Assembly (NCBI GenBank): GCA_913060515.1
Contig: CAJXRZ010000001.1
Coordinates: 51,478 to 115,477 of the forward strand
Origin: an uncultured Pseudomonadota bacterium
Lineage (GTDB): Bacteria > Myxococcota_A > UBA796 > CAJQPC01
Length of the DNA: 64,000 nt
Direction of reading: 5' to 3'
Made by a program: the position numbers and the translations under genes. The notes beneath the pieces were generated by a model. The model had not been told where the DNA came from. It saw nothing but the letters and a program-made list of their open reading frames with translations, and ran no database searches. The number at the start of each line of letters is the position of its first letter. Within the stretch, counting starts at the first letter, position 1. Of this stretch, positions 1 through 64,000 are shown in pieces.

Positions 1-1065
1 CGTGAAGACACAGTTCTCTACAACAATACCGCCAGACACTTCGGATTCAATAGACAGTGCAAAGCCTGCGTTTCCGCTGAGTGTCACGCCGGAGAGGATG
101 GCCTCGCCTTCGTCCAACTCAAGGGCACCGTAGCTGTAGTCGGGGGTGCCATCTCGGTCCCCAGCGTCGGAGATTTTGGTGTAGTACAGCTCGCTGACGA
201 TGGCGCCGCCGTTGCGAATGGTCAGACCCTTCCAGAAGCCTGGCAGGGCTTGCGCGCCTTGAATGACCACCCCTTCGGTCTCGGTGCCCATGGAGAGCAG
301 CTGGCCGGTCTCGTCTACATCAAACCTCGAGTCCTCGTGCATGGTGAGGGTCAGGCCCGGGGAGAGGGTCAGCGCGGCATCGATGTTCCAGTCGTAGCGG
401 AAGGATGCAAAGTCCAGCGCCGGGAGGACGCCATCGCTCGCAAGGTCCCCATCTTCCAGAAGCACCACGCCCCCGTCCATCTCCAGCGCGCCGCTGAGTC
501 CGGTTCCTTGCTGAAGTCCGAGCAAGGCCGGGGTCGCCGCGCCATAGATGGCCAAGCCCTCGATGACCACGGGTGCGGTCGCACTGTGCGCGTAGAAGCC
601 GTACTCGGTGCTCTGCTCAATCCACAGGTCCGTGCCTGTGATGCTGCCGCCCGTCAGGTGCACGCCTGCATGCACGCCCCCGTAGGAGGTGTCGCCGCCA
701 CCGATGACCGTAAGCTTGTTGAAGGTCATCTCGCCGTCGACGAAGAGGCCGAACCAGGAGTCCACGTCGTCGCTTTGTCCCTGGAGGACCACGCCGACTT
801 CGTTGCCCTGGACGTCCAGGCTGCCGCTTGTGCGCACCTCGATCCACATTCCAGCCGCCACGAAGACTTCCACCCCATCTTCAAGGACCACATCCCCGTC
901 AATGTCCAAGTCTTCGTTCAGCAGGTAGCAACCGGCTGTCAGGGTGCCTCCTGTGCTGAGCTCCGCTGTGTCGATGACGATGCAGTCTGCGGTGGGGTCT
1001 TCTTCGACGGCCTTGTCACAGCCCACCAGTAGGGCGGCCAAGACAAGAAGGGATCGTTGGGTCAT
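1..1065 (-). CDS. Secreted lipoprotein with right-handed parallel beta-helix repeats; 3' end runs off the window
   Basis: Minus-strand reading frame from ATG at 1065 (GGAG SD 6-9 nt upstream) translates MTQRSLLVLAALLVGCDKAVEEDP... with a lipobox (LVGC) and diverse, GC3-rich codons. The plus-strand ORF 250..1032 has H/R-rich antisense-like composition. No stop in window, so absent from the ORF track. Confidence 0.6.
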   Translation of the reverse strand, partial: MTQRSLLVLAALLVGCDKAVEEDPTADCIVIDTAELSTGGTLTAGCYLLNEDLDIDGDVVLEDGVEVFVAAGMWIEVRTSGSLDVQGNEVGVVLQGQSDDVDSWFGLFVDGEMTFNKLTVIGGGDTSYGGVHAGVHLTGGSITGTDLWIEQSTEYGFYAHSATAPVVIEGLAIYGAATPALLGLQQGTGLSGALEMDGGVVLLEDGDLASDGVLPALDFASFRYDWNIDAALTLSPGLTLTMHEDSRFDVDETGQLLSMGTETEGVVIQGAQALPGFWKGLTIRNGGAIVSELYYTKISDAGDRDGTPDYSYGALELDEGEAILSGVTLSGNAGFALSIESEVSGGIVVENCVFT

Positions 1066-1163
1066 GCTGTCTCCATGGTTCGCCGTTGATACGGCAGACA
1101 GCGCGATCTGAACCGAAAGCTTATCGAAATACCCAGAATACTGGGCAAAGCTCAGTTTTCTGG

Positions 1164-3479
1164 CTAACCGAAGCGCGGTCGATTCCGAACTTGGGTGATC
1201 CAGAAGCGCAGGGCCAGGGACGGTGTTGTCTGAGGGAGATTCAGCAGGGTCTCTGCACCTTCTTGGTCCCCCTCGCTCAGGCAGTGCTCCAGCTTCCAAG
1301 CTCGGAACACAAGCTCCGCAAGTGAGGTCCCGTCGACCATCTTCATGCCTTGGAGCGCCCGCCGTACCGGAAGCTGTGTACTAGCCCCGCCAAGGCGTAG
1401 CTGGTAAATGCAGAGCAGGTCTTGGAAGAGCAAGCGCAGCGCTGGGTTTCGATCGGCCGCACCCACGTCCAGGAAAGGCTTGGCGCCCGCCTCGTCGCCC
1501 AACAGCAGCAGCCAGAGACCCGCGCGACTCACCGCCCACCCGCTCAGACCGGCCTTGATAGTGCTCTGCCCCACCGCGCGGTAGGCAGCGATTGCCCCCT
1601 CCGTGTCCCCGTTGGCCCCCAGGCTCGCCGCCAGGGCCTGTCGCGCTGTGAGAGCCAACCCGACCAGTCCGCCATCTTGGAAGGCGTCCATCAAGTCTCG
1701 CAGCAGGGCCTCTGCAGCCAGGTGCTCGCCGCGACGCTGTTGGGCCTGGGCGATGAAGAGACCGAGGAGGTCGACCAGGAGCCTGTGCTTGGGGAATTCT
1801 TGCTGCAGCGCGGTCGCGCTGGCCACGGGGTCCGCTGCCTCACGAACCAGCACGAGCTGCCGCAAAGGCTCCAGATGGGCCGCTTGGGTTTGCTTCGGCA
1901 CGTGCTTGGCAGGTTGAAACGCACCAGGCAGCCAAGCGTGGCAATGCAAGAACAGGGCGCGCACCGCGAATGCCTCCGTGACCTCTTTCAGCGCCTGGGA
2001 GATCTGTTGTTCTGTCGCGTTGTGACCGATGAAGCCCCCGAGCAATACCAGCTCTGGTGCGCCCGGAACACGCCGCTGAGCGATGCGCCAGGCCGCAGCG
2101 TAGAACTGGAATGGCCCGCTCAGGTAGGAGAAGAGAAGCATGGTCCAGAGCAGGTGTGGGAGCTCGCTCTCCGGCGCACTCTCCATGATCTCCAGCAGGT
2201 CCTCCAGGTACCGGCGCATCTCCTGCAGCACGGTCGCGGGGCGCAACATCACCTTGTCGGCCGCATCCAGAAAGCGGTCTGTCAGCCACACTTGGTAGCC
2301 CTTCTTCGCAGCGTCGGTCTGCTTGGGGTAGTGCTGCGCAAGGAAGCTGCGCAGTGGCGTTGAGCATCGCCAGCCTTGGTCCTGTGGGAGCAGCAAGGAG
2401 TGCCGCGCCAGCTCGATGCTGGCCGCCCGTCCAGTCGGTCCAAGCCAGCTCTCCAGGCTGCGCGCCGGTACGCCGTCCCGGGTTGCAGCCAGCTTGATTA
2501 GGGTTTGGAGGAGCTCGGGTGTCAGGGCGCTGACGCTGCGCTGGATGGCGTGCTCCAGGGCGGGCGCCTCGCGGAGCACCCCTGCCTCCAGGGCCTCCAT
2601 CAACGAGGTCACGCCGAAGGGGCGCCCGGTGGCGACCTCTATGGCCAGTGGTGAGCCTTCGACCAGCGCTAAGAAGCGATCCAGAAGGTCTGGGGTCAGG
2701 TCTTCTTCCCATCGGCTGGCCGCCAAGCAGGTGGAGGCAAAGGCACGGCCCTGCTCTTTGGAGAGCCCTCCAAGCGGGTAGACCGCCTCGTCTGGGCGGC
2801 CCAGGTCCCGGCGACTGGTGATCAAGAAGTGGTGGTCGGGCAGGCCATCGATGATGCGCGCCACGGTGGGAAGCACGCCCTCGGCCTCGTCCAGGATGAT
2901 GAGCAGCCGGTGGCCCTTGAGGGCCTGCGCGACACCGACTAGACCGCCCTCGAAGGTGTTGGTCGCCAGGAGCAAGGCGCGTATCGCTGCGTCGGCATCC
3001 TGTACCCCGGCCAACGACACATAAACCCGAGCGCCAACGTGTTCGCGCGCCAGCCGAAGGGCCAAGCGTGTCTTTCCACTTCCTCCAGGCCCAGAGAGGG
3101 TCACCACCCGCCAGCCGCCGTCCAAGAGGGCCTGAAGTCGGCGCTCGTCTTCAAGTCGCGGAAAATAGGGCCGAGCGAAGCTTGGCAGAGCCCCCAAGGT
3201 GTTCTCGATGGGGATCCGGTAGCCGGCGCTGCGCACGTTCTCGATGCGGCAGTGAGGAGTCAGCTTCCGGCGCAGGTTTCTCAGAGTGACGGGGACCGTC
3301 TCAGAGCGAACCCCAGGCGCCATCCCCCAGAGCGCCTCCGCCAGCTCCTCCTTGGGCACCAAGCTGCCTGCCCTGGCCAGCAGGTAGGCGAACACTTGGG
3401 CTTCCTTGGGACTAAGCTGTGCTGACCCATCCGGGCTGTTGAAGCGCCGGTTTGGCTGGTCAAAGGACCAGTGGCCCAT
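1164..3479 (-). CDS. Transcriptional regulator: N-terminal OmpR/PhoB-type winged helix (trans_reg_C) fused to STAND/NB-ARC-like P-loop NTPase and C-terminal TPR-like region
   Basis: wHTH motif LSPKEAQVFAYLLARAGSLVPKEELAEALWG...VTLRNLRRKL...VRSAGYRI; Walker A LSGPGGSGKTRLAL; long helical C-terminus. ORF track start at 3611 overlaps the upstream gene; internal ATG 3479 (MGHWSF...) or a nearby alternative start is more likely. Confidence 0.75.
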   Translation of the reverse strand: MGHWSFDQPNRRFNSPDGSAQLSPKEAQVFAYLLARAGSLVPKEELAEALWGMAPGVRSETVPVTLRNLRRKLTPHCRIENVRSAGYRIPIENTLGALPSFARPYFPRLEDERRLQALLDGGWRVVTLSGPGGSGKTRLALRLAREHVGARVYVSLAGVQDADAAIRALLLATNTFEGGLVGVAQALKGHRLLIILDEAEGVLPTVARIIDGLPDHHFLITSRRDLGRPDEAVYPLGGLSKEQGRAFASTCLAASRWEEDLTPDLLDRFLALVEGSPLAIEVATGRPFGVTSLMEALEAGVLREAPALEHAIQRSVSALTPELLQTLIKLAATRDGVPARSLESWLGPTGRAASIELARHSLLLPQDQGWRCSTPLRSFLAQHYPKQTDAAKKGYQVWLTDRFLDAADKVMLRPATVLQEMRRYLEDLLEIMESAPESELPHLLWTMLLFSYLSGPFQFYAAAWRIAQRRVPGAPELVLLGGFIGHNATEQQISQALKEVTEAFAVRALFLHCHAWLPGAFQPAKHVPKQTQAAHLEPLRQLVLVREAADPVASATALQQEFPKHRLLVDLLGLFIAQAQQRRGEHLAAEALLRDLMDAFQDGGLVGLALTARQALAASLGANGDTEGAIAAYRAVGQSTIKAGLSGWAVSRAGLWLLLLGDEAGAKPFLDVGAADRNPALRLLFQDLLCIYQLRLGGASTQLPVRRALQGMKMVDGTSLAELVFRAWKLEHCLSEGDQEGAETLLNLPQTTPSLALRFWITQVRNRPRFG

Positions 3480-3546
3480 GTGCTCGATCTCCGGTGGCCC
3501 AAGAGTGTAGCCGCAGTTGAGGTGACGCGCGGCTAGGGGCAGCTCC

Positions 3547-3996
3547 TTAGAGCGTGTCCAGGGCCAGCGCCTCCATCTCCTCGTGGCCGTCACGCCCTTG
3601 GCCTTCGCCAACGCGCTCCAGGTTCTGATCGATGACGATGTACTGGGGGCGACCTACGCCGGTGCGCCAGGCGTCCCATGCGATCTCGTCGGCGTCGTAG
3701 AGGACCGGGAAGCTCAGGCCGAGCTCGTCCACCCACTGGGCGTTCTCCTCGGGGGAGTCTGCGCGCAGCGCGGTGATGACCGTCAGGCCCAGGTCTTTGT
3801 TTTCGCTGTAGAAAGTCTCGGTATCTGGAGCCAGATCCCTACACGTTCCTCACCAAAAGGCGGACAGGTCCAGCAGAATCACGTCCCCCTGGAAGTCCGA
3901 GAGGGAGACGTCTTCCCCCAGGTGGTTGGGGAGCGTGAAGTCACCTGCGATGGCGTCTTGGGCGGGCTCGGCGCAGGCGAGCAGGAGCAGGAACAT
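3547..3996 (-). CDS. TlpA/ResA-like thioredoxin-fold thiol:disulfide oxidoreductase lipoprotein; predicted selenoprotein with Sec encoded by in-frame TGA at 3850-3852, redox motif W-U-G-T-C
   Basis: Track ORFs 3850..4083 and 3547..3732 are in the same frame (351 nt apart) and interrupted only by one TGA. Read-through gives MFLLLLACAEP...GDVILLDLSAFW[U]GTCRDLAPDTETFYSENKDLGLTVITALRADSPEENAQWVDELGLSFPVLYDADEIAWDAWRTGVGRPQYIVIDQNLERV... ATG 3996 has a GAGG SD about 7 nt upstream; lipobox LLLLAC. GC3 bias continues across the TGA. Confidence 0.6.
3807..3843 (-). other. Candidate bacterial SECIS-like stem-loop immediately 3' of the UGA (mRNA offsets +7 to +43)
   Basis: mRNA UGA-GGAACG-UGUAG-GG-AUCUG-GCUC-CAGAU-A-CC-GAGACUUU-CUACA: inner 5-bp stem AUCUG/CAGAU with tetraloop GCUC, extended by GG/CC, and an outer stem UGUAG/CUACA. 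Folded by eye only. Confidence 0.3.
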
Positions 3997-4052
3997 GGTG
4001 ACCTCGGTTGCAGGAGTGACGCCACTGGCCGGGAAAAGTTGCTGTGGGGTGA

Positions 4053-4547
4053 ATGGATTGGGTGTGCTTGCGTCTGTTCTCACTTCTCGGAGTCCCCTTG
4101 TTTGAGACCCTCTACCTGGCTGCCGCGCTCCTGCTGCTGTGTGTGGTGGTCGCCCTTGTGGCTGCGGTTGGCTTGGTCTGGTCCGTGGTGACCCGGCGCT
4201 GGGTAGGGGCGCTGGCCTTTGGCTTGCCGCTGCTCGTGGCGTCCCCCGGCTTGGTGTTCATCGGCGGAGTGGCGCGGATCTACCGAGTTCCGGACTGGTC
4301 GGGGCCCGTGGAGCTGGGCGAGCGCTATGCAGGGGGTGGGCAGGGTCTGGAGCTTCAGCAAGACGGCCGCTACGCCTGGGATGCAGGCGAGACTGGGACC
4401 TGGTCCTTTGAGCCCACGACAGGGCCCGATCTGACCCCGCACGCTGGCACGCTCACTCTGACCTCGCAGGCGGGTGAGCTTCGAGAGCTGGGGGCGCGCT
4501 GGGATGACGCCATCGGCGATCGCGGGCAGCTACTCCGGCTGCAGTAG
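4053..4547 (+). CDS. Hypothetical membrane protein with N-terminal TM segment
   Basis: GC3-rich frame; hydrophobic segment LYLAAALLLLCVVVALVAAVGLVWSVV. The start may instead be TTG 4098, which has a GGAG SD 5 nt upstream. Divergent from the thioredoxin gene. Confidence 0.5.
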   Translation: MDWVCLRLFSLLGVPLFETLYLAAALLLLCVVVALVAAVGLVWSVVTRRWVGALAFGLPLLVASPGLVFIGGVARIYRVPDWSGPVELGERYAGGGQGLELQQDGRYAWDAGETGTWSFEPTTGPDLTPHAGTLTLTSQAGELRELGARWDDAIGDRGQLLRLQ

Positions 4548-4841
4548 GGAGAGCACCCGCTCCAAGACCTGCTCCTTCTCCCCCTTGGCATCGACGATCC
4601 ACACCCGCTCATCTCCCGGGAACTGAAGGCTCACGCCCTCGCCCGAGCAGACGCCCAGGCAGTCCACCGTGGCCACGCGAATCTGACTGCGCCACAGCCC
4701 ACGGTCCTTGAGTTCCTGCTTCAGAAAACGTCTCAAGTCCTCGCTGCCCAAGGGGCCGCAGCTGGGGTTCTGGGCGCCCGGCTTTCTGTGCATGCCGCAG
4801 ACCAGGACCAGGCTCGGCGAGGCGGGTGGCACACACTTCAT
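4530..4841 (-). CDS. Thioredoxin-like [2Fe-2S] ferredoxin family protein (103 aa)
   Basis: MKCVPPASPSLVLVCGMHRKPGAQNPSCGP...VDCLGVCSGEGVSLQFPGDERVWIV with C-x8-C...C-x3-C cysteine spacing. It is the real C-terminal part of track ORF 4530..5918. ATG 4841 overlaps the pfkA stop (ATGA). Confidence 0.7.
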   Translation of the reverse strand: MKCVPPASPSLVLVCGMHRKPGAQNPSCGPLGSEDLRRFLKQELKDRGLWRSQIRVATVDCLGVCSGEGVSLQFPGDERVWIVDAKGEKEQVLERVLSLLQPE

Positions 4842-5911
4842 ACGGCCAAGACCCCGGCGATGTTCTCCATCATCTGCACCCTGCGTTTGGTGGTGGGGTG
4901 GCTGCCGTCCAAGAGGGACTCGGTGCGGGACTCGACCAGGGAGAGGGGGTAGTGCCACACGGCCGCGTCGGGGGTTGGGGTGCCGCCTTGGGTGTCCCAG
5001 GGTTGCCAGCCCAGCATCACGCCACCGGTGCCCGCCATGGCCAACTCCAGGGCTTGGAATGCCAGACGGCCCGCCAGGGCGCGGTCTTGGTAGGAGGGTT
5101 GTCCGCCGCGCACCAGGTGACCCAGCACAGTCGCGCGCACGCTGACCCCCGGCAGCTCCTGATCCACGTAGCTCTGCAGGGTCTCGCAGAGCTCTTGGGT
5201 GCCCATGCGCACGCCCTCGGCCTTGATGATCAGGATGCGCTGCTTGCCCCGGGTGGGATCCAGGCCCTTGGAGATGATCTCCTTGAGCTCGGCCACCCGC
5301 TCCGCGTCCGTCTTGCCGCTCTCTCGGTATAGGCAGGCGTCCGCCCCCGAGGCCACGCTGCTGGCCATGGCCAAGTAGCCGCAGTGGCGTCCCATGACCT
5401 CGACGACGAAGACCCTGCGGTGGGCCCGTGCGGTATCTGAGATGCGATCGCAGGCGCCGACGATGGTGTTCAGCGCGGTGTCTACTCCAATGGCGTTGCT
5501 GGTACAGGCGATGTCGTTGTCGATGCTGGCGGGAATCCCCACCACGCACACACCAGACTCCTCGCCCAGGCGCCTGGCGCCGGCCAGGGATCCGTTTCCG
5601 CCAATGACGACCAGGGCATCCAGGTCCGCCAGGTTTGCCGCCGCTTGGGCGCGGCCTTCCACGGTGCGGAAGCGCTCGGAGCGCGCCGAGCCCAAGATGG
5701 TGCCGCCCAGGTTGGAGATGGTGTCCACGTCGCGGGGAGTCAGGATCTGCCGGCGGTTGGCCATCAGCCCTTCGTAGCCGCCTACAAAGCCGACGGTCTG
5801 CACCCCGCGGCGGGCTGCGAGCTTGGTGAAGGCGTACAGGGCTGTGTTCATGCCGGGGGCGTCGCCGCCGCTGGTCAAGACCCCGATCCTGGGCATGGCG
5901 ATCTTGGGCAT
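4838..5911 (-). CDS. pfkA: ATP-dependent 6-phosphofructokinase
   Basis: GVLTSGGDAPGMN, VVIGGNGSL, GIPASIDND, MGRHCGYLA: classic PfkA motifs. Has a C-terminal extension of about 40 aa. Confidence 0.9.
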   Translation of the reverse strand: MPKIAMPRIGVLTSGGDAPGMNTALYAFTKLAARRGVQTVGFVGGYEGLMANRRQILTPRDVDTISNLGGTILGSARSERFRTVEGRAQAAANLADLDALVVIGGNGSLAGARRLGEESGVCVVGIPASIDNDIACTSNAIGVDTALNTIVGACDRISDTARAHRRVFVVEVMGRHCGYLAMASSVASGADACLYRESGKTDAERVAELKEIISKGLDPTRGKQRILIIKAEGVRMGTQELCETLQSYVDQELPGVSVRATVLGHLVRGGQPSYQDRALAGRLAFQALELAMAGTGGVMLGWQPWDTQGGTPTPDAAVWHYPLSLVESRTESLLDGSHPTTKRRVQMMENIAGVLAV

Positions 5912-5943
5912 GGCACACTCCTGGGGCAGGAGTCTACGTCACC

Positions 5944-6498
5944 ATGCAGCTGAGCTTCCCCCCCGATGTGCTGCGCCCGGTCGGCACCGAGCAGGTTGAG
6001 CGCGCCCACGAGCTGGCCGCCAAGAGTCCAAGGGACCGGGCCATCGTGCGCTACCACGCCCACAGCGACCTGGTTCAGCGCATGCTCAACGCCCTGCGCC
6101 GCGACACCTACGTGCCCGTGCACCGACACGTGGACCCAGACAAGGTCGAGGTCTTTCTGGCGCTGGAAGGCCACTGTGCGGTGTGCCGCTTTGACGATGC
6201 GGGGGCTCTGATCGAGGTGGCCCACATCTCCCCTGAAGGCCCCCTTCGCGGAGTGGAGATTCCTCCTGGAACGTGGCACACGGTGGTGTGTTTGAGCGAG
6301 AGAGCTCTGCTCTACGAGATCATCGAGGGCCCCTACACGGTCACCAACCACAAACGTCAGGCACCCTTCTCCCCCGACGAGGGCACTGAGGCGGCGGTGC
6401 AGTGGATGGCCGCCTTACGCGCTCAGGTCTCGGCCTTTGACGGGCCACCTTCGCAACAGGGCCAGTCGGCCGGCGCTGGCCCAGATCAGCACAGATGA
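5944..6498 (+). CDS. WbuC-family cupin fold metalloprotein
   Basis: RYHAHSDLVQRMLNALRRDTYVPVHRH and the overall 180-aa architecture typical of the WbuC cupin family. Divergent from pfkA. Confidence 0.7.
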   Translation: MQLSFPPDVLRPVGTEQVERAHELAAKSPRDRAIVRYHAHSDLVQRMLNALRRDTYVPVHRHVDPDKVEVFLALEGHCAVCRFDDAGALIEVAHISPEGPLRGVEIPPGTWHTVVCLSERALLYEIIEGPYTVTNHKRQAPFSPDEGTEAAVQWMAALRAQVSAFDGPPSQQGQSAGAGPDQHR

Positions 6499-7098
6499 GG
6501 TGAGCTGCACCAAGGCGATGCCCAGGGCTGCTTGGGTCAAAGCCTCGGTCTGGTCGGCCCCCATGCCGGCTTCGAGCTGTCGCTGGGTGAGCCCTGGCAC
6601 GTAGACCTGCATCCCGGCTTGGGCCGCGAAGCCCAGGGTGGCGACCCACGTCCAGATCTGGTTCAGGTGGCGGGTGGAGAGCAGCACGACCACAGCCATG
6701 AACAAGAGACGGAAGGCCACGTCTACGTAGGTCAGAGCGGCCGCCAAGGACTCGGGTATCAAGCCCGCCAGACCCGCGAGCAGGAGCAGCACATAGGCGG
6801 CGCCCGTGCCCAGCAGGAGCGTGTGGTGGGCGCCACCAAGGGCGCGCCCGTAGTAGCGGAGCAGCAAGAAGCCGGTGCCTACTTTGTAGAGCCCCAGGGG
6901 CACCTCGATGCTGCTGATGTCGACACCGTCGAGGAGCTCCGGTCCCATGAAGGCCACAGCACCGACGATGAAGCTGAGCAGAATTTCGTGGGCCACCAAA
7001 GCCAAGAAGCCGCCGCTCAGGCTGCGCTCAATGGTGCGCTCAGGGCTCTCCGGAGGGAGCGCGGTGACGCCGGGGTTCTGGTAGGGGTTGCTGCTCAT
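6415..7098 (-). CDS. Multi-pass membrane protein, Yip1-like (putative)
   Basis: Five predicted hydrophobic helices. 7 nt downstream of lipoprotein gene 7106..7627 on the same strand. 84-nt convergent overlap with the cupin gene end. Confidence 0.5.
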   Translation of the reverse strand: MSSNPYQNPGVTALPPESPERTIERSLSGGFLALVAHEILLSFIVGAVAFMGPELLDGVDISSIEVPLGLYKVGTGFLLLRYYGRALGGAHHTLLLGTGAAYVLLLLAGLAGLIPESLAAALTYVDVAFRLLFMAVVVLLSTRHLNQIWTWVATLGFAAQAGMQVYVPGLTQRQLEAGMGADQTEALTQAALGIALVQLTSSVLIWASAGRLALLRRWPVKGRDLSA

Positions 7099-7105
7099 GG
7101 GGACT

Positions 7106-7627
7106 TCAGCGCGGCGCCATCATCGCTTGCATGGCGTCCACGCCCGAGGCCACATCGCTGCTGAACACCCCGGCTTGCCCTGCGTCAAAGGCAGCGCGCC
7201 AGGTCTGGTAGCCCTCCATGCTCTCCGCGGAGATCTCCGCGCCGGTGGACTCCACGGCGATCACGCTGCTCTCCACGGCGCTCTGGCTGAAGGGCAGGTG
7301 GCCCGCTCCTTCCATCTCCTTCTTCTCCGGGTCGGCCGGGTTGGGAATGTGCAGGCCGTCCAGGCTGATGTGCACGTAGCCACCTTGCACGGGGTGCTGC
7401 TCCAAGCGCAGGACCGTCAGCCGCGAGGCCTCCTCGCCCGGGCGTGTCTTGTAGGTCCAGACTTGGCCCACGCGCAGCGCACCCAGAGCCTCCACTTCCT
7501 TCAGGCCCTGCTGGGAGAGTGGGACTTCTCCGCTGGCGACCTGGGTCTCGCCGGAGATGCTGAGCTGGCCGTTGGCTTGCTCGAGAGTTGGAAGATCGGG
7601 CGTGCAGGCAAGGAGGAGGAAGAGCAT
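7106..7627 (-). CDS. Hypothetical lipoprotein
   Basis: MLFLLLACTPDLP short lipoprotein signal; GC3-rich frame. Confidence 0.6.
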   Translation of the reverse strand: MLFLLLACTPDLPTLEQANGQLSISGETQVASGEVPLSQQGLKEVEALGALRVGQVWTYKTRPGEEASRLTVLRLEQHPVQGGYVHISLDGLHIPNPADPEKKEMEGAGHLPFSQSAVESSVIAVESTGAEISAESMEGYQTWRAAFDAGQAGVFSSDVASGVDAMQAMMAPR

Positions 7628-7656
7628 GGAGACAGTCTATCGGTCTTGGTGCTGCG

Positions 7657-8622
7657 TCAGCCCTTCTTGATCTTGCTGGCCCGCCACTGTCCCCAGAGCT
7701 CGGCGAGCTGGTTGGGCAGCTCCTTTGGACCGCTGCGCACCGTGGGGCCCAGCACCCCTGGCAGAGCCTTGATCAGAGCGCCAAGAGTGGGCACGGTGGC
7801 AGCATCGCCGCTGAGTTGATGCTGCAGGTGTAGATCCCGGGTGCGCTGGAACAGGGCCTTTGGGTTTCGCTTGTGGCTGTGCATGACCAAGGAGCCGGGC
7901 ACGTAGCCGACGCGGCGGCCCTTGGACCAGGCCATGTCCTCGCCGATGGGCACGGCGGGGAGGGGATGCTCCCGGAGGGTCTTTGTGCGGTACAGGGCCC
8001 AGACGTGGTCGGTCTGGGCGGCCGGCCAGTGTCCGTCTCCGGCGGGGGTCCACTGGGCCAAGCGGGTTCGGGTCACCGCGTCGGCGGTGGGCCAGGGGAT
8101 CTGACGGCCAAAGACGCCCTCGTAGCCGCCCTCCTCCAGAGCATCGACCAAGGCGCGCACGGCGCCGCGTCCTCGGGGCAGGGCATCGTCCACAGTGAAG
8201 AGCACGTACTCCGTGTCCACAAAGTCCAGCGCTCTCTGGCGGGTGGGACCGTGGCCCAGCCAAGGCACCTTGAGCACCCGGTCGCCGTCTACCTGCACGG
8301 TGCCGTTGCTGAGGACAAGGGTCTCAACAGGTAGATCCTGGTCTCGCAGTGCAGCCAGTCCGATGGGGGTTTGGCGGTGGGTGGGAATCAGCGCGGTCAC
8401 CGCCGGACCCTCGCAAGCGGGGCGGCCCGGGGCTGGCAGCTGGGCGCTCAGCGAGTCCCTCAAGCTGTGGGAGCGCACCTCGACTGCATCAAAGCAGGGC
8501 AGGAGCTGAGAGCTGCGGATGTGGCTGGGCAGCTTGTCGGTGGCCAACACACAGTCCTCGCCTGCGCGCAGAGCCGCTTCCAATTCGGCGAGCTGAGAGG
8601 CGTGAAAGTGTGTCAGGTGCAC
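7657..8622 (-). CDS. Glycosyltransferase family 2-like protein; start uncertain
   Basis: VTALIPTHRQ...VDTEYVLFTVDDALPRGRGAVRAL (GT-A fold DxD region). The 5' part of track ORF 7657..8928 is antisense to the (DTA)n region of gene 8654..9979, so the start must be at or below GTG 8622. Confidence 0.5.
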   Translation of the reverse strand: MHLTHFHASQLAELEAALRAGEDCVLATDKLPSHIRSSQLLPCFDAVEVRSHSLRDSLSAQLPAPGRPACEGPAVTALIPTHRQTPIGLAALRDQDLPVETLVLSNGTVQVDGDRVLKVPWLGHGPTRQRALDFVDTEYVLFTVDDALPRGRGAVRALVDALEEGGYEGVFGRQIPWPTADAVTRTRLAQWTPAGDGHWPAAQTDHVWALYRTKTLREHPLPAVPIGEDMAWSKGRRVGYVPGSLVMHSHKRNPKALFQRTRDLHLQHQLSGDAATVPTLGALIKALPGVLGPTVRSGPKELPNQLAELWGQWRASKIKKG

Positions 8623-8653
8623 GGGGGGTGCGATCCTCTGTAGTCTCTGCAGT

Positions 8654-9979
8654 ATGAACACATTGATCCTCTCTCTGTTGGGCCTGGCATGCAGCGGCGC
8701 CCAAGACACGGACACGCCCGCAGACTCCGAGGGGCGGGACAGCGCCACGGACACGGCAGACACAGCGGACACGGCGGACACCGGAGAGGGGCCGGTGGGC
8801 CCCGAGGGTTGGTGTGCCCCGCTGGCGGAGCCGACGGGGGATGTGGTGCAAGTGGGCCCGGATGAGGATCTGGAGGCGGTCCTAGAGGGGCTGCCGGCAG
8901 GGGCCACGGCGGTGCTCGCGGCGGGCACCTACACCCTGGATGCCGAGAGCTACATTCGTTTGAGCCAAGACGGCGTTCGTATCCAGGGCGCGACGGGTCG
9001 GGCCGAGGACGTGGTCATCGACGGGCAGTGGCTCGCGGGCTTTGGACTCTCCATCCAGGCCAGCAATGTGGTGGTCAGCGATCTGACCCTTCAGCGCTTC
9101 TATTACCACCCCATTCATGTGACGCCTGGGAGCGGGCGCAGCATCGAAGGGGTGCAGATCTACCGGGTGCGCGTCATCGACGGTGCCGAGCAGGCCATCA
9201 AGATCAACACCGGGGGAGAGGGCAGCTTCTTTGCGGACTCCGGCTCCATCGCGTGCTCTCATCTGGAGCTCACGGACACCGGTCGGGCCCAGGTTCGGAA
9301 CAACTGCTACACCGGCGGCGTGGACGCCCATCAGGCCCAGGGCTGGGAGATCCGCGACAACCACATCGAAGGGTTCTGGTGTGAGAGTGGCCTCTCCGAG
9401 CACGGGGTCCACTTCTGGCGGGGAGGCCGAGACACCCAGGTCTTCCGCAATGTGCTGGTGAACAACGCCCGAGGCATCGGCTTTGGTTTGGGCTCCGATG
9501 ACGTGGGCCGTCGCTATGAGGATGCGCCCTGTGGCGGTGAGATCGCCCAGTCCTACGGGGAGGTGGCGGTGAACAACCTGGTCTACGCCGACAGCGCTGC
9601 CCTCTTCTCCAGCAGCTCGGGCTTTGACGCTGGGATTGCACTGGAGTCCGCCTGCGAGGCCACCGTGGTGCACAACACCGTCTACTCCACCCAGGCGCCC
9701 TACTCCTCTATCGAGTACCGCTGGCCCCTGAGCTCCGGGGTCATCGCCAACAACTTGGTCTCTCACAACGTGCGGGACCGGGGCGCCGGCGAGATCCAGC
9801 TCAGCGCCAACCTGCAGGAGGCCCCCGCGGCTTGGTTCGTGGATGCACTTGCGATGGACCTGCACCTGGCGGCGGGATCTCAAGCCATTGATTCTGGGGA
9901 CGCAGCCCACAGCGTGGAGCAAGATGCCGAGGGCAAGAGCCGAGACGGCACCCCAGATGTTGGGGCCCTGGAGTACTGA
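8654..9979 (+). CDS. Lipoprotein with right-handed beta-helix (pectate-lyase-like) repeats
   Basis: MNTLILSLLGLACSG lipobox; acidic DTADTADTAD linker; repeated NN/IxG beta-helix rungs. Confidence 0.8.
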   Translation: MNTLILSLLGLACSGAQDTDTPADSEGRDSATDTADTADTADTGEGPVGPEGWCAPLAEPTGDVVQVGPDEDLEAVLEGLPAGATAVLAAGTYTLDAESYIRLSQDGVRIQGATGRAEDVVIDGQWLAGFGLSIQASNVVVSDLTLQRFYYHPIHVTPGSGRSIEGVQIYRVRVIDGAEQAIKINTGGEGSFFADSGSIACSHLELTDTGRAQVRNNCYTGGVDAHQAQGWEIRDNHIEGFWCESGLSEHGVHFWRGGRDTQVFRNVLVNNARGIGFGLGSDDVGRRYEDAPCGGEIAQSYGEVAVNNLVYADSAALFSSSSGFDAGIALESACEATVVHNTVYSTQAPYSSIEYRWPLSSGVIANNLVSHNVRDRGAGEIQLSANLQEAPAAWFVDALAMDLHLAAGSQAIDSGDAAHSVEQDAEGKSRDGTPDVGALEY

Positions 9980-10040
9980 AAAGGGATGCCCGGGGCCTGC
10001 GGGCGTGTCACCTTATGGGAAGCCCCTTCCCGCGGAGCGG

Positions 10041-11441
10041 ATGATGCTGACCCCCCTGGTGTTTTTCTTGGCCGCAGACGCCGACTTTGGCAACAAGCGC
10101 AAGCAAGAGAGCTGGTACCGAGACCAAGCCAAGGTGGCTCGGGAGGTGCAGGTGCAGCACGGCCAAGGCACCCCCGGCAGCTCCGCTGCGGACTACCAGG
10201 CCGCCTGGGACGCCTGCATTCCGGTGGACGGCTTTGGCGTGGGCAAAGAGCGGGACGTGGGCACACGTCAGGTGACCTCGGCGATGCGGTCCATTCGACC
10301 CAATCAGAAGATTCGACCCCGTCGCACGCCCCTGGCCGAGAGCTGCGTGAGCTTGGGTGCCTCTCCTGAAGACCCCCTCTTTGCCTCCATGCAGGAGCAG
10401 GGGTGTGCTCTGGTTCAGCGCTGCCAGGCGGCGGTGCCCTATCTGATCAGCGGCAGCCAGCGCGCAGTCGGCAGCTCCCCATTGGGGCCCTACTCGGAGT
10501 GGCGCATCGAAGGGGACAGCGGCCGCCGCTCCGGGGAGTTCCTGGTCTTGGCCCGGATCGCTCTGATCGACGGCTGGCTGCAGGGTGGACGCGAGGATCC
10601 GGCCATTCTGGCGGAGCGCGCCTTGGTGGTTCTGCGCTTCGGACGGGACCTGGCCCGGGGCAGCAATGGCTCGGATCTGCGTGTGGCCATCGGCATTCAG
10701 GATCTGGCGCTGCAGATGCTGCACCGCGTGGTTCAAGACCCCGCTCTGAGCCCGGAGTTGGCCCTTCGGGTGGCGGAAGGACTGGAGGCCGAGCACGCCA
10801 CCCCCGTCGACTTGTCGGACACCGTGCGCGTGGACTTCTTGATCACCACCGCGTCGATCTGGGCGGCCTCCAAGCCCAAGGCCAAGATCCTCAAGGAGGC
10901 GCCCCTGATGGTCGCCCCTGGCGGTCCAGCTTGGGACCCAGAGGCCTGGGAGATGCCCAAGGTCGCTGGCCCAGTGGTCAGCGCCTACCTGGAGGACCAG
11001 CACTTTCCGACTTGGTCCTTGTTGGTGAGCGAGATGGGCACCGAGTACAGCGCAAACCGGGACTTGTTGGATCAGGCGGGCACGCAGATGTTGCCGGATC
11101 CCGACGGCGGGGTTCGCGCGGAGCTTCAGGGCATGGTGGCCAACGGACTGATGTCGCGCATCGAGCGAATGCACCGCTGGAACCTGGATCAGAGCCTGAT
11201 CGAGAGCCGGGTGTGCCTGCTGGCGACGGCTGCCCGTGTGCGCGTCCAGCAGCCTGGTGGAGCGTGCGCGAAGGACCCGATGTTGAACATGGACTGGGGT
11301 CAGGACGCCGACGCCGCAGGCACCCTGCTCTGGTCTCCGGCCTTGGAGCAGATCGAGCTGAGTCGCAGTCAGCAGAGCTTCCTGGAGATCGACGTGCGCT
11401 TCGATGCACAGGCTCCCCCCTCGCCAGGGGCGCCGCTTTAG
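10041..11441 (+). CDS. Hypothetical secreted protein
   Basis: ATG 10041/10044 with GGAG SD; N-terminal hydrophobic MMLTPLVFFLAADA. The track start at 9843 overlaps the previous gene. Confidence 0.55.
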   Translation: MMLTPLVFFLAADADFGNKRKQESWYRDQAKVAREVQVQHGQGTPGSSAADYQAAWDACIPVDGFGVGKERDVGTRQVTSAMRSIRPNQKIRPRRTPLAESCVSLGASPEDPLFASMQEQGCALVQRCQAAVPYLISGSQRAVGSSPLGPYSEWRIEGDSGRRSGEFLVLARIALIDGWLQGGREDPAILAERALVVLRFGRDLARGSNGSDLRVAIGIQDLALQMLHRVVQDPALSPELALRVAEGLEAEHATPVDLSDTVRVDFLITTASIWAASKPKAKILKEAPLMVAPGGPAWDPEAWEMPKVAGPVVSAYLEDQHFPTWSLLVSEMGTEYSANRDLLDQAGTQMLPDPDGGVRAELQGMVANGLMSRIERMHRWNLDQSLIESRVCLLATAARVRVQQPGGACAKDPMLNMDWGQDADAAGTLLWSPALEQIELSRSQQSFLEIDVRFDAQAPPSPGAPL

Positions 11442-11465
11442 GGTCCAAGCATTGGGGCCGAATCT

Positions 11466-12392
11466 CTAGGGCAGAGCGTTCTGGATCCCGGCGTTGAGGC
11501 TGGCCTGCAAGTCCAGGCTGTCGGTGGCCTCAAAGCCGGTCCAACGCCAGGTCTCGGAGTAGCTGGCGTTGAGCAGGGTCAGGATGGGTAGGGGGTCGGG
11601 ATCGACCGGGTCTTGCACCATGCTGTAGCGCACCCGCTCGCCGATCCTGTCGGGCTGCTCGGTGAGCAGGATGACGCGCAGAGAGGGATTGTCGGCCTGC
11701 ACCGCCTCGAAGGTGCGCATCATCGCGGCGCAGTCGGGGCAGTCCTGGGGGGTGCGCACCAAGAGCGTGACCGGACCTGCCAACACGGAGAGGCGGGTCT
11801 CGCCCTCCGGTCCCATCAGCACTTCGTCGCTCTCTTCGAGCTTGACCAGTCGCTGGACCTCTTCGATCTCGAAGCGAATCATGGGGTCGGGATAGGTCTT
11901 GGCCAAGCTCTCCCAAGCCGAGATGGCGCCCTGGGCATCGCCAGCTTGGTGCAAGGCGCGCGCCTGCTCGGCCGCTTCCATCGCTTGGGCCAATCCGGTG
12001 CGAACACGTAGTCCCTCGGGCGTCTCTTCCAGGGTGTAGGTCAGGCTCACGCTGCGGGTGGGCAGATCCCAGACCGAGGTGGGCTCCCAGATGGGGAGCT
12101 GATCGATGTCTGGCTCCTGGCGCTCCAAGACGGCCTTTCCACCCTCCAGAGAGACCAGCTTGCAGGAGAGGTTTGCCCGGATCACGCCGTAGCCGCTGTA
12201 GCCGATGCGCTCAAAGCCTGGGCCCTGGGCGATGTTGTCTGCCCACAGCGCGCGCTCGTCGTCGACGATGATTCCTTTGGTCATCGCCAAGCCGGCGCTG
12301 TCCAGGGAGAGACCGGGCATGGCGTCGCAGGCGCGAACGGCTTTGAGTTCTGGGGCGAGCTGTAGAGAGCAGCCGAGCAGGAGGAGGATCAC
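11466..12392 (-). CDS. Lipoprotein with C-terminal thioredoxin-like CPDC motif
   Basis: GTG 12392 overlaps the stop of the upstream lipoprotein gene (GTGA); V/MILLLLGCSLQ lipobox; ...LLVRTPQDCPDCAAMMRTFEAV CxxC in thioredoxin-like context. Confidence 0.55.
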   Translation of the reverse strand: MILLLLGCSLQLAPELKAVRACDAMPGLSLDSAGLAMTKGIIVDDERALWADNIAQGPGFERIGYSGYGVIRANLSCKLVSLEGGKAVLERQEPDIDQLPIWEPTSVWDLPTRSVSLTYTLEETPEGLRVRTGLAQAMEAAEQARALHQAGDAQGAISAWESLAKTYPDPMIRFEIEEVQRLVKLEESDEVLMGPEGETRLSVLAGPVTLLVRTPQDCPDCAAMMRTFEAVQADNPSLRVILLTEQPDRIGERVRYSMVQDPVDPDPLPILTLLNASYSETWRWTGFEATDSLDLQASLNAGIQNALP

Positions 12393-13204
12393 CGCAGGGT
12401 CACCTGGTCTGTGGACAGCCGGAAGCTGCCGGAGTTGGGGGGCAAGGTGAAGGTGTAGGGCAGGCGTGCGCCAGCGTCCACTGGGCCCAGCTCCACGCGT
12501 AGGGTCTCGGTGGGCGCGGGGGTCGGGAGTATGCGAACACCCGGGGGCGCCATGCGTGTGGTGGGCTTGGCGCCTGGGTCCACCAAGCGGACCAGGATGA
12601 CCGCGCTCTCGAGGTTGTGTGCGCTGCCGTTGACCAGCTCGGCGTGTACCACCTCGCCTTGGCGGTTGTGAAAGGTGTTGGTGGTCTGTAGGCGGGCGGT
12701 GTTGGCCAGCGCTCTGGCCTCGGCGAGGGCCAGATCTACGTCCAGGGTGGGGTCGGGCAGAATTCGAGTGACGGCCACCCAACTCTCAGCGGCCAACTCT
12801 GGATCCTCCTCCTTCATCGCCTGCTCTCGCTTGGCGATGGCTTGGGCCGCCTGGATGTGTACGCGGCCATCCACCAGGGTCCAATTCAGGGTCTCAGTGA
12901 CGCGGCCGACCTGCTTGCCTTGGGCGTTCAGGCGGGTGCGCTCGCGCTCCAGAATGATCTCTCCGCTGCGCTGGTGCGAGAGGACGGTGCACTGGCTGGA
13001 GAGGAAGAGCTGATCGATGCCTTCGGGGCCCAAGACGAGGCTTCCCTGGGTGGGCTCGGTCGCCGTCAGCAAGGCCAGCTCAGCAGGATCCAGGAACGGG
13101 GTCCATGCATCTACGCTGCTGGGGTCGCTGTGCAGACCGGGGGCCTCCAGACACAACTCCACAGCTGGCATGGGATCCAGGCAGGCGAGCAGCAGAAGCA
13201 GCAT
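12389..13204 (-). CDS. Hypothetical lipoprotein
   Basis: MLLLLLACLDP signal; GC3-rich. Confidence 0.65.
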   Translation of the reverse strand: MLLLLLACLDPMPAVELCLEAPGLHSDPSSVDAWTPFLDPAELALLTATEPTQGSLVLGPEGIDQLFLSSQCTVLSHQRSGEIILERERTRLNAQGKQVGRVTETLNWTLVDGRVHIQAAQAIAKREQAMKEEDPELAAESWVAVTRILPDPTLDVDLALAEARALANTARLQTTNTFHNRQGEVVHAELVNGSAHNLESAVILVRLVDPGAKPTTRMAPPGVRILPTPAPTETLRVELGPVDAGARLPYTFTLPPNSGSFRLSTDQVTLR

Positions 13205-13244
13205 GGGGTCGATCCTTAATGGAGGACCATTCTACTTCTAAAAA

Positions 13245-13359
13245 GGGGACCGCACAGATGCTCAAGGGCGCGTGTGTGTGAGACAGGAAGGCTCCACTGG
13301 ACCAGCCCAGTGGTCGGATCATTTGGAATCCAAAACACCCGAGGACGCCTGTGCGGTCC
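13245..13359. repeat. Nested inverted-repeat element in the 5' leader of lipoprotein gene 12389..13204
   Basis: GGGACCGCACAG (13245-13256) pairs with CTGTGCGGTCCC (13348-13359). Inner hairpin CCACTGG(13293-13299)-accagc-CCAGTGG(13306-13312). AT-richer context. Confidence 0.4.
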
Positions 13360-13469
13360 CTCACCGAGACTGTGTGCACCATGCGTGCCAGCTTTAAGTT
13401 CTTGAAATGCTGTTTCCGCTAAGCGCGGATTTGGCTTCGGAGCGTTCTATGGAACGTTCGCGGGCAGGC

Positions 13470-14891
13470 TCAAGGTGCTTGGTGGCCCGAGCCCAGCTCA
13501 TCCAGCAGCTTCTCGGCGTCTGCCGGTGAGAGTGTCTGCGGGAGCGACATGGACATGACGGTGATGGAGAGGGGCTCGAACACCTCAACGCGGGGGAGGC
13601 GTTGTCCGCCGAGCTCGCCGAAGATGTACACCTTGGGGCTTGTGGGGTCGCTCTGGTCGACCGCTGCGGTCGCGTTGGAGAGCGTGGCCGAGGCGGTCTC
13701 GTTCAGGATGAGAAATCCCGTGTGCGTCGAGGCCTGGTAGCGGGCGCCCAGGATGTCGTCGGCACAGGCAAAGTCGCTGAAACTGCTCTGGCCCTGGGTC
13801 TGATTCTGCAGTTGCAGTCGCACTTGGCTGCCGGCGCACGACGGGGACTCTTCAGACTGGATGATGGGCAGCGCCGACGCCAGCGCCACCTGTCCCCCCA
13901 AGGAACGCACCGACTCGGTGCGCCCGTCGGCGAGCAACTTCCAGACGCCTTCGTCCTGCTTCATCAGGGTCCACTGAAGCGGCGCATAGGAGGGGAAGCT
14001 GGGGTGCTGATCGGCGAGCCAGGACCTGTGGAGGAGCAACATGCCGCCGTCGAAAGGGACCCCGCCGAGGGGTACTTGCTCCAATTCCACGGTCAGTTGG
14101 CTCATCGTCTGGGTCATGCCGTAGGTCCACACCACAGCGATGGTCTCCGCATGGCCCAGATCGCAGACCCCCTCCAAGCCTGGCGGAGGAGACGCCAAGA
14201 ACGCCCGGGTCTGCAGGATCATGGCAGCAGCGTTGGGATCGGTGCCTTTGGACAGGGGCTCAGTCCCGCAGAAGTTGCTCGCTTGTTCCTGGAGTCCATC
14301 GGGGTGCAGTCTGGTCAGTAGTCCGCTTGGATCTCCGTGGCTGCGCGCCCAGTCCGCGGCTTGGAAGGTTTTCCAGGCCAAGGTCAGCTCTTCCGATAAG
14401 TGTGGCTTGGGCTTGCCCTCGGCGTGATTCAGTCCGCTCTGCTCGAAGTAGGACGGAGCCAAGAGCGACCAGCCGCCGGACTCGCGCTTGATGGAGATGA
14501 CGACGGCCTCCCCAAGGGCAGACTCAAAGACCACGTGTCGGCGCTCGCCCTCGTCGACTTGGCCCACCCGTGTCAGGGGTCCCACGGAGCCAATGGGCTT
14601 GTTGGACAGCGCCCGTCCCTCCGGGCGCTTGCTGAGGATGTACTGGACCAGCCTCTCGTCAGTAAATCCAGATGCAACCTGAGCTCTTGCTTCGAAGCCC
14701 ATGTAGGGAACCAAGGCACCTATGTCCCCGTTGTCGATGGTGTCCGTCCAGGCCTGGACCAGGCTCGACTCCTCGAAGCCTTGGTAGACCTCCTTGACTG
14801 GAGCGGGCTGCGAGCGCGGCTGCACCTCCCGCTGTTGGGGGCTGCTCTGGGAACACCCAGAGGCCAGAAAGCTGAGAAGGACTGGGGTCAT
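13470..14891 (-). CDS. Hypothetical lipoprotein (473 aa)
   Basis: MTPVLLSFLASGCSQSS lipobox; GC3-rich. Confidence 0.7.
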   Translation of the reverse strand: MTPVLLSFLASGCSQSSPQQREVQPRSQPAPVKEVYQGFEESSLVQAWTDTIDNGDIGALVPYMGFEARAQVASGFTDERLVQYILSKRPEGRALSNKPIGSVGPLTRVGQVDEGERRHVVFESALGEAVVISIKRESGGWSLLAPSYFEQSGLNHAEGKPKPHLSEELTLAWKTFQAADWARSHGDPSGLLTRLHPDGLQEQASNFCGTEPLSKGTDPNAAAMILQTRAFLASPPPGLEGVCDLGHAETIAVVWTYGMTQTMSQLTVELEQVPLGGVPFDGGMLLLHRSWLADQHPSFPSYAPLQWTLMKQDEGVWKLLADGRTESVRSLGGQVALASALPIIQSEESPSCAGSQVRLQLQNQTQGQSSFSDFACADDILGARYQASTHTGFLILNETASATLSNATAAVDQSDPTSPKVYIFGELGGQRLPRVEVFEPLSITVMSMSLPQTLSPADAEKLLDELGSGHQAP

Positions 14892-15000
14892 TCATGTCGT
14901 CTAACCCCTTGCTTGTGGAGCTCGGGCAGCCGTTGGCCGGTGCGGCTTGGTGTACAAGGATGCGTGTCTGAGGCAAGGTTGGCCCACTGAGGAGCGGTGC

Positions 15001-16482
15001 ATGTGGTTGTTGGTGCTGGGCATTGGGTGTTCTGGATGCGCAACGGAGCTCGCCGACCCCAGCGTTCAGGCACCCAGCGCGGTGGTGGACGTCCTCATCG
15101 TAGGCAGCGGACCGGCTGGCTTGAGCGCAGCTTGGGCGGCTCGTGAGGCGGGAGCCCGCGTGCTGATCCTGGAGTTGGCGGACACCGTGGGACCCACGGC
15201 TGGCTACGCCGACAACTTCCTTCTCGCAGACACCCAGGCCCAGCGCGATGCGGGCTTGGTCGACTCCCTGGAGCGTGTGGCTCAAGAGTGGCCGGACTTT
15301 ACCGAGGGAGGTGATGCCCAGGACCCCATGGTGCAGGCCTTCATCGCGGGCCTGCCCGGCCTGGAGGCTTGGTTTTTGTCCCTTGGCGCGGAGATCACCG
15401 GCCCCCGAGGTGACAAGGATGCGGGCATGACCCCGCGCTTGCATGGGGTGCGGGTGGGAAGCGGGAGTCCAGCGGAGAGCTTGGCACTCGATCTCTCGGA
15501 GTCGGTCTGGACCCAGCACCGGGCCGTGGATGTGGTCCTGGACGAGGGGGCTGTGGTGGGGGTGCGCTTTATCGATGAGCGAAGCGGCAGCTCGGGCTGG
15601 GTGAGGGCGGGCGCCACAGTGGTGGCCACAGGCGGCTTTGCGCGAAACCTGGACTTGGTGAAGTCCTATCGGCCAGAGCTGGAGGACGTGGCGCTGCTGT
15701 ATGAGAGCCACCCCCTCTCTTCGGGGGCGGGCCTGGAGCTGCTGGCCTCTGCGGACGCCGACGCCCAGAACCTGGGCAGCATCGGTGTGTATGTGCATGC
15801 CATGGCCGACCCACGTCCGGGCTTTGATGGAGAGGCGTTGCTGGTCCCCATGTTGCCCATGGGGATGGCCGTCGACGCCAGCGGCGAGCGCCTGACCAAC
15901 GAGGACAGCCTGTGGGGCTTGCGCATGGACTCCCTGCTCGTGGCTGCTGAAGAGAGGCGGATCTGGGTGTTGCTTCCGGAGGAGGATTGGGCGCACATGG
16001 ACGTGCTGGTCCCGGGCTACAACAGCGATCAGCCGCGAGAGCGTCTGGATCCTGCCGAGCTCGAGGCCATGGGCGCGGTGCAGATCTACGCGGACATTCA
16101 GGCGGTCGCCGATGGGCTGGATCTGCCCGAAGCGGTGCTGGTCGAGGAGTTCGAGCGCTACTCCGCGGCCACGGAGACGGGTGTCGACGAGGAGTTTGGC
16201 AAGGACGTCTTCCTGCTGCGGCCCTTCAGCGGGTCCATCGTCGTGGTGGAGGTGCGCGCGGCTGCGGCCAAGAGCTTTGGCGGCGCACGGATCGACCTTG
16301 AGGGCCGCGTGCTAGACGGCTCGCCTGCGCCCGTTCCAGGCCTGTACGCCGCCGGAGAGGTGGTGGGCATGCTGGGAACGCCGGACATTGGACGGGGCTT
16401 TGCGGGAAGCATCAGTGCGGTGCACTGGACCGGGCTGCTGGCTGGCGAGTCTGCTGCCAGCTACGGGATAGAGAGCCGCTGA
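15001..16482 (+). CDS. FAD-dependent oxidoreductase (fumarate reductase/succinate dehydrogenase flavoprotein-like), exported
   Basis: DVLIVGSGPAGLSAAWAA dinucleotide-binding motif; C-terminal YAAGEVVG; ATG 15001 preceded by GAGGAG; N-terminal MWLLVLGIGCSGC. Confidence 0.8.
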   Translation: MWLLVLGIGCSGCATELADPSVQAPSAVVDVLIVGSGPAGLSAAWAAREAGARVLILELADTVGPTAGYADNFLLADTQAQRDAGLVDSLERVAQEWPDFTEGGDAQDPMVQAFIAGLPGLEAWFLSLGAEITGPRGDKDAGMTPRLHGVRVGSGSPAESLALDLSESVWTQHRAVDVVLDEGAVVGVRFIDERSGSSGWVRAGATVVATGGFARNLDLVKSYRPELEDVALLYESHPLSSGAGLELLASADADAQNLGSIGVYVHAMADPRPGFDGEALLVPMLPMGMAVDASGERLTNEDSLWGLRMDSLLVAAEERRIWVLLPEEDWAHMDVLVPGYNSDQPRERLDPAELEAMGAVQIYADIQAVADGLDLPEAVLVEEFERYSAATETGVDEEFGKDVFLLRPFSGSIVVVEVRAAAAKSFGGARIDLEGRVLDGSPAPVPGLYAAGEVVGMLGTPDIGRGFAGSISAVHWTGLLAGESAASYGIESR

Positions 16483-16552
16483 TTGGGTGTTTGTGGGCTT
16501 GGGTGGCACCTGTGGTGATGGCCACGGGCGTCTAGGGGGTTAGGTCTGCAGG

Positions 16553-17038
16553 GTGAAGCTCCCCGACACCCCGACCTCTTTGGATCCCCGCGTCAAGTGG
16601 CTCTGGCGTGCCCAGTCCATGCTGCGGGTTCTGCTGTTCTGGCTTCCTGTCTCCGGTGCGGCCGCCTATGGTCTGACCTCGGTCGGGGGACAGAGCGCTG
16701 CAGCGGTGGTCGGCGTCACTGTGCTGGGGCTCGCGGCCCTCATGGCCTTGCTCTGGCCGGCTCTTCGCTACCAGCACTTCAACTACAGTGTGCGAGAGCA
16801 TGACCTCTTGGTGGAACGTGGGGTGCTCGTTCGCCGAAAGAGCAGCATTCCCCACAACCGCATCCAGCACGTGGACACTCGCCAGGGGCCCATCGAACGG
16901 CTCTTTGGCCTGTCCTCTGTAGCGGTCTACACCGCAGCAGGCATGTCGGCGGATGGTTCCATCCCGGGCTTGGCCAGCGACCAGGCTGAGGCGATTCGCG
17001 ATGAGCTCGCCCGGCGTGGGGGAGACGATGGGGTCTAA
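16553..17038 (+). CDS. Bacterial PH domain (bPH_2/DUF304) membrane protein, YdbS-like
   Basis: GTG start; two TM helices then the YQHFNYSVREHDLLVERGVLVRRKSSIPHNRIQHVD motif. Confidence 0.75.
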   Translation: MKLPDTPTSLDPRVKWLWRAQSMLRVLLFWLPVSGAAAYGLTSVGGQSAAAVVGVTVLGLAALMALLWPALRYQHFNYSVREHDLLVERGVLVRRKSSIPHNRIQHVDTRQGPIERLFGLSSVAVYTAAGMSADGSIPGLASDQAEAIRDELARRGGDDGV

Positions 17039-18779
17039 GCCCGAAGAGGAGTGGGAAGCGCTCGCCCGTCAGGTCGCCGCCGATCTGGAGCGGGAGAAGC
17101 AGGCGCGCATGGGGGAGGAAGACGAGGACGACGACGACACGGAGTTCTACGAGGAGATCGCGCTGGAGGAGAGCCATGCGATCGGTGATTTGGCACCTCC
17201 CACGGGCTTTAGCCAGGTACTGCGCCCCAAGGCGGAGGAGGAGCTGGAGCTTGATGAGCCAGAGCTGACCGAGGCCCTGGAGAGCCTGGAGCTCGATGAG
17301 CCCGAAGAGGTGGCTTGGCGCGGACTGCACCCGGCCAGCCTGGTCGTGAACCTCCTTCCGCGCACCTGGAAGACCCTGATTGGGATGTGGCCCCTGCTGC
17401 TCCTGGTGATCGTCGGCGGCACCGGAGCAGGAGATTTCGCCATCGCGGACTTTGCCTGGGTGGGCCTCTTCCTGCTCTCGGGCTTTGGCTCCACCTTGGT
17501 TCACTACCTGACCCTTCGCTACCGCGTGAAGGGCGGCAAGCTGGAGATCAAGCAAGGCCTTCTCAACCGGCAAGCGCGCATCATTGACCCGGCGCGCATC
17601 CAGAACGTCGGTGAGGTGCGGAACATCTTCCACAACCTGACCGGGCTGGTGGAAGTGCGGCTGGAGACAGCGGGAGATGCCCGCACGGAGGGGCTGCTCT
17701 CGGCGCTCTCTGTGCAGGATGCCAAGGAGCTCATTCTTGCTCTGGAAGCGGCGCGAGGAAGAGCACCGCGGGAGGAGGCAGCGGACGCGGAGCAAGCGCC
17801 GCCCATTCTGGTCCTTGGGGTGGGTGAGCTGCTGGCCTTTGGCCTCTCCAAAGCCAGCGCTGGTCTGGTCGCTGTCGTACTTGCGGTCGGCTTGGAGGTG
17901 ATGCCGCTCATCTCGCCCGAGGAGACGGCCTCCACCTTGGAGAACCTGAGCCCGGTGGCGGCCTTTGGCGGCCTGCTGCTCACGCTGGTGGTCTCCTGGC
18001 TTGGATCGGCCTCTCTGAGTGTGATTCGACACTTCCGCTACACCCTTCGGCGGGAGCCGGACCAAGATCCCCGCCAAGTGGCCCTCTCCTCCAAAGAAGG
18101 GCTGTTCACCACCAAGCGCATGCGCGTGCCTCTGGGCAAAGTCCAGATGATTCTGGTGGACGAGCCCGTGCTGCGACGGGCCATGGGCTTTGGCACCCTG
18201 AACGTGGAGACCGCAGGACTGGGCTCAGTGCAGGAGGGCGTCTCCGCAGCGGAGCTGGTGGTGCCGATGGTCGACCGCGAGGAGCTGCCGGCGCTGGCGC
18301 AGGTGGCGCTTCCGGGTCTGGACGTGAACCCCTGGGCGGTCACCTTGAACCCGGCCCATCCACGGGCGCTGTACCGCATGATGGTCGCGGGCACCTTGCA
18401 GGGGCTCGGCCTCACCGCCCTGGCGGCGTGGTTGCTGCCGGGATGGTTTGCGCTCTTGGCGCTGGGCGTCTTGCCTGTGGTCTGGCTGACCCGGGTTTTG
18501 GACTGGCGCGCCCAAGGCTGGCTCGTGACGCCGGATGTCGTGCTGTCCCGGCGTGGCTTTTGGCGCCGTCGCACCTGGGTCATGAGCCGGGACAAGCTGC
18601 AGTCTGTGCACTTGGCCCAAGGCCCCTTGATGCGCTTCCACGGAATCGGACGACTGGCCGTTCGGGTGGCTGGCTCCCAGGTGGTGCTGCCGGACATTGG
18701 CTGGGATCAGGCAGACGCGCTCTTGGACGAGCTGCGGCCCCTTCCAGAGCTGGACTTGGCCGAGCTGGAGTTGGACTAG
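17028..18779 (+). CDS. YdbT-like membrane protein with repeated bPH_2 domains
   Basis: ATG 17028 (GGAG SD) overlaps the ydbS-like stop; acidic N-terminus; repeated TM-pair plus PH units (e.g. GKLEIKQGLLNRQARIIDPARIQNV). Confidence 0.75.
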   Translation: MGSKPEEEWEALARQVAADLEREKQARMGEEDEDDDDTEFYEEIALEESHAIGDLAPPTGFSQVLRPKAEEELELDEPELTEALESLELDEPEEVAWRGLHPASLVVNLLPRTWKTLIGMWPLLLLVIVGGTGAGDFAIADFAWVGLFLLSGFGSTLVHYLTLRYRVKGGKLEIKQGLLNRQARIIDPARIQNVGEVRNIFHNLTGLVEVRLETAGDARTEGLLSALSVQDAKELILALEAARGRAPREEAADAEQAPPILVLGVGELLAFGLSKASAGLVAVVLAVGLEVMPLISPEETASTLENLSPVAAFGGLLLTLVVSWLGSASLSVIRHFRYTLRREPDQDPRQVALSSKEGLFTTKRMRVPLGKVQMILVDEPVLRRAMGFGTLNVETAGLGSVQEGVSAAELVVPMVDREELPALAQVALPGLDVNPWAVTLNPAHPRALYRMMVAGTLQGLGLTALAAWLLPGWFALLALGVLPVVWLTRVLDWRAQGWLVTPDVVLSRRGFWRRRTWVMSRDKLQSVHLAQGPLMRFHGIGRLAVRVAGSQVVLPDIGWDQADALLDELRPLPELDLAELELD

Positions 18780-18809
18780 CTCTTTGGGAAAGAGCGAGTT
18801 GTTCCGACT

Positions 18810-20057
18810 CTATTTCCAGTCTTCCGGCATCCATGCGCGACCGAAGTAGACCAGGGTGGGGTCGATGGACCCGCTGCTGCCGCTGAAGTACTCGCTGTTG
18901 ATGCCCAGGCCATCGCTGGCGCCCTGGCAGGAGGCGTACTGGATGCCGGTACGGTTGCCCGATTCGTCGGTCTCCCACCCCCAGAACACCGCGGTGTGAC
19001 CGCTGCCGCTGGTGCGCCAGAACTGCACAAAGTCACCGCGCACGACCTGGTCCCAGTCGCCCACCGAGTCGCCCAGACCGCGGTCCTTCAGCGCCAAGCC
19101 GGGGCCGTCCCCGTCCAGCTCTCGCACGTACCAGTCTCGGCGCATGGTCCAGATCTCGCTGTTGTCGACATCGGCCAATGCATCGGCGTCCAGGCTCTTG
19201 TCCAAAGCGATCTGTTGCCAGGTCTTCAGGAACCACTCCCAGGTAATGCCCGAGCAGTAGCAGGCGCTGTAGCCGCCGTCGTCGGCCACCCGCTCGCTCT
19301 GGTAGTAGAGGTCTTGAGTGGAGCCGGACCAGGAGCCCCCTTTGGGCCAGTAGTAGATGTAGGTCCCGTCTTGGGGGTAGCCGGAGATGGTCGCGGCCAC
19401 GCGCTCAGAGAAGGCCGTTGGGCCGCCGTCGCTGCCCGAGAGCGGGGTGATGGCGATGGTCTCGCTGGAGAGCAGCTCGCCTTGGGCGTCGAAGGCGTCC
19501 GCTCGGATCTGGCGGACGGTGTCGGTGCCGTTGAAGCGGTAGGTCAGGACCTCGCCCGGGGCCACATCCCCCAGAGGCCAATCGTCCGCGCTCAGGGTCA
19601 CGCTCTCGGCATCGCTTGAGGCGTCGACCACGAAGGTGACTGGGTTTGCGACCTGTGCGCCGTCTAGGGGAGAGGTGATGCTCACCCAGCTCTGGATCTC
19701 CTCCTCCAGGATCTTGATAGAGACGCTGTCGCTGTTGAGCAAGGTGCCGTCGCTTGCGTAGGCCTCCAGGACCAGCTCCTGGCGACCGGGCTCCAGCTCA
19801 ACTCTGAGCCTGCTCACGTCCACGGAGACGGTCTCGGAGACCGGCTGTCCATCAACCAAAAGGCGCAGGCTCTCGATGTCCTCGCCTGTGGAGAAGCGGA
19901 CCGAGATGGGGCTGTAGAGGCTCTGGCCTTGTTCGGGGGAAATCAAGCGCGCGGAGCGCTCGTCTCCGAAACCGTCAGGGGACTCTGCACGCGGCCGGTT
20001 TTCGGCCTCTGGCGTGCACGAGGTCAAACTGGTCATCCCCAAGATCAAAGTCAGCAT
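18810..20057 (-). CDS. Lipoprotein with Ig-like repeats and C-terminal papain-like (NlpC/P60/CHAP-type) Cys/His domain (putative)
   Basis: MLTLILGMTSLTSCT lipobox; ...YSACYCSGITWEWF... and GDFVQFWRTSGSGHTAVFWGW suggest a Cys-His dyad. Confidence 0.6.
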   Translation of the reverse strand: MLTLILGMTSLTSCTPEAENRPRAESPDGFGDERSARLISPEQGQSLYSPISVRFSTGEDIESLRLLVDGQPVSETVSVDVSRLRVELEPGRQELVLEAYASDGTLLNSDSVSIKILEEEIQSWVSITSPLDGAQVANPVTFVVDASSDAESVTLSADDWPLGDVAPGEVLTYRFNGTDTVRQIRADAFDAQGELLSSETIAITPLSGSDGGPTAFSERVAATISGYPQDGTYIYYWPKGGSWSGSTQDLYYQSERVADDGGYSACYCSGITWEWFLKTWQQIALDKSLDADALADVDNSEIWTMRRDWYVRELDGDGPGLALKDRGLGDSVGDWDQVVRGDFVQFWRTSGSGHTAVFWGWETDESGNRTGIQYASCQGASDGLGINSEYFSGSSGSIDPTLVYFGRAWMPEDWK

Positions 20058-20112
20058 TTCGTCCGTCCGCAGTCGGCCGAGAATATATACTCCGGTGAAT
20101 GGGATTGCAGTG

Positions 20113-22038
20113 ATGGATGAGTCTCTGGAAGGAGTGCTGCTGGAGTTGATGTCTTCGGCGGTGCTCGTTGTTGATGGTCAAGGGTTGATTCTGCAGGCGA
20201 ACACGGCAGCGGAGGAGGCGCTTGGGCGCGCCGTTCCTGAGCTGTTGGGCCGGCACTACTGCGAGGCTGAGTTTGGAATTCTGGGCAAGGATGGCCATCC
20301 GCTGGCCGTCGAAGAGCAGCCGCTGGAGCGCCTGAAAACCTTGGAAATTCCTCATTCAATGCGGGTTGGCTCGCGTTGGCCAGGGGGTACACGACGGCGC
20401 TTGGACCTGAAAGCACGGCGCTTGGGAGAAGGGGCGCTCCTGGTGTTGGACGATGTCACCGAGCAGGAGGACGCCCACAGGGCCCTGATGCGCAGCGAAC
20501 AGCGTCTGCAGGTGGCCATGCAGAACGCCGGGCTGGGCCTCTGGGATCTGGACATGCGACGAAGGCGGGTGCTCAGCAACAGCGCGCTCGCAAGCATCCT
20601 TGGCTACGCGCCTCTCGGTGTGCCGACGGATCACAAGGGCGTGTCAGACTTGGTCCACCCAGAGGACATGCCCGAAGTTCGGGAGGCGTTTCGGCGTCAC
20701 ATGAATGGGCAGGAGGTGGCCTTCCAAGGACGTTTTCGTTTCCGCGATGGCAAAGGACTCTGGCGCTGGGTCGACGTGGCCGGGCAGTGCACGCGCAGGG
20801 AGGAAGACGGCCGGCCCCGAAACATCGTGGGTACGCTTCGGGACGTGACCTCTGAAGTTCAGGGCCTCCACGTCAAGGCCAAACTCAACGCCAACTTGGC
20901 GCGTCTGGCGCGCATGGAGAGTCTCTCCGTTTTGGCGGGTGGGGTCTCCCACGACTACAACAACCTGCTGATGGCGATGCTCACCGGCGTCACGGTCGCG
21001 CAAGAGGATCTGGAGCCGGATCACCTGGCCAATGAGTCCCTGGAGCTGGTGAAAGAAGCCATCACACAGGCCAAGGCCCTGACCCAGCAGCTCTTGGCTT
21101 TCTCGGGTCGTGGGCAGTTTGTCGTGGAGCCCCTGGATCTGAACCAGGTACTTCAGGACATGGTGCAGCTCTTGGGTGCGATGGTGGGCTCCAAGGTAAA
21201 GGTGGAGTTGGATTTGGACTCCGAGGCGCTGCGCGTCAAAGCCGACCGCACGCAGCTGCAGCAGGTGGTGATGAACCTGGTGCTCAACGGGGCCCAGGCC
21301 ATGGACGGCCAGGGGCGCATCGACATCCGCACTCTGGTTCAGGAGCTCTCCATGGAGGAGCTCTCCCGCGGCTGGACCTCAGAGGAGGCGGAGCCTGGCC
21401 CCCACGCCGTGCTTCAGGTCGAAGACCGTGGCGTGGGCATGGAGGCCGCCAAAGTCACTCGGATCTTCGAGCCCTTCTTCACCACTCGACGAGGTGGTCA
21501 CGGCCTGGGTTTGGCGGCCGCGCTGGGAATTGTTCAGGGTCATCGAGGCTTTATTCAGGTGATGTCCACCCCTGGTGTGGGCACGGTGTTCAGAGTGGGT
21601 CTGCCCCTTCTGCATGGCCTCGGCGAGGAGGTCACTGAACCCAAGCCCATCCGCAAACAGGCCAACTACCAGAACAAGCGCATCTTGGTGGTCGACGACC
21701 AACCCTTGGTTCTGCGGGTCACCAGCCGCATGCTGCGCCGCTTGGGCTGGCAGGTGTGGGAGGCCAACTCTGGGGCCGAGGCCTTGGTTCGTTTCCAGGC
21801 CAACCCCGGACAGATCTCGGTGGCACTGGTGGACATGAACATGCCGGAGATGAGCGGCGGCGAGCTGGTCACAGAGCTGCGCAAGATCGACCCAAATCAG
21901 CCGGTGCTGCTGATGAGCGGCTTTGAGCCGACCCAGGCCGCCTCCAGAATCAGCCAGCAGCCACACACCTCTTTCTTGGCCAAGCCCTTCTTTCAGAAGC
22001 AGCTCCTGGAGAGCTTGGAGCTGGTCCTGGACGACTAG
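20113..22038 (+). CDS. Hybrid sensor histidine kinase/response regulator with PAS domains
   Basis: H-box SHDYNNLL, HATPase G-boxes, C-terminal receiver (VVDDQP...DMNMPEMSG). ATG 20113 avoids overlap with the upstream gene. Confidence 0.85.
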   Translation: MDESLEGVLLELMSSAVLVVDGQGLILQANTAAEEALGRAVPELLGRHYCEAEFGILGKDGHPLAVEEQPLERLKTLEIPHSMRVGSRWPGGTRRRLDLKARRLGEGALLVLDDVTEQEDAHRALMRSEQRLQVAMQNAGLGLWDLDMRRRRVLSNSALASILGYAPLGVPTDHKGVSDLVHPEDMPEVREAFRRHMNGQEVAFQGRFRFRDGKGLWRWVDVAGQCTRREEDGRPRNIVGTLRDVTSEVQGLHVKAKLNANLARLARMESLSVLAGGVSHDYNNLLMAMLTGVTVAQEDLEPDHLANESLELVKEAITQAKALTQQLLAFSGRGQFVVEPLDLNQVLQDMVQLLGAMVGSKVKVELDLDSEALRVKADRTQLQQVVMNLVLNGAQAMDGQGRIDIRTLVQELSMEELSRGWTSEEAEPGPHAVLQVEDRGVGMEAAKVTRIFEPFFTTRRGGHGLGLAAALGIVQGHRGFIQVMSTPGVGTVFRVGLPLLHGLGEEVTEPKPIRKQANYQNKRILVVDDQPLVLRVTSRMLRRLGWQVWEANSGAEALVRFQANPGQISVALVDMNMPEMSGGELVTELRKIDPNQPVLLMSGFEPTQAASRISQQPHTSFLAKPFFQKQLLESLELVLDD

Positions 22039-25000
22039 TGGCTGTGGCCACACCCAAACTCAGTGAAGGGCAGCTGTGGGCCGTCTTGGGTCCACCAGCG
22101 GGTCACCTCCGGCTGGTTCTCTGACTCGGACGCCGGCCAGGCAGCCAACAGGGTGTCCGAGGCATAGAGGGTGCCGCTGCGCAGCACGTAGACCACGTTG
22201 TCGCTGTCCTGAATGTCCGCGAGGGGGTCGCCGGCGACCACGACCATCTCGGCCAGCTTGCCGGGGGTGAGGGAGCCGATCTCGCCGCCCATGCCCAGGT
22301 AGTCGGCGCCGTTCTGGGTCGCCGCGTGCAGAGCATCGGCGTTGGACCAACCGCCGTCCACCAGGCCCCACATCTCCCAGTGTGGACCCAAGCCTTGGAG
22401 CTGGCCGTGGCCGCCTAGGTTGACCCGCACCCCGGCCGCCGCGAGCTCCTTGGCGGTGGCCGCCAGGCGCACGTGTTGCCAGTCTTCCTCGGGGGCCATG
22501 TAGCTGCGGCGCTTTCCCTTGGCCTCGAGCTCGCCAGGGGGGGTCCAGGTGTCCAGGAGGGGCTCCTTCCAGATGTCAAAACGCTGGTAGAAGCTGTTCT
22601 CTCCCATCAAACCTCCGTAGCCGACCAGCAGCGTCGGGGTGTAGAAGACCTCGGTGGCTGCTCCCCAGAGTCCGATGACATCTTCAGCGAGCTGCTCGAC
22701 GGGCAGAGCGTGCTCAATGCCGCTGTGGCCGTCCAGGATCATGGTCAGGTTGTGGGCCAAGGTGCTGCCGCCCTCGGGCATGACCAGCATGTCGCGTTCG
22801 GCGGCGGCCTTGAGCACCCAGCGGCGCTGGTCGCGGCGAGGTTGGTTGTAGCTCTTGACCGAGAAGGCGCCGTAGCGGGCCATGCGGGAGAGGTGCAGGC
22901 GTGCGTCGTCCAAGCTCTCGATGATGGCCTTCTCATCGGAGTCCGCGCCATAGAGGATGCCGCCGGTGCTCAGGATGCGGGGGCCCACAATGCGGCCAGC
23001 CTCGACCAGCTCATGTTGAGAGAACACGAAGTGGGAGTTGGCGCTGGGGTCGTGGGTGGTGGTCACGCCGTAGGCCAGGTTGGCGGTGTAGGCGGGCACG
23101 GTCTCCGGACTGACCTCGGCCCAGCCAAAGCCCATGTGAGCGTGCACGTCCACCAACCCGGGGTAGATGCTGTGGCCGCTCAGGTCCATGGTGGTCGTCC
23201 CCTCTGGAATCTCCACCTCTCCGGCGGCGCCGATGGCCACAATGCGCTCACCGCGGATCAGAATCACGCCATTTGGGATGGGGTCCCGGTCCACAGGAAT
23301 GAGCTGCGCGCCGGTCAGGGCCAAGGTGGCCTCGTGCTGGGGGCGGGTCACGTTCAGGGTCAGAGCGCGCTCAGTGCCGATGTTCTGGGGCAATGCCGCA
23401 GGGAAAGGATTCTTCTTTTTGGGCTTCACCTCGGGCGTGACCTGCTCATCAGGCAGGCCTTGGCTCATGTCGACCGTCCACATTGTGTTGCCCGCCGCGT
23501 AGCTGAGCTGCTGTCCCTGCCAAGAGAGGAACTCCCCCAGATCGCTGCTCAGACGGCGCTTGGGCACCCCTGGGTTGTCCAAGTTCAGGGCGCGTCCGGC
23601 CAGGGCGGGCATGGGCGCGACATAGGCCTGGTGGCGGTCCTTCCAGGCGATCCACTGGCCGTCTGGACTCAAGGCGATCTCAGCCACGCTCTCGCCGGTG
23701 GCGACGATTACGCGGTCCAGGCCGTCCAGGTTGGTGTGCACCAGGGCGATCTGGCCGTCGACCCGGTCGGTGACCCAGATGCGCCCGCCTCGGATCTGGG
23801 GCTTGGGTGTGCGAACGCCGCTGCCCAAGTTGGAGACCGTGCCGGCGTCTCTCACAGCGCCACTGCTCAAGTCCATGACGCGGACCCGGAAGCTGCCGAC
23901 GTTGCCGGGGCGCCCGCGCAAGCTCTGGCCCTCGTCCTGCAGGAAGACCACCTGGGTGCCGTCCGGGGAGAAGCTGGGGGACATGTACAGGCCCAGCTCC
24001 TGGTTGAGGACCTGGGGCTCCCCGTCGATGTCTTGGCGCACCAAGGCGCCGCCCAAGTGGTCGTCCCAGGTCACGTAGACCACCTGCTTTCCGTCTTGGG
24101 AGAAGCTGGGGGCGTAGGCCAGCTCGCTCGGGTTCGAGAGGGCTCGCAGCTTGCCGTCGGGTTCTTGAAGGTGGATCTGGCCCACGGCGGAGAACACGGC
24201 TTGTCTCTGCGCGTTCAGGCGCGGCCAGCGGATGAGCTTGGACTCAAAGGCCTCGGGCGAGGCCTGTCTCTCCGTGCGGTGCGGCGTGGACAGAGTGCGT
24301 GAGATCTCCGCCTGGAATTCGATTCTCTCGGCGCTGTCTGCGGCGACCTTCCACAGCCCACCCTGTGCAAAGAGCACCGCCTGACCCTCTGGGGTCCAGG
24401 ACCAGGTGGGGTAGGTGCCAAAGTTGGCCCAGGTCTCTTGCTGGTCGCGGTCGGCGCCATCCCACCACACCGTCTCAGCGCCGCTGATCAGGTCACGAAC
24501 CACCAACTCATCCCGCAGGCCGTCTCGGTGGCGGCGCAGGTAGCCCAGGCGCAGGCCATCGGGGCTGACTTGGGGACGAATGGCGCCGCCGTAGCCGCCG
24601 GCCACCGACTCTTGCTCGCCGGTCTGCATGTGGGTGCGTTGGATGCCGTAGATGCCCTGGTAGGGGTTGGCGTTGTAGTTGAATGGGCCGCGCTCCACGG
24701 TGTAGAGCCACTCTCCGGCTGGGTCGACGTGGGGTTCGTTGACGTCGGCCTCCAGGTGTCCACGCTCGGTCCACTGGATGCCAGCGCCGGCCGTTCCGTC
24801 TGCGCGCCAGGCCCAGATCTCACCGGTCCCCAGAGAGCGGCCCCCGGTGAAGTGCTTGCGGCCATAGACAAAGCGACCATCTGGGGTCCAGTCAGGTTGG
24901 GCGACCAAGCGGAAGTCTTCGGTGGAGATCTGCCGGGGGTTGCTGCCGTCGGCGTCCATCACCCAGAGGTTGTCGCCGCCGCCGATGTCCGAGGTGTAGG

Positions 25001-25295
25001 CGATCCGGGCGCCGTCGGGGCTGAAGCGGGGATGTTGGTACCAGCCCTTGTCTCCGGAGGTGAGGGCGGTGGCTTGGCCGCCGGCGATGGGCAGGGTGTA
25101 CAGGTTGCCCAAGAGCGAGAACACGATGAGTTCGCCGTTGGGGGACACATCCAGGTCCATCCAAGTGCCCTGAGTGACCGAGGCCGTGAACTGGGTCTCG
25201 GGTGCGAGCACCGCGTCCACCTCTGGAGAGTCCGCTGCCAGAGCGGCCAAGGAGGCGAGGGTGAGCAGGCTGCAGGCCAGGATGTGGCGGCGCAT
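22035..25295 (-). CDS. Secreted TolB-like beta-propeller (PD40 repeats) fused to a metal-dependent amidohydrolase
   Basis: Signal peptide MRRHILACSLLTLASLAALA; repeated SPDG propeller blades; C-terminal PGLVDVHAHMG amidohydrolase motif. Confidence 0.85.
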   Translation of the reverse strand: MRRHILACSLLTLASLAALAADSPEVDAVLAPETQFTASVTQGTWMDLDVSPNGELIVFSLLGNLYTLPIAGGQATALTSGDKGWYQHPRFSPDGARIAYTSDIGGGDNLWVMDADGSNPRQISTEDFRLVAQPDWTPDGRFVYGRKHFTGGRSLGTGEIWAWRADGTAGAGIQWTERGHLEADVNEPHVDPAGEWLYTVERGPFNYNANPYQGIYGIQRTHMQTGEQESVAGGYGGAIRPQVSPDGLRLGYLRRHRDGLRDELVVRDLISGAETVWWDGADRDQQETWANFGTYPTWSWTPEGQAVLFAQGGLWKVAADSAERIEFQAEISRTLSTPHRTERQASPEAFESKLIRWPRLNAQRQAVFSAVGQIHLQEPDGKLRALSNPSELAYAPSFSQDGKQVVYVTWDDHLGGALVRQDIDGEPQVLNQELGLYMSPSFSPDGTQVVFLQDEGQSLRGRPGNVGSFRVRVMDLSSGAVRDAGTVSNLGSGVRTPKPQIRGGRIWVTDRVDGQIALVHTNLDGLDRVIVATGESVAEIALSPDGQWIAWKDRHQAYVAPMPALAGRALNLDNPGVPKRRLSSDLGEFLSWQGQQLSYAAGNTMWTVDMSQGLPDEQVTPEVKPKKKNPFPAALPQNIGTERALTLNVTRPQHEATLALTGAQLIPVDRDPIPNGVILIRGERIVAIGAAGEVEIPEGTTTMDLSGHSIYPGLVDVHAHMGFGWAEVSPETVPAYTANLAYGVTTTHDPSANSHFVFSQHELVEAGRIVGPRILSTGGILYGADSDEKAIIESLDDARLHLSRMARYGAFSVKSYNQPRRDQRRWVLKAAAERDMLVMPEGGSTLAHNLTMILDGHSGIEHALPVEQLAEDVIGLWGAATEVFYTPTLLVGYGGLMGENSFYQRFDIWKEPLLDTWTPPGELEAKGKRRSYMAPEEDWQHVRLAATAKELAAAGVRVNLGGHGQLQGLGPHWEMWGLVDGGWSNADALHAATQNGADYLGMGGEIGSLTPGKLAEMVVVAGDPLADIQDSDNVVYVLRSGTLYASDTLLAAWPASESENQPEVTRWWTQDGPQLPFTEFGCGHSH

Positions 25296-25381
25296 GGGGA
25301 CTCCGATGGGGCCGTCAGTCTACAGGGGTGGCTTGCTAACGGCGCCGGATGGTGGCTTTCTGGAGGGGATGGAGGCGAGTA

Positions 25382-27706
25382 ATGCTTGCTCTGACTTTGG
25401 CCCTGGTGATGGGTTGTGGCGATTCGGATGGCGACGGATTCAGAGGCGCTGAGGACTGCGATGAGTCCCAGGCTGGCGTGCATGTTGGCGCTGAGGAGAT
25501 CTGCGATGGCCTGGACAACGACTGCGATGGCTTTGTGGACAACGCGGCCGTCGATGGCGTGACCTACTTCTTGGACGGGGACCGAGACGGCTTCGGCAGC
25601 GACGATCTGAGTCAGGTGGCGTGCTCTGCCCCCTTGGGATTCGTCTCCGAGGGCGGGGACTGTGATGATCTGGAGCCCCTGGCCCATCCAGGCGCAGACG
25701 AGGTCTGTGACGGCGTGGACAACGACTGCGATGGTCTCCTGGACGGCGACGACGACTCGGTGGACTCCAGCACGGCCAGCGCCCACTGGATCGACTCGGA
25801 TCTGGACGGCTACGGGGATCCCGCCCAAGAGACCCTGAGCTGTGGTCCCTACGAAGGGGTCTCTGACAACCCCGATGACTGCAACGACTCAGACCCGGCG
25901 ATAAACCCAGAGACCTTCTGGTACGCGGACTTTGACGGGGATGGCTACGGGCAGACGGCCTACACAACCCAGTCCTGTGAGCAGCCCGATGGCTACGGCC
26001 CGGGGGCCGATGACTGCGATGACGACAACGATCAGGTCAACCCTGGAAGGGACGAGCTCTGCGACCTGGTGGACAACGACTGCGATGGTCAGATCGACGA
26101 GCCTGACGCGGTCGATGCGGTGGACTGGGTGCTGGACGTCGATGGGGACGGCTACGGCGTGACCGGAAGCGAAGTGCGTGGGTGTGTGGCGCCCGAGGGC
26201 TACGCGGCCCTGCCCGATGACTGCGATGACTCCGAGCCGACCATGAACCCGGGGGCCAGCGAGACCTGCGATCTGCTGGACAACGACTGCGATGGTGTTG
26301 TGGACTACGCCTACGCAGTGCCGGGCGACTTTGACACGCTCCAGGCCGCCCTGGACGGCTTGCCGGAAGGGGAAGGGGCCTGCGTGAGCGCAGGCACCTA
26401 CTACGAGAACTTGGACTGGACCCGAGATGTGACCCTGCGGGGCTGGCTGGACGAGGAGGTCGTGCTCGATGGTGGCTACACCACCTCGGTCGTGACGGTC
26501 ACAGGGACCTCGGATGCGGTGTTGGGTGAGATGCGTGTTCAGGGGGGCCAAGCGGCCTGGGGCGCGGGGATCTACGTCGACGGCGGGAGCTTCTTGCTCG
26601 AAGGCAGCACCTTGACAGGCCTGGACTGCATCTCAGGGCTGAGCTGCGATGGCTTGGCCGTCTACGTCCAGAACGGCGGCTCGGCGGCGTTCTCTGGGGT
26701 TGAGGTCAGCGGCGTGGAGCTGAGCCATGACCGCAGCGTCTACGGCCTGTTCCAGTGCGATGACACCGGCAGCTTGCAGATCCACGACACCCAAGTGCTG
26801 GACAACCTCATCGAGACCGTTGAGGACTACGACATCCACTGGCAGGGCTACCAGACCAACGCCTGCGAGACGGAGATGGATGGTTTTCTGCTCTCGGGGA
26901 ACATCATGCATGCCAGCGGGGCCCTGTACGGCTGGTCCTCTCGAGGCAGCGGCGCGGTGGTGAATGCCGACCACTGGGAGGTCTCCGACAACCTCTTGCA
27001 GGCCGACAACGCCATTCACGCGCAGTTCCTCTACAGCCGGAGCTACACGAACTTCACGGGCACCCACCTGGCGATGCTGGGCAACGAGATCATCGCCGAT
27101 GGCTCCACCTACGGATGGGTGCTGCGAGGCTCGGGCGCATCCTCCACCATCGGGCCGACCGTGATGTTGGTGAACAACCTCATCGTGGCTGGAAACGAGG
27201 TGTCCAACACCAACACCTCCGCCAATCTATACGGTGGGTTGTACCTGTATGGATCCAGTATGATCCTGAATAATGCCGACTTTGTCGACAACAACTTGAG
27301 CTCCTACAGCACCGCCTACACCCCGTGGTTCTACTTGAGCACCAGCACCAACTTGACGGTGCGAAACGTCAACGCGGTGGACAACCACTTTGTGGCGACC
27401 ACGGCCGGACGCGCCGACTTTTTCTACAGCTCCTCCTCCTCGGCGACGGCCGACTTGGACTACCTGAACCTGTCCGACAACACGGGCGGGAGCGACGTTC
27501 TCTACCTCTCGGGTACCTGGACGCCGGCCATCACCACCTACGAGGTGGACCCCAGCTACACCGACTTGAGCGGAGATGTCTGGGACTGGGATTTGCAGCT
27601 CAGCGGTGGCTCCTTGCTCGATGCCGGTGACCCCAACATCCTGGATGCGGACGGCAGCCGCTCGGACATGGGGGCCTATGGAGGGCCGGAGGGCACCACT
27701 TGGTAG
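25382..27706 (+). CDS. Lipoprotein with tandem MopE-type CDGxDNDCDG metal-binding repeats followed by a beta-helix region
   Basis: ATG 25382 with GGAGG SD; MLALTLALVMGCGDSDGD; at least 7 repeats of DCDD..P...PGA.E.CDG.DNDCDG. Confidence 0.75.
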   Translation: MLALTLALVMGCGDSDGDGFRGAEDCDESQAGVHVGAEEICDGLDNDCDGFVDNAAVDGVTYFLDGDRDGFGSDDLSQVACSAPLGFVSEGGDCDDLEPLAHPGADEVCDGVDNDCDGLLDGDDDSVDSSTASAHWIDSDLDGYGDPAQETLSCGPYEGVSDNPDDCNDSDPAINPETFWYADFDGDGYGQTAYTTQSCEQPDGYGPGADDCDDDNDQVNPGRDELCDLVDNDCDGQIDEPDAVDAVDWVLDVDGDGYGVTGSEVRGCVAPEGYAALPDDCDDSEPTMNPGASETCDLLDNDCDGVVDYAYAVPGDFDTLQAALDGLPEGEGACVSAGTYYENLDWTRDVTLRGWLDEEVVLDGGYTTSVVTVTGTSDAVLGEMRVQGGQAAWGAGIYVDGGSFLLEGSTLTGLDCISGLSCDGLAVYVQNGGSAAFSGVEVSGVELSHDRSVYGLFQCDDTGSLQIHDTQVLDNLIETVEDYDIHWQGYQTNACETEMDGFLLSGNIMHASGALYGWSSRGSGAVVNADHWEVSDNLLQADNAIHAQFLYSRSYTNFTGTHLAMLGNEIIADGSTYGWVLRGSGASSTIGPTVMLVNNLIVAGNEVSNTNTSANLYGGLYLYGSSMILNNADFVDNNLSSYSTAYTPWFYLSTSTNLTVRNVNAVDNHFVATTAGRADFFYSSSSSATADLDYLNLSDNTGGSDVLYLSGTWTPAITTYEVDPSYTDLSGDVWDWDLQLSGGSLLDAGDPNILDADGSRSDMGAYGGPEGTTW

Positions 27707-27775
27707 TCGTGATCTGACGCAGGCCACACAGAACCCCATGGACCTCATGGCAAGATTTGCCCAATCGAGGTCACG

Positions 27776-29365
27776 ATGTTCTTGTTCTGGTTGGCGTGTA
27801 CACCCACTGGCTCTGTCTCCTTGGACGCTGTCGTCAGCGACTCTGTCGTGGACTCGGACTCCGGCGACCCTCAGGACACGGACACAGGCTCTGTGGACAC
27901 CGGGGACCCCCTGCCGGCGCTGGCCCAGGCCATCACCGAAGAGGGGCTGCTGGGGCACCTGGAGGCGCTCCAGGCCATCGCGGACGCCAACCGTGGAAAC
28001 CGCTCGGCTTACTCCCCGGGCTACTCGGAATCCGCCGACTATGTCGCCGGTCAACTCGAAGACGCTGGCTACGTCGTGGAGCGGGTCCCCTTCACCTCCA
28101 CCAGCTCCGAGATCACCGCGGTCTCCCTGAGCTACGGCAGTGAGACGCCGGCCTATGGCGACGACTACCTGGTGTTCTCTGAGAGCGGCTCCGGCTCCGT
28201 CAGTGGCAAGGTGGAGGCGGTGGACATCGTCATTCCGCCAGGCGCTGAGAACAGCAGCACCAGCGGCTGCGAGGCCAGCGACTTTGCTGACTTTGGTGCG
28301 GGTAGCATCGCGCTCATTCAGCGGGGGAGCTGCACCTTCGGAGAGAAGGTGGCAAATGCCCAGAACGCGGGCGCCTCTGCGGTCTTCCTCTTCAACGAAG
28401 GCCAGGCGGGCCGGAGAGCGCCTTTCGCGGGCAGCTTGGGCTTTACAGCCTCGATCCCGGTCTTGGGGCTGTCCTATGAACAAGGCGAAGCCCTTAGCCA
28501 AGTGACCCGGGCCAAGGTCGATGTTGAGCTGGACGTCAGCGAGTTCACCGATGTGAACCTGATCGCGCGTACCGCCGGCGGGGACCCCAACCTGCGCTTG
28601 ATCGTCGGCGCCCACATGGACTCGGTCTCCGCCGGTCCTGGCATCAACGACAACGGCTCTGGAACCGCCGCCATCCTGGAGATGGCCATACAGCTGGCGG
28701 CTCTGGACTTGAGCTTGGAGCACCAGGTGCAGTTCAGCTTCTGGGGGGCTGAGGAGCTGGGCCTGGTCGGCTCCTTCGCTTGGCTTGAAGAGGCGGCCGC
28801 CTCCGGTGAGCTGGGCGGGGTGGACGCTGCGATGAACTACGACATGCTGGCCAGTCCCAATGGGGTGGCCTTCCTCTACGACGGTGACGGCTCGGCGGCG
28901 CCCTCACAGTGGGACCATCCTCAAGGGGTGCCCTCGGGCTCCGATGTCCTGGAAGGGGTGCTGCTCGAGGCCCTTGGGGAGAGCGAGCACCGACCTGTGG
29001 CTCTGGGTGTGCCCTCCGACAGCTATGGCTTCGTCGCCTACGGCATCCCTACCGGTGGGCTCTTCTCGGGCGCCAACAACACCAAGAGCGGGGATGAGGC
29101 GCAGGACTTTGGCGGCCAGAGCGGGCAGCCCTACGACGCCTGCTACCACCAGGCCTGTGACAGCCTGAGCAACGTGGACACCGAGCTCTACCTGCTGCTG
29201 GCCAGGGCCGCCGCCGCCGGGGTGCAGGACATTGCCCTGAGTGACCAGCGCCTTCGCTCCCCTGGGGCCATCGCGCCGCTGCCGCTGGGTGTGCCGCCTG
29301 CCCGCATGGACCATGTGGGTCACGGCCAGCACGAGCACTGCAGCTTGCCGCAGCCCTTCAAATAG
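27776..29365 (+). CDS. M28 family aminopeptidase with PA domain, lipoprotein
   Basis: MFLFWLACTP lipobox; GAHMDSVSAGPGINDNGSGTAAILEMA zinc-binding motif. Confidence 0.85.
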   Translation: MFLFWLACTPTGSVSLDAVVSDSVVDSDSGDPQDTDTGSVDTGDPLPALAQAITEEGLLGHLEALQAIADANRGNRSAYSPGYSESADYVAGQLEDAGYVVERVPFTSTSSEITAVSLSYGSETPAYGDDYLVFSESGSGSVSGKVEAVDIVIPPGAENSSTSGCEASDFADFGAGSIALIQRGSCTFGEKVANAQNAGASAVFLFNEGQAGRRAPFAGSLGFTASIPVLGLSYEQGEALSQVTRAKVDVELDVSEFTDVNLIARTAGGDPNLRLIVGAHMDSVSAGPGINDNGSGTAAILEMAIQLAALDLSLEHQVQFSFWGAEELGLVGSFAWLEEAAASGELGGVDAAMNYDMLASPNGVAFLYDGDGSAAPSQWDHPQGVPSGSDVLEGVLLEALGESEHRPVALGVPSDSYGFVAYGIPTGGLFSGANNTKSGDEAQDFGGQSGQPYDACYHQACDSLSNVDTELYLLLARAAAAGVQDIALSDQRLRSPGAIAPLPLGVPPARMDHVGHGQHEHCSLPQPFK

Positions 29366-29368
29366 AGC

Positions 29369-31342
29369 CTAGATCGGAGCGACCTGGTCCAGGACCTGGC
29401 GAAGCTTGGCCAAGCGCACAGGCTTGGTCACGTAGTCATCCATGCCCGCCTCGATGGCGGCCGTGCGTGCCGCTGAGGTGGCGTGTCCGCTCAGACCGAT
29501 GATGGCGCTCTCAAAGCCTCTCTCCCGCAAGCGCTTGGTGGCCTCCAGTCCGGTCATCACGGGCATGTCGATGTCCATCAACACCAAGTGAACCTTGAGC
29601 TCGGGCAGCAGCGCCAAGGCCTCTTCCGCACCGCTGGCCAAGCACACGGTGGCCCCGAGGCTCTCCAGCATGTCTCGGATCACCTTGCGGTTCCCGCTGT
29701 GGTCGTCCACCACCAGCACCCGCACGAGGACCGGCGTTTGTGACTCGGGAATGGAGGGCTCGTCATCCTGGGTCAGGGACCGCCAGAGGGAGCGCGGCCG
29801 AACGGGAGAGGACAGGGTGCTCTCACAGAGTGGCTGCGACTCGTCGTCCAGGCTCTGCAGCGCCACGCAGTGAATCATTGGGGGAATCAGGGATGCATCG
29901 ATCAACTCCGGCTCCACAAAGAGCGCGGCGGCGTGCCGAAGGTCCACCTCCTCCAAGGAGGACACAACTTGGGTGCTCGCTCCCCAGGAGCGGAGCTGCT
30001 GGGCGACGCGGGCCGCACTGGCGCTCTGCCCGGCGACCACGACTGGACTGGGAACCGGAAAGCAGGTCGGGGGCTCTAGGGCAGTGTGGGGCATGTGGGC
30101 TCGGAAAATGCTGCCCTGGCCCACCGAACTCTCAAGCTCCAGGTAGCCGCCCATCGCCCGCAGGATGCGCAGGCTGATGGTGAGCCCCAGGCCCACCCCG
30201 CCGTAGTCGGCGTGCCGACTGCCCTCGAGCTGGGTGAAGCTCTCCATGATGCGCTCGTGGTCTTTGGCGTCGATGCCGGGACCGGTGTCGTGCACCTCGA
30301 TGCACAGACCCTCCGCCGTCCACTCCGCGCGCAGGTGGACCTCGCCCTTCTGGGTGAACTTGATGGCGTTGCCCATCAGGTTCACCGCCACCTGTCGGGT
30401 GCGGTCTGGGTCGCCTTGAAGGTGCGTGGGCAGCTCTGGGCTGGCCCACATGCTGAGCTCCAGTCCTTTGTCCGCGGCGCTCTGGGCGAAGAGCAGCAAG
30501 GTCTCTTCAAGGAGGGCCATGGGGGCGTAGGGTCGGGGATGCAGCTCCACAGCGCTGGACTCGATCTTTGAGAGGTCCAACACAGCGTCGATCAGATTCA
30601 GCAGCGTCTCTCCGCCAGCTCGAATCACACCGACCCGCTCCGCCTGCGCTTGGGAGAGTGCCTGGGCGTCCAGGAGCTCGGCGCTGCCCAGGATGGCGGT
30701 CAGTGGGGTTCGGATCTCGTGGCTCACAGTCGCCAGAAACTCCGCCTTGGTGTGGTTGGCGGCCTTCTCCACGTCGCGCACGGCGCGCACCTGCTCCAGG
30801 GCGCTCTCCAAGCGCACCCCGATGGCCTCGGCGGCTAGGATGCGCCTGCGCAGGATGAGCAGGAGGCCGACCAGGGCCATGGCCATCGCGACACTGGAGA
30901 TGCTGATCGCCTGGAGCGCGTTGCCCCGGCGATTGAGGGTGCCCGTCAGGCTGGCGGCCCGTTGGTCCAGGGCGTGGTCCAGCTCGGCGCTTGCACGCTC
31001 CATCGCAGCCTGGCTGGCCGAGGTGCTCCCAGAGGCCTCGGCCGCGTTGCGTAGGCTGCGGGCTGCAGCGCGCACTTCGCTGGAGTCAGAGCCCGCCTCG
31101 ATGGTGGTGCTGAGCAACACAAGTCGGTCGCGGGTCTCTTGGTCCTGGGCGCGCTGAAGGGAGGCGAGCTCAAGGTGCAGGGCGTGGCCCCACGCCATGT
31201 GCTCACGGAGTCGGTCGTTTTGTTTGGCTGAGCCGAAGACAGCCAGAACCACAAAAGCTGCGAAGAGCACCAGCAGCAGTGCGCTGCCCAGAACAACGCT
31301 GTTCCAGATTCGGCGCTGGCTGATGCTGGCCCGGGTGCTCAC
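29369..31342 (-). CDS. Membrane hybrid sensor histidine kinase/response regulator
   Basis: TM sensor region, SHEIRTPL H-box, HATPase domain, C-terminal receiver. Confidence 0.85.
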   Translation of the reverse strand: MSTRASISQRRIWNSVVLGSALLLVLFAAFVVLAVFGSAKQNDRLREHMAWGHALHLELASLQRAQDQETRDRLVLLSTTIEAGSDSSEVRAAARSLRNAAEASGSTSASQAAMERASAELDHALDQRAASLTGTLNRRGNALQAISISSVAMAMALVGLLLILRRRILAAEAIGVRLESALEQVRAVRDVEKAANHTKAEFLATVSHEIRTPLTAILGSAELLDAQALSQAQAERVGVIRAGGETLLNLIDAVLDLSKIESSAVELHPRPYAPMALLEETLLLFAQSAADKGLELSMWASPELPTHLQGDPDRTRQVAVNLMGNAIKFTQKGEVHLRAEWTAEGLCIEVHDTGPGIDAKDHERIMESFTQLEGSRHADYGGVGLGLTISLRILRAMGGYLELESSVGQGSIFRAHMPHTALEPPTCFPVPSPVVVAGQSASAARVAQQLRSWGASTQVVSSLEEVDLRHAAALFVEPELIDASLIPPMIHCVALQSLDDESQPLCESTLSSPVRPRSLWRSLTQDDEPSIPESQTPVLVRVLVVDDHSGNRKVIRDMLESLGATVCLASGAEEALALLPELKVHLVLMDIDMPVMTGLEATKRLRERGFESAIIGLSGHATSAARTAAIEAGMDDYVTKPVRLAKLRQVLDQVAPI

Positions 31343-31345
31343 AGC

Positions 31346-32656
31346 TCAGGGCTCGGGCAGTGGTGGGGGCAGGGGTGGGGGCGCAGCGCTCTGCAGCTCT
31401 GGCACCGTCTTGGCCTGGACCCAGCCGGCCATGCCTTCCTTCCACACCATGTGGCGTGCGCTGGGGTCAGCGGCGAGCATCGCTTGGATCTCCGCGGCGC
31501 TGTGCTGGCCTCTCACACCATTTGGACCGGCGTAGTGGAAGGTGCTGGCGCTGGGGGCCGGTGGCGCAGGAGGAGGCAGCAGGGAGGCGATTTGGGGCAC
31601 TTGGTCCCAGCTCTTCCAAGCGGGCCATCCTGCGGCCCAGACTTGGTGGCTCGCGCTGCGGTCTTGGGTGACCCGCTCCGCGATCTGCTGCGGGCTGAGT
31701 TGGGCCTGACCGCTGGGTCCGTTGTAGTGCAACAGATTGGAGGGCGGAGGCGGCGGTGGCGCGTGCTGCTGGGGCGCTGCGCCCATCTGAGCGCCCATCA
31801 TTTGGCCCATGCCCATGCCCACTCCGGCGCCCATCATGCTGCCGGCCATGCCCGGGTTCTGGGCCGCATCGCGCATGGCGTTGGCGGCCTGGAAGCGCGC
31901 GAAGCGCTCGGGGTCCCCCAACATGTCCATCTCGCGGCGCTTGTTCAGGATGGCGCGCAGGTCATCGGGCAAGTTCAGACCGCCGATGGAGAAGTCCGTC
32001 AGGGTCAGGCCGTACTTCTCGACAAAGCCGGGGTTCATGCCTTCCAAGAAGGCGCCCTTGAGCTCGTAGAAGTGCGTGTCCAGGTGGTTGACGTTGATGC
32101 CCTTCTCGGCCGCCAAGCGCTTGAGGTTGGCCCGGAAGGCGTCGATGAGCTGCGCCTTGAGTTGGCCGTTGATCTCCGCGTTGGTGAACAGGCCCTTGGT
32201 TCCAACGACCTCGGTCAAGAAACGCGCTGGATCGGTGACCCGGTACTCAAAGGTGCCAAAGGCCCGGATCTCGATGCCGCCGTACTGGGGATCCTCAAAC
32301 AAGAAAGGCGCCGGCGTGCCCCACTTCTGTGCCGTCTGGCGCGTGGTGGAGACGAAGTACACATCGCCCTTGTAGGGGTAGTTGAGCTTGTAGGCGATGG
32401 ACTCAAAGAAGCTGGAGATCGCCTTGGTGCGGGTGCTCAGCTCAAAGGTGCCGGGCCCGAAGCTCTCCGAGAGCTGGCCCTCGTTGACGAACACAGCGGC
32501 TTGGCCTGGCCGGACCACTAGCTTGCCACCGTCTTGGATCGCCTGATTGAAGATCGGGAAGCGGTACACCAAGGTGTCTCCGGCATCGTCCAGCCACTGG
32601 ATCACGTCTAGGAACTGGGCTCCGGCGTGGTTTTTCAGGGTCTTCCAGAGGGACAT
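31346..32656 (-). CDS. SPFH/band-7 domain protein with two C-terminal GYF-like (DUF4339) domains
   Basis: N-terminal SPFH core; Gly/Met-rich linker; repeats LHYNGPSGQ...WAAGWPAW and FHYAGPNG...WKEGMAGW. 4 nt upstream of the kinase gene. Confidence 0.8.
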   Translation of the reverse strand: MSLWKTLKNHAGAQFLDVIQWLDDAGDTLVYRFPIFNQAIQDGGKLVVRPGQAAVFVNEGQLSESFGPGTFELSTRTKAISSFFESIAYKLNYPYKGDVYFVSTTRQTAQKWGTPAPFLFEDPQYGGIEIRAFGTFEYRVTDPARFLTEVVGTKGLFTNAEINGQLKAQLIDAFRANLKRLAAEKGINVNHLDTHFYELKGAFLEGMNPGFVEKYGLTLTDFSIGGLNLPDDLRAILNKRREMDMLGDPERFARFQAANAMRDAAQNPGMAGSMMGAGVGMGMGQMMGAQMGAAPQQHAPPPPPPSNLLHYNGPSGQAQLSPQQIAERVTQDRSASHQVWAAGWPAWKSWDQVPQIASLLPPPAPPAPSASTFHYAGPNGVRGQHSAAEIQAMLAADPSARHMVWKEGMAGWVQAKTVPELQSAAPPPLPPPLPEP

Positions 32657-32703
32657 GGCAGCTCCAAGGCGTTGTTCAAGAGCCTATCTCACCATCCCCC
32701 CTT

Positions 32704-33546
32704 GTGGCTTGCACCGACAGATCCGTACACGGAGACGTGGAAGCACTTGCAATCAACATCGCGGACTTGGAACTCGGCCCCGTGGTGTCAGCCTGGGGTG
32801 CACAGAGTGTTCAAGAGATTCTCCCCTCTCTCTCCGGTGTGGGCTGTCACATCGCCATTCGTGGCAGCAGCTCAGAGACGGTGCGCTTGTTTCGAAGCGC
32901 GCAGCTCCTCCGGGCCGACCCCAACACCATGTTGGATCTGTTGCCAGGAGGTCAGGACGTTCCCGTAGTCGAAGCCGAGACGCCCTTCTCGAGGCTTCCT
33001 TCCAAGCGACCTCTGGCGGTTGTCTCCGGCGGCGAGGTCATCGGGGTCTTGCTCAGCGAGCACGCGCCACCGGTGCGCGGGCCGAGCCCCAAGACGGTCA
33101 TCAACGCCGCCGAGATCGCCCTACGGGAGGTCAAGAAGGCGATGGTGGAGTTCCGGCGAAAAGGCATCCCGCTGATCATCGATGTGCGAGACAGCCGAGT
33201 ACACGGCAGCGCAGATGTGCTCACCGACCTGCTGCAGACCCTGCTGGCAGACATCCTGGAGCACGTGGACCAAGCCGGAGGCGCTGGGGCAGCCCACGTG
33301 ATGCTCTCCCCTGGACGAAGCGGCACATGGCTGGTCGTCGAAGACCGCTGCGGTCGCCTCAGTGACGAGGTCCAAGTGGCGCTGGCCGATCCCGGGGCCT
33401 GGTGCGAGGACCCCCTCGTGCGCTCCTTCAGGCGGCTCAAAGAGCGCGTGGAGGGAATGGGGGGCTCTATGTCGGCCCAGCCGGGTCCCTTCGGAATGCG
33501 CACTCTGGTCGCTCTTCCTGGGCCGCCCATGCCGGGTATGGGGTGA
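32704..33546 (+). CDS. GHKL (histidine kinase-like) ATPase domain protein with a degenerate dimerisation region
   Basis: HATPase_c-like C-terminus (GGAGAAHVMLSPG...VEDRCGRL...GMGG); no clear canonical H-box. Confidence 0.5.
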   Translation: MACTDRSVHGDVEALAINIADLELGPVVSAWGAQSVQEILPSLSGVGCHIAIRGSSSETVRLFRSAQLLRADPNTMLDLLPGGQDVPVVEAETPFSRLPSKRPLAVVSGGEVIGVLLSEHAPPVRGPSPKTVINAAEIALREVKKAMVEFRRKGIPLIIDVRDSRVHGSADVLTDLLQTLLADILEHVDQAGGAGAAHVMLSPGRSGTWLVVEDRCGRLSDEVQVALADPGAWCEDPLVRSFRRLKERVEGMGGSMSAQPGPFGMRTLVALPGPPMPGMG

Positions 33547-33598
33547 AGCGGAGGCGTTGATCTGAAGCGACTTCGCTGCAAGGAAGTACACTGGGCAG

Positions 33599-35386
33599 GT
33601 GCTGATCTTCCTTCTCGCCTGCGCCCCTGAGCCTCTGTCCTTCTGTGGCAGCGAGTTGGCATATGACTACGCGCCAGATGTGCAGCTGAGCACCTTTCCG
33701 GACGACCACTACAGCGTGGTGGACCCGGACACGGCGACGGGCCGACGTGTGGCCATGACCCCACAGGACACGGCCGCGGTCGCGGCATTTCCCGAGAACT
33801 ACCAGAGCTGGCTCAGCGACCTGAGCACTCTGGACGGCTTTGGCCTAAGCGCCGGGATCTTCTTGGGCTTTGACGGAGAGCTCCCGCCCATCGAGGACTT
33901 GGACATCCAGCTCTGGGTGCTCGGGGATAGCCCCGAGAGCTGGCCCGTCGCCTTGAGCACGACCGACGGGGGGCGCACCTTGATGCTGCATCCCACGCGC
34001 GCGCTGCCCTCGGCTGCGGAGGTCTTGGTTGTGGTGCGGAATCCGCCAGAGCGCTCCGAGTGTGTGGCACCTGGGCCCGTGCTCTCCGATCTGCTCGACC
34101 CCCTCGCCCGAGAAGTGCCCGAGACGGAGCATGGCTTGCGCCTTCAGAACGCCCTTGCCCAAGTCGGTGTGCCCCTGGAGGAGGTGGGTGCTGTGACGCT
34201 CTTCACCACCCAGTCGGCCCATGATCAGTCCGTGGCCATTGCCCAGGACATTCGCTCTCGAGGCGCTGAGCTTCAGGAGATCAGCTGCCAGCCAGAAGAC
34301 TGGGGGCAGCTCTGTCAGGCCAGCTTGGAGGCCTGGGACTACCGGGTGGACGGGGTCGTTCCACCCGGGCAGATTCAGGCGCGCAGTGCGTACACCTTGC
34401 CGGTGAGTATGTGGATTCCACAGGGAGAAGGGCCTTTCCCGGTGGTCATCTGCGGCCATGGATTGGGGGGGGGACGGGAGCAGTGCGGTGCCATTCAGCC
34501 CGCGGTAGCGAACTCCGGTGTGGCCGTGGTCGCCATTGACTCGGTGGAGCACGGGGTCCATCCCGCTCGCACGGAACCGCCACTGGCCCTCCTAGAGCCC
34601 CTGATGATCTTTGCCTTGCAGCTCTCTCCTCCTGGGCTGGCGGGCTTGGTCCTGCGGGACAACTTCAGGCAGTCGGCCTGGGACAAGCTGCACCTGGTCC
34701 TGGCGTTGCAGCAACCCGTGGACTTGGACGGCGATGGGGTGAGCGAGCTGGACGGCGCGCGTTTGGGCTACGCCGGGGTCAGCTTGGGCGCGATCATGGG
34801 ACCAGAGCTGCTGGCTCTGGCTCCTGAGATTCAGGCGGGGTGGCTTGCGGTGGGGGGCGCGCGGGTCACACAGATCATCCAGGATGGTCCCGAGTTCGCA
34901 CCTCTGATCGAGCTGATGGCGCCGCCAGGCATCCAGGAAGGTGAAGTGGATCGTGCCTTCCCGCTGCTGCAGACTTTGATGGACCCTGGGGACCCGGCGA
35001 TCTGGGCTGAGCGGGTGCAGAGGGAGCGAGTCGATGATGGCGATCCGCCGGACATCTACTTGGGGGCTGTGTTGGACGATCAGATCGTGCCCAACTCCAC
35101 CAACGCGTTGATCGCCCAAGGCTTCCAGGCCCCTGGGGTGGGCCAAGAGCACTTTGCGGTCAGCGGCGTGCAGTTCAGCGCGGGCTCGGTCGCTGGCAAT
35201 GGACCGGAAGGGGCAAGCTTGGGATTCGTTCAGTACGACCAGGTGTTCCGCAACGGTCAGTGGGAAGACGCTGACCACAGCCACCTGCACGACAGCGAGC
35301 AAGGGTTGGAGGCCCTGTTGAGCTTCTTCGGCGACGCGCTTCTCCTGGGCCAGCCTGCCACCATCGTAGATCCGGACATCGATTGA
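33599..35386 (+). CDS. Alpha/beta-hydrolase fold lipoprotein (lipase/esterase-like)
   Basis: MLIFLLACAPEP lipobox; GHGLGG and GVSLGA nucleophile-elbow-like motifs. Confidence 0.75.
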   Translation: MLIFLLACAPEPLSFCGSELAYDYAPDVQLSTFPDDHYSVVDPDTATGRRVAMTPQDTAAVAAFPENYQSWLSDLSTLDGFGLSAGIFLGFDGELPPIEDLDIQLWVLGDSPESWPVALSTTDGGRTLMLHPTRALPSAAEVLVVVRNPPERSECVAPGPVLSDLLDPLAREVPETEHGLRLQNALAQVGVPLEEVGAVTLFTTQSAHDQSVAIAQDIRSRGAELQEISCQPEDWGQLCQASLEAWDYRVDGVVPPGQIQARSAYTLPVSMWIPQGEGPFPVVICGHGLGGGREQCGAIQPAVANSGVAVVAIDSVEHGVHPARTEPPLALLEPLMIFALQLSPPGLAGLVLRDNFRQSAWDKLHLVLALQQPVDLDGDGVSELDGARLGYAGVSLGAIMGPELLALAPEIQAGWLAVGGARVTQIIQDGPEFAPLIELMAPPGIQEGEVDRAFPLLQTLMDPGDPAIWAERVQRERVDDGDPPDIYLGAVLDDQIVPNSTNALIAQGFQAPGVGQEHFAVSGVQFSAGSVAGNGPEGASLGFVQYDQVFRNGQWEDADHSHLHDSEQGLEALLSFFGDALLLGQPATIVDPDID

Positions 35387-35422
35387 CTTTAGCTGCCGCC
35401 AGCCTCGCCGTAAGAGGAACTT

Positions 35423-37192
35423 GTGAACGCTAAACAGAACATCGGGCCCAGAGAGCGCTTTCGTGGCTGGATTGACGCTCCGCTCGTGGAGCTGGCGCCA
35501 GAGATGCGTCGGCTGGCGCGCACCCAGCAGCTGGGCGCCGTGATGGTTGCCCTGCTGACAATCGTGTGGATTCCCATCCTGGCCGTTCTGGGGGAGTACT
35601 TCTCGGCGATGGTCATCTCCTGCACGCTCGGGCTCGCGGTCGGCTCCGCGTTGCTGCTCTCCCGTCGGGGCAGACCCATTCTCTCTGGTCGGCTGATGAT
35701 GACCTCGCTGAGCATCGGATTGCTCTACAGCATCGCGATGCTGGGCGGCGTCAGTCGCGCAGGCGCAGGTTGGATCGTCATCATTCCGATGAGTGCCATC
35801 TTCTATCTGCCCATTGCCGAGCGGCACTGGTGGGCCATATTCGCGGGCTTTGGCATCTCAGGGATCTGGGTCCTCGAGGGCATGGGGTGGGTCCCTGAGA
35901 GCAGCTTGAATGCTCAGGCGGCCAGCTTCTTGGACGTGATCAGCCTGCTTCTGCTCGTGACCACCATCGCGATGGGATTGTGGGTGCGTGGCAGGAGCTG
36001 GCGCGAGGTGAACGAGACACTGGAGGCCACAAACCAGACCCTGCACCAGGAGGTCGCCGTCCGGCAAAGAGCCGAGGAAGAAGCCAGAGATGCGGTCGCA
36101 GCCCGTACCGGCTTTTTGGCCACCATATCCCATGAGATCCGCACGCCGCTCAACGGCGTCCTTGGCATCACCGAGGTCCTCTTGGACACCTCCTTGGACG
36201 AGGAGCAGCGGGAGCTTGCCGAGACGGTGAAGAGCTCCGGCAAGATGCTGCGCACCCTGCTGGATGATGTGCTGGACTACAGCAAGATCGACGCTGGCCG
36301 GGTGGATCTGGAGAGCATCGCGCTCTCGGTGCCGAACTTGGCCAACGGGGTGGCGGAGAACTGGAAGAAGCTGGCCGCGGACAAGGGGCTGGAGCTTGGG
36401 GTGGAGCTTGGAGCCGGCGTGCCGGAGTGGATCTACGGAGATCCAGTGCGCCTACAACAGGTCCTCAACAACCTGGTCTCGAACGCCTTGAAGTTCACCA
36501 AGGCGGGCCACATCAGCGTTCAGCTCGGGCGAGAGGGCGAGCGCCTGCACCTTCGGGTTCAGGACACGGGGGTTGGCATGGACGCCGAGGCCCAGAAACG
36601 CATCTTCCAAGCCTTCCGTCAGGCGGACTCCAGCGTCACCCGCAACTACGGCGGCACCGGCTTGGGCTTGGCCATCTCGCGTTCCTTGGCCTTGGCGATG
36701 GACGGGGAGCTGCGGGTGTCCTCCACCCCCGGACAAGGCTCCGTGTTCACCCTTGAGCTCCCCATTCGCGAGGCCGAGGCGCCCAGCGTGGCCGACCAGC
36801 TCCCCTTGGAGACTCTGGACCTGAGCGGGGTGCGCATCCTGGTCGCCGAAGACAACGTCGTAAACCAGGTCGTCGTCTCGCGGCTGCTGGAGTGCCTGGG
36901 CGTGCAGGTCACCCTCGCGGCGGACGGCCAAGCTTGCCTGGACGCTTGGGAAGGGTCCAATGTGGATCTGGTCCTGATGGACTGCCAGATGCCAGGCATG
37001 GACGGCTACCAAGCCACCGAGCGCTTGCGGAAGATTGGGGTGCGCACGCCCATCATCGCGCTGACAGCGAACAACATGCCAGGCGACCGGGTGCGCAGCC
37101 TTCAGGCAGGAATGGATGACCACTTGGGCAAGCCCATCCAGCCTGACGCGCTCAATGCCTGTCTGCAGCGCTGGCTAAGGCCCAGCGCCTGA
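35423..37192 (+). CDS. Multi-TM hybrid sensor histidine kinase/response regulator
   Basis: 5-6 N-terminal TM helices, SHEIRTPLNG H-box, HATPase, C-terminal receiver (ILVAEDN...DCQMPGMDG). Confidence 0.85.
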   Translation: MNAKQNIGPRERFRGWIDAPLVELAPEMRRLARTQQLGAVMVALLTIVWIPILAVLGEYFSAMVISCTLGLAVGSALLLSRRGRPILSGRLMMTSLSIGLLYSIAMLGGVSRAGAGWIVIIPMSAIFYLPIAERHWWAIFAGFGISGIWVLEGMGWVPESSLNAQAASFLDVISLLLLVTTIAMGLWVRGRSWREVNETLEATNQTLHQEVAVRQRAEEEARDAVAARTGFLATISHEIRTPLNGVLGITEVLLDTSLDEEQRELAETVKSSGKMLRTLLDDVLDYSKIDAGRVDLESIALSVPNLANGVAENWKKLAADKGLELGVELGAGVPEWIYGDPVRLQQVLNNLVSNALKFTKAGHISVQLGREGERLHLRVQDTGVGMDAEAQKRIFQAFRQADSSVTRNYGGTGLGLAISRSLALAMDGELRVSSTPGQGSVFTLELPIREAEAPSVADQLPLETLDLSGVRILVAEDNVVNQVVVSRLLECLGVQVTLAADGQACLDAWEGSNVDLVLMDCQMPGMDGYQATERLRKIGVRTPIIALTANNMPGDRVRSLQAGMDDHLGKPIQPDALNACLQRWLRPSA

Positions 37193-37226
37193 GAGCAGGC
37201 CCCATAGACTCAGCGTCTAAGGGGAC

Positions 37227-39044
37227 TCACTTCTTCTTGCGCTCGCCGCGAACCACGCTGCGCATGTTGGTCGCCAGAATCTTCTTGCGCAGACGGATGT
37301 TCTTTGGGGTGACCTCGACCAACTCGTCGTCGGCGATGTACTCCAGGGCCTGCTCCAGGGAGAACTGGATGGGCGGGGCCAAGATGAGCTTCTCGTCAGC
37401 ACCGGCAGAGCGGATGTTGTTGAGCTGCTTGGGCTTGGTGCCGTTGACGTTGATGTCGTTCTCACGGCTGTTCTGGCCGATGATCATGCCCTCGTAGACC
37501 TTGACCTGCACGCCCAAGAAGAGCTTGCCGCGGGGCTGCAGGTTGTACAGGGCGTAGGCGGTGGTATCGCCCTTGCGGTCGTTGACGATGCTGCCGTTCT
37601 TGCGAACGGGGATGTAGCCCGCGTGCTCGTCCCAGCCGTCGAAGAGGGTGTTGAGGATGCCCTGGCCTCGGGTGTGGCTCAGGTAGTCACCGCGCAGGCC
37701 GATGAGACCGCGTGCAGGGATGCGGTACTCCACCCGGACGCGGCCGGATCCGGCCATCTTCATCTCGGTCATGCGACCGCGGCGGAGGTTCATCTGCTCG
37801 GACACCACGCCCATGAACTCCTCGGGGAAGTCCAGCTGGGCCAGCTCGTAGGGCTCGGTGATGTTCCCGTCGGCGTCCTCTCGGAAGGCCACCTCGGGCT
37901 TGGAGACGACCATCTCAAAGCCCTCGCGGCGCATCTGCTCGATGAGGATGGCCAGCTGGAGCTCGCCGCGGCCAAAGACCTTGTAGGCCTCGCGGTCCTC
38001 GGCGGGCACCATGCGCAGGGCCACGTTGTGCAGCAGCTCCTTCTCCAGGCGCTCGCGGATCTGGCGGCCGGTCACCTTCTTGCCTTCCAGGCCCGAGAAG
38101 GGGCCGTCGTTGGCGGAGAAGGTCATGGAGATGGTGGGCTCGTCCACCTTGGTGCGGGGCAGGGGCTTGGGGTCCTCGACCGAGGTCAAGGTGTCGCCGA
38201 TCTCCAGCTCGGAGATGCCGGCCAGCGCGCAGATGTCGCCAGCAAAGACCTCGTCCACCTCAACGCGCGAGAGGCCGCGGTAGGTGTAGAGCTGGTTGAT
38301 GCGGACCTTCTTGTTCCCCTCCTCGCCGATGAGGAGCAGCTCTTGGCGCTTCTTGATGGAGCCGCCGTGGATGCGGCCAATGGCCAAGCGGCCCACGTAG
38401 TTGTCGTAGTCCAGGGAGAGGACCAGCATCTGTGGAGTGGCCTCGGAGTCTCCGGCGCCGTCGGGCACATCGGAGAGGATCAGGTCCAACAAGGGCTGCA
38501 GGGTGCCCTCGGTCACGTCCTGCTCCAGGCCGCAGTAGCCATCGCGGGCGCAGGCGAACACGATGGGGAACTCGATCTGGTCGTCTTCGGCGCCCAGGTC
38601 GATGAACAGGTCGTAGACCTCGTTGATGACTTCGTCGATGCGGGCATCGGGGCGGTCGATCTTGTTGATGCAGACCAGAATCTTCAGGTTGGCGTCCAGG
38701 GCCTTGCGCAGCACAAAGCGGGTCTGGGGCAGGGGGCCCTCGCTGGCGTCCACCAGGAGCAGAGCGGAGTCCACCATCTTCATGATCCGCTCAACCTCGC
38801 CACCAAAGTCGGCATGGCCGGGGGTGTCGACGATGTTGATCTTCACGCCCTTGTAGTGGATGGCCGTGTTCTTGGACATGATGGTGATGCCGCGCTCACG
38901 CTCCAGGTCCATGGAGTCCATCACGCGGTCGACGGTCTCCTCGTGGGCGGCGAAGGTGCCGGCCTGACCGAGCATTCCGTCCACGAGGGTGGTTTTGCCG
39001 TGGTCGACGTGGGCGATGATGGCGATGTTGCGCAAGCTGGACAT
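37227..39044 (-). CDS. typA: Translational GTPase TypA/BipA
   Basis: [25 protein letters not shown]..., EF-G-like domains. ATG 39044 with GGAG SD 7 nt upstream. Confidence 0.95.
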
Positions 39045-39111
39045 GTCTACTCCGAGGTCGCGCCAAATCACCCGGTCAGGGCCAAAGGTCAAGCGACAGC
39101 TGGGAGACGCC

Positions 39112-39495
39112 TTAGAGGTTCACGCCCTCACAGGGCAGCGCTACGGCCAGATCGAAGCAGCCATTAAAGGGGATCGCCGCCCACTCTTGGATTGCGGTGC
39201 AGTCGTTCCGCCAGGCGCGCTCGGGCGTTCGAAACAGCTGAACGAAGGGAAAATCTCCACCCCGCGCCAGCCAGTAGCCTGCAGCTTCGCGCTCAGGAGT
39301 CTGCAGCAAGACCGTCACCGCCTCCCCAGCCGCCACGTTGTCCAGCAGACACTGGATCGCCTCCGGCGGAGTCTCCTCGGGGCACTCAGGGAGCACCGCG
39401 GTTCCGCAGTCCACGAAGCGCTGCTCTTGGCTGCGCTCGAAGTCGTCCCGGATCTCCTGCATCGGCGCCGGAGCGCATGCCAGCAGGAGGAGCAT
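39112..39495 (-). CDS. Small hypothetical lipoprotein (127 aa), Cys-rich
   Basis: MLLLLACAPAPMQ lipobox. ATG 39495 overlaps the stop of the upstream gene (TGATG). Confidence 0.6.
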   Translation of the reverse strand: MLLLLACAPAPMQEIRDDFERSQEQRFVDCGTAVLPECPEETPPEAIQCLLDNVAAGEAVTVLLQTPEREAAGYWLARGGDFPFVQLFRTPERAWRNDCTAIQEWAAIPFNGCFDLAVALPCEGVNL

Positions 39496-40811
39496 CACAG
39501 GATGAAGGGGTAGTTGTAGGTCGCGGGCTCCGAGCCGTCCCACGGGGGGAACTGGATGGCCCGGATGGCGCCGCCCAGACAGGTGTCCAGGCTGCTGTTG
39601 GCGTAGGCGCCGCCGGCGATCTTCGCGCTGGTGGCCTTGCCTGTGGGCTGCACGGTGATGCGTACGGTGATGCGGCCACTGGGCAGGGAACCGGTCTCTT
39701 GGCGGTACTTGCCAAAGCAGGTCTTCACGCCCTTGTTGGACTTGAGCATGGTGTCGAGCACGGTGACGGGAACGCCCACGTTGGCGCTGCTTTTGGTGTT
39801 GGTGCTCTTGGGCTCCACCTTTGGAGAGACCTTGGGCTCAACCCGGGGCGTGGTCACGCGGGGCTCGGTCTTGGGCTCGGTCTTGGGCTCAGGCTCAACC
39901 TTGGGCTCGGTCTTGGGCTCGGTCTTGGGCTCAACCTTGGGCTCGGGATCCACGTTTGCGACCGCAGGCTCTGGATCCGTCTCGGGGTCTTCGACCGCGT
40001 CGGGGTCCACCTCTGGGTTCTCCGGAGGCTCGACCATGGGGAAGGCCGGCTTTTCAGGCTCGGTGTTCGCACTGGCCAGTGCAGGCTCGGTCTCTGCAGG
40101 CTGAAGCAGTCCCCCGAAGACCACGCCGCCCACGCACAACCCCGCCAGGAGGATGCCCAGGAACATGGCCAGGACCGGCTTGGCCGGCTTGCGGCCGCGA
40201 TCGCTGGTGATGAGGACCAAGAGGTTGGTCACGCTGGCCACGAGGGCCACGGCCAGACCGATAATCGTGGCCTCGACGCCCAGGTTGGCCGCCATCAGGC
40301 CCACGCCAACGATGGCAGCAAAGCAACCGGCCATGACCAGGATCAGGTCACCGCTCGGATCGTGTGCCTTGGGCTGTGCCAGGGGGACACCCACAACAGG
40401 GGCGGGCGCGGCCGCCATGGCCGGAGCCTGGCTGGGAGGACGTGGTGCCACCCGCGGAGGCGCCGCCTGACGCTGAGGCGTTGGGGGGCGAACATCTGCC
40501 CTGGGCATGGTCTGATCGCCGTGGGCCGGTGCGGGGCTCTTGACCACGGTCGGCGGCACGTACTCTTCTTGGACTGGCGCGGAGCCAGCCAGGGCACGGG
40601 CCCGCAGGTCCGCCTCTGAGGAGATCTGCGTGGAGTCGCCATCGTTGCGCACCGCGGGTGGCTGCGAGGCCACTGTGGGTCCGCCTACACCGGGGCGCCG
40701 GATGATGATGGTGTGCCCACACTTGCGGCAGGTCGCCTTGTTGACCTCCCGGCTGAGCTTGTGCTCGGGGATCTTGTAGGTAGCACCACAGTTATCACAA
40801 ACGACGCGCAT
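39495..40811 (-). CDS. AgmX/GltJ-like protein: N-terminal MJ0042-type zinc ribbon, TM helix, Pro/Glu/Lys-rich repeat linker, C-terminal AgmX/PglI (TonB-C-like) domain
   Basis: MRVVCDNCGATYKIPEHKL...ATCRKCGHTIII; TM LILVMAGCFAAIVGVGLMAA; (EPKTEPK)n; C-terminal ...CLGGAIRAIQFPPWDGSEPATYNYPFIL. ATG 40811 with GGAGG SD. Confidence 0.75.
   Translation of the reverse strand: MRVVCDNCGATYKIPEHKLSREVNKATCRKCGHTIIIRRPGVGGPTVASQPPAVRNDGDSTQISSEADLRARALAGSAPVQEEYVPPTVVKSPAPAHGDQTMPRADVRPPTPQRQAAPPRVAPRPPSQAPAMAAAPAPVVGVPLAQPKAHDPSGDLILVMAGCFAAIVGVGLMAANLGVEATIIGLAVALVASVTNLLVLITSDRGRKPAKPVLAMFLGILLAGLCVGGVVFGGLLQPAETEPALASANTEPEKPAFPMVEPPENPEVDPDAVEDPETDPEPAVANVDPEPKVEPKTEPKTEPKVEPEPKTEPKTEPRVTTPRVEPKVSPKVEPKSTNTKSSANVGVPVTVLDTMLKSNKGVKTCFGKYRQETGSLPSGRITVRITVQPTGKATSAKIAGGAYANSSLDTCLGGAIRAIQFPPWDGSEPATYNYPFIL
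39830..39950. repeat. Imperfect 12-nt tandem repeat (ggctcggtcttg)n encoding (EPKT) repeats inside the GltJ-like gene
   Basis: Visible direct repeats in the sequence. Coding low-complexity region, not CRISPR. Confidence 0.6.
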
Positions 40812-41005
40812 GCGCGGACCTCCGATTGGCACAAGGATGCCTGTACCAGCCCACCGGTGCCGATGGAGCGGGGGAAAGTAGGGGCTTTAGGGGGTCGCTG
40901 TCAACCACCAGACGGTCAAGGCTCTCTAAGAATCGTCCACAGGCAAGGACACTGAAGGGAAGCTAGGGGTTCCCGCCGGCTACTCGAAGGGCAGGCAAGT
41001 GTGGC

Positions 41006-41614
41006 CTACAGGAACTTCTCCACAGCCTTGCGGAACTCGATGTTGTAGCCAAGATCCGAGAGGTAGTCCTTGTCCCCGCTGTTCCAGACCAGCACGGGGC
41101 TGGCCTTGTAGCTCTCGATCCAGTTCTCGTACAAGCCGTCCAGGCGCTTGATGTAGCTGGCCGGAATCGCCTGCTCGCTGGCCCTTCCCCGCTGCTTGAT
41201 GCGTTGGCGAACCGTGCGCACATCGCAGCGCAGGTAGATCAGCAGGTCTGGGGGCTGCAGCGCCCGCTTCATGGTCTCGTAGAGCTCCATGTAGGTCTGG
41301 AAGTCCCGCTTCTTCATGAAGCGACCCCGGGCCAGGTTGGTCGCGAAGATCTCCGCATCCTCGTAGATCGTGCGGTCCATGACCATGGTCCCGTCCTGGT
41401 CGTTCAGATCCAGGTGCAGACGGAACTTGTGGGTCAGGAAGTACACCTGGCTGTGGAAGGCCCAGGCCCGCATGTCTTTGTAGAAGTCATCCAGGTAGGG
41501 GTTGTCCATGTAGGGCTCGTAGACCGGATCGAAGCCGTAGCGAGCGGTCAGGAATTGGGTCAACGAGGTCTTGCCAGCCCCAATGTTTCCTGCGATGGCG
41601 ATGAACTTCTTCAC
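41006..41614 (-). CDS. Deoxynucleoside kinase
   Basis: MKKFIAIAGNIGAGKTSLTQFL P-loop, dNK/dCK family architecture. Confidence 0.85.
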   Translation of the reverse strand: MKKFIAIAGNIGAGKTSLTQFLTARYGFDPVYEPYMDNPYLDDFYKDMRAWAFHSQVYFLTHKFRLHLDLNDQDGTMVMDRTIYEDAEIFATNLARGRFMKKRDFQTYMELYETMKRALQPPDLLIYLRCDVRTVRQRIKQRGRASEQAIPASYIKRLDGLYENWIESYKASPVLVWNSGDKDYLSDLGYNIEFRKAVEKFL

Positions 41615-41716
41615 GGCGCTCCAGACTCAGCTCGGTTCAGCCAGTTGGCTAACCAGCCTAGGCGCCCAAACCTGTCCGGGGATCCTGAAAAGCGCTTTCT
41701 CTGACTTACAGCGCGC

Positions 41717-44197
41717 TCAGCGGAAGGACAGGCTGCCCTGGTTGCCAAAGGCATCGATCACCGTCAGCGCGGTGGCCGTCGTCGGTACGCTGACCTCGAG
41801 TCCGCCCAGAGCCAGATCGACTTGCTCTTCGACCTCTCCGTTTTCGGTGTCCCAGATCAGGGTCACCGCACCAGCGATCCGACTCAAGCCATGTGAATCA
41901 CCCTGCAGGGACACCAAGCGCCATCCCTCCGCCGGCGAGGCCACGCTGGCGCTCAAGATGTCGCCATCCAAGCTGAGGAGCAGCTCCGTGGCCACCACCT
42001 CGAAGGGCGCCGACTCCAAGCGGTAGGGCGTTCCCGTCCACGGCCAGGTGGCATCGCCCCCGGCGTAGTGGTTGCCGTCCACGGCCAAGCGGTAGCTGCC
42101 TTCCGGCAGTCCGTGGCGGTCATGCACATGGCCGACGGCCTGCCATGCGGCCCACCACTGGTGCTTCTGCAGAGCATCGGCTGGGTAGAGGGGGTCGGGG
42201 GTGTAGGCCGTCAGGATGTCGGTCATGTTCGAGCTGATCGTGCGTCCGCTGTGGCTGGTCACCGGCTCCCATGTCCCGCCGTTGTCCCGCTCCAGGGTGA
42301 TCATCGGGCTGTCCGCGCCGGGGTCTCCGCCATTCCACGCGATCTGCACCACGCAGCCCACCCGCGGGCAGGTCTCGGGCACATCCAGCTCCAAGGTCTC
42401 AAAGCCATCGGGCAGCCACATGTACTCGGGCGCCTCGGTGATCCAGCTGCCCGCATCGGGGGTCAGGTCCGGCGCCAGCTCCGGCAGAGGCTTGTCCTCG
42501 TACTGGGTGGGGGCGAAGCTGCCGATGGGGTCCTGCGCTTCACGCTTTGGGGTGTCCACCACGTTCTCGGTCATGGTGAGCATCCCTTCCATCACGTGCT
42601 CGGCCTGCAGAGGGCCCCAGACGTTGATGTTGGGCTCGTAGCCGCCGATGATCCAGTCCTCGGGGATCAGGAAGTAGCCCTCGTGGTCCTGGGCGTAGCC
42701 AACCAAGAGGGGGAGCGGGATGCCCAGCTCAGCCTCGGAGCGTCGGCGCCACTGCTCGCCGTACATGGCGGTGGGTTCAGCCGGCACAAAGCCGATGAGC
42801 AGCGGGCGCTCCTCGGTCGTTCCGTCGGGCAGAACTTGGGGAATGTCTTCCCAGAGCGAGGTCGTGACGCCGGCCTCCATCGTGCTGGTGATGGGCAGCG
42901 GGAAGGTGTCGATGTCCATCTCGAAGACGTTGGCGATCAGACCCTTGAGCAGCTCCACCGACATGCAGGAGCTGTAGGGGAAGGTGTCGGACTGGGTCTC
43001 CACCTGAATGAGGGGATCCTCGCTGCCGCAGAAGGCCGCGCCGTTGGGGAAGTTCCACTCATCGAAGCTGGACTCCAGAGTGCCGTCGGCGTTGTAGAGC
43101 TCGCCGTCGGCCTGCCGGTTGCCGTAGGGCAGGTATTGCCAGTCGACGGTGCCGTCCCGCGTGACACGAATCTCCCCGGGTCCCTCCGGAATGTGTCGGC
43201 TGGCCGTCTCGGTGGTGATGGCCGCGCCCGAGGTCGGAGTGGCCTCGTAGCGGGGCATGAGCAGTGGTGCTGCCAGCTCGCCGATGCTCTCGTTGCGCGC
43301 CAGAGGGTGGTCGGTGCCAGCAGGGCTCGCATCCCCACCGCTTCCCTGAAGGTGCATCACCACGACGGGCTCATCGAATTGCTCTTCCAGGACCTGCTCC
43401 AGACCACCGGTGGAGTCGCGGCTCCACATGCTTGTGTCGCTGTCGCCGATGGTTCCGTGGATGCCAAAGGTCACCAGCATCGCGATGGGGCTGCCATCTT
43501 CGGCGGAGTCGACGCGCAGGATGTTGCCGTAGGGGTCCTTGAACTTGCCAGGCTCCCAGTCCGCCCAAGGCATCAGCTCGTCGTTGTCGCCGCGGCGGTC
43601 CCGGTAGACCACGTCGTCGGGGTCCCAGCCCTCGTTCCAGCTCATGCCCAGGGCTGCTGGCTCGCGGGTGTCGTAGGCCTCCATCGCCACCGAGGAGATG
43701 TCCTTGACGTAGCGCTCGAAGATCTCTCGGTTGAACTTGTCCCCGCCCAAGTAAAAGTGGATGTCGTCGCTGAAGTTGCCGGGCATGTGGTGGCTGTGAG
43801 AGGCGGTGAGCACCACCTTGCCGTCCAGATCCAGGCCCGTGGCGTCCCCCAGCTCCTGCTCCAAACGCTGCACCAGGCCGTCGAAGGCGTAGATGGCGTC
43901 GAACTTGACCAGCACCAGGTGGTCGTCTTCGGTGTCCAGCCAGAGCACCTTGGCCATGGGCGGAGTGATGATGCCAGTGGAGCGGTCAAAGGCCAGCGCG
44001 TACTGGCTCTTTCGCTTGTCCTGCTTGGAGCTGGAGCCCAGGATCTTGCAGCGGCTGGAGAATCCGCCCATCGGGGCGCCCACCGGGACCTCGATCAAGC
44101 CCTCGGCCGCGCCGGCCATGGGTGTGCCAGCCACCTTGTCGGGGTAGGTCACGGGGTCGGTGTCGCAGGCCATCAGCACAAGAAGGGCGATCATCAT
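41717..44197 (-). CDS. Large lipoprotein, neutral/alkaline ceramidase-like hydrolase (putative)
   Basis: MMIALLVLMACDTDP lipobox; ASHSHHMPG and GSGGDASP (compare ceramidase GDVSP motif). Function assignment is tentative. Confidence 0.6.
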   Translation of the reverse strand: MMIALLVLMACDTDPVTYPDKVAGTPMAGAAEGLIEVPVGAPMGGFSSRCKILGSSSKQDKRKSQYALAFDRSTGIITPPMAKVLWLDTEDDHLVLVKFDAIYAFDGLVQRLEQELGDATGLDLDGKVVLTASHSHHMPGNFSDDIHFYLGGDKFNREIFERYVKDISSVAMEAYDTREPAALGMSWNEGWDPDDVVYRDRRGDNDELMPWADWEPGKFKDPYGNILRVDSAEDGSPIAMLVTFGIHGTIGDSDTSMWSRDSTGGLEQVLEEQFDEPVVVMHLQGSGGDASPAGTDHPLARNESIGELAAPLLMPRYEATPTSGAAITTETASRHIPEGPGEIRVTRDGTVDWQYLPYGNRQADGELYNADGTLESSFDEWNFPNGAAFCGSEDPLIQVETQSDTFPYSSCMSVELLKGLIANVFEMDIDTFPLPITSTMEAGVTTSLWEDIPQVLPDGTTEERPLLIGFVPAEPTAMYGEQWRRRSEAELGIPLPLLVGYAQDHEGYFLIPEDWIIGGYEPNINVWGPLQAEHVMEGMLTMTENVVDTPKREAQDPIGSFAPTQYEDKPLPELAPDLTPDAGSWITEAPEYMWLPDGFETLELDVPETCPRVGCVVQIAWNGGDPGADSPMITLERDNGGTWEPVTSHSGRTISSNMTDILTAYTPDPLYPADALQKHQWWAAWQAVGHVHDRHGLPEGSYRLAVDGNHYAGGDATWPWTGTPYRLESAPFEVVATELLLSLDGDILSASVASPAEGWRLVSLQGDSHGLSRIAGAVTLIWDTENGEVEEQVDLALGGLEVSVPTTATALTVIDAFGNQGSLSFR

Positions 44198-44239
44198 CTC
44201 TCCAGTGCGGCGTTATACCCGGCTACGCGGAGTCCCCCA

Positions 44240-44584
44240 ATGTTGTTCCTGCTCATCGCCTGTGGTCCCGGTCTCCCTGAGCAGCTCTCGGCCGAGGATG
44301 TCTATGGGCGCTGGCTGGCGCCAGGGACGGAGATCGGACGGAGCATCACCTTCTCCCAGTACGAGCAGGACGGGTGGGCCCACGGCTACCAGCGCATCGA
44401 GGCGCCCCTGGATGCAGATCCGGAGACCGTGGAAGAAGGCAGCTATGTCTTGAACGACTTTGAGCTCTCCTTCAATCCGGAGACCGATGGGCGCAGCCCG
44501 AGCACGGCACAGGTCTTGGGCTTTGATGGGGAGATGCTGGTGCTCGAAGAGGGCGGCCTGAGCGTCAGCTACGAGCTTCAGTAG
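44240..44584 (+). CDS. Small hypothetical lipoprotein (114 aa)
   Basis: MLFLLIACGPGLPEQ. Real 3' part of antisense-spanning track ORF 42068..44584; GC3-rich only from 44240. Confidence 0.6.
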   Translation: MLFLLIACGPGLPEQLSAEDVYGRWLAPGTEIGRSITFSQYEQDGWAHGYQRIEAPLDADPETVEEGSYVLNDFELSFNPETDGRSPSTAQVLGFDGEMLVLEEGGLSVSYELQ

Positions 44585-44594
44585 CCTGAGCCCC

Positions 44595-45233
44595 TCAACC
44601 GCCCCAGACGCTGCTCGCCCACGCGGCGATCTGGTCGCCCAGCAGCACCTCAGGGATGATGTAGATGGCGTGCGCGATTGCGGTGGCGGCCATGCACTTG
44701 CGAAAGTCCACCTTGAAGGCTCCGAAAGCCATCTGAAGGGTGGGCGTCGTGAAGAAGAGCAGCTTGACCCCAAGGGTGGCCTTGAAGCTGTGCGCTTGGA
44801 TTTTGTTCATTCGAAGGGCGAAGCGGTCGGGTAGGCGCTCGGCCATCCAGTCCTCGCCGACCCAGTTGCCGAATGCGTAGCAGACGGCCGCCGCCGCCAT
44901 CGAGCCGGTCCAGGCGTAGAGGATGGCCTCCCCAGGACCCCAAACCAGGGTGGCCGCGATGATGAACACATGGGCCGAGATGTGCAGGGGTTGCAGCACG
45001 GCAAAGGCCAAGATGAAGAGCAGCCCGCCCCAAAGACCCGCGTCTTGCAGGGTGCCCTGTATGGCCACGGGGTCGATGCGCTCGTAGGCACCCGTGGCAA
45101 AGATGGTCACCGTGATGGCGACCAGGACCAGCACAGCAATCAGCTTGGGCCAGTGACTCTTTGGGGATGGGGTGCTCAAGGAGGGGTGACGTCCGTCTAG
45201 GACCTCATCTACACCGCTGGCTTGGCAAGTCAA
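44595..45233 (-). CDS. DedA/TVP38/TMEM64 family membrane protein
   Basis: Multi-TM protein with characteristic G-rich reentrant motifs (LQPLHISAHVFIIAATLVWG). Confidence 0.75.
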   Translation of the reverse strand: MTCQASGVDEVLDGRHPSLSTPSPKSHWPKLIAVLVLVAITVTIFATGAYERIDPVAIQGTLQDAGLWGGLLFILAFAVLQPLHISAHVFIIAATLVWGPGEAILYAWTGSMAAAAVCYAFGNWVGEDWMAERLPDRFALRMNKIQAHSFKATLGVKLLFFTTPTLQMAFGAFKVDFRKCMAATAIAHAIYIIPEVLLGDQIAAWASSVWGG

Positions 45234-45259
45234 CCGGGCAAGGCAGCTATCCCAGGCGT

Positions 45260-45946
45260 TCAGCGCTCCAGATCCGCCCGCTTCGTGATCACGAACTCCA
45301 CACGCCGGTTCTTCTCCCAGGCCTCCTCGGTGGGCTCGGCCAGGATGGGCTTGCTCTCGCCAAAGCCCTGGGAGTCCAGGCGCATGGCCGAGACTCCTTG
45401 GGCGACCAGGAAGGCGCGAACCGCAGCTGCCCGTTGGTCGGAGAGCTGCAAGTTGTAGGCCTCCGCGCCTCGCTCATCGGCGTGTCCCTCGATTGAGACC
45501 TTTTGAATCTCCGGGTGCTCGAGCATCACACGGGCCACCTGCCGCAGCAGCTCGTGGGACTCGACCTTGATCACCGCCTTGCCCGTCTCGAAGTAGACCT
45601 TCTCGTGGATGACGATGGCCTTGTCCGTCAAGGTGACCAAGCTGGCGTCGAGCTGCGCTTGCACTTCGACGTCCTTGCCGGAGATCACGTCAAACTCCAC
45701 GGTGTGACCGAAGTAGCCAGGGGCCGTGACGGCCATGCGGTAGTGACCAGGGGCGAGCTGCACTTCGGAGTCGCCGGTGGCCAGGGGCACGTCTCCCTCC
45801 AGAGTCCACTGCGCCTCGGGCACGGGGCGGCCGAAGGGGTCGGCGGCGACCAGGTGAACGGTCCCGGCATCGGGGGTGGCTTGGGCGAGCAGGAGGAGAA
45901 GGGAGAGCATGGGGGAGTCTACAACGGTGGCCTTGCCCCTTCGCAT
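45260..45946 (-). CDS. OmpA-family peptidoglycan-binding protein
   Basis: Signal peptide MRRGK...LLLLLAQA; C-terminal OmpA_C (VSIEGHADERGAEAYNLQLSDQRAAAVRAFLVAQGV). Confidence 0.85.
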   Translation of the reverse strand: MRRGKATVVDSPMLSLLLLLAQATPDAGTVHLVAADPFGRPVPEAQWTLEGDVPLATGDSEVQLAPGHYRMAVTAPGYFGHTVEFDVISGKDVEVQAQLDASLVTLTDKAIVIHEKVYFETGKAVIKVESHELLRQVARVMLEHPEIQKVSIEGHADERGAEAYNLQLSDQRAAAVRAFLVAQGVSAMRLDSQGFGESKPILAEPTEEAWEKNRRVEFVITKRADLER

Positions 45947-46046
45947 CTGGTGGTCCCCATCGTGGTGTTTACAGCTAGAACAGTTCCCCTGCGGGACACA
46001 CCAGGAGAGACCATGCGGCGCTCACTCATCCTGGGTTCGGCCGGTG

Positions 46047-46259
46047 ATGAACGTTGTCGCCTTTCCGATCAGCGTGCTCACCCTTGGTCTCTTCCTGTTT
46101 GTGGTCAACGGCTTGGCCTTCGCCCTCGCCAGCTGGATGGTGCCCGGATTCTCTGTGGCTTCTTTCTGGTGGGCCGTGCTCGGGGCGCTCATGGTCAGCG
46201 TGCTCTCTTACTTCCTCTCGGGTGGGACCAAGGAGGAGAAGGAGACGCCCTCGAGCTAG
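46047..46259 (+). CDS. Small 2-TM membrane protein matching the C-terminal half of phage holin family 4 / DUF360 (YvlD-like)
   Basis: FPISVLTLGLFLFVVNGLAFALASWMVPGFSVASFWWAVLGALMVS, compare YvlD FPITILTLGLFTLVINGL...LVPGFHVDGF. GC3-rich only from 46044/46047. Confidence 0.5.
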   Translation: MNVVAFPISVLTLGLFLFVVNGLAFALASWMVPGFSVASFWWAVLGALMVSVLSYFLSGGTKEEKETPSS

Positions 46260-46990
46260 GGCACTGGCTTGGTGGGGCTCGATCCGACCCAGTCCTCGAA
46301 CTCCTGTGCGCTTCCGGCGAAGGCGTTCTCGTCCACCCAACCTTCAATGCCCTCGACCTGGCCTCGCGCTTGGTACTGCCAGATCACCCAGTCGTCGGTG
46401 GGCACCTTGTGGATGCTGCGGACCCATAGGGAATGACCGTCTTCCTCAAACAAGGGACGCAGATCCTGGGTGGCCAGTTTGTGTGTGGTGTAGACCATGG
46501 GCCTCTGACCGGTCGCATCTTCCACGCCTTGGGAGAAGAGCCTGAGCTCCGCCACCAGCACCTCTGGCGTGGGCCTCTCGCTACAGTTTCCCTCGACCTC
46601 CACGTCCACAACGGACGGCAAACGAGGCCCGTCTGGCGCTGGTAACTGACCCAGAAAGTTCTCCAGCTGCTCAGCTGCTGGCGTACAGAAGGTGAAGAAG
46701 TGGTAGGCGCCGGGCACCATCTCTGTCGTGCGCACCCCTTCCCAGTTCTCAGCGAAGCGGCTGTCTACCCAGTCCCCCCCTTCGGTCGCTTTGATCCACA
46801 CAAACTGGTGTGTGGCGTGGCCGCCCAAGGCGTACCAGTCAATCTCGCCCTGGTGGTGCGAGAGGTCCAGTCCACGGATGGGGTACTGCTCCAGCTCGGG
46901 CAGCTCCTGCATCAGGGGCCAGACCACCACGGCCAAGCCTGTGCAGAGCAGCGCCAATGCGCCCAAGCCGCCCAGGACCCAGCGCTTCAC
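46256..46990 (-). CDS. GH25 family muramidase (lysozyme), membrane-anchored or secreted
   Basis: GLDLSHHQGEIDW...FVWIKATEG glycosyl hydrolase 25 motifs; N-terminal signal/anchor. GTG start overlaps the upstream stop (GTGA). Confidence 0.8.
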   Translation of the reverse strand: MKRWVLGGLGALALLCTGLAVVVWPLMQELPELEQYPIRGLDLSHHQGEIDWYALGGHATHQFVWIKATEGGDWVDSRFAENWEGVRTTEMVPGAYHFFTFCTPAAEQLENFLGQLPAPDGPRLPSVVDVEVEGNCSERPTPEVLVAELRLFSQGVEDATGQRPMVYTTHKLATQDLRPLFEEDGHSLWVRSIHKVPTDDWVIWQYQARGQVEGIEGWVDENAFAGSAQEFEDWVGSSPTKPVP

Positions 46991-47370
46991 CGGTCGCCGT
47001 GGTAGGACTTGACCTCGACCAGGTCACTGCCAAGAGTCAGGTTTACACTGCGCTTTAGGGCGGCGCGCCGATCGTTGATTTGATACACACTGCGGGCTTC
47101 TGATACAAATTCCGGACCGAAGTCCTGTGCGGCTTCGCGCTCGCGCAGTCTGTCCTCGACTTCCCAGAGCTGTATGTTCACCTGGGTCAGCAGAGCCCGC
47201 TCCGGGAGCTCCGGAGGCAGTCTCGCCGCGGCCCAGGAGTGCTCCAAGACCTCCAGCTCCTTGGCCGCATGGGCACGCTTGTCGGCGTTGGGAATCCGCG
47301 CGACCTTGATCTCCAGGATCGTGATGCGGTCGAGCACATCCCCATAGGACTGCTGCACACTCAGGGACAT
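46987..47370 (-). CDS. Conserved hypothetical cytoplasmic protein (127 aa)
   Basis: GC3-rich; translationally coupled to GH25 gene. Confidence 0.5.
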   Translation of the reverse strand: MSLSVQQSYGDVLDRITILEIKVARIPNADKRAHAAKELEVLEHSWAAARLPPELPERALLTQVNIQLWEVEDRLREREAAQDFGPEFVSEARSVYQINDRRAALKRSVNLTLGSDLVEVKSYHGDR

Positions 47371-47386
47371 GGGAGAGGCCCCAACA

Positions 47387-48109
47387 TCAGAAGAGCATGG
47401 GCTGGAGCACGATCTCGCTGGCGACCAGCTCTGCGGGGGTGCAGGCCAACTCTACCACCACGCGGGCGACCTTCTCCGGCTGCATAAAGTCGCGCTCGGG
47501 GTCGTACTTGTCGGGGAAAGGCAGGAACTCCTGGCTCTTCCAGAAGGGGGTGGCGATCCCGCCGGGGCAGATGTTGGAGACCTGGACGTTGTAAGCCCGC
47601 GCCTCCATCGCCAGGGTGCCCGTAAAGCCTGTGACGGCCCACTTGGAGGCGTTGTACACGCTCTCGTTGGGCAGGTGCATCTTGCCGGCGGTGGAGCTGA
47701 TGTTGAAGATGCGGCCGCTGCGCTGGGGCTTCATGACCTGGTAGGCGCACTGGCTGCCGTGGATCACACCCTTGACGTTGGTGTCGATGATGCGGTCGAT
47801 GTCGTCGGGGGTGTAGCTGCCCGCTGGGCCGTACACCGCCAAGCCGGCGTTGTTGATCATCACGTCCAGCTGGCCGTACTCGCCCACTGCAGCGTCGATC
47901 AGCGCCTGTACCTCGCGGGGGTCCCGCACATCGGTCTGTACGGCGATGGCGTCTTGGCAGCTCGCGGCGACCTCGTCGAGCTCAGGGGCGGTTCGAGCGC
48001 CAAGCACCAAGCGAGCGCCCTCGGCATCGAAGGCTTCGGCCAGCGCCTTGCCCAGGCCACGTGATGCGCCTGTGATGCAGACTACCTTTCCTTTCAATCG
48101 GTCAGACAT
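47387..48109 (-). CDS. SDR family oxidoreductase
   Basis: KVVCITGASRGLGKALAEAF Rossmann motif; YNASK catalytic region. Confidence 0.9.
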   Translation of the reverse strand: MSDRLKGKVVCITGASRGLGKALAEAFDAEGARLVLGARTAPELDEVAASCQDAIAVQTDVRDPREVQALIDAAVGEYGQLDVMINNAGLAVYGPAGSYTPDDIDRIIDTNVKGVIHGSQCAYQVMKPQRSGRIFNISSTAGKMHLPNESVYNASKWAVTGFTGTLAMEARAYNVQVSNICPGGIATPFWKSQEFLPFPDKYDPERDFMQPEKVARVVVELACTPAELVASEIVLQPMLF

Positions 48110-48173
48110 GTGCTCTCCCTTGTGCCTTTCAGGGAGTCTACCGCCCCGCGCATGGGCGGGCTACACTGGCGTC

Positions 48174-49019
48174 ATGTTGAGCACCCTTCACATCTTGACC
48201 CTGCTGGCGTGTGGCTCCCCGGGGCTCACTGAGATGGCTGAGCCAGACGACACGAACACCGACACGGCCGATACGAGCAGTGATACCGCCGTGGTGGACG
48301 ACACCGCGGACACCAACCCAGGAGATGGGTCGGCGCCCGAAGTTAGCGTGTTCAAGGTGACGGAGGAGGAGGGTCGCCTGCGCTTTGCCTTCCAGGTCAA
48401 AGACACGGACGATGACTTGGACGGCGGAAGCGTCGAGATCAAGGTGCCGCCGCGCAACGAGGTCTACGTCTGGCCCTCCCCGGAGATGAGCATCTCCAAC
48501 AACACGGTCTCCATCTACTGGGACGCCGCCACGGTCACGCCGGACACCGACCTGGTGGCGCTGCTCTCCGTGACCGACGCCGCTGGGAACAAGTCCCAGG
48601 TGGTCGAGGACATTGTGCGCCACGACACGGAGGTCTACTACATCAACGAGTCCGGCGATAAGAAGTCCGATGCGCACGGCCTGGGCATGGTGACCCTGCC
48701 CGTGACCATTCATGGTGACATCTACGCGGCCTCGAACAACGGCAGCGACCACACCGGTGACTCGGACTGGGTCAAGTTCGCGGTCCCCACCGACGGAAAC
48801 GTGACCGTGACCCTGACCTGGGACAACGGCGGCTCGGACTACGACGTGTACCTCTTCACAGAGAACGACGTAATGCTCGGCTGGTCGGACACCTTCAGCC
48901 AGCCGGAGACCTTCGGCCTGAACCTGCAGGCGGGCACGAACTTCTTCCTCAAGGTGGGAGGCTGGGACGGCGCGCCCAGCGACTGGACGCTGACGATGGA
49001 GCGCACTTCAGGGGCCTGA
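48174..49019 (+). CDS. Lipoprotein with C-terminal pre-peptidase (PPC)-like beta-sandwich domain
   Basis: MLSTLHILTLLACGSPG; acidic linker; C-terminal DWVKF..GNVTVTLTWDNGGSDYDVYLF. Confidence 0.6.
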   Translation: MLSTLHILTLLACGSPGLTEMAEPDDTNTDTADTSSDTAVVDDTADTNPGDGSAPEVSVFKVTEEEGRLRFAFQVKDTDDDLDGGSVEIKVPPRNEVYVWPSPEMSISNNTVSIYWDAATVTPDTDLVALLSVTDAAGNKSQVVEDIVRHDTEVYYINESGDKKSDAHGLGMVTLPVTIHGDIYAASNNGSDHTGDSDWVKFAVPTDGNVTVTLTWDNGGSDYDVYLFTENDVMLGWSDTFSQPETFGLNLQAGTNFFLKVGGWDGAPSDWTLTMERTSGA

Positions 49020-49065
49020 CGGCATTGGGGGTGCGCGGACATCGCGCGGGTTAGGCGGCCTACAT

Positions 49066-49071
49066 CCAAGG
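49066..49071 (+). promoter_or_regulatory. Shine-Dalgarno AAGGAG for glmU
   Basis: AAGGAG located 9 nt upstream of ATG 49081. Confidence 0.5.
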
Positions 49072-49080
49072 AGCCCACCC

Positions 49081-50472
49081 ATGACCCCCACCGCTCTGGT
49101 CCTCGCCGCTGGCAAGGGAACGCGCATGCGCTCTTCCCTCTCCAAGGTCCTTCACCCTCTCTGTGGCCGGCCCCTCGCCGCCTGGACGCTGCAGGCCTGT
49201 CAGGACGCGGGACTGCGCACCGCCGTGGTGGTCGGGCACCAAGCAGAACAGGTCAAGCAGGTCCTGGGCCCGGACCATGGCTATGCGCTCCAAGCGGAGC
49301 AGAATGGAACCGGGCACGCCGTCCAATGCGCCCAGGCGCTGCTCGCCGACGCCTCGGTGGTGGTCGTTCTGCCTGGGGATGCGCCCCTGATCACGGCAGA
49401 GACTCTGCGCGGACTTCTGGAAGGACACGGCGATGCTCTGTGCACGCTGCTGACCTTTAAGACCCCAGAGCCGGGTCGCTATGGCCGGATCATCCGCGAC
49501 GCCAATGGAACCGTGCTCCGCATCGTCGAAGCCGCCGGAGCCACCCCGGAGCAGCTGGCCGTCGACGAGGTCAACGCGGGCATCTACGCCTTCGACGCCC
49601 AGTGGCTGGTCAAAGAAGTGCTGCCCCAGCTCAAGCCCTCGCCGCCCAAGGGTGAGATTTACCTGACGGACGCCATCGAGGCGGCGTCCCGCGCTGGACG
49701 TTTGCGCGCGGTCATCCACCAGGCCCCCGAGGAGCTGGTGGGCATCAACGACAAGGCCACCTTGGCCCAAGCTGAAGCGGACCTGCGCGCCCGCATCAAC
49801 CACGCCTGGATGATGAAGGGCGTGCACATGCGGGATCCGAGCACGACCTACATCGATGCGCAGGTCGTTCTTGGGGCCGAGGTGCTCCTGGAGCCCGGGG
49901 TCATCCTTCGTGGCAAGACCGTCATTGGAGACCGCGCGAGCATCGGACCCCACGTCAGCATTCAAGACAGCTTGGTTGGCCCAGATGCCCAAATCAAGGC
50001 CAGCTCCGTGTTGGAGTCTGCCGTGGTTGGACCCCGTGCTGCCGTGGGTCCCATGGCCCACCTGCGTGCGGGCAGCGTCTTGGGTGCCGAGGTCAAGGTC
50101 GGCAACTTCGTGGAGACCAAGAAGGCTGTGCTCGGAGACGGCGCCAAGGCCAGTCACCTGAGCTACCTGGGCGACTGCGAGGTGGGCGCTGGCGCCAACA
50201 TCGGCGCGGGCACCATCACCTGCAACTACGATGGATGGGGCAAGCACAAGACACAGATTGGAGCCCGCGCTTTCGTGGGGTCAAACTCCTCTCTGGTCGC
50301 GCCAGTCACAGTTGGTGCGGACACCATCGTGGGGGCAGGAAGCACCATTACAGGCGATGTTCCGGAAGGGGACTTGGCCGTAGGCCGCGGTCGCCAGAAG
50401 AACCTGTCGGGTCGTGCAGAGGGCATCCACCGCCGCAACGCACAGTTGGCTGGCAAGCGTTTTGACCGCTGA
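49081..50472 (+). CDS. glmU: Bifunctional UDP-N-acetylglucosamine pyrophosphorylase / glucosamine-1-phosphate N-acetyltransferase
   Basis: LVLAAGKGTRMRS nucleotidyltransferase motif; C-terminal hexapeptide-repeat acetyltransferase. Confidence 0.95.
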   Translation: MTPTALVLAAGKGTRMRSSLSKVLHPLCGRPLAAWTLQACQDAGLRTAVVVGHQAEQVKQVLGPDHGYALQAEQNGTGHAVQCAQALLADASVVVVLPGDAPLITAETLRGLLEGHGDALCTLLTFKTPEPGRYGRIIRDANGTVLRIVEAAGATPEQLAVDEVNAGIYAFDAQWLVKEVLPQLKPSPPKGEIYLTDAIEAASRAGRLRAVIHQAPEELVGINDKATLAQAEADLRARINHAWMMKGVHMRDPSTTYIDAQVVLGAEVLLEPGVILRGKTVIGDRASIGPHVSIQDSLVGPDAQIKASSVLESAVVGPRAAVGPMAHLRAGSVLGAEVKVGNFVETKKAVLGDGAKASHLSYLGDCEVGAGANIGAGTITCNYDGWGKHKTQIGARAFVGSNSSLVAPVTVGADTIVGAGSTITGDVPEGDLAVGRGRQKNLSGRAEGIHRRNAQLAGKRFDR

Positions 50473-50500
50473 GGGTGCACAGGTCCTGGCCTCTTGGCCC

Positions 50501-51079
50501 TTGGACGGCGGGCTTCAGATCTGTCTCTTGGATCGCGTGGACGCCGCGCACTCCGAGAAGGTTCGGGCCCACTTTGAGGGGGTCTACCCCATCCTGGATT
50601 GGCGGCCCTACATGAGCACGCCGGCCAGTGCGCGGGTCAAGGAGCTGCAGCAGTCTGTAGCAAGTCGCCAGCGTCTGACCCTGGGCGTCTTTGATGAGGG
50701 TGAGATGGTGGGCTGGTCCTTTGGTTGGCAGCTCAGCATGGACTCCACCTCCTTCTACATGGCCAACTCCTGTGTGGTGGAGACGCACCGCCGCAAGGGT
50801 CTGTACCAGGCCATGCTGCAGCGGGTGCTGGCTCTAAGCGAGGAGATGGGATTTCAGGCTCTGACCTCCCGGCACCTGGCTGGGAACAACCCCATCTTGA
50901 TCGCCAAGCTCAAGGCCGGTTTTCACATTGTTGGGCTGGAGCTCTCCGAGGTGCACGGCAGCCTGGTCCACCTGCGCTACTTCCACAACCCGGTGCGCCG
51001 GGAGGCTTATCAAGTAAGAACCGGCGGCGAGCGGCCCAAACACCCAGCTGTGCGCTCCCTCTTCCTCGAGGATGGCTGA
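50501..51079 (+). CDS. GNAT family N-acetyltransferase
   Basis: HRRKGLYQAML acetyl-CoA binding motif. The start is uncertain (TTG 50501 or GTG 50537); the track start at 50414 overlaps glmU. Confidence 0.65.
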   Translation: MDGGLQICLLDRVDAAHSEKVRAHFEGVYPILDWRPYMSTPASARVKELQQSVASRQRLTLGVFDEGEMVGWSFGWQLSMDSTSFYMANSCVVETHRRKGLYQAMLQRVLALSEEMGFQALTSRHLAGNNPILIAKLKAGFHIVGLELSEVHGSLVHLRYFHNPVRREAYQVRTGGERPKHPAVRSLFLEDG

Positions 51080-51121
51080 GCGAAGGCGCAACCGCTGCGC
51101 CTCTCTGGCATCCTCTCCGCC

Positions 51122-51928
51122 ATGCTCCTCTGTTTGCTCGCCACCGCCGCCGCCGGACCCTGGGTCAAAGACGCTGGCCAGCACTACGTCAAGGTCTCCG
51201 GAAACCGCTTTGTAGCTGGGGAGTACGTCGATCCCCAAGTGCAGGACGCCGAGGGGCTGGCCTACAGTTCTTGGAGCGCGGTACTCTATGCCGAGGTGGG
51301 CCTGGCGCCGGGGCTGATGCTCCACGCCAACCTGCCCTACCTCTGGGCGGCCAACGAAGACCTGGAGAGCGGCTGGCAGTACCGACAGCGCGGAGGCGGG
51401 GACGCCCTTTTGGGTGTGGACTGGCAGCTTCCAGTGGAGATTCCTGTATCCCTCTTCGTTCAGGCCCGGGTGCCGCTCTATGCCGACGGCGACCGCCCGG
51501 CGCTCTACCCGGCGATGGGGGACTCCAACGTAGACTTGGATCTTCAGGCCAATGTGGGCCACAGCGCCAAGGTGGGCCCCGGCTATCTCTGGGGGGTGGC
51601 TGAGGGTGGCTTTCGCTACAGAAGTGGCTGGACAACGCCGGGCAATACAGTGCCTTTCGACTACCAAAACGGCCTGCCCTACCGAGGCCAAGTTGGTTAT
51701 GCACCTATCTTTAGGGACAAGCCTCTGGGATGGGTTCAGCTCGAGCTCTCCGGCTTGGTCAACCCAGGCTCAGACGCCGTCACCCGCCAGTGGCATCAGG
51801 TGGGCGCAGGCGTGGCGGTCTCCGTAGACAGCCACACACACGTGGAGCTGGGGGTGCAGCGCATCTACGCGGCCCGCTCAGCCTCGCTGGGGGACATGCT
51901 GTCCCTGGGGATCAGCCATCAACGCTGA
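51122..51928 (+). CDS. Hypothetical secreted protein (beta-rich)
   Basis: N-terminal MLLCLLATAAAGPW signal; GC3-rich. Confidence 0.55.
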   Translation: MLLCLLATAAAGPWVKDAGQHYVKVSGNRFVAGEYVDPQVQDAEGLAYSSWSAVLYAEVGLAPGLMLHANLPYLWAANEDLESGWQYRQRGGGDALLGVDWQLPVEIPVSLFVQARVPLYADGDRPALYPAMGDSNVDLDLQANVGHSAKVGPGYLWGVAEGGFRYRSGWTTPGNTVPFDYQNGLPYRGQVGYAPIFRDKPLGWVQLELSGLVNPGSDAVTRQWHQVGAGVAVSVDSHTHVELGVQRIYAARSASLGDMLSLGISHQR

Positions 51929-52946
51929 AGGGCGATGTCCAGTCTCCAAATGGCCCGCCGTACGCACCCCGATCTGCCGGGCTGCCGTCGGCGTCCAGGT
52001 CGGCCGCAGGTCCGCTGTCTACGGCGGGGCTGCCCGGGGCCAACTCATAGCGCTCGCTGTCCACGAACATGGGGTCGGCGTAGAGGGTGTTGGCACAGTC
52101 CGGGAAGCCCGAAGGCGCGTTCTCCGCGACCCAGTCGACCTCTGGCCAGATCAGATTCTCGCTACAGTCGAAGGTGTAGCCCAGGGGCTCCATGAAGCGA
52201 ATCAAGAAGGCGTCCTTGTCCGTGGCCACGATGATGTTGCCGATGATGTCGCCCTCGGACTCAAAGAACCACTCACCCAGCGCGCCGTTGGGGGACTCAT
52301 TCTCCACGAAGGTGTTGTAGAGCACCTGTCCCCTACAGTTGGTGCAGACCACGCCGCCACCGCCTTGAATGCCGCGGTTGCCTGTGATGATGTTGTTGCG
52401 GACCGTCGCCTCTCCATGCCGCATGTAGACACCGCCGGAGATGTTGGCCTCGTTCCCGACGATGATGTTGTGCTGGATGATGGGGTCTGCGTTCTCAATG
52501 AATATGCCACCCCCGTGCCCCTCGGTGCCGGTCCCTCCAATGATGGTGAAGCCCTCCAGAATGGCCGTGTCAGGCTCCATGGCCCGAATCTCCACGACCG
52601 AGCCGCCCAGGTCTGTTCCATCCAACACAGTCTCCCAAGGACCGGATTCGCTGACGACGTGAATGCCCTTGCCGTGAAAGTCGATGCGCTCGGTGTGGGT
52701 ACCGGCTCGGACCAGCACCACGTCACCATCGGTGGCCTCGGTGATGGCGGCCTGGATGCTGCTAAAGCTCCGTCCTTTGCCCATCAGGATGGCCACGTCG
52801 CCTTCGGGCCAGCTCCACGCCCCGCTGTCTTGGGTGTCTCCCGGTTCGGTGTCCTGCACCGAGTCCTGGGCAATGGGCGTGCAGTCGGCCTCCTGGGGGC
52901 AGGAGCGGCTCTGAATGGGGGTACAGGAGAGCAGAAAGAAAAACAT
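51912..52946 (-). CDS. Lipoprotein with right-handed beta-helix repeats
   Basis: MFFFLLSCTPIQS lipobox; rungs NIIVGNEANISGGVYM / NNIITGNRGIQGGGGV. Confidence 0.8.
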   Translation of the reverse strand: MFFFLLSCTPIQSRSCPQEADCTPIAQDSVQDTEPGDTQDSGAWSWPEGDVAILMGKGRSFSSIQAAITEATDGDVVLVRAGTHTERIDFHGKGIHVVSESGPWETVLDGTDLGGSVVEIRAMEPDTAILEGFTIIGGTGTEGHGGGIFIENADPIIQHNIIVGNEANISGGVYMRHGEATVRNNIITGNRGIQGGGGVVCTNCRGQVLYNTFVENESPNGALGEWFFESEGDIIGNIIVATDKDAFLIRFMEPLGYTFDCSENLIWPEVDWVAENAPSGFPDCANTLYADPMFVDSERYELAPGSPAVDSGPAADLDADGSPADRGAYGGPFGDWTSPFSVDG

Positions 52947-52981
52947 GGGACCCAGGATGCCTCAAGTAGGGGGCAGGTTGC

Positions 52982-54385
52982 ATGACCTTGCTCTTCTGGG
53001 TGCACGCCATGCTGCTGGCGGCGCTCTCCCTCTTTGGCTTGCACCGTCTCCTTCTGCTCTGGCGTCTGCGCCTGAAGCCGCGCGCCTTGCCAGCGCCAGA
53101 GGAGGAGGCTTGGTGTCCAGCGATCACGGTACAACTGCCGCTCTTCAACGAGCGCCATGTAGCCGAGCGGGTGATTCGTGCCGCTGCAGCGCTGGATTGG
53201 CCAGAGTTGCAGATACAAGTTCTGGACGATTCCACGGACGACACCACCGAGCTCGCTCAGGCGGTCGTCGAGGACTTGGCCGCTCAAGGGGTGGACATCG
53301 TGCTGGCCCACCGGGCCCACCGCGAGGGCTTCAAGGCCGGGGCTTTGGAGGAAGGGATGGCCTGGGCGAGCGGGGAGCTCATCGCCGTCTTTGACGCCGA
53401 TTTTGTGCCTCAGGCTGGCATCCTGCGCGCTTTGGTTCCCAGCCTTCGGGATCCCGGCGTGGGCATGGTCCAGGCCCGCTGGGGACACGCCAACCTGGAG
53501 GAGAGTTGGTTGACCCGGGCTCAAGGAGTTCTCTTAGATGGGCACTTCGTGATTGAGCATGAAGCACGCTTTCGCTCCGGTTGTTGGTTCAACTTCAACG
53601 GCACGGCAGGGGTCTGGCGCAAGGCCTGCATTCAGGACGCCGGTGGCTGGCAGCACGACACTCTGACCGAGGATTTGGACTTGAGCTACCGGGCTCAGGC
53701 CCGTGGATGGCGCTTCGTGTACCGGGCCGAGCAGGCCGTGCCGGCGGAGCTTCCCCACACCCTGCAGGCCTTTCAGTCCCAGCAACACCGCTGGGCCAAG
53801 GGTTCCATCCAGTGCGCCAGGAAGCTCCTAGGCTCCATCCTGCGCGCGCAGCTCCCCATTCGCGTCAAGCTGGAGGCCTGTCTTCACCTCTTGGCCAACT
53901 TGGCCTACCCCTTGGTGCTCTGTCTGGCGCTCGTCAGCCCCTTGGCCCCCTTCCGGAGCGGCGCCCAAGCGGAGCTGGTGCAGGGCATGGACGCACTGGC
54001 CTTGTTTGCGACCACCGTCTCTGTCTGGTGTTTCTATGGCGTCGCGGTGCGTAGAGCAGGGGATCACGCCGGCTGGGGCAGGATCCCCGTCGCCATGGCC
54101 CTGGGCGTTGGCATGAGCGTGGCCCAAACCCGCGCCGTCATCGAGGCCATCGTGGGCCACAAATCACCCTTCGTGCGTACCCCAAAGCGTGGCTCGGACC
54201 AAGGCAGCTACCGCGCTTTTGTTCGCCTGCCTTGGGCTGAGTTGCTGCTCTGCGGATGGCAACTGTGTGGGGTTCTCTGGGCGCTGCAGGCCGGATTCTG
54301 GGGGGCGGTGCCCCTTCAGCTCTTCTTGGCCTTGGGATTTGGTGTGGTGGGCATCGGGGGGGTGCTGGGCAGCCGTCGGTCCTGA
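52982..54385 (+). CDS. Membrane glycosyltransferase family 2 (processive synthase-like, QxxRW motif)
   Basis: DDSTDD, FDADF, QQHRWAKGS motifs; N- and C-terminal TM helices. Confidence 0.85.
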   Translation: MTLLFWVHAMLLAALSLFGLHRLLLLWRLRLKPRALPAPEEEAWCPAITVQLPLFNERHVAERVIRAAAALDWPELQIQVLDDSTDDTTELAQAVVEDLAAQGVDIVLAHRAHREGFKAGALEEGMAWASGELIAVFDADFVPQAGILRALVPSLRDPGVGMVQARWGHANLEESWLTRAQGVLLDGHFVIEHEARFRSGCWFNFNGTAGVWRKACIQDAGGWQHDTLTEDLDLSYRAQARGWRFVYRAEQAVPAELPHTLQAFQSQQHRWAKGSIQCARKLLGSILRAQLPIRVKLEACLHLLANLAYPLVLCLALVSPLAPFRSGAQAELVQGMDALALFATTVSVWCFYGVAVRRAGDHAGWGRIPVAMALGVGMSVAQTRAVIEAIVGHKSPFVRTPKRGSDQGSYRAFVRLPWAELLLCGWQLCGVLWALQAGFWGAVPLQLFLALGFGVVGIGGVLGSRRS

Positions 54386-54489
54386 AGGTGTGGGTGGGTG
54401 AGCCCGCGGACAGATTCTGGTCGCCCTTGGCCTTAGGGTCTTCGGCTGGGGCTTGTGCCCCGTGCACTCCAGCCAGATAAGCCCGCGCC

Positions 54490-56787
54490 ATGTCCGAACC
54501 TCTGCATCTCCAAGGCCTCAATCCACCCCAACGCCAGGCGGTGGAGACCCTACGCGGGCCTTTGTTGATCCTCGCTGGAGCGGGCTCGGGCAAGACCCGG
54601 GTGTTGACCCGGCGCATCGCCCACATGCTGCAGCAAGGGGTCTACCCCTCTCAGATCTTTGCGGTCACCTTCACCAACAAGGCGGCCTCGGAGATGAAGG
54701 AGCGCGTGGCGGAGCTCATCGGAGATCAGGCGCGTCGGGTTTGGGTGTCCACCTTTCACTCCTCCTGCGTGCGCATCCTGCGAACCGATGCGGTGCACCT
54801 TGGCTACACCGGCAACTTCGTCATCTACGACGACGATGATCAGATGCGGCTGCTCAAGCAGATCGGGAAGGATCTGAACCTCGATCCCAAGCGCGTGCCC
54901 CCCAAGGCCATTCGTCGGATGATGGACGATGCCAAGAACAAGCTCCTGGAGCCTGACGATCTAGAGTCGGAGGGACGCACCGATGCGGTGAAGATCAAGG
55001 TCTGGCGGCTGTACGAGCAGCGCATGAAGGGCGCCAACGCCATGGACTTCAACGACCTGATCAACAACGTGGTCAAGGTCTGGCGGGCCAACCCGCAGGT
55101 GCTGGAGAAGTGGCAGCGCCGCCTGCGCTACTTGATGGTCGATGAGTACCAGGACACCAACCGCTCCCAGTACGAGCTGATCAAGCTGCTCTCCGGTGGC
55201 CCCAGCGGCAACCTGGCGGTGGTGGGCGATGACGACCAGAGCATCTACGCCTTCCGCGGGGCGGATATCACCAACATCCTGAACTTCGAGAAGGACTTTC
55301 CTGGGGCCACGGTCGTCAAGTTGGAGCAGAACTATCGCTCCACCTCCCGCATCCTTCAGGCGGCCATGACGGTGGTCAAGCGCAACAGTCAGCGAAAGGA
55401 CAAGACGCTGTGGACGGACAAGGGGGACGGCTCCATTCTGCGCATCATCGTTGGGCGAGATGAGCAGTCCGAGGCGGACCGGGTCGCCCAGGACATCCAG
55501 GCCAAGATGAGGGAGGGGCGTAAAGCGGAAGAGATCGCCATCATCTACCGCACCAACGCGCGCTCTCGGCCCTTTGAGCAGATCTTCCAGCGCATGCGCA
55601 TCCCCCACGTTTTGGTAGGCGCGCGCAAGTTCTACCAACGCCGCGAAGTGCGCGACATGCTCGGATACCTCAAGCTTATCGCCAACCCATCCGATGAGAT
55701 GGGCCTGCTGCGGGTGCTCAACGTGCCTCGACGCGGACTCGGAGACAAGGCCGTGCAGACCTTGAGAGCGCATCAGGTCAACAAGGGCATCACCTTGTTC
55801 CAAGCCACCCGGGAGCTGTCCGGGATGGGGGGACGTGCCGGCAAGGGCTACAAGTCCTTCGTCTCGCTGATCGATGGCGCCAGTGAGCACCTGAGGGACC
55901 ACACCGCGGGCGAGGTCGTGATCTACCTGGCCAAGGAGTCCGGCTACTGGACCATGCTGGAGGCCGAGGACACGGACGAGGCCAGGGGCCGTCTGCAGAA
56001 CATCCGAGCCCTCGCTGAAGACGTGGACCAAGACGAGGAGCTGGATCAGTCCTACGACGAGGAGGGCAACCCGGTGGTCTTGGACAACAGCCCGCTCTCC
56101 CGTCTCCAGCGCTTCTTGGATCGCGCCACTCTGTCCGGTCAAGCCGAGGAGCTGCCCCAAGACGGCGGGCAAGTGACTCTAATGACCTGCCACCTGAGCA
56201 AGGGGCTGGAGTACCCGGTGGTCTACGTGGTTGGAATGAACGAGGGTGGCTTCCCGCTGCTGCGGGAGGACTTCACCGAAGAGCAGGTAGAAGAAGAGCG
56301 CCGCTTGGTCTACGTGGCCTTCACGCGCGCCATGGACGAGTTGGTGATCTCGCGCAGCTTGACGCGCATTGTCTACGGACGTGGCATCGAACGCTGCAGC
56401 CCTTCTCGCTTCCTGGGAGACGTTCCACCCGAGCTGCTGCAGGGTGGAACCGGGCGGGCGCGAAAGCGCCCCGTGCGCAACGCGGCCGATCAGCTCGCTC
56501 GCACACAGGCCTTCTTGGCCAAGCACGGCGGCGCTCGGAGTCGCCCGAGCGCGCCCAAGCCCCAGGCCAAAAGAGCGGCCCACTCCGATGAGACCCGCAT
56601 CACGCGCGAGGTCCGGAGCCTAGAAGACCTTCAGGTTGGAACGCGGATCCTTCACGGAGACTACGGCGAGGGAGTGATTCGAAACCGGACTGGAGACGCT
56701 AAGAATCCCAAGCTGACGGTGGAGTTTGGACAGCACAAGCGCAAGACTTTGTTTGCCCGCTACGCCAGCTTGGAGATCGTGGAGTGA
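54490..56787 (+). CDS. uvrD: ATP-dependent DNA helicase UvrD/PcrA
   Basis: LNPPQRQAV...AGAGSGKTRVLTRRIAHML, helicase motifs I-VI. Confidence 0.95.
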   Translation: MSEPLHLQGLNPPQRQAVETLRGPLLILAGAGSGKTRVLTRRIAHMLQQGVYPSQIFAVTFTNKAASEMKERVAELIGDQARRVWVSTFHSSCVRILRTDAVHLGYTGNFVIYDDDDQMRLLKQIGKDLNLDPKRVPPKAIRRMMDDAKNKLLEPDDLESEGRTDAVKIKVWRLYEQRMKGANAMDFNDLINNVVKVWRANPQVLEKWQRRLRYLMVDEYQDTNRSQYELIKLLSGGPSGNLAVVGDDDQSIYAFRGADITNILNFEKDFPGATVVKLEQNYRSTSRILQAAMTVVKRNSQRKDKTLWTDKGDGSILRIIVGRDEQSEADRVAQDIQAKMREGRKAEEIAIIYRTNARSRPFEQIFQRMRIPHVLVGARKFYQRREVRDMLGYLKLIANPSDEMGLLRVLNVPRRGLGDKAVQTLRAHQVNKGITLFQATRELSGMGGRAGKGYKSFVSLIDGASEHLRDHTAGEVVIYLAKESGYWTMLEAEDTDEARGRLQNIRALAEDVDQDEELDQSYDEEGNPVVLDNSPLSRLQRFLDRATLSGQAEELPQDGGQVTLMTCHLSKGLEYPVVYVVGMNEGGFPLLREDFTEEQVEEERRLVYVAFTRAMDELVISRSLTRIVYGRGIERCSPSRFLGDVPPELLQGGTGRARKRPVRNAADQLARTQAFLAKHGGARSRPSAPKPQAKRAAHSDETRITREVRSLEDLQVGTRILHGDYGEGVIRNRTGDAKNPKLTVEFGQHKRKTLFARYASLEIVE

Positions 56788-56857
56788 GCCCCCGTACTTC
56801 TAAGGCTGCGCATGCGGTGGTAGCCTGAAGCCTATGGTTAGTGGTGACGCAACACGC

Positions 56858-58294
56858 ATGATCGTGACCTGCCCCGAATGCGCGGCAAGGTACAAGCTGG
56901 ACAGCTCTCGGGTCTCGGCCCGCGGAGCCCGAATCACGTGCCCCAGGTGCAAGCACGTCTTCGTTGTCTATCCGAGTCAGGGAGAACCTGGCTCCACCAC
57001 ATTGACCCCAACGGGCTTCCAGGAGCAGAGCGATGCGGCCCTGCCTGCAGCGTCTCCTTCGGTCCCTGCGCCGGCTCCCGCGGCCAAGAAGAGTCGTCGG
57101 CGGGCCAGTGATCTGGACTTCCGCAAGGTGGGAATCGGCTCGTGGAAGGTACGGGTCAAGATTGGATTGGTCTACGACTTCTCCGACATCAAGACGCTGC
57201 GCAAGTACATCGCCGATGGACGGGTCACTCCCGAGGACGTGATCTCCCACGACGGCTCAACTTGGGTGCCCATCGGCGACATCCCGGATCTAGACGCCTA
57301 CTTCGTAGAGGTCTACGAGCGCGCCGAAGCCGGGGCCTCTGAGCCGGAGGAAAAGCCCGCTACGCCAGCTGCGGCTCCACCATCCCACGACCATGCATTC
57401 CAAGAAGAAGATCCCACGCGAATCATGCGCGTGGGCGGCGGACTGGGCTCCAACTTGGCTGCTCAAACCTTGGCGGCAGCAGCCGCAGAGGCCGCTCAAG
57501 CAGAGGCCGCTCCGTCCAGCAACGGTGCCCGCCCATTTGTAGATCCCTTCGCCCAGCTCAAGGAAGAGAAGCGTCGGCGACCTGCTGCAAAGCGTGCTCC
57601 TGCTCCCGAGGAGGCCCCCAGGTCCAAGGCCTTGCCTGTCCTGGCGGCCGTGCTGGTTCTCGCCGTCATTGGGCTGGGAGCTTGGTGGTACCTCACTCAG
57701 CCCGAAACTCCTGTGATTCTGCCAAACCAGGGTCCAGAGAACAGCGCGGAGCTGGACAAGGCAAGACAGAACGCGGCATCGGAGCTGGAGAAGCTGGACG
57801 AGGAGCTGCGCCGAGATCTGGAGCGCTCCAAGGCCGAGGATGCTCAGCGTGAGGATCCGGACAAGCTGGTGCCAGTCGGTCCACGGGGTCCAGGTCCCGG
57901 CCTGCGTCCCGTGGTGCCCGACAAGCTGCCGCAGCAAGGCGGGGACACCATCGCGGTGGACCATGGCGCCCTCTGCAAGGCCGCCGCCGGCCGTGGTGAT
58001 TGGAGCTCAGCCGTTGCCTCGTGTAGCTCGGCGACCCAGTCCAATGGTCGCGACATGAGCGCCCACGTCAACTACGGCATCGCGCTCTTTGAGACCGGAA
58101 AGACCGACGGCGCGCGGGTGCAGCTCAACCAGGCCAAGAGCCTGGGCAGCCGCGATGCGCGCATCGAGAAGTACTTGGGACACATCGCAAGAAAGCAGGG
58201 CGATGTCTTTGGCGCCAACGCGCACTACCAGGCCTACTTGGCGACCTCGCCCCGTGACGCCGCTGCGATTGAATCTCTAATGCAGGGGGGCTAG
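56858..58294 (+). CDS. MJ0042-type zinc-ribbon + GYF-like (DUF4339) + TM + coiled coil + C-terminal TPR protein
   Basis: MIVTCPECAARYKL...ITCPRCKHVFVV; GSWKVRVKIGLVYDFSDIKTLRKYIADGRVTPEDVISHDGSTWVPIGD; TM LPVLAAVLVLAVIGLGAWWYL; TPR-like C-terminus. Alternative ATG at 56834. Confidence 0.75.
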   Translation: MIVTCPECAARYKLDSSRVSARGARITCPRCKHVFVVYPSQGEPGSTTLTPTGFQEQSDAALPAASPSVPAPAPAAKKSRRRASDLDFRKVGIGSWKVRVKIGLVYDFSDIKTLRKYIADGRVTPEDVISHDGSTWVPIGDIPDLDAYFVEVYERAEAGASEPEEKPATPAAAPPSHDHAFQEEDPTRIMRVGGGLGSNLAAQTLAAAAAEAAQAEAAPSSNGARPFVDPFAQLKEEKRRRPAAKRAPAPEEAPRSKALPVLAAVLVLAVIGLGAWWYLTQPETPVILPNQGPENSAELDKARQNAASELEKLDEELRRDLERSKAEDAQREDPDKLVPVGPRGPGPGLRPVVPDKLPQQGGDTIAVDHGALCKAAAGRGDWSSAVASCSSATQSNGRDMSAHVNYGIALFETGKTDGARVQLNQAKSLGSRDARIEKYLGHIARKQGDVFGANAHYQAYLATSPRDAAAIESLMQGG

Positions 58295-58299
58295 GCGCC

Positions 58300-60123
58300 T
58301 TGCGGCTGTCCTGTCCCAGTTGCACGACTGAGTTTGAACTTCGGCCTCCGGGCGGAGGTCGTCAACGTGCCCGCGTCCAATTCCGCTGCACTGAGTGCGG
58401 CACCCTCTTGGGCGCTGACAATCTGAAGCTGGAAGATGGAGAGGACCCGCCCTCGGAGATGCCCAGCGTCTCTGGCCCGGTGCCTTTTGGCGCGGACGCC
58501 GGCTCGGTCACAGGGGCGCTGCCCTTTGAGCCCCCGGCCGATCCTGTGGTGCGACGCTTCCAGGAAGAGATGGCCCAAGTGGCCAACGAGCCTGACCTGG
58601 TCGAGGGCGAAGGCGCTCTGATCAAGCAGGAAGGCAAGGTCTACCATGTGCGCAACGCTGCCACGGTGCAGCGCTGGATCGTGGAACGGCGCGTGCTAAG
58701 AGACGACTTGATCTCCACCGGCGGCGCCGGTTGGGAGCCTGTTGGCCAGCACCCCGATCTGGAGATCTTCTTCCAGATGGTCGAGCGCCTGGACCAGCTC
58801 GAGCAGGCGGGAGTCTCTGCCCATAGCGTTGGCCCCCCGGTGCCCGATGGCGCTGCCTTGGGCAATGCCTGGTCAGACCGTGAGCTAGAAGACCCCGATG
58901 AGTCTTCTTTGGAGATGCCCGACGAGGAAGAAGAGGAAGAGGAGGAGTCGGACTTGAGCTCGGCGCCTTCGGAATTCCCCAGCGATACGCCCATCGAGCC
59001 CCTGGTGGGGCTGGACACTCTGCCGGATGTCTCTCCGGATGGGCCTACCTTGGGCTACGACGAGCTCGTCGGTGACCCAGACAGCGATGTAGCGCCGCTT
59101 CCCTTCGCTCTGCGCTCGGCCATCCGGAACGATGCCTCTCAGCCAGCGATGGTGACGGTGCCAGAAGTGGAGGCGACCGAAGAGGCGCCACTGCCTGACG
59201 AGCCGGGCTTGATCGGCATGGTGGGCACGGATGACGAGGTGACCCAAGGGAAGATGGCCTCGCCGACACCGGAACTGCCGCCCATTGCACCGCTTCCGGT
59301 GGCGATTGGACCCGGCAGGGGTTTCGATGAGCAGGCCTTCTTCGAGGCTGAGCTCGAACCTCTGAAGATTCCGGACCCCGAGTCCACCGTCAAGATGGAG
59401 CCGGAGCCAGCCGGTCCGGATGTGTTGGCGTGGGAAGAGGAGCGCGGCGAGCGCCGTATGCGCTGGGGACTGCGCATCGGTGTGGTCTTGGTGCTCTTGC
59501 TCATTGGGGCCGTGTATTGGGTCACCCGGCTTCCTCCGGAGCCCGGCCCCCAGCCGCTGGCGACCGTGCAAGATGGACCCGAGGGTGAAGCGGGCACGAC
59601 CCCGGATCCCACAGGGGAGCAGGGAGAGCTTCCACTGGACCCAGAGGCTGCCGACAAGGCTGCTGCTGAAAAGATTGGTGCGGGCATGGCTCTGGCCGAC
59701 AAGGCCGCAGCCGAGCAAGCGACCGCCGACAAGGCTGCTGCCGACAAAGCTGCCGCCGACAAGGCTGCCGCCGACAAGGCTGCCGCCGACAAGGCTGCCC
59801 GTGACAAGGCCCGAGACAAAGAGCGCCGCGCGAGCACCTCTGCTCCCGCAGAGCGAAAAGCGCCCGTGAACACGGACAAGGGTTGGAGCGCGGTGCAGTC
59901 CGGGGACTACAACCAAGCGCGTCTGGTCTTTGTCGAAGCGGTCGCAGCCAAACCCGGGGACGCCGACGCGCACTTCGGCTTGGGTTATGCCGCTCATCGA
60001 CAGGGGGATGACGCTACCGCCATCCGCCACTACTGCAAGGCCTTGAAGCTGGCCCCGGGGAACCGGGAGATCCAGCAAGAGGCGACTTCCCTATTGTCCA
60101 GTTTAGACGCAACTTGTTCTTAG
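58300..60123 (+). CDS. Paralogous zinc-ribbon + GYF-like + acidic linker + TM + (AADKA)n repeat + TPR protein
   Basis: TTG start; MRLSCPSCTTEF...FRCTECGTLLG; GKVYHVRNAATVQRWIVERRVLRDDLISTGGAGWEPV; TM GLRIGVVLVLLLIGAVYWV; TPR-like HFGLGYAAHRQGDDATAIRHYCKALKLAP. Confidence 0.7.
   Translation: MRLSCPSCTTEFELRPPGGGRQRARVQFRCTECGTLLGADNLKLEDGEDPPSEMPSVSGPVPFGADAGSVTGALPFEPPADPVVRRFQEEMAQVANEPDLVEGEGALIKQEGKVYHVRNAATVQRWIVERRVLRDDLISTGGAGWEPVGQHPDLEIFFQMVERLDQLEQAGVSAHSVGPPVPDGAALGNAWSDRELEDPDESSLEMPDEEEEEEEESDLSSAPSEFPSDTPIEPLVGLDTLPDVSPDGPTLGYDELVGDPDSDVAPLPFALRSAIRNDASQPAMVTVPEVEATEEAPLPDEPGLIGMVGTDDEVTQGKMASPTPELPPIAPLPVAIGPGRGFDEQAFFEAELEPLKIPDPESTVKMEPEPAGPDVLAWEEERGERRMRWGLRIGVVLVLLLIGAVYWVTRLPPEPGPQPLATVQDGPEGEAGTTPDPTGEQGELPLDPEAADKAAAEKIGAGMALADKAAAEQATADKAAADKAAADKAAADKAAADKAARDKARDKERRASTSAPAERKAPVNTDKGWSAVQSGDYNQARLVFVEAVAAKPGDADAHFGLGYAAHRQGDDATAIRHYCKALKLAPGNREIQQEATSLLSSLDATCS
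59694..59820. repeat. 15-nt tandem repeat (gccgacaaggctgcc)n encoding (AADKA)n
   Basis: At least 7 near-identical consecutive units in the sequence. Confidence 0.7.
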
Positions 60124-60135
60124 AAGGTGTACGCC

Positions 60136-60453
60136 ATGCCCCATCGCAACAACCCCGAAGAAGAAGAGTACTTCGCCCGCTTGGATGCGGAGAAGAAGGC
60201 CGCGCTGCGCAAGCGCTTGAACGTTGAGCACGCGGCTCAGGCCGCAGAGGAGCGCAAGGAGCGCCACTTCATGCACTGCGGAAAGTGTGGCGGACCGATG
60301 GCCCCCAAGCTCTTCAAGGGCGTGGAAGTCGACGTTTGCGGCGACTGTGGCGCTGTTCTGCTCGATCCTGGCGAGCTGGAGCAGCTCGCCGGTGAAGAGA
60401 GCCACGGCTTGGAGAACCTTGCGGCCTTCTTCGGCCTCAGCAAGGACGACTGA
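60136..60453 (+). CDS. zf-TFIIB-type zinc-ribbon domain protein
   Basis: HCGKCGGPMAPKLFKGVEVDVCGDCGAVLLDPGELEQL C4 ribbon; ATG 60136 with AGAAGG SD. Confidence 0.7.
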   Translation: MPHRNNPEEEEYFARLDAEKKAALRKRLNVEHAAQAAEERKERHFMHCGKCGGPMAPKLFKGVEVDVCGDCGAVLLDPGELEQLAGEESHGLENLAAFFGLSKDD

Positions 60454-60822
60454 GTGGATCTGGACTTTAAGCGCATCTCGGAGCGGGCTGGCCTTCAGGT
60501 TGAGCCGCAGCTGGAGTCTGCGCTTCAAGTCCAGGTCGACGCCTTGGCTGGCTATGCCAAGGCCTTGGGCGGACTGGAGCTGCCCGAGCACATCTCCGAG
60601 TCCCCAGCCATGCCGCTGCGACGTGATGTCGCCATGCCCGTGCCCAGCGCTCCGGTGCTCAAAGGCTTGGCCCGTCAGGGCGACCAGGTGCGGCTCCCGG
60701 GCGTTCCCCATGCCGAGAAGCGCAAAGTCGCCCGCGAGATCCGGCCGACGCGCATCGAACGGGTCTCCGACGGCAAGGAACTCCAGCTTCCCAGCTGGCC
60801 GCCCACTCGGGAGGACGCGTGA
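60454..60822 (+). CDS. gatC: Asp/Glu-tRNA amidotransferase subunit C with C-terminal extension
   Basis: GTG start; GatC-like helical N-terminus (I.E...L..L...E.E......L); immediately upstream of gatA and coupled to it. Confidence 0.65.
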   Translation: MDLDFKRISERAGLQVEPQLESALQVQVDALAGYAKALGGLELPEHISESPAMPLRRDVAMPVPSAPVLKGLARQGDQVRLPGVPHAEKRKVAREIRPTRIERVSDGKELQLPSWPPTREDA

Positions 60823-62201
60823 GTCTCACTGAGCTGGCCGCCCAGGTTCAAAGTCAAAGCCAGAGCGCGCGCAGTCTGAGCGAGGCGGCCCTCGCCCGCT
60901 TGGAGGCGGCCTCGGGCCTCAAGGCTACGGCTTGGTGTGTGCCGGACGCCGCCCTGATCCAGGCGGACGCGCTCGATCGCCTCTGCGGCATGCAAAAGGA
61001 CGCCGGCCCCTTGGCTGGGGTGCCTGTCGCCATCAAGGCCAACATCGCCGTCGAAGGCATGCCCATGGACTGCGCGAGCGCTTCTTTGCAGGGCTACAAG
61101 GCGCCGGCCACAGCACGCGCCGCCTACCTGTTGCAGAACGCTGGAGCGGTCTTGCTCTGCGGGGCCAACATGGACGAGCTGGCCATCGGCACCACCGGGC
61201 AGCACAGCGTGCATGGTGCGACGGGCAACCCGCTCGCGCCTGGGCATGTGCCTGGTGGTTCCAGCTCAGGCTCAGCAGCCCTGGTCGCTGCTGGGGTCGT
61301 TCCCCTCGCTTTGGGGACAGACAGTGGTGGATCCGTTCGGCAGCCCGCAGCGTGGTGTGGCGTGGTTGGAGCGGTAGGCACCTGGGGTCGGGTGAGTCGC
61401 AGCGGCGTGATGGCCCATGCCAGCTCCTTTGACCGGGTTGGCGTGCTCAGTCAGAGCGTTGCCGATGCGGCCTTGGCCATGGAGATTCTCTCCGGTCCCG
61501 ACTCTCAGGACGCCAGCGCAGCCGAGCGGGACTTGCCCGTGTTGCTCAAGGCGGCCTCGAGCGGCGTCGAGGGCATGAAGATCGGCGTGCTGAAGCAAGC
61601 CCAGGCGATGGCCGATGCCTCTGTTTGGGAGGCGACACAAGCCACCGTAGAGGGGCTTCAGAGCCAAGGTGCCACGGTAAAAGTGCTCTCCTTGCCCGAG
61701 CTTGAGCTCGCCTTGCCCTGCTATCGGGTGCTCGCCGCCGTCGAGGCCATCTCGAACTTGGCTCGGATCGACGGCATGCGCTTTGGGCTCAAGGCCCAGG
61801 GCGAAGGATTCCATCAGGCCTTGGCTCAGGCGCGCTCGACGGGCTTTGGTCCTGGAGTCAAGGAGCGCCTGCTCCTGGGCAGCTACCTGGCTGAGCACTC
61901 AGCGGATCTGGTGGAGCCTTCCAGGCGGCTGCGGGCCTTCCTCAAGCTGGCGCTCTTTCAGCTCTTGGGCCAGGTCGATGCCATCGTGATGCCGACCACA
62001 CCTGGGCTTCCTCTTGCAGTCGGTCAGCAGGACGGTGGGACCTCTGACGCCTTTACGGTGCTCTCCAGCTTGGCCGGTGTGCCGTCCATCTCCGTGCCCA
62101 TCGGGCGGGTACAGGGGCTTCCCGTTGGGGCACAGGTGCTCTCAAGACTCTGGGACGAGCGCAGCGCCTTCCGTCTCGCAGGGGCCATGGAATCCCTCTA
62201 A
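60819..62201 (+). CDS. gatA: Glu-tRNA(Gln) amidotransferase subunit A (amidase signature family)
   Basis: GGSSSGSAALVAAG...LGTDSGGSVRQPAA amidase signature; GTG start overlaps gatC stop (GTGA). Confidence 0.9.
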   Translation: MSLTELAAQVQSQSQSARSLSEAALARLEAASGLKATAWCVPDAALIQADALDRLCGMQKDAGPLAGVPVAIKANIAVEGMPMDCASASLQGYKAPATARAAYLLQNAGAVLLCGANMDELAIGTTGQHSVHGATGNPLAPGHVPGGSSSGSAALVAAGVVPLALGTDSGGSVRQPAAWCGVVGAVGTWGRVSRSGVMAHASSFDRVGVLSQSVADAALAMEILSGPDSQDASAAERDLPVLLKAASSGVEGMKIGVLKQAQAMADASVWEATQATVEGLQSQGATVKVLSLPELELALPCYRVLAAVEAISNLARIDGMRFGLKAQGEGFHQALAQARSTGFGPGVKERLLLGSYLAEHSADLVEPSRRLRAFLKLALFQLLGQVDAIVMPTTPGLPLAVGQQDGGTSDAFTVLSSLAGVPSISVPIGRVQGLPVGAQVLSRLWDERSAFRLAGAMESL

Positions 62202-62574
62202 AGACTGGGCTGGCCCAGCTTCTGCTGAATTTTTCCGTGTGGCGTGAACGTCCAAGAACTCGTATGACTACGTAGTCCAGTGGCACGAGTCTTCAAAGCG
62301 CTCACCAGCCTATATTCTTGAGTCAGAGGGCGCGCTGTGGTGCACGCGCGCGAGGCGAAGAAGGCTCTAAATCCAGTCTGGAAGGCGATTGACGGGGACT
62401 GGTCTGTGTGCCGGAGGGGATGCGCTTGGCTGCGGGTTGCTGCGAGCAAACCCTGTACAGCCTGTCCTATGACCTCCAGAAAGTTGCGGGCCCATTTCTC
62501 AGGAATCACCGTTCCATAAATCGCATTGCGAGAAGCCATCCCTGCATGGCCAGTGTGGGTGGAGAAAACAAACT

Positions 62575-63543
62575 ATGACCGGCCCAGATTGGACCTTCGG
62601 TCCCCTGGTGCGGGCACTCGCCCTTGGACTGCACGCCCAGAACCCTTCGCTCATCCATCCTCTCGCGCTGCGAAGCGGGAGCGGCAGACTGGATGAGAGC
62701 CTCGCTGTTCTCTTGAAACGGGCTCTGCCAATGGGTGGGGCTCCGGCCATCATCCGGGCCATTGATCTCGGCATGGATCGGGCTGGCTCGATGGCCATTC
62801 ATTCGGTCGCTACTCGCAGCACCGATCCAAAGCAGTTGGCGGCCAAGTGGCAGCGTTTGGAACGCTACGCCATGGGCGAGCTGGTCACAGACTTTGACTC
62901 CAATACCGACGCGAACACGCTGTCTTGGACGGTGAATGACTCGGAGACTGAGGCCTCTGGCTCGGGCTTGTCTCTGTTCATCGCCGGCAGCCTGCTGGCT
63001 CTGGCCAGTCGAATGGGCTGTCAGGGGCTGAGCTTCAGCGCAGACGGTGTGCGTCTCTACGGCGCCCAGGGCAGCCGATCTGCGGTGGCCCAGCACAACG
63101 CTGAGCGCTTTGAGATCCACTGGGAGCGCTTCCAGGCCCGCAAGCCCAACCCCGTCGACGTGCCCAGGCAGGGGGGCTCGGATCCCACGGGGGCCGTGCG
63201 CCGTGCGACGGCACTCATCGCAGCTGACCCTGCGAGAAGCTGGGCTTTGGACGACGTAGGTGAGACCCTGCGCCTCTCCCGTCGCACCCTCCAGCGGCGA
63301 CTCTCTACTGCGGATCTGGACTTTCCCGGCTTGGTTCGCGCCATCCGGGTGCACTACGCAACCCAGCTCATCCGCGGCGGCCGCTCCTTGAACGAGGTCG
63401 CATTCCTGTGTGGCTTTGCAGATGCGGCCCACTTCTCCCGTACCTTCCGGCGCGTGATGGGCATGCCCCCAAGCCGCTACCGGGATTTGAACGACCGAGA
63501 CAGCGGCGTGCTGCGGGAGATCCGGGCCTCATTGGTTCCTTAG
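62575..63543 (+). CDS. AraC-family transcriptional regulator
   Basis: C-terminal HTH_AraC (LRLSRRTLQRRL...FLCGFADAAHFSRTFRRVMGMPPSRYR); GGAG SD upstream of ATG. Confidence 0.85.
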   Translation: MTGPDWTFGPLVRALALGLHAQNPSLIHPLALRSGSGRLDESLAVLLKRALPMGGAPAIIRAIDLGMDRAGSMAIHSVATRSTDPKQLAAKWQRLERYAMGELVTDFDSNTDANTLSWTVNDSETEASGSGLSLFIAGSLLALASRMGCQGLSFSADGVRLYGAQGSRSAVAQHNAERFEIHWERFQARKPNPVDVPRQGGSDPTGAVRRATALIAADPARSWALDDVGETLRLSRRTLQRRLSTADLDFPGLVRAIRVHYATQLIRGGRSLNEVAFLCGFADAAHFSRTFRRVMGMPPSRYRDLNDRDSGVLREIRASLVP

Positions 63544-63582
63544 GGCAGTCAACGGAGTAGGCTGGGACTTCAAGGAGTGCCG

Positions 63583-64000
63583 GTGTACCTGTTGGCCGCG
63601 ACCCTGGCGCTTGCCGGGCCCCAAGAACTGCTCGCTCAGGCCCGCACAGCGGAGCGAGAGGGTTGGCCGGCTCAAGAGCAGTCGATCTGTCTGCAGTTGC
63701 TCGATGCGCATCCCCAGGCCCCTCAAGCCGAGGTGTGTGCGGCGCGCTTGAAGACCCTGGATCTGCTCTCTGAGGAGGGCAGTCTGGAGGGCTATCAGAG
63801 TCTTGAGCAGGCGCGGCGCGGTGCCCTGCCGCCGCAGGCTGTGGAGGGGCTCTTGGAGAGCGAGAACGCGGCCTTGGTTTCCCAGACCCAGGCTTGGCTG
63901 GAGGGCGGCGCGCACCAGTCGGCGGTGTACGCGGCGTTGGATGTGCAGCGCCGCCGCCTGGGGGCGGTGAGCTGGGGCGCTCTGGCCTTGTTGACGGTCC
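63583..64000 (+). CDS. Hypothetical protein, 5' part only (runs off window)
   Basis: Open GC3-rich frame from GTG 63583 to the window end. Confidence 0.35.
   Translation, partial: MYLLAATLALAGPQELLAQARTAEREGWPAQEQSICLQLLDAHPQAPQAEVCAARLKTLDLLSEEGSLEGYQSLEQARRGALPPQAVEGLLESENAALVSQTQAWLEGGAHQSAVYAALDVQRRRLGAVSWGALALLTV

What the first reader, a model, noticed from the sequence alone, without database searches (positions are those of the whole stretch)
3547..3996. Candidate selenoprotein: in-frame TGA at the first Cys of the CXXC motif of a TlpA-like thioredoxin lipoprotein (W-U-G-T-C)
Two minus-strand ORFs in the track (3850..4083 and 3547..3732) are exactly in frame (351 nt apart). They are separated by a single TGA at 3850-3852 and nothing else. 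Reading through gives one 149-aa lipoprotein from ATG 3996, which has a GAGG SD and the lipobox MFLLLLAC. The TGA falls precisely where TlpA/ResA/DsbE-family proteins carry the nucleophilic Cys of WCxxCRxExP. Here the context is ...LDLSAFW-TGA-GTCRDLAPDTETF..., followed by the conserved C-terminal thioredoxin-fold core (RTGVGRPQYIVIDQNLERV). GC3 bias and conservation continue uninterrupted across the stop. A UGA at a redox Cys position is the classic signature of bacterial Sec recoding (UxxC thiol:disulfide oxidoreductases). A nonsense pseudogene is the alternative.
Basis: partly seen in the sequence, partly recalled or inferred. Interest (0 to 1): 0.85.

Follow-up and report, generated by a model that had tools for sequence, protein, structure and literature searches.

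The report
Selenocysteine-containing TlpA-like thioredoxin gene
The in-frame TGA is almost certainly a selenocysteine codon in the active site of a small thioredoxin-like redox protein from an uncultured marine myxobacterium; this is a known kind of bacterial selenoprotein, but public annotations cut this gene into two fragments.

Summary
A single TGA (window 3850-3852, minus strand) interrupts a 149-codon AhpC/TSA-Redoxin (TlpA/ResA-like) gene exactly at the first Cys of W-C-x-x-C.

It is not a pseudogene:
- Five distinct close orthologues (84-99% aa) and seven distant homologues (33-41% aa, contig GC 42-71%) all carry TGA at this codon.
- The part after the TGA is under purifying selection (dN/dS 0.12-0.15 at dS 0.5-0.75).
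- TGA is the commonest normal terminator in the window (17 of 34 genes).
- Cys-containing relatives align WCxxC with W-U-G-T-C.

A hairpin follows the TGA in all 11 sequences. Its 4-nt loop, G-N-Y-C, starts exactly 18 nt after the UGA. Four stem pairs are kept through compensatory changes (0 of 500 shuffles reach the observed covariation). The hairpin fits the published bacterial SECIS model and sits in the same register as the GGUC loop of the E. coli fdhF SECIS.

Two points are not established. selA, selB, selC and selD are not in the window or in the stretches read just beyond either end, so the Sec machinery is untested. The lipoprotein signal is unusually short.

UxxC thioredoxin-fold selenoproteins are well known, so this is a new, so far unannotated member of a known kind. 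Interest is moderate to low.

The parts
3547..3996 (-). Complete selenoprotein coding sequence: 149 codons (48 + Sec + 100) plus the TAA stop. It encodes a TlpA/ResA-like AhpC-TSA/Redoxin thioredoxin-fold domain.
   Evidence: frame. Pfam PF00578 at 64.4 bits against a cut-off of 26, PF08534 at 46.9 against 26.6; conservation among orthologues begins at the SD/ATG and ends at the stop; dN/dS is 0.00-0.09 before and 0.12-0.15 after the TGA.
3850..3852 (-). UGA codon 49, predicted selenocysteine (U of W-U-G-T-C). This is the nucleophilic position of the CxxC motif.
   Evidence: TGA is kept at this codon in L001, L002/L004, L006, L007, L016 and L017 and in L008, L009, L011-L015. It aligns with Cys in PDB chains and in Cys homologues.
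3820..3839 (-). Predicted bacterial SECIS upper hairpin: 5' arm GGGAUCUG (3839-3832), loop GCUC (3831-3828), 3' arm CAGAUACC (3827-3820). The loop starts 18 nt after the UGA.
   Evidence: fold; across 11 homologues, 86% of cells are paired, four pairs are always paired with 3-6 double changes each, 0 of 500 shuffles reach the covariation score, and slid controls give 48% paired or less; same register as the E. coli fdhF GGUC loop. The model criteria are quoted from PMC13188914.
3841..3843 (-). TGT, Cys52, the resolving Cys of the U-x-x-C motif.
   Evidence: Invariant in all homologues, both Sec and Cys forms.
3646..3648 (-). CCC, Pro117, in the R-P-Q-Y-I-V-I-D segment. This is the conserved cis-proline position of the thioredoxin fold.
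   Evidence: Invariant column in both alignments. The assignment as cis-Pro is inferred from alignment with the ResA/TlpA family.
3973..3984 (-). L-L-A-C lipobox-like motif (codons 5-8). Possible lipidation at Cys8.
   Evidence: Read directly from the sequence. Identical in L001 and L002. Distant homologues have lipobox N-termini, for example L013 MRTSSLLCAVLVAC and L009 VLLLLALLAC. The signal is only 7 residues long with no basic residue, so it is unverified.
4002..4005 (-). GAGG Shine-Dalgarno-like motif, 5 nt upstream of the ATG at 3996.
   Evidence: CGAGGT is conserved in L001 and L002 while the sequence further upstream diverges.

Best explanation
The gene encodes a genuine selenoprotein: a small TlpA/ResA-like thioredoxin-fold thiol:disulfide oxidoreductase. 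Its redox centre is Sec49-Gly-Thr-Cys52 in place of Cys-x-x-Cys.

During translation the UGA is not read as a stop. The mRNA just downstream folds into a SECIS hairpin whose G-N-Y-C tetraloop begins 18 nt after the UGA. This hairpin would recruit SelB-GTP-Sec-tRNA(Sec) to the ribosome, as the E. coli fdhF element does. That step is inferred from the hairpin's form, position and covariation; it has not been shown.

The mature protein would cycle between a selenolate/thiol state and a selenenylsulfide (Se-S) state to reduce disulfides or sulfenic acids in partner proteins. By homology with TlpA, ResA, CcmG and Etrx proteins, and from the lipobox, it is probably anchored on the outer face of the inner membrane and re-reduced by a CcdA/DsbD-type electron shuttle. 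This last part is inference: no such partner lies nearby and the substrate is unknown.

The host is an uncultured marine Myxococcota bacterium.
For: (1) TGA is conserved at the codon in five distinct close orthologues from independent assemblies with conserved pfkA synteny. It is also conserved in seven homologues of only 33-41% identity whose contigs have 42-71% GC.

(2) Purifying selection acts after the TGA: dN/dS 0.12-0.15 at dS 0.49-0.75.

(3) TGA is an ordinary stop in this genome. It ends 17 of 34 window genes and ends this very gene in L001 and L002.

(4) Sec/Cys pairing holds. U aligns with the first Cys of WCGPC/WCPPC in solved structures 2yp6, 4hqz and 3kcm (alignments shown), and the same search also hits ResA chains. 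It aligns likewise in the Cys homologues P0050, P0051, P0052, P0017 and P0031. W48, C49, C52 and P117 are invariant columns.

(5) The hairpin is conserved. Its loop starts at nt 22 counted from the U of UGA in all 11 sequences, and G is invariant at loop position 1. Pairs 23-36, 24-35, 25-34 and 26-33 are always paired, with 6, 5, 3 and 4 double changes. The covariation score is 0.723 against 0.281 ± 0.05 in shuffles (0 of 500 reach it), and slid controls give 48% paired or less. The stem covers different amino acids in different members (RDLAPD, RSSGPS, QTLVPE, MSQAPG), so the constraint is on the RNA.

(6) The hairpin meets every criterion of the published bSECIS model: loop 3-9 nt, stem 4-16 bp, G in the first two loop positions, 16-37 nt spacing, MFE of -7.5 kcal/mol or lower (criteria from PMC13188914; energies -8.4 to -15.3 for the close orthologues and -10.0 to -19.6 for the distant members).

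(7) The stem is built from codons that are rare here (AGG is 4.6% of Arg codons, CCA 15% of Pro, GAT 27% of Asp), and these are kept in all close orthologues.

(8) The experimentally defined E. coli fdhF SECIS has its GGUC loop at the same nt 22-25.
Against: No selA, selB, selD or tRNA-Sec was found in the window or in the stretches read just beyond either end (about 5 kb and 10 kb). This is about 80 kb of a genome that is probably several Mb, so it carries little weight, but the machinery remains unverified.

The folding energy of the region is not better than shuffled sequence (z = +0.30 for 81 nt; z = -1.18 for 48 nt).

Among the close orthologues alone, the stem's synonymous-site conservation is not statistically exceptional, because other invariant runs in the gene are equally long.

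The loop is GCUC, not the commonest G[G/U] pattern.

No experimental data exist.
Confidence: 0.9

Rival explanations
1. The gene is a pseudogene: a TlpA-like gene inactivated by a Cys (TGC/TGT) to TGA nonsense mutation.
For: A single-base change of TGC or TGT gives TGA. Public annotations treat the locus as two small fragments called 'hypothetical protein' or 'peroxiredoxin'.
Against: The TGA is kept across dS 0.5-1.15 in the close orthologues while the downstream 100 codons stay intact with dN/dS 0.12-0.15. The same codon is TGA in seven homologues of 33-41% identity from very different genomes. There are no frameshifts or further stops anywhere. A covarying hairpin follows the TGA.
Confidence: 0.02
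2. There are two separate products: a 48-residue lipopeptide that ends at the TGA, and an independent C-terminal protein started at an internal GTG or ATG (for example GTG 3732).
For: Gene callers produce exactly this split: 48 aa plus 61 or 81 aa.
Against: The stretch between the TGA and the first possible restart (3849-3733, 39 codons) is conserved in frame and under purifying selection. It carries the resolving Cys and the start of the thioredoxin fold. Neither half is a complete fold: the Pfam match spans residues 17-125, across the TGA. The internal starts used by gene callers differ from homologue to homologue.
Confidence: 0.02
3. The UGA is decoded as a standard amino acid, through a lineage-wide TGA reassignment or context-dependent read-through (Trp, Gly or Cys), not as selenocysteine.
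For: One database entry (P0008, a TARA sample) was deposited with W at this position. The Sec machinery is not demonstrated for this genome.
Against: TGA ends 17 of 34 window genes, and ends this gene itself in L001 and L002, so there is no reassignment. Trp or Gly at the nucleophilic position would destroy the redox centre that every Cys homologue keeps. The hairpin matches the SelB-type SECIS in form and spacing, which plain read-through does not need. The W in P0008 is a translation-table artefact: the locus does not translate to that entry under table 11.
Confidence: 0.05

Closest known systems
'Prx-like thiol:disulfide oxidoreductase' bacterial selenoprotein family (PF00578, UxxC/UxxU), as listed in Zhang et al. 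2006 (PMC1794560) and the 2026 review (PMC13188914)
   Same: The top Pfam domain is the same (AhpC-TSA). The motif is the same, U-x-x-C with Sec at the N-terminal redox position. It is likewise a thiol-oxidoreductase homologue with Cys-containing relatives. That family is common in Deltaproteobacteria, and here the host is Myxococcota.
   Different: No direct comparison with the family's exemplar (WP_010940744.1) could be made with these tools, so membership of that particular family rather than a sister clade is not shown. The members found here are unannotated fragments in public databases.
[quoted passage not shown]
   Same: TlpA/ResA-like thioredoxin fold with Sec in the active site. PF08534 is matched above its cut-off.
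   Different: The motif here is F-W-U-G-T-C (UxxC), not WAxxUGC. NF041054 scores 33.7 bits against a cut-off of 300 and models a 354-residue protein. This protein has 149 residues.
Cys-containing extracytoplasmic thiol-disulfide oxidoreductases: ResA (PDB 1st9, 4nmu), pneumococcal Etrx (2yp6, 4hqz), DsbE-like (3gl3), Geobacter thioredoxin-family protein (3kcm), TlpA
   Same: Same fold and active-site architecture, W-C-x-x-C ... cis-Pro. E-values are 2e-11 to 4e-7, with the active sites aligned. Many relatives are membrane-anchored or lipoproteins.
   Different: Sec replaces the nucleophilic Cys. The scores are far below the NCBIfam cut-offs for ResA (46 against 170), TlpA (31 against 230) and DsbE (19 against 123), so it is not an orthologue of any of them. 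No cytochrome-c maturation or ccdA/dsbD genes lie next to it.
E. coli fdhF SECIS element (the SelB-binding hairpin)
   Same: Both lie inside the coding sequence immediately 3' of the UGA. Both have a tetraloop at nt 22-25 counted from the U of UGA, with G first (fdhF GGUC; here GCUC, GCCC, GGUC or GUUC) closed by a short G-C-containing stem.
   Different: There is no sequence similarity in the stem. The bulged U of fdhF is not evident; the window's hairpin has a G-A mismatch instead. SelB binding is not tested.
NCBIfam NF041057, Rcas_1661 family thioredoxin-like (seleno)lipoprotein (the 'DsbG-like' family of the review)
   Same: Precedent for a lipoprotein with a thioredoxin fold and a UxxC centre.
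   Different: Only a marginal hit, for one distant homologue (L009, 19 bits against a cut-off of 190), and none for the window protein.

Membership tests
Bacterial selenoprotein (Sec-UGA recoding) | In-frame UGA conserved among orthologues, with an intact, selected reading frame on both sides | tested here: met
   12 distinct sequences have TGA at the codon. dN/dS after the TGA is 0.12-0.15.
Bacterial selenoprotein (Sec-UGA recoding) | Cys-containing homologues whose Cys aligns with the UGA (Sec/Cys pair) | tested here: met
   U49 aligns with the first Cys of WCxxC in PDB chains and in P0017, P0031, P0050, P0051, P0052, P0054, P0057 and P0061.
Bacterial selenoprotein (Sec-UGA recoding) | bSECIS hairpin just 3' of the UGA: loop 3-9 nt, stem 4-16 bp, G in the first two loop positions, 16-37 nt spacing, MFE of -7.5 kcal/mol or lower (PMC13188914) | tested here: met
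   Loop 4 nt (GCUC). Stem 5-8 bp. Spacing 18 nt. MFE -8.4 to -19.6 kcal/mol across the 11 members. Covariation in 4 always-paired pairs, 0 of 500 shuffles.
Bacterial selenoprotein (Sec-UGA recoding) | selA, selB, selC (tRNA-Sec) and selD present in the genome | not testable with these tools
   None found in the window or in the stretches read just beyond either end.
Bacterial selenoprotein (Sec-UGA recoding) | Selenium actually incorporated (75Se labelling or mass spectrometry) | not testable with these tools
   Needs an experiment.
TlpA/ResA-like thioredoxin-fold oxidoreductases (AhpC-TSA / Redoxin, cd02966) | Domain match above the curated threshold | tested here: met
   PF00578 at 64.4 bits (cut-off 26). 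PF08534 at 46.9 (26.6). PF00085 at 24.3 (23.5).
TlpA/ResA-like thioredoxin-fold oxidoreductases (AhpC-TSA / Redoxin, cd02966) | W-C-x-x-C active site and a conserved cis-Pro | tested here: met
   W48, U49 (in the Cys column), C52 and P117 are invariant alignment columns.
TlpA/ResA-like thioredoxin-fold oxidoreductases (AhpC-TSA / Redoxin, cd02966) | Extracytoplasmic location (signal peptide, lipobox or membrane anchor) | tested here: inconclusive
   The lipobox LLAC is present, but only 7 residues precede the Cys and there is no basic n-region. The upstream frame is not conserved. Homologues L013 and L009 and several Cys relatives do have lipobox or signal N-termini.
ResA / TlpA / DsbE (CcmG) proper (NCBIfam NF002854, NF047696, TIGR00385) | Score above the curated family cut-off | tested here: not met
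   46.4 against 170, 31.3 against 230 and 18.7 against 123. No cytochrome-c maturation genes adjacent.
NCBIfam selenoprotein-specific families: NF041054 (WAxxUGC_long) and NF041057 (Rcas_1661 selenolipoprotein) | Score above the curated cut-off, and the family motif | tested here: not met
   NF041054 scores 33.7 against 300, and the motif here is FWUGTC, not WAxxUGC. NF041057 gives no hit for the window protein.
'Prx-like thiol:disulfide oxidoreductase' selenoprotein family (PF00578, UxxC) | PF00578 domain with Sec in a UxxC motif | tested here: met
   The family definition is quoted from PMC13188914.
'Prx-like thiol:disulfide oxidoreductase' selenoprotein family (PF00578, UxxC) | Phylogenetic grouping with the family's exemplar (WP_010940744.1) | not tested

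The most novel reading that the evidence does not exclude
The window protein and the seven distant TGA-containing homologues may form a distinct, so far uncatalogued clade of exported seleno-(lipo)proteins. Its marks would be F/Y-W/T-U-x-x-C ... R-P-Q-Y-I-V-I-D ... L-L at the C-terminus. It would be spread across marine bacteria of very different GC content, separate from the listed Prx-like, Redoxin, UGC-TlpA and Rcas_1661 selenoprotein families. It would carry an unusually rigid SECIS: a tetraloop at a fixed 18-nt spacing, identical in register to E. coli fdhF. In this clade Sec appears to be the ancestral and near-universal state, not a sporadic Cys replacement.
Probability: 0.3. Interest if true: 0.45.

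Novelty: new member of a known kind. Interest (0 to 1): 0.35.

Why it matters
The practical point is annotation. The database copies found for this gene and its relatives were split into fragments, either unnamed or called 'hypothetical protein' or 'peroxiredoxin'; one relative instead carries W at the TGA. Marine Myxococcota selenoproteomes are therefore under-counted.

The set of 11 sequences, with a fixed-register covarying hairpin, is a compact SECIS model. It could be used to recover the whole clade from metagenomes.

It also predicts that this uncultured myxobacterium needs selenium and carries selABCD.

Conceptually it adds little. UxxC thioredoxin-fold selenoproteins, seleno-lipoproteins included, are established.

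Tried and rejected
- **Rfam:** no family matched, either at gathering thresholds over the whole window or at E up to 10 around the site. Rfam holds no model for this element.
- **Folding energy against shuffles:** not significant (z +0.30 and -1.18). Single-sequence energy is uninformative in GC-rich coding sequence, so I relied on covariation instead.
- **Synonymous-site conservation of the stem among the close orthologues alone:** suggestive but not exceptional, because other invariant runs are equally long.
- **RNAalifold on the four close orthologues:** no compensatory changes. Covariation appeared only when distant homologues were added.
- **Other TGA-interrupted genes in the window:** the other sites were either ordinary adjacent genes sharing a frame (60451 and 31346) or coding-like frames with no redox motif.
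- **Sec machinery:** no tRNA in the window or in eight of the fetched loci. No SelA, SelB or SelD domains among the ~50 window ORFs scanned against Pfam, or in the neighbouring stretches.
- **Metagenome scan:** added only a duplicate of L002 and one distant Cys relative.
- **Read-through protein (U replaced by C):** The same input rule applies to structure prediction, so no 3-D model was made, and the library search used only the 100 residues after the TGA.
- **Operon link to the downstream OmpR-type regulator:** rejected, because the 99%-identical orthologue L007 lacks that gene.
- **Covariance model R1:** it finds only the target site in the window. This is expected by construction and shows only that there is no second copy.

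Full report
**Observation**

On the minus strand, an ATG at 3996 opens a frame that runs to TAA at 3549-3547. Its only internal stop is TGA at 3852-3850, which is codon 49. A GAGG lies 5 nt before the ATG.

GC3 is 0.88 before and 0.82 after the TGA, which is the level of the window's genes. With C placed at codon 49, the 149-residue product matches three Pfam families above their cut-offs: AhpC-TSA (64.4 bits, cut-off 26), Redoxin (46.9, cut-off 26.6) and Thioredoxin (24.3, cut-off 23.5). The AhpC-TSA match spans residues 17-125, so it crosses the TGA.

A six-frame scan for TGA codons flanked on both sides by coding-like sequence returned five sites. This is the only one with a redox motif.

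**Position of the TGA in the fold**

phmmer against PDB sequences aligns W-[U]-G-T-C with WCGPC and WCPPC of the pneumococcal Etrx proteins (2yp6, 4hqz) and a Geobacter thioredoxin-family protein (3kcm). The same search also hits ResA (1st9, 4nmu) and a DsbE-like protein (3gl3), at E = 2e-11 to 4e-7 overall.

In an alignment with eight Cys-containing homologues from the large protein databases, W48, position 49 (Cys in all of them), C52 and P117 (the cis-Pro position) are invariant.

**Not a pseudogene and not an assembly error**

- **Close orthologues.** Loci with the same pfkA synteny come from independent assemblies:
  - L001 (93% aa)
  - L002, which is identical to L004 (84%)
  - L006 (90%, partial)
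  - L007 (99%)
  - the window's own lineage, found in several ENA and Logan samples (L016, L017)

  All read TGG/ACx-TGA-GGx at this codon.
- **Boundaries.** Conservation starts at the SD/ATG and ends at the stop codon, and the flanks diverge.
- **Selection.** By Nei-Gojobori counts, dN/dS is 0.12-0.15 for the 100 codons after the TGA at dS 0.49-0.75, and 0.00-0.09 before it.
- **TGA as a terminator.** TGA is the commonest terminator in the window (17 of 34 genes). It also terminates this same gene in L001 and L002, so a reassigned genetic code is excluded.

**A wider Sec-containing clade**

I searched the 1.84-billion-protein representative library with the 100 residues after the TGA. The hits were mostly short proteins of 55-104 residues that begin just after the active site, which is the signature of other split genes.

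Fetching the DNA for seven of them (L008, L009, L011-L015; 33-41% identity; contig GC 42-71%) showed an in-frame TGA at exactly the same codon in every case. The motifs are U-G-S-C, U-M-T-C, U-R-G-C, U-S-A-C, U-G-A-C and U-S-T-C.

One of them (P0008, a TARA sample) had been deposited with W at the TGA. That is a translation-table artefact.

Full-length relatives with Cys exist at 24-42% identity over the full-length alignment (up to 45% over the locally aligned part). One is named 'TlpA family protein disulfide reductase [Deltaproteobacteria bacterium]'.

**The SECIS**

In all 11 distinct sequences a hairpin follows the UGA in one fixed register: a 10-nt spacer, an 8-nt 5' arm, a 4-nt loop and an 8-nt 3' arm (alignment A4 is ungapped). 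In the window these are 3839-3832, 3831-3828 (GCUC) and 3827-3820.

Counting pairs on that alignment gave the following:
- The closing G-C pair is invariant.
- The next four pairs are paired in all 11 sequences, through 4, 3, 5 and 6 double (compensatory) changes: AUCUG/CAGAU, GCUCG/CGAGC, CUCUG/CAGAG, CCCAG/CUGGG and CAGCG/CGUUG.
- 86% of cells are paired, against 66.5 ± 3.1% in shuffles.
- The covariation score is 0.723 against 0.281 ± 0.05, reached by 0 of 500 shuffles.
- Sliding the partners by 1-3 columns drops pairing to 16-48%.

The arms encode different amino acids in different members, so the constraint is on the RNA and not on the protein. In the window the arms use codons that are rare in this genome: AGG is 4.6% of Arg codons, CCA 15% of Pro and GAT 27% of Asp.

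The element meets every criterion of the consensus bacterial SECIS model as quoted in the 2026 review (PMC13188914). That model requires a 3-9 nt loop, a 4-16 bp upper stem, G in the first two loop positions, 16-37 nt between UGA and loop, and MFE of -7.5 kcal/mol or lower. Here the spacing is 18 nt, G is invariant at loop position 1, and the MFE is -8.4 to -19.6 kcal/mol.

I recalled the E. coli fdhF SECIS sequence from memory and verified it: it is 100% identical inside fdhF in 5,419 E. coli genomes. Folded, its GGUC loop occupies nt 22-25 counted from the U of UGA, exactly the position of the loop here. L008 even has GGUC.

Weak points:
- Single-sequence folding energies are not better than shuffles.
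- Rfam has no matching family.
- The close orthologues alone show no compensatory change.

**What could not be shown**

No tRNA, and no SelA, SelB or SelD domain, occurs in the window, in the stretches read just beyond either end (about 5 kb and 10 kb), or in the other loci. This is about 80 kb of a genome that is probably several Mb, so it neither supports nor refutes.

TypA's closest named relatives (88%, 75% and 72% identity) are from Myxococcota MAGs, and a MopE-repeat protein is present. In the 2006 survey, selenoprotein-rich organisms included many Deltaproteobacteria, among them Anaeromyxobacter (PMC1794560). That makes Sec use plausible, but it is indirect evidence.

**Export**

The N-terminus MFLLLLAC carries an L-L-A-C lipobox, identical in L001 and L002. 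However, only seven residues precede the Cys, there is no basic residue, and the upstream frame is not conserved.

Homologues have clearer signals (L013 MRTSSLLCAVLVAC; several Cys relatives), usually followed by low-complexity linkers. Lipoprotein status is therefore likely by homology but unproven for this protein.

**Context**

Upstream and divergent is a small membrane protein (4098-4547, plus strand), conserved at 43% identity in L001, followed by a 103-residue ORF and pfkA. Downstream is an OmpR-type winged-helix regulator (1164-3479, minus strand). That gene is absent from the 99%-identical L007 locus, so it is not a conserved partner.

No ccdA/dsbD or cytochrome-maturation genes are nearby. 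The physiological substrate and reductant are therefore inferred only from the family.

**Comparison with known families**

UxxC thioredoxin-fold selenoproteins are long established. [quoted passage not shown] The 2026 review adds 'Redoxin family protein (PF08534, UxxC)' and 'UGC-containing TlpA family'.

By domain and motif this protein fits 'Prx-like thiol:disulfide oxidoreductase (PF00578, UxxC)'. Grouping with that family's exemplar was not tested.

It fails the NCBIfam cut-offs for all of the following:

| NCBIfam model | Score (bits) | Cut-off (bits) |
|---|---|---|
| ResA | 46 | 170 |
| TlpA | 31 | 230 |
| DsbE | 19 | 123 |
| WAxxUGC_long (selenoprotein-specific) | 34 | 300 |
| Rcas_1661 (selenoprotein-specific) | no hit | 190 |

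It works like these proteins but is not a member of any of those named families.

**Verdict**

This is a real, functional selenoprotein gene (confidence about 0.9), with Sec replacing the nucleophilic Cys of a TlpA-like CxxC oxidoreductase. It is read through by an fdhF-like, fixed-register SECIS hairpin.

It is a new, unannotated member of a known kind. The main value is for annotation and for estimating selenium use in marine Myxococcota. Interest is 0.35.

Noticed in passing
L007:788-1960 compared with L016:12365-17644 (window 1-3546): The 99%-identical orthologous locus L007 goes straight from the selenoprotein gene to the hemerythrin/Fpg genes. The window's lineage has about 4 kb more in between, carrying an OmpR-type winged-helix regulator of about 772 residues and a beta-helix protein. 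This is a strain-level insertion or deletion.
   Followed up: partly
L008, L011, L012, L013, L015 (N-terminal to the thioredoxin domain): The distant Sec homologues share an extra conserved C-x11-C pair just before the domain. Those read further upstream (L012, L013) also show long D/P/T/A-rich low-complexity linkers. The window protein and its close orthologues lack both.
   Followed up: no
L008:28-591 (protein P0008): This TARA Oceans entry was deposited with Trp at the TGA, so the gene was translated with a TGA=Trp table. It does not translate to the deposited protein under table 11.
   Followed up: yes
L001 (JBLHMA010000259.1, 7.6 kb, 63% GC): This contig is binned as 'Cognaticolwellia sp.', a gammaproteobacterium. 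Yet it shares pfkA/selenoprotein synteny and 88-93% protein identity with the window, whose TypA points to Myxococcota. It is probably mis-binned.
   Followed up: partly
L006:285-310: In this orthologue the ATG start is replaced by CTG, and the frame stays open about 190 nt further upstream across a hydrophobic segment. The start, and possibly the N-terminal anchor, differs in this lineage.
   Followed up: no
window 25349-27706 (+), and L020:20573-20969: A 785-residue protein with at least four MopE-type 'putative metal-binding' repeats (PF11617). A second MopE-repeat gene lies about 10 kb beyond the window's end.
   Followed up: no
window 60136-60453 and 60454-60822 (+): Two small genes, a TFIIB-type zinc-ribbon protein and an unassigned 122-residue protein upstream of an amidase-family (possibly GatA) gene, share one frame and are separated only by a TGA. 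This mimics a TGA-interrupted gene. There is no Cys or redox motif at the junction, so they were judged to be ordinary adjacent genes.
   Followed up: yes
window 4098-4547 (+): A small predicted membrane protein with no Pfam match lies divergent from the selenoprotein gene. It is conserved next to it in L001 at 43% identity. Its function is unknown, and a functional link is possible.
   Followed up: no

What the first reader, a model, noticed from the sequence alone, without database searches (positions are those of the whole stretch)
3807..3843. Stem-loop immediately 3' of the UGA, positioned like a bacterial SECIS
In the mRNA (minus strand) the UGA is followed after 6 nt by UGUAG-GG-AUCUG-GCUC-CAGAU-A-CC-GAGACUUU-CUACA. 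This gives an inner 5-bp stem with tetraloop, extended by GG/CC, enclosed in an outer 5-bp stem UGUAG/CUACA. Bacterial SECIS elements are hairpins within about 10-40 nt downstream of the UGA, inside the coding sequence. The fold was done by eye; loop identity versus SelB-binding consensus was not verified.
Basis: seen in the sequence. Interest (0 to 1): 0.55.

Follow-up and report, generated by a model that had tools for sequence, protein, structure and literature searches.

The report
Selenocysteine insertion hairpin in a redoxin gene
The small RNA hairpin after the in-frame UGA is a real, evolutionarily maintained selenocysteine-insertion (SECIS) signal in a thioredoxin-fold redox protein gene of an uncultured marine myxobacterium, which is an ordinary example of a well-known mechanism.

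Summary
The hairpin exists as described, on the minus strand at 3807-3843. It follows an in-frame UGA (3852-3850) that replaces the first Cys of a CxxC motif, giving FW-U-GTC, in a 149-aa AhpC/TSA-Redoxin (TlpA/ResA-like) protein.

Folding energy alone is no better than chance. Z-scores are -0.7 to -1.4, and 17% of all TGA triplets in the window pass the bacterial SECIS consensus.

Comparative evidence is decisive:
- Eleven TGA-containing homologues (about 31-93% protein identity) keep a 5-bp stem and a G-N-Y-C tetraloop in the same register.
- 55 of 55 inner-stem cells are paired, and 4 of the 5 pairs show compensatory double changes.
- Three Cys-containing homologues lack the hairpin.
- A covariance model built only from seven distant homologues finds this site as the only significant hit in the window (35.4 bits against 17.6 bits for sequence alone).

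The geometry equals E. coli fdhF: UGA, 11 nt, then a GG...CC minihelix with the tetraloop at nt 22-25.

No selA/B/C/D genes lie in the window, and SelB binding is untested.

Verdict: a new member of a known kind (a Prx-like/TlpA-like UxxC selenoprotein with a bacterial SECIS).

The parts
3547..3996 (-). Selenoprotein gene: 149 codons from ATG 3996-3994, in-frame UGA at codon 49, stop TAA 3549-3547. The product is an AhpC/TSA-Redoxin (TlpA/ResA-like) thioredoxin-fold protein with the motif FW-U-GTC.
   Evidence: Translation. Pfam AhpC-TSA 1.3e-17, Redoxin 3.3e-12, Thioredoxin 3.3e-5 with U read as C. Nearest solved structures are TlpA/ResA-like thioredoxin-family proteins, 2yp6/4hqz at E 2e-11. 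Coding-type GC profile on both sides of the TGA.
3850..3852 (-). In-frame UGA, read as selenocysteine; it takes the place of the first Cys of CxxC.
   Evidence: The same in-frame TGA is present in L001, L002, L004, L006 and L007. It is also present in distant homologues L008/L009, L010, L011/L012, L013, L014, L015 and L016. It aligns with TGC in Cys forms L017, L018 and L003. TGA is otherwise the commonest true stop in the window, ending 21 of 36 genes.
3839..3849 (-). 11-nt spacer between the UGA and the base of the minihelix. It holds the codons Gly-Thr-Cys, including the second Cys (TGT 3843-3841) of UxxC.
   Evidence: Sequence. The spacer length is the same in all 11 aligned homologues and in E. 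coli fdhF.
3820..3838 (-). Conserved SECIS minihelix GG-AUCUG-GCUC-CAGAU-A-CC. Base pairs GG 3838-3837 with CC 3821-3820; bulged or mismatched A at 3822.
   Evidence: RNAalifold consensus of 11 homologues. Pair counts and controls. MFE of the 19-mer is -5.5 kcal/mol with exactly this structure. A covariance model built from distant homologues hits 3817-3852 at 35.4 bits, E 4e-8.
3832..3836 (-). 5' arm of the inner 5-bp stem (AUCUG).
   Evidence: Paired in 11 of 11 sequences; 4 of the 5 pairs show changes on both sides.
3828..3831 (-). Apical tetraloop GCUC (the Ala codon GCU plus the first C of the Pro codon). In the family it reads G-[C/G/U]-[U/C]-C.
   Evidence: Alignment A3: G22 and C25 are invariant, and the closing pair G21-C26 is invariant.
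3823..3827 (-). 3' arm of the inner 5-bp stem (CAGAU).
3807..3811 (-). It is complementary in this sequence but not conserved, and is not part of the element.
   Evidence: 63.6% of cells paired, equal to the shuffled mean of 62.7%; 228 of 500 shuffles do as well.
3973..3975 (-). Cys8 in MFLLLLAC, a lipobox-like LLAC. Possible lipoprotein signal; uncertain, because the signal would be unusually short.
   Evidence: N-termini of homologues show LLAC/LVAC lipobox-like motifs. GAGG lies 5 nt upstream of the ATG, at 4005-4002. Inference only.

Best explanation
The 19-nt minihelix at 3838-3820 (minus strand) is a bacterial selenocysteine insertion sequence (SECIS). It begins 11 nt after the in-frame UGA and carries a G-C-U-C tetraloop.

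**Proposed mechanism (inferred from the established bacterial pathway).** While the ribosome approaches the UGA at codon 49, the hairpin in the downstream coding RNA is bound by the C-terminal domain of the specialised elongation factor SelB. SelB carries Sec-tRNA(Sec) and GTP. The fixed spacing places that tRNA at the A site, so UGA is decoded as selenocysteine instead of terminating.

**Product.** The result is a full-length 149-aa TlpA/ResA-like (Prx-like) thiol:disulfide oxidoreductase whose attacking active-site residue is Sec (U-G-T-C instead of C-x-x-C). It is probably exported or lipid-anchored.

**Shown here:**
- the UGA sits at the catalytic position;
- reading-frame conservation continues across it;
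- the hairpin is present;
- the hairpin shows evolutionary covariation and is exclusive to TGA forms;
- its geometry is identical to E. coli fdhF.

**Inferred:** SelB binding, actual Sec insertion, presence of selA/selB/selC/selD elsewhere in the genome, and the protein's location.
For: 1. **Protein context.** The UGA replaces the first Cys of CxxC in an AhpC-TSA/Redoxin fold. Coding continues for 100 codons after it.
2. **Close orthologues.** L001, L002/L004, L006 and L007 (84-99% aa identity) keep both the TGA and the downstream frame.
3. **Distant relatives are mostly cut genes.** An exhaustive HMMER search with the C-terminal 100 aa finds that most nearest relatives are short C-terminal fragments, meaning genes cut at the TGA by gene callers. 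DNA was fetched for 8 of these; 7 have TGA at the same UxxC position and 1 (P0026) has TGC.
4. **Covariation.** The alignment of 11 sequences is ungapped.
   - The inner stem is paired in 55 of 55 cells, with pair types AU/CG/GC, UA/CG/AU, CG/UA/GU and UA/CG/AU.
   - The 7-bp helix is 92.2% paired against 68.7% in shuffles (0 of 500 reach it).
   - The covariation score is 0.816 against 0.299 (0 of 500).
   - Slid registers reach at most 50.6% paired.
   - RNAalifold independently returns the same stem plus GG/CC with a bulge.
   - The synonymous third base of the Pro codon covaries with the second base of the codon before Ala.
5. **Cys-form homologues lack complementarity at the same register.** This holds for L017 WCTRC, L018 CGTC and L003 WCGPC. 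The model scores them 7.7 bits or gives no hit.
6. **Leave-out test.** A covariance model built from 7 distant homologues finds window 3817-3852(-) at 35.4 bits, with the next best hit at 13.4 bits. A sequence-only model gives 17.6 bits, so structure adds about 18 bits.
7. **Published bSECIS criteria** (PMC13188914): the loop is 4 nt, the stem is 5+2 bp, G is at loop position 1, the UGA-to-loop spacing is 18 nt, and the energy is -8.0 to -9.0 kcal/mol. All are met.
8. **Same geometry as E. coli fdhF.** Its sequence was verified in 5419 genomes: UGA, 11 nt, GG-U-UGCA-GGUC-UGCA-CC, with the tetraloop at nt 22-25.
9. **Codon usage.** The hairpin codons TGT AGG GAT CTG GCT CCA GAT include 5 of 7 A/T-ending codons in a genome with about 80% GC3. 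Only 0.8% of 7-codon windows reach this count.
10. **One substitution improves pairing.** In L002 an A-to-U change turns the G/A mismatch into G-U, extending the stem to 8 bp.
Against: - No selA, selB, selD or tRNA-Sec gene lies in the 64-kb window. This is uninformative for a genome of several Mb, but it means the Sec trait of this organism is not shown.
- The loop is GCUC, or GCCC in L001 and L002. It is not the commoner G[G/U] motif, and it lacks the G23 of the E. coli GGUC loop.
- Folding z-scores are not significant.
- Within the close clade alone, synonymous-site conservation of the hairpin is only suggestive: 1 of 7 third positions varies against 69 of 149 overall, P = 0.085.
- No Rfam family matches.
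- The family model does not recognise the E. coli fdhF SECIS.
- No binding or labelling experiment exists.
Confidence: 0.88

Rival explanations
1. Chance hairpin: the TGA is a genuine stop, a pseudogene lesion or an assembly error, and the complementarity is what any GC-rich coding sequence gives.
For: Folding z-scores are only -0.7 to -1.4. 17% of all TGA triplets in the window pass the bSECIS criteria.
Against: The same TGA is present in at least 12 independent assemblies spanning about 31-99% protein identity. The reading frame and the thioredoxin fold continue across it. Compensatory changes keep the stem. Cys forms have TGC at that codon.
Confidence: 0.01
2. The complementarity is a by-product of protein constraints (the conserved Ala-Pro after the CxxC helix plus flanking residues), not a selected RNA structure.
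For: The loop (GCN-C) is encoded by Ala-Pro, which is also conserved in Cys-containing thioredoxin-fold proteins such as L003 'LAPI', L017 'AAPE' and L018 'LAPE'.
Against: Those three Cys forms share the Ala-Pro but have no stem at that register, and they score 7.7 bits or less with the structural model. The stem arms lie on variable residues (D-L/D, T-L/E, S-S/S, S-Q/G, A-A/L and others) whose nucleotides nevertheless stay complementary. The silent third base of Pro tracks the second base of the upstream codon. Rare codons are used.
Confidence: 0.03
3. The hairpin is a functional recoding signal, but not a SelB-dependent one. For example, it could be a read-through stimulator that lets a near-cognate tRNA (Trp, Cys or Gly) decode UGA, or a pause or stability element.
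For: No Sec machinery was seen in the window. The loop departs from the E. coli G23-U24 determinant. One public record translated the TGA as W (P0008), although that is a gene-caller choice and not data.
Against: The UGA sits exactly at the redox-active Cys of CxxC. That is the hallmark of Cys/Sec pairs and of the known Prx-like/Trx-like UxxC selenoprotein families (PMC2398784; PMC13188914). The spacing and architecture equal the fdhF SECIS. A Trp or Gly at that position would kill the active site.
Confidence: 0.05
4. The element is the full two-tier structure proposed by the reader, in which the outer stem UGUAG/CUACA encloses the inner hairpin.
For: Both tiers are complementary in the window sequence, with a by-eye fold of -8.0 kcal/mol.
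Against: The outer-stem pairs are kept in only 63.6% of cells, equal to shuffles, with 1 double change. In the window's own MFE folds, the lower stem uses other partners, including the UGA itself.
Confidence: 0.05

Closest known systems
E. coli fdhF SECIS (the experimentally defined bacterial SECIS; minimal 17-nt upper stem-loop placed 11 nt after UGA)
   Same: It lies inside the coding sequence directly after the Sec UGA. It has an 11-nt spacer, then a GG...CC-based minihelix with one unpaired nucleotide, a 4-5-bp upper stem and a 4-nt loop G-N-U-C. The loop occupies nt 22-25 counted from the U of UGA in both. Neither stands out in shuffle z-scores.
   Different: The loop is GCUC rather than GGUC, so there is no G at the second loop position. 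The unpaired base is an A on the 3' side, and only in this clade, rather than the bulged U on the 5' side. The upper stem is 5 bp rather than 4 bp. There is no conserved lower stem. The family-specific covariance model does not score the fdhF element. The role of the 11-nt distance and of G23/U24 in E. coli is cited from my own knowledge of the literature and was not tested here.
Consensus bSECIS model (bSECISearch; Zhang and Gladyshev 2005, as summarised in PMC13188914 Fig. 2A)
   Same: Loop of 3-9 nt (here 4). Upper stem of 4-16 bp (here 5, or 7 with GG/CC). G in the first two loop positions (here position 1, invariant in 11 of 11). UGA-to-loop distance of 16-37 nt (here 18). MFE of -7.5 kcal/mol or lower (here -8.0 to -9.0 for 37-41 nt).
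   Different: The loop does not follow the commoner G[G|U] pattern in the window clade (GC). Two relatives do follow it: GGUC in L010 and GUUC in L008.
Prx-like 1 / 'Prx-like thiol:disulfide oxidoreductase' selenoproteins (PF00578, UxxC), and the related 'thiol-disulfide isomerase-like' (cd02966) and 'Redoxin family' (PF08534) UxxC selenoproteins
   Same: PF00578 and PF08534 domains, a UxxC motif with Sec as the first residue, abundant Cys homologues, and marine metagenome occurrence.
   Different: Which of these literature subfamilies it belongs to was not resolved. It falls below the curated cut-off of every NCBIfam model (best is ResA at 46 against 170 bits). It forms a distinct subgroup with an RPQY-x-V-x-D-R-D motif and a G-x-G-x-x-GH...LL C-terminus.
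NF041054 ResA-like WAxxUGC motif-containing selenoprotein
   Same: A ResA-like thioredoxin fold with Sec in the active-site region.
   Different: It scores 33.7 bits against a cut-off of 300. The motif is FW-U-GTC, not WAxxUGC, and the protein has 149 aa against a 354-position model. It is not a member.

Membership tests
Bacterial SECIS (consensus bSECIS model) | Stem-loop within the coding region immediately 3' of an in-frame UGA | tested here: met
   The UGA is at 3852-3850 and the minihelix at 3838-3820, on the same strand and in the same frame of a 149-codon ORF.
Bacterial SECIS (consensus bSECIS model) | Apical loop of 3-9 nt on an upper stem of 4-16 bp | tested here: met
   4-nt loop GCUC. 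The stem is 5 bp plus GG/CC.
Bacterial SECIS (consensus bSECIS model) | At least one G in the first two loop positions (mostly G followed by G or U) | tested here: met
   G at loop position 1 is invariant in 11 of 11 homologues. The preferred G[G|U] is not present in the window (GC) but is present in L010 (GG) and L008 (GU).
Bacterial SECIS (consensus bSECIS model) | 16-37 nt between the UGA and the apical loop | tested here: met
   18 nt in all 11 sequences.
Bacterial SECIS (consensus bSECIS model) | MFE of -7.5 kcal/mol or lower | tested here: met
   -8.0 (by-eye fold) and -8.6 (MFE) for 37 nt; -9.0 for 41 nt; -12.7 for 53 nt. The 19-nt minihelix alone is -5.5. 17% of random TGA sites in the window also pass the full set of criteria.
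Bacterial SECIS (consensus bSECIS model) | Structure conserved with the UGA in orthologues and absent from Cys forms | tested here: met
Bacterial SECIS (consensus bSECIS model) | Bound by SelB and directs Sec insertion | not testable with these tools
   Needs binding or read-through assays, or 75Se labelling.
Bacterial SECIS (consensus bSECIS model) | Host genome encodes selA, selB, selC (tRNA-Sec) and selD | tested here: inconclusive
   None was found in the 64-kb window: no tRNA and no Pfam match to sel proteins among 40 ORFs. The rest of the genome is not available.
E. coli fdhF-type SECIS | Minimal upper stem-loop placed 11 nt after the UGA | tested here: met
   Both have 11 nt between the UGA and the GG at the helix base.
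E. coli fdhF-type SECIS | GGUC loop with G23/U24, and a bulged U on the 5' strand | tested here: not met
   The loop is GCUC. The unpaired base is an A on the 3' strand. The family model gives no hit on fdhF.
Prx-like/TlpA-like UxxC selenoproteins (PF00578/PF08534) | AhpC-TSA or Redoxin domain | tested here: met
   PF00578 at 64.4 bits (cut-off 26) and PF08534 at 46.9 bits (cut-off 26.6).
Prx-like/TlpA-like UxxC selenoproteins (PF00578/PF08534) | The TGA aligns with the first Cys of CxxC in Cys homologues | tested here: met
   FW-U-GTC against WCTRC (L017), CGTC (L018) and WCGPC (L003, and PDB 2yp6).
Prx-like/TlpA-like UxxC selenoproteins (PF00578/PF08534) | TGA-containing homologues in other organisms | tested here: met
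NF041054 ResA-like WAxxUGC selenoprotein | Score above the curated cut-off, and a WAxxUGC motif | tested here: not met
   33.7 bits against 300, and the motif differs.
Any Rfam RNA family | Match at the gathering score | tested here: not met
   No match at gathering score in the window. Only chance-level hits to unrelated families appear at E of 10 or less in 3700-3950.

The most novel reading that the evidence does not exclude
The SECIS of this redoxin subfamily is built on the protein-level conserved Ala-Pro that follows the CxxC helix in thioredoxin-fold proteins. The tetraloop is the Ala codon GCU plus the C of Pro, closed by an invariant G-C pair, and the stem arms sit on the variable flanking codons.

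If this is general, thioredoxin-fold genes carry a ready-made SECIS loop at exactly the fdhF spacing (nt 22-25 after the first Cys codon). Only a few mostly conservative changes in the flanks would then be needed to turn a CxxC protein into a UxxC selenoprotein. That would help explain why Trx-fold UxxC families dominate bacterial selenoproteomes.

It would also define a G-C-U-C loop class of bSECIS that the SelB of marine Myxococcota and their neighbours must recognise.
Probability: 0.25. Interest if true: 0.4.

Novelty: new member of a known kind. Interest (0 to 1): 0.25.

Why it matters
It shows that the gene at 3547-3996 is one selenoprotein gene and not two small ORFs, as public gene callers have annotated its relatives: as split fragments, or once with TGA read as Trp.

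It also gives a clean, covariation-supported SECIS model for one subgroup of TlpA/Prx-like UxxC selenoproteins, in uncultured marine Myxococcota and other bacteria.

This helps annotation and selenoproteome surveys. It does not change any concept: both the mechanism and the protein class are well known.

Tried and rejected
- **Folding significance on single sequences**: not discriminating. The proven fdhF SECIS is also non-significant, so it was dropped as a criterion.
- **Rfam**, at gathering score and at E of 10 or less: nothing relevant.
- **First single-sequence word-indexed protein search**: found only 2 fragments and was too insensitive.
- **Profile search with alignment A2**: swamped by full-length Cys-type TlpA/peroxiredoxin proteins, because two full-length rows were included.
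- **Genome contigs and metagenome-contig scans**: returned only close orthologues and an unrelated thioredoxin (L003/L005). The thioredoxin was kept as a Cys control.
- **P0023:** no DNA was available.
- **P0026:** assumed to be a TGA fragment, but it turned out to be a Cys form cut by a contig end. It was used as a control.
tested and rejected.
- **Scan for other in-frame TGA selenoprotein candidates in the window**: none convincing.
- **Search for sel genes or tRNA-Sec in the window**: none found.
- **Family covariance model against E. coli fdhF**: no hit, so the likeness is in geometry and not in sequence family.
- **Synonymous-site conservation within the close clade**: only suggestive, P = 0.085.
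Full report
**1. What is in the sequence**

On the minus strand the RNA reads ...GCC UUU UGG UGA GGA ACG UGU AGG GAU CUG GCU CCA GAU ACC GAG ACU UUC UAC AGC....

- The UGA is at 3852-3850.
- The frame opened by ATG 3996-3994 runs through the UGA to TAA 3549-3547. A GAGG lies 5 nt upstream of the ATG.
- Both halves have the GC1/GC2/GC3 profile of real genes in this 65% GC window.
- With U read as C, the 149-aa product matches Pfam AhpC-TSA (1.3e-17), Redoxin (3.3e-12) and Thioredoxin.
- Its nearest solved structures are TlpA/ResA-like extracytoplasmic thioredoxin-family proteins (2yp6, 4hqz, ResA).
- The UGA takes the place of the first Cys of the CxxC motif: FW-U-GTC against WCGPC.
- TGA is also the commonest ordinary stop in the window, ending 21 of 36 genes. 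The codon is therefore not reassigned genome-wide.

**2. Is the hairpin more than chance? Not on one sequence**

- The by-eye fold of 3843-3807 is worth -8.0 kcal/mol. The MFE of those 37 nt is -8.6 kcal/mol, but for a different pairing.
- In longer contexts the MFE keeps the apical hairpin and the GG/CC pairs, while pairing the lower part differently, including with the UGA itself. Pair probabilities of the apical stem are 0.91-0.98.
- Z-scores against dinucleotide shuffles are only -0.69, -0.94 and -1.44.
- I applied the published bSECIS criteria to every TGA triplet in the window, on both strands. Of 1559 triplets, 272 (17%) passed. Passing the consensus is therefore weak evidence.
- The same shuffle test on the experimentally defined E. 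coli fdhF SECIS gives z of -0.67 and -1.22. Its sequence was verified in 5419 E. coli genomes. The test is simply not discriminating for such small elements.

**3. Comparative evidence**

*Close orthologues.* L001 (93% aa), L002/L004 (84%), L006 and L007 all carry the in-frame TGA with conserved coding sequence on both sides.

- In these, TGTAGGGATCTGGCYCCAGAT is invariant except for loop position 3 (T/C).
- One further change (A to U at 3822, found in L002) converts the G/A mismatch into a G-U pair and gives an 8-bp stem.
- Within this clade the paucity of silent changes is only suggestive: 1 of 7 third positions varies against 69 of 149 overall, P = 0.085.
- The seven core codons include five A/T-ending codons (TGT, GAT, GCT, CCA, GAT) plus the rare Arg codon AGG, in a genome with about 80% GC3. 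Only 0.8% of 7-codon windows in the window's genes reach that A/T-ending count.

*Distant relatives.* An exhaustive HMMER search with the 100 residues after the UGA returned 46 representatives.

- Most of the best hits are 55-104-aa proteins that begin just after the U position. This is what gene callers produce when a gene is cut at an internal TGA.
- I fetched DNA for eight of them. Seven (L008/L009, L010, L011/L012, L013, L014, L015, L016; about 31-36% identity) have TGA at exactly the UxxC position: FT-U-MTC, YT-U-GSC, FW-U-STC, FT-U-SAC, PG-U-RGC, FT-U-GAC, FT-U-SAC.
- The eighth (P0026/L018) is a Cys form (CGTC) truncated by a contig end.

*Covariation.* All eleven distinct TGA sequences align without gaps from the TGA. 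Numbering the T of TGA as 1, positions 17-21 pair with 30-26 in all of them.

| Stem (5' arm / 3' arm) | Found in |
|---|---|
| AUCUG/CAGAU | window clade |
| CUCUG/CAGAG | L008, L011 |
| GCUCG/CGAGC | L010 |
| CCCAG/CUGGG | L013 |
| ACUCG/CGAGU | L014 |
| CCCUG/CAGGG | L015 |
| CAGCG/CGUUG | L016 |

- Inner-stem cells are paired 55 of 55 times, and four of the five pairs show changes on both sides.
- For the 7-bp helix 15-21/26-32, 92.2% of cells pair against 68.7% after shuffling (0 of 500 shuffles reach it).
- The covariation score is 0.816 against 0.299 (0 of 500).
- Sliding the 3' arm by 1-3 nt drops pairing to 14-51%.
- The silent third base of the Pro codon (A/G/U) tracks the second base of the codon before Ala (U/C/A). 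No protein-level constraint explains this.
It is not part of the element.

*Controls.*

- Three Cys-type homologues share the Ala-Pro that encodes the loop but have no complementary arms at that register. They are L017 (WCTRC, the closest full-length Cys relative), L018 (CGTC) and L003 (a thioredoxin, WCGPC).
- A covariance model built only from the seven distant sequences, with the window and its close relatives left out, finds window 3817-3852(-) at 35.4 bits (E about 4e-8). This is the only significant hit in 128 kb; the next best is 13.4 bits.
- The same alignment without structure gives 17.6 bits.
- The model scores the close orthologues 32-41 bits. It scores the homologous Cys site of L018 only 7.7 bits and does not report those of L017 or L003.

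**4. How it most likely works**

The element has the layout of a bacterial SECIS. The consensus criteria quoted in the 2026 review PMC13188914 are all met:

| Criterion | Consensus | Here |
|---|---|---|
| Apical loop | 3-9 nt | 4 nt |
| Upper stem | 4-16 bp | 5 bp, or 7 with GG/CC |
| UGA-to-loop spacing | 16-37 nt | 18 nt |
| MFE | -7.5 kcal/mol or lower | -8.0 to -9.0 kcal/mol |

The geometry is that of E. coli fdhF:

- fdhF: UGA, N11, GG-U-UGCA-GGUC-UGCA-CC.
- Here: UGA, N11, GG-AUCUG-GCUC-CAGAU-A-CC.
- In both, the tetraloop occupies nt 22-25.

I therefore infer the established mechanism. SelB·GTP·Sec-tRNA(Sec) binds the apical hairpin as the ribosome reaches the UGA. The fixed spacer delivers the tRNA to the A site, and Sec is inserted as the nucleophilic residue of a U-x-x-C thiol:disulfide oxidoreductase.

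N-termini in the family carry lipobox-like LLAC/LVAC motifs. This fits the extracytoplasmic TlpA/ResA type. In the window clade, however, the signal (MFLLLLAC) would be unusually short, so localisation is only a guess.

*Not shown:* SelB binding, Sec insertion, and the presence of selA/B/C/D. None of these genes lies in the window, which says little for a genome of several Mb. By TypA similarity the organism is an uncultured member of Myxococcota, 88% identical to a Myxococcota MAG.

**5. Comparison with what is known**

*The protein.*

- It belongs to the well-known set of Trx-fold UxxC selenoproteins. These include 'Prx-like 1' (pfam00578, UxxC), with 225 sequences in the GOS survey (PMC2398784). 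They also include the 'Prx-like thiol:disulfide oxidoreductase', 'thiol-disulfide isomerase-like' and 'Redoxin family' entries of the 2026 review.
- It is below the cut-off of every NCBIfam model. It is not a member of the WAxxUGC ResA-like selenoprotein family (33.7 against 300 bits; different motif).

*The RNA.*

- It meets the bSECIS consensus.
- It differs from fdhF in the loop (GCUC, not GGUC) and in the side of the unpaired base.
- It has no Rfam counterpart, and its model does not detect fdhF.
- It works like fdhF's SECIS and is a member of the broad bSECIS class, but it is not a sequence relative of the E. coli element.

**6. Novelty and verdict**

The finding is correct and ordinary. 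It is a new member of a known kind.

The one mildly interesting point is that the loop is the Ala-Pro codon pair, which is conserved at protein level throughout thioredoxin-fold proteins. It is positioned at the same distance from the active-site codon as the fdhF loop is from its UGA. This may make Cys-to-Sec conversion easy in this fold. I did not test that generalisation.

- Confidence that this is a functional SECIS: about 0.88.
- Interest: 0.25.

Noticed in passing
window 4043-4557: About 515 bp lie between the phosphofructokinase gene and the selenoprotein gene. This stretch is present in the window and L001, and in L007 as far as that contig reaches, but is absent from L002/L004, where only 8 nt join the flanks. 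It holds a 164-aa ORF (4053-4547, + strand) with a coding-like GC profile and no Pfam match.
   Followed up: partly
window 3544-3557 and downstream; L001 >1795, L002 >5440, L007 >792: Similarity between the window and all orthologous contigs stops at the stop codon of the selenoprotein gene, so the downstream neighbours differ. In the window the neighbour is an 815-aa Trans_reg_C protein; in L007 it is hemerythrin and Fpg. Upstream (PFK and beyond), synteny is kept.
   Followed up: partly
L001 (JBLHMA010000259.1): This contig is labelled as a Cognaticolwellia sp. MAG. Yet it is 77% identical over 1.8 kb to this Myxococcota-like window and carries the same selenoprotein gene (93% aa). It is probably a mis-binned contig.
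   Followed up: no
public protein records P0001-P0030, P0008: Public gene calls split this gene family at the TGA into N- and C-terminal fragments. One record (P0008, TARA scaffold L010) shows W at the TGA position, as if translated with a TGA=Trp code.
   Followed up: yes
window 60124-60822 (+): Two coding-like ORFs in the same frame are separated by a single TGA at 60451-60453. The first has a TFIIB-type zinc-ribbon domain and the second has no Pfam match. There is no Cys-type motif at the TGA, so these are most likely two adjacent genes.
   Followed up: partly
window 25349-27706 (+): A 785-aa protein carries four MopE-type putative metal-binding repeats (PF11617, 4.9e-39). It is flanked by hybrid histidine kinases, an M28 peptidase and an amidohydrolase/PD40 protein.
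   Followed up: no
window 3973-3996 (-): The predicted N-terminus MFLLLLAC has a lipobox-like LLAC after only seven residues and has no charged n-region. In L006 the Met is replaced and the frame stays open upstream. The true start and the export signal of this clade are therefore uncertain.
   Followed up: partly
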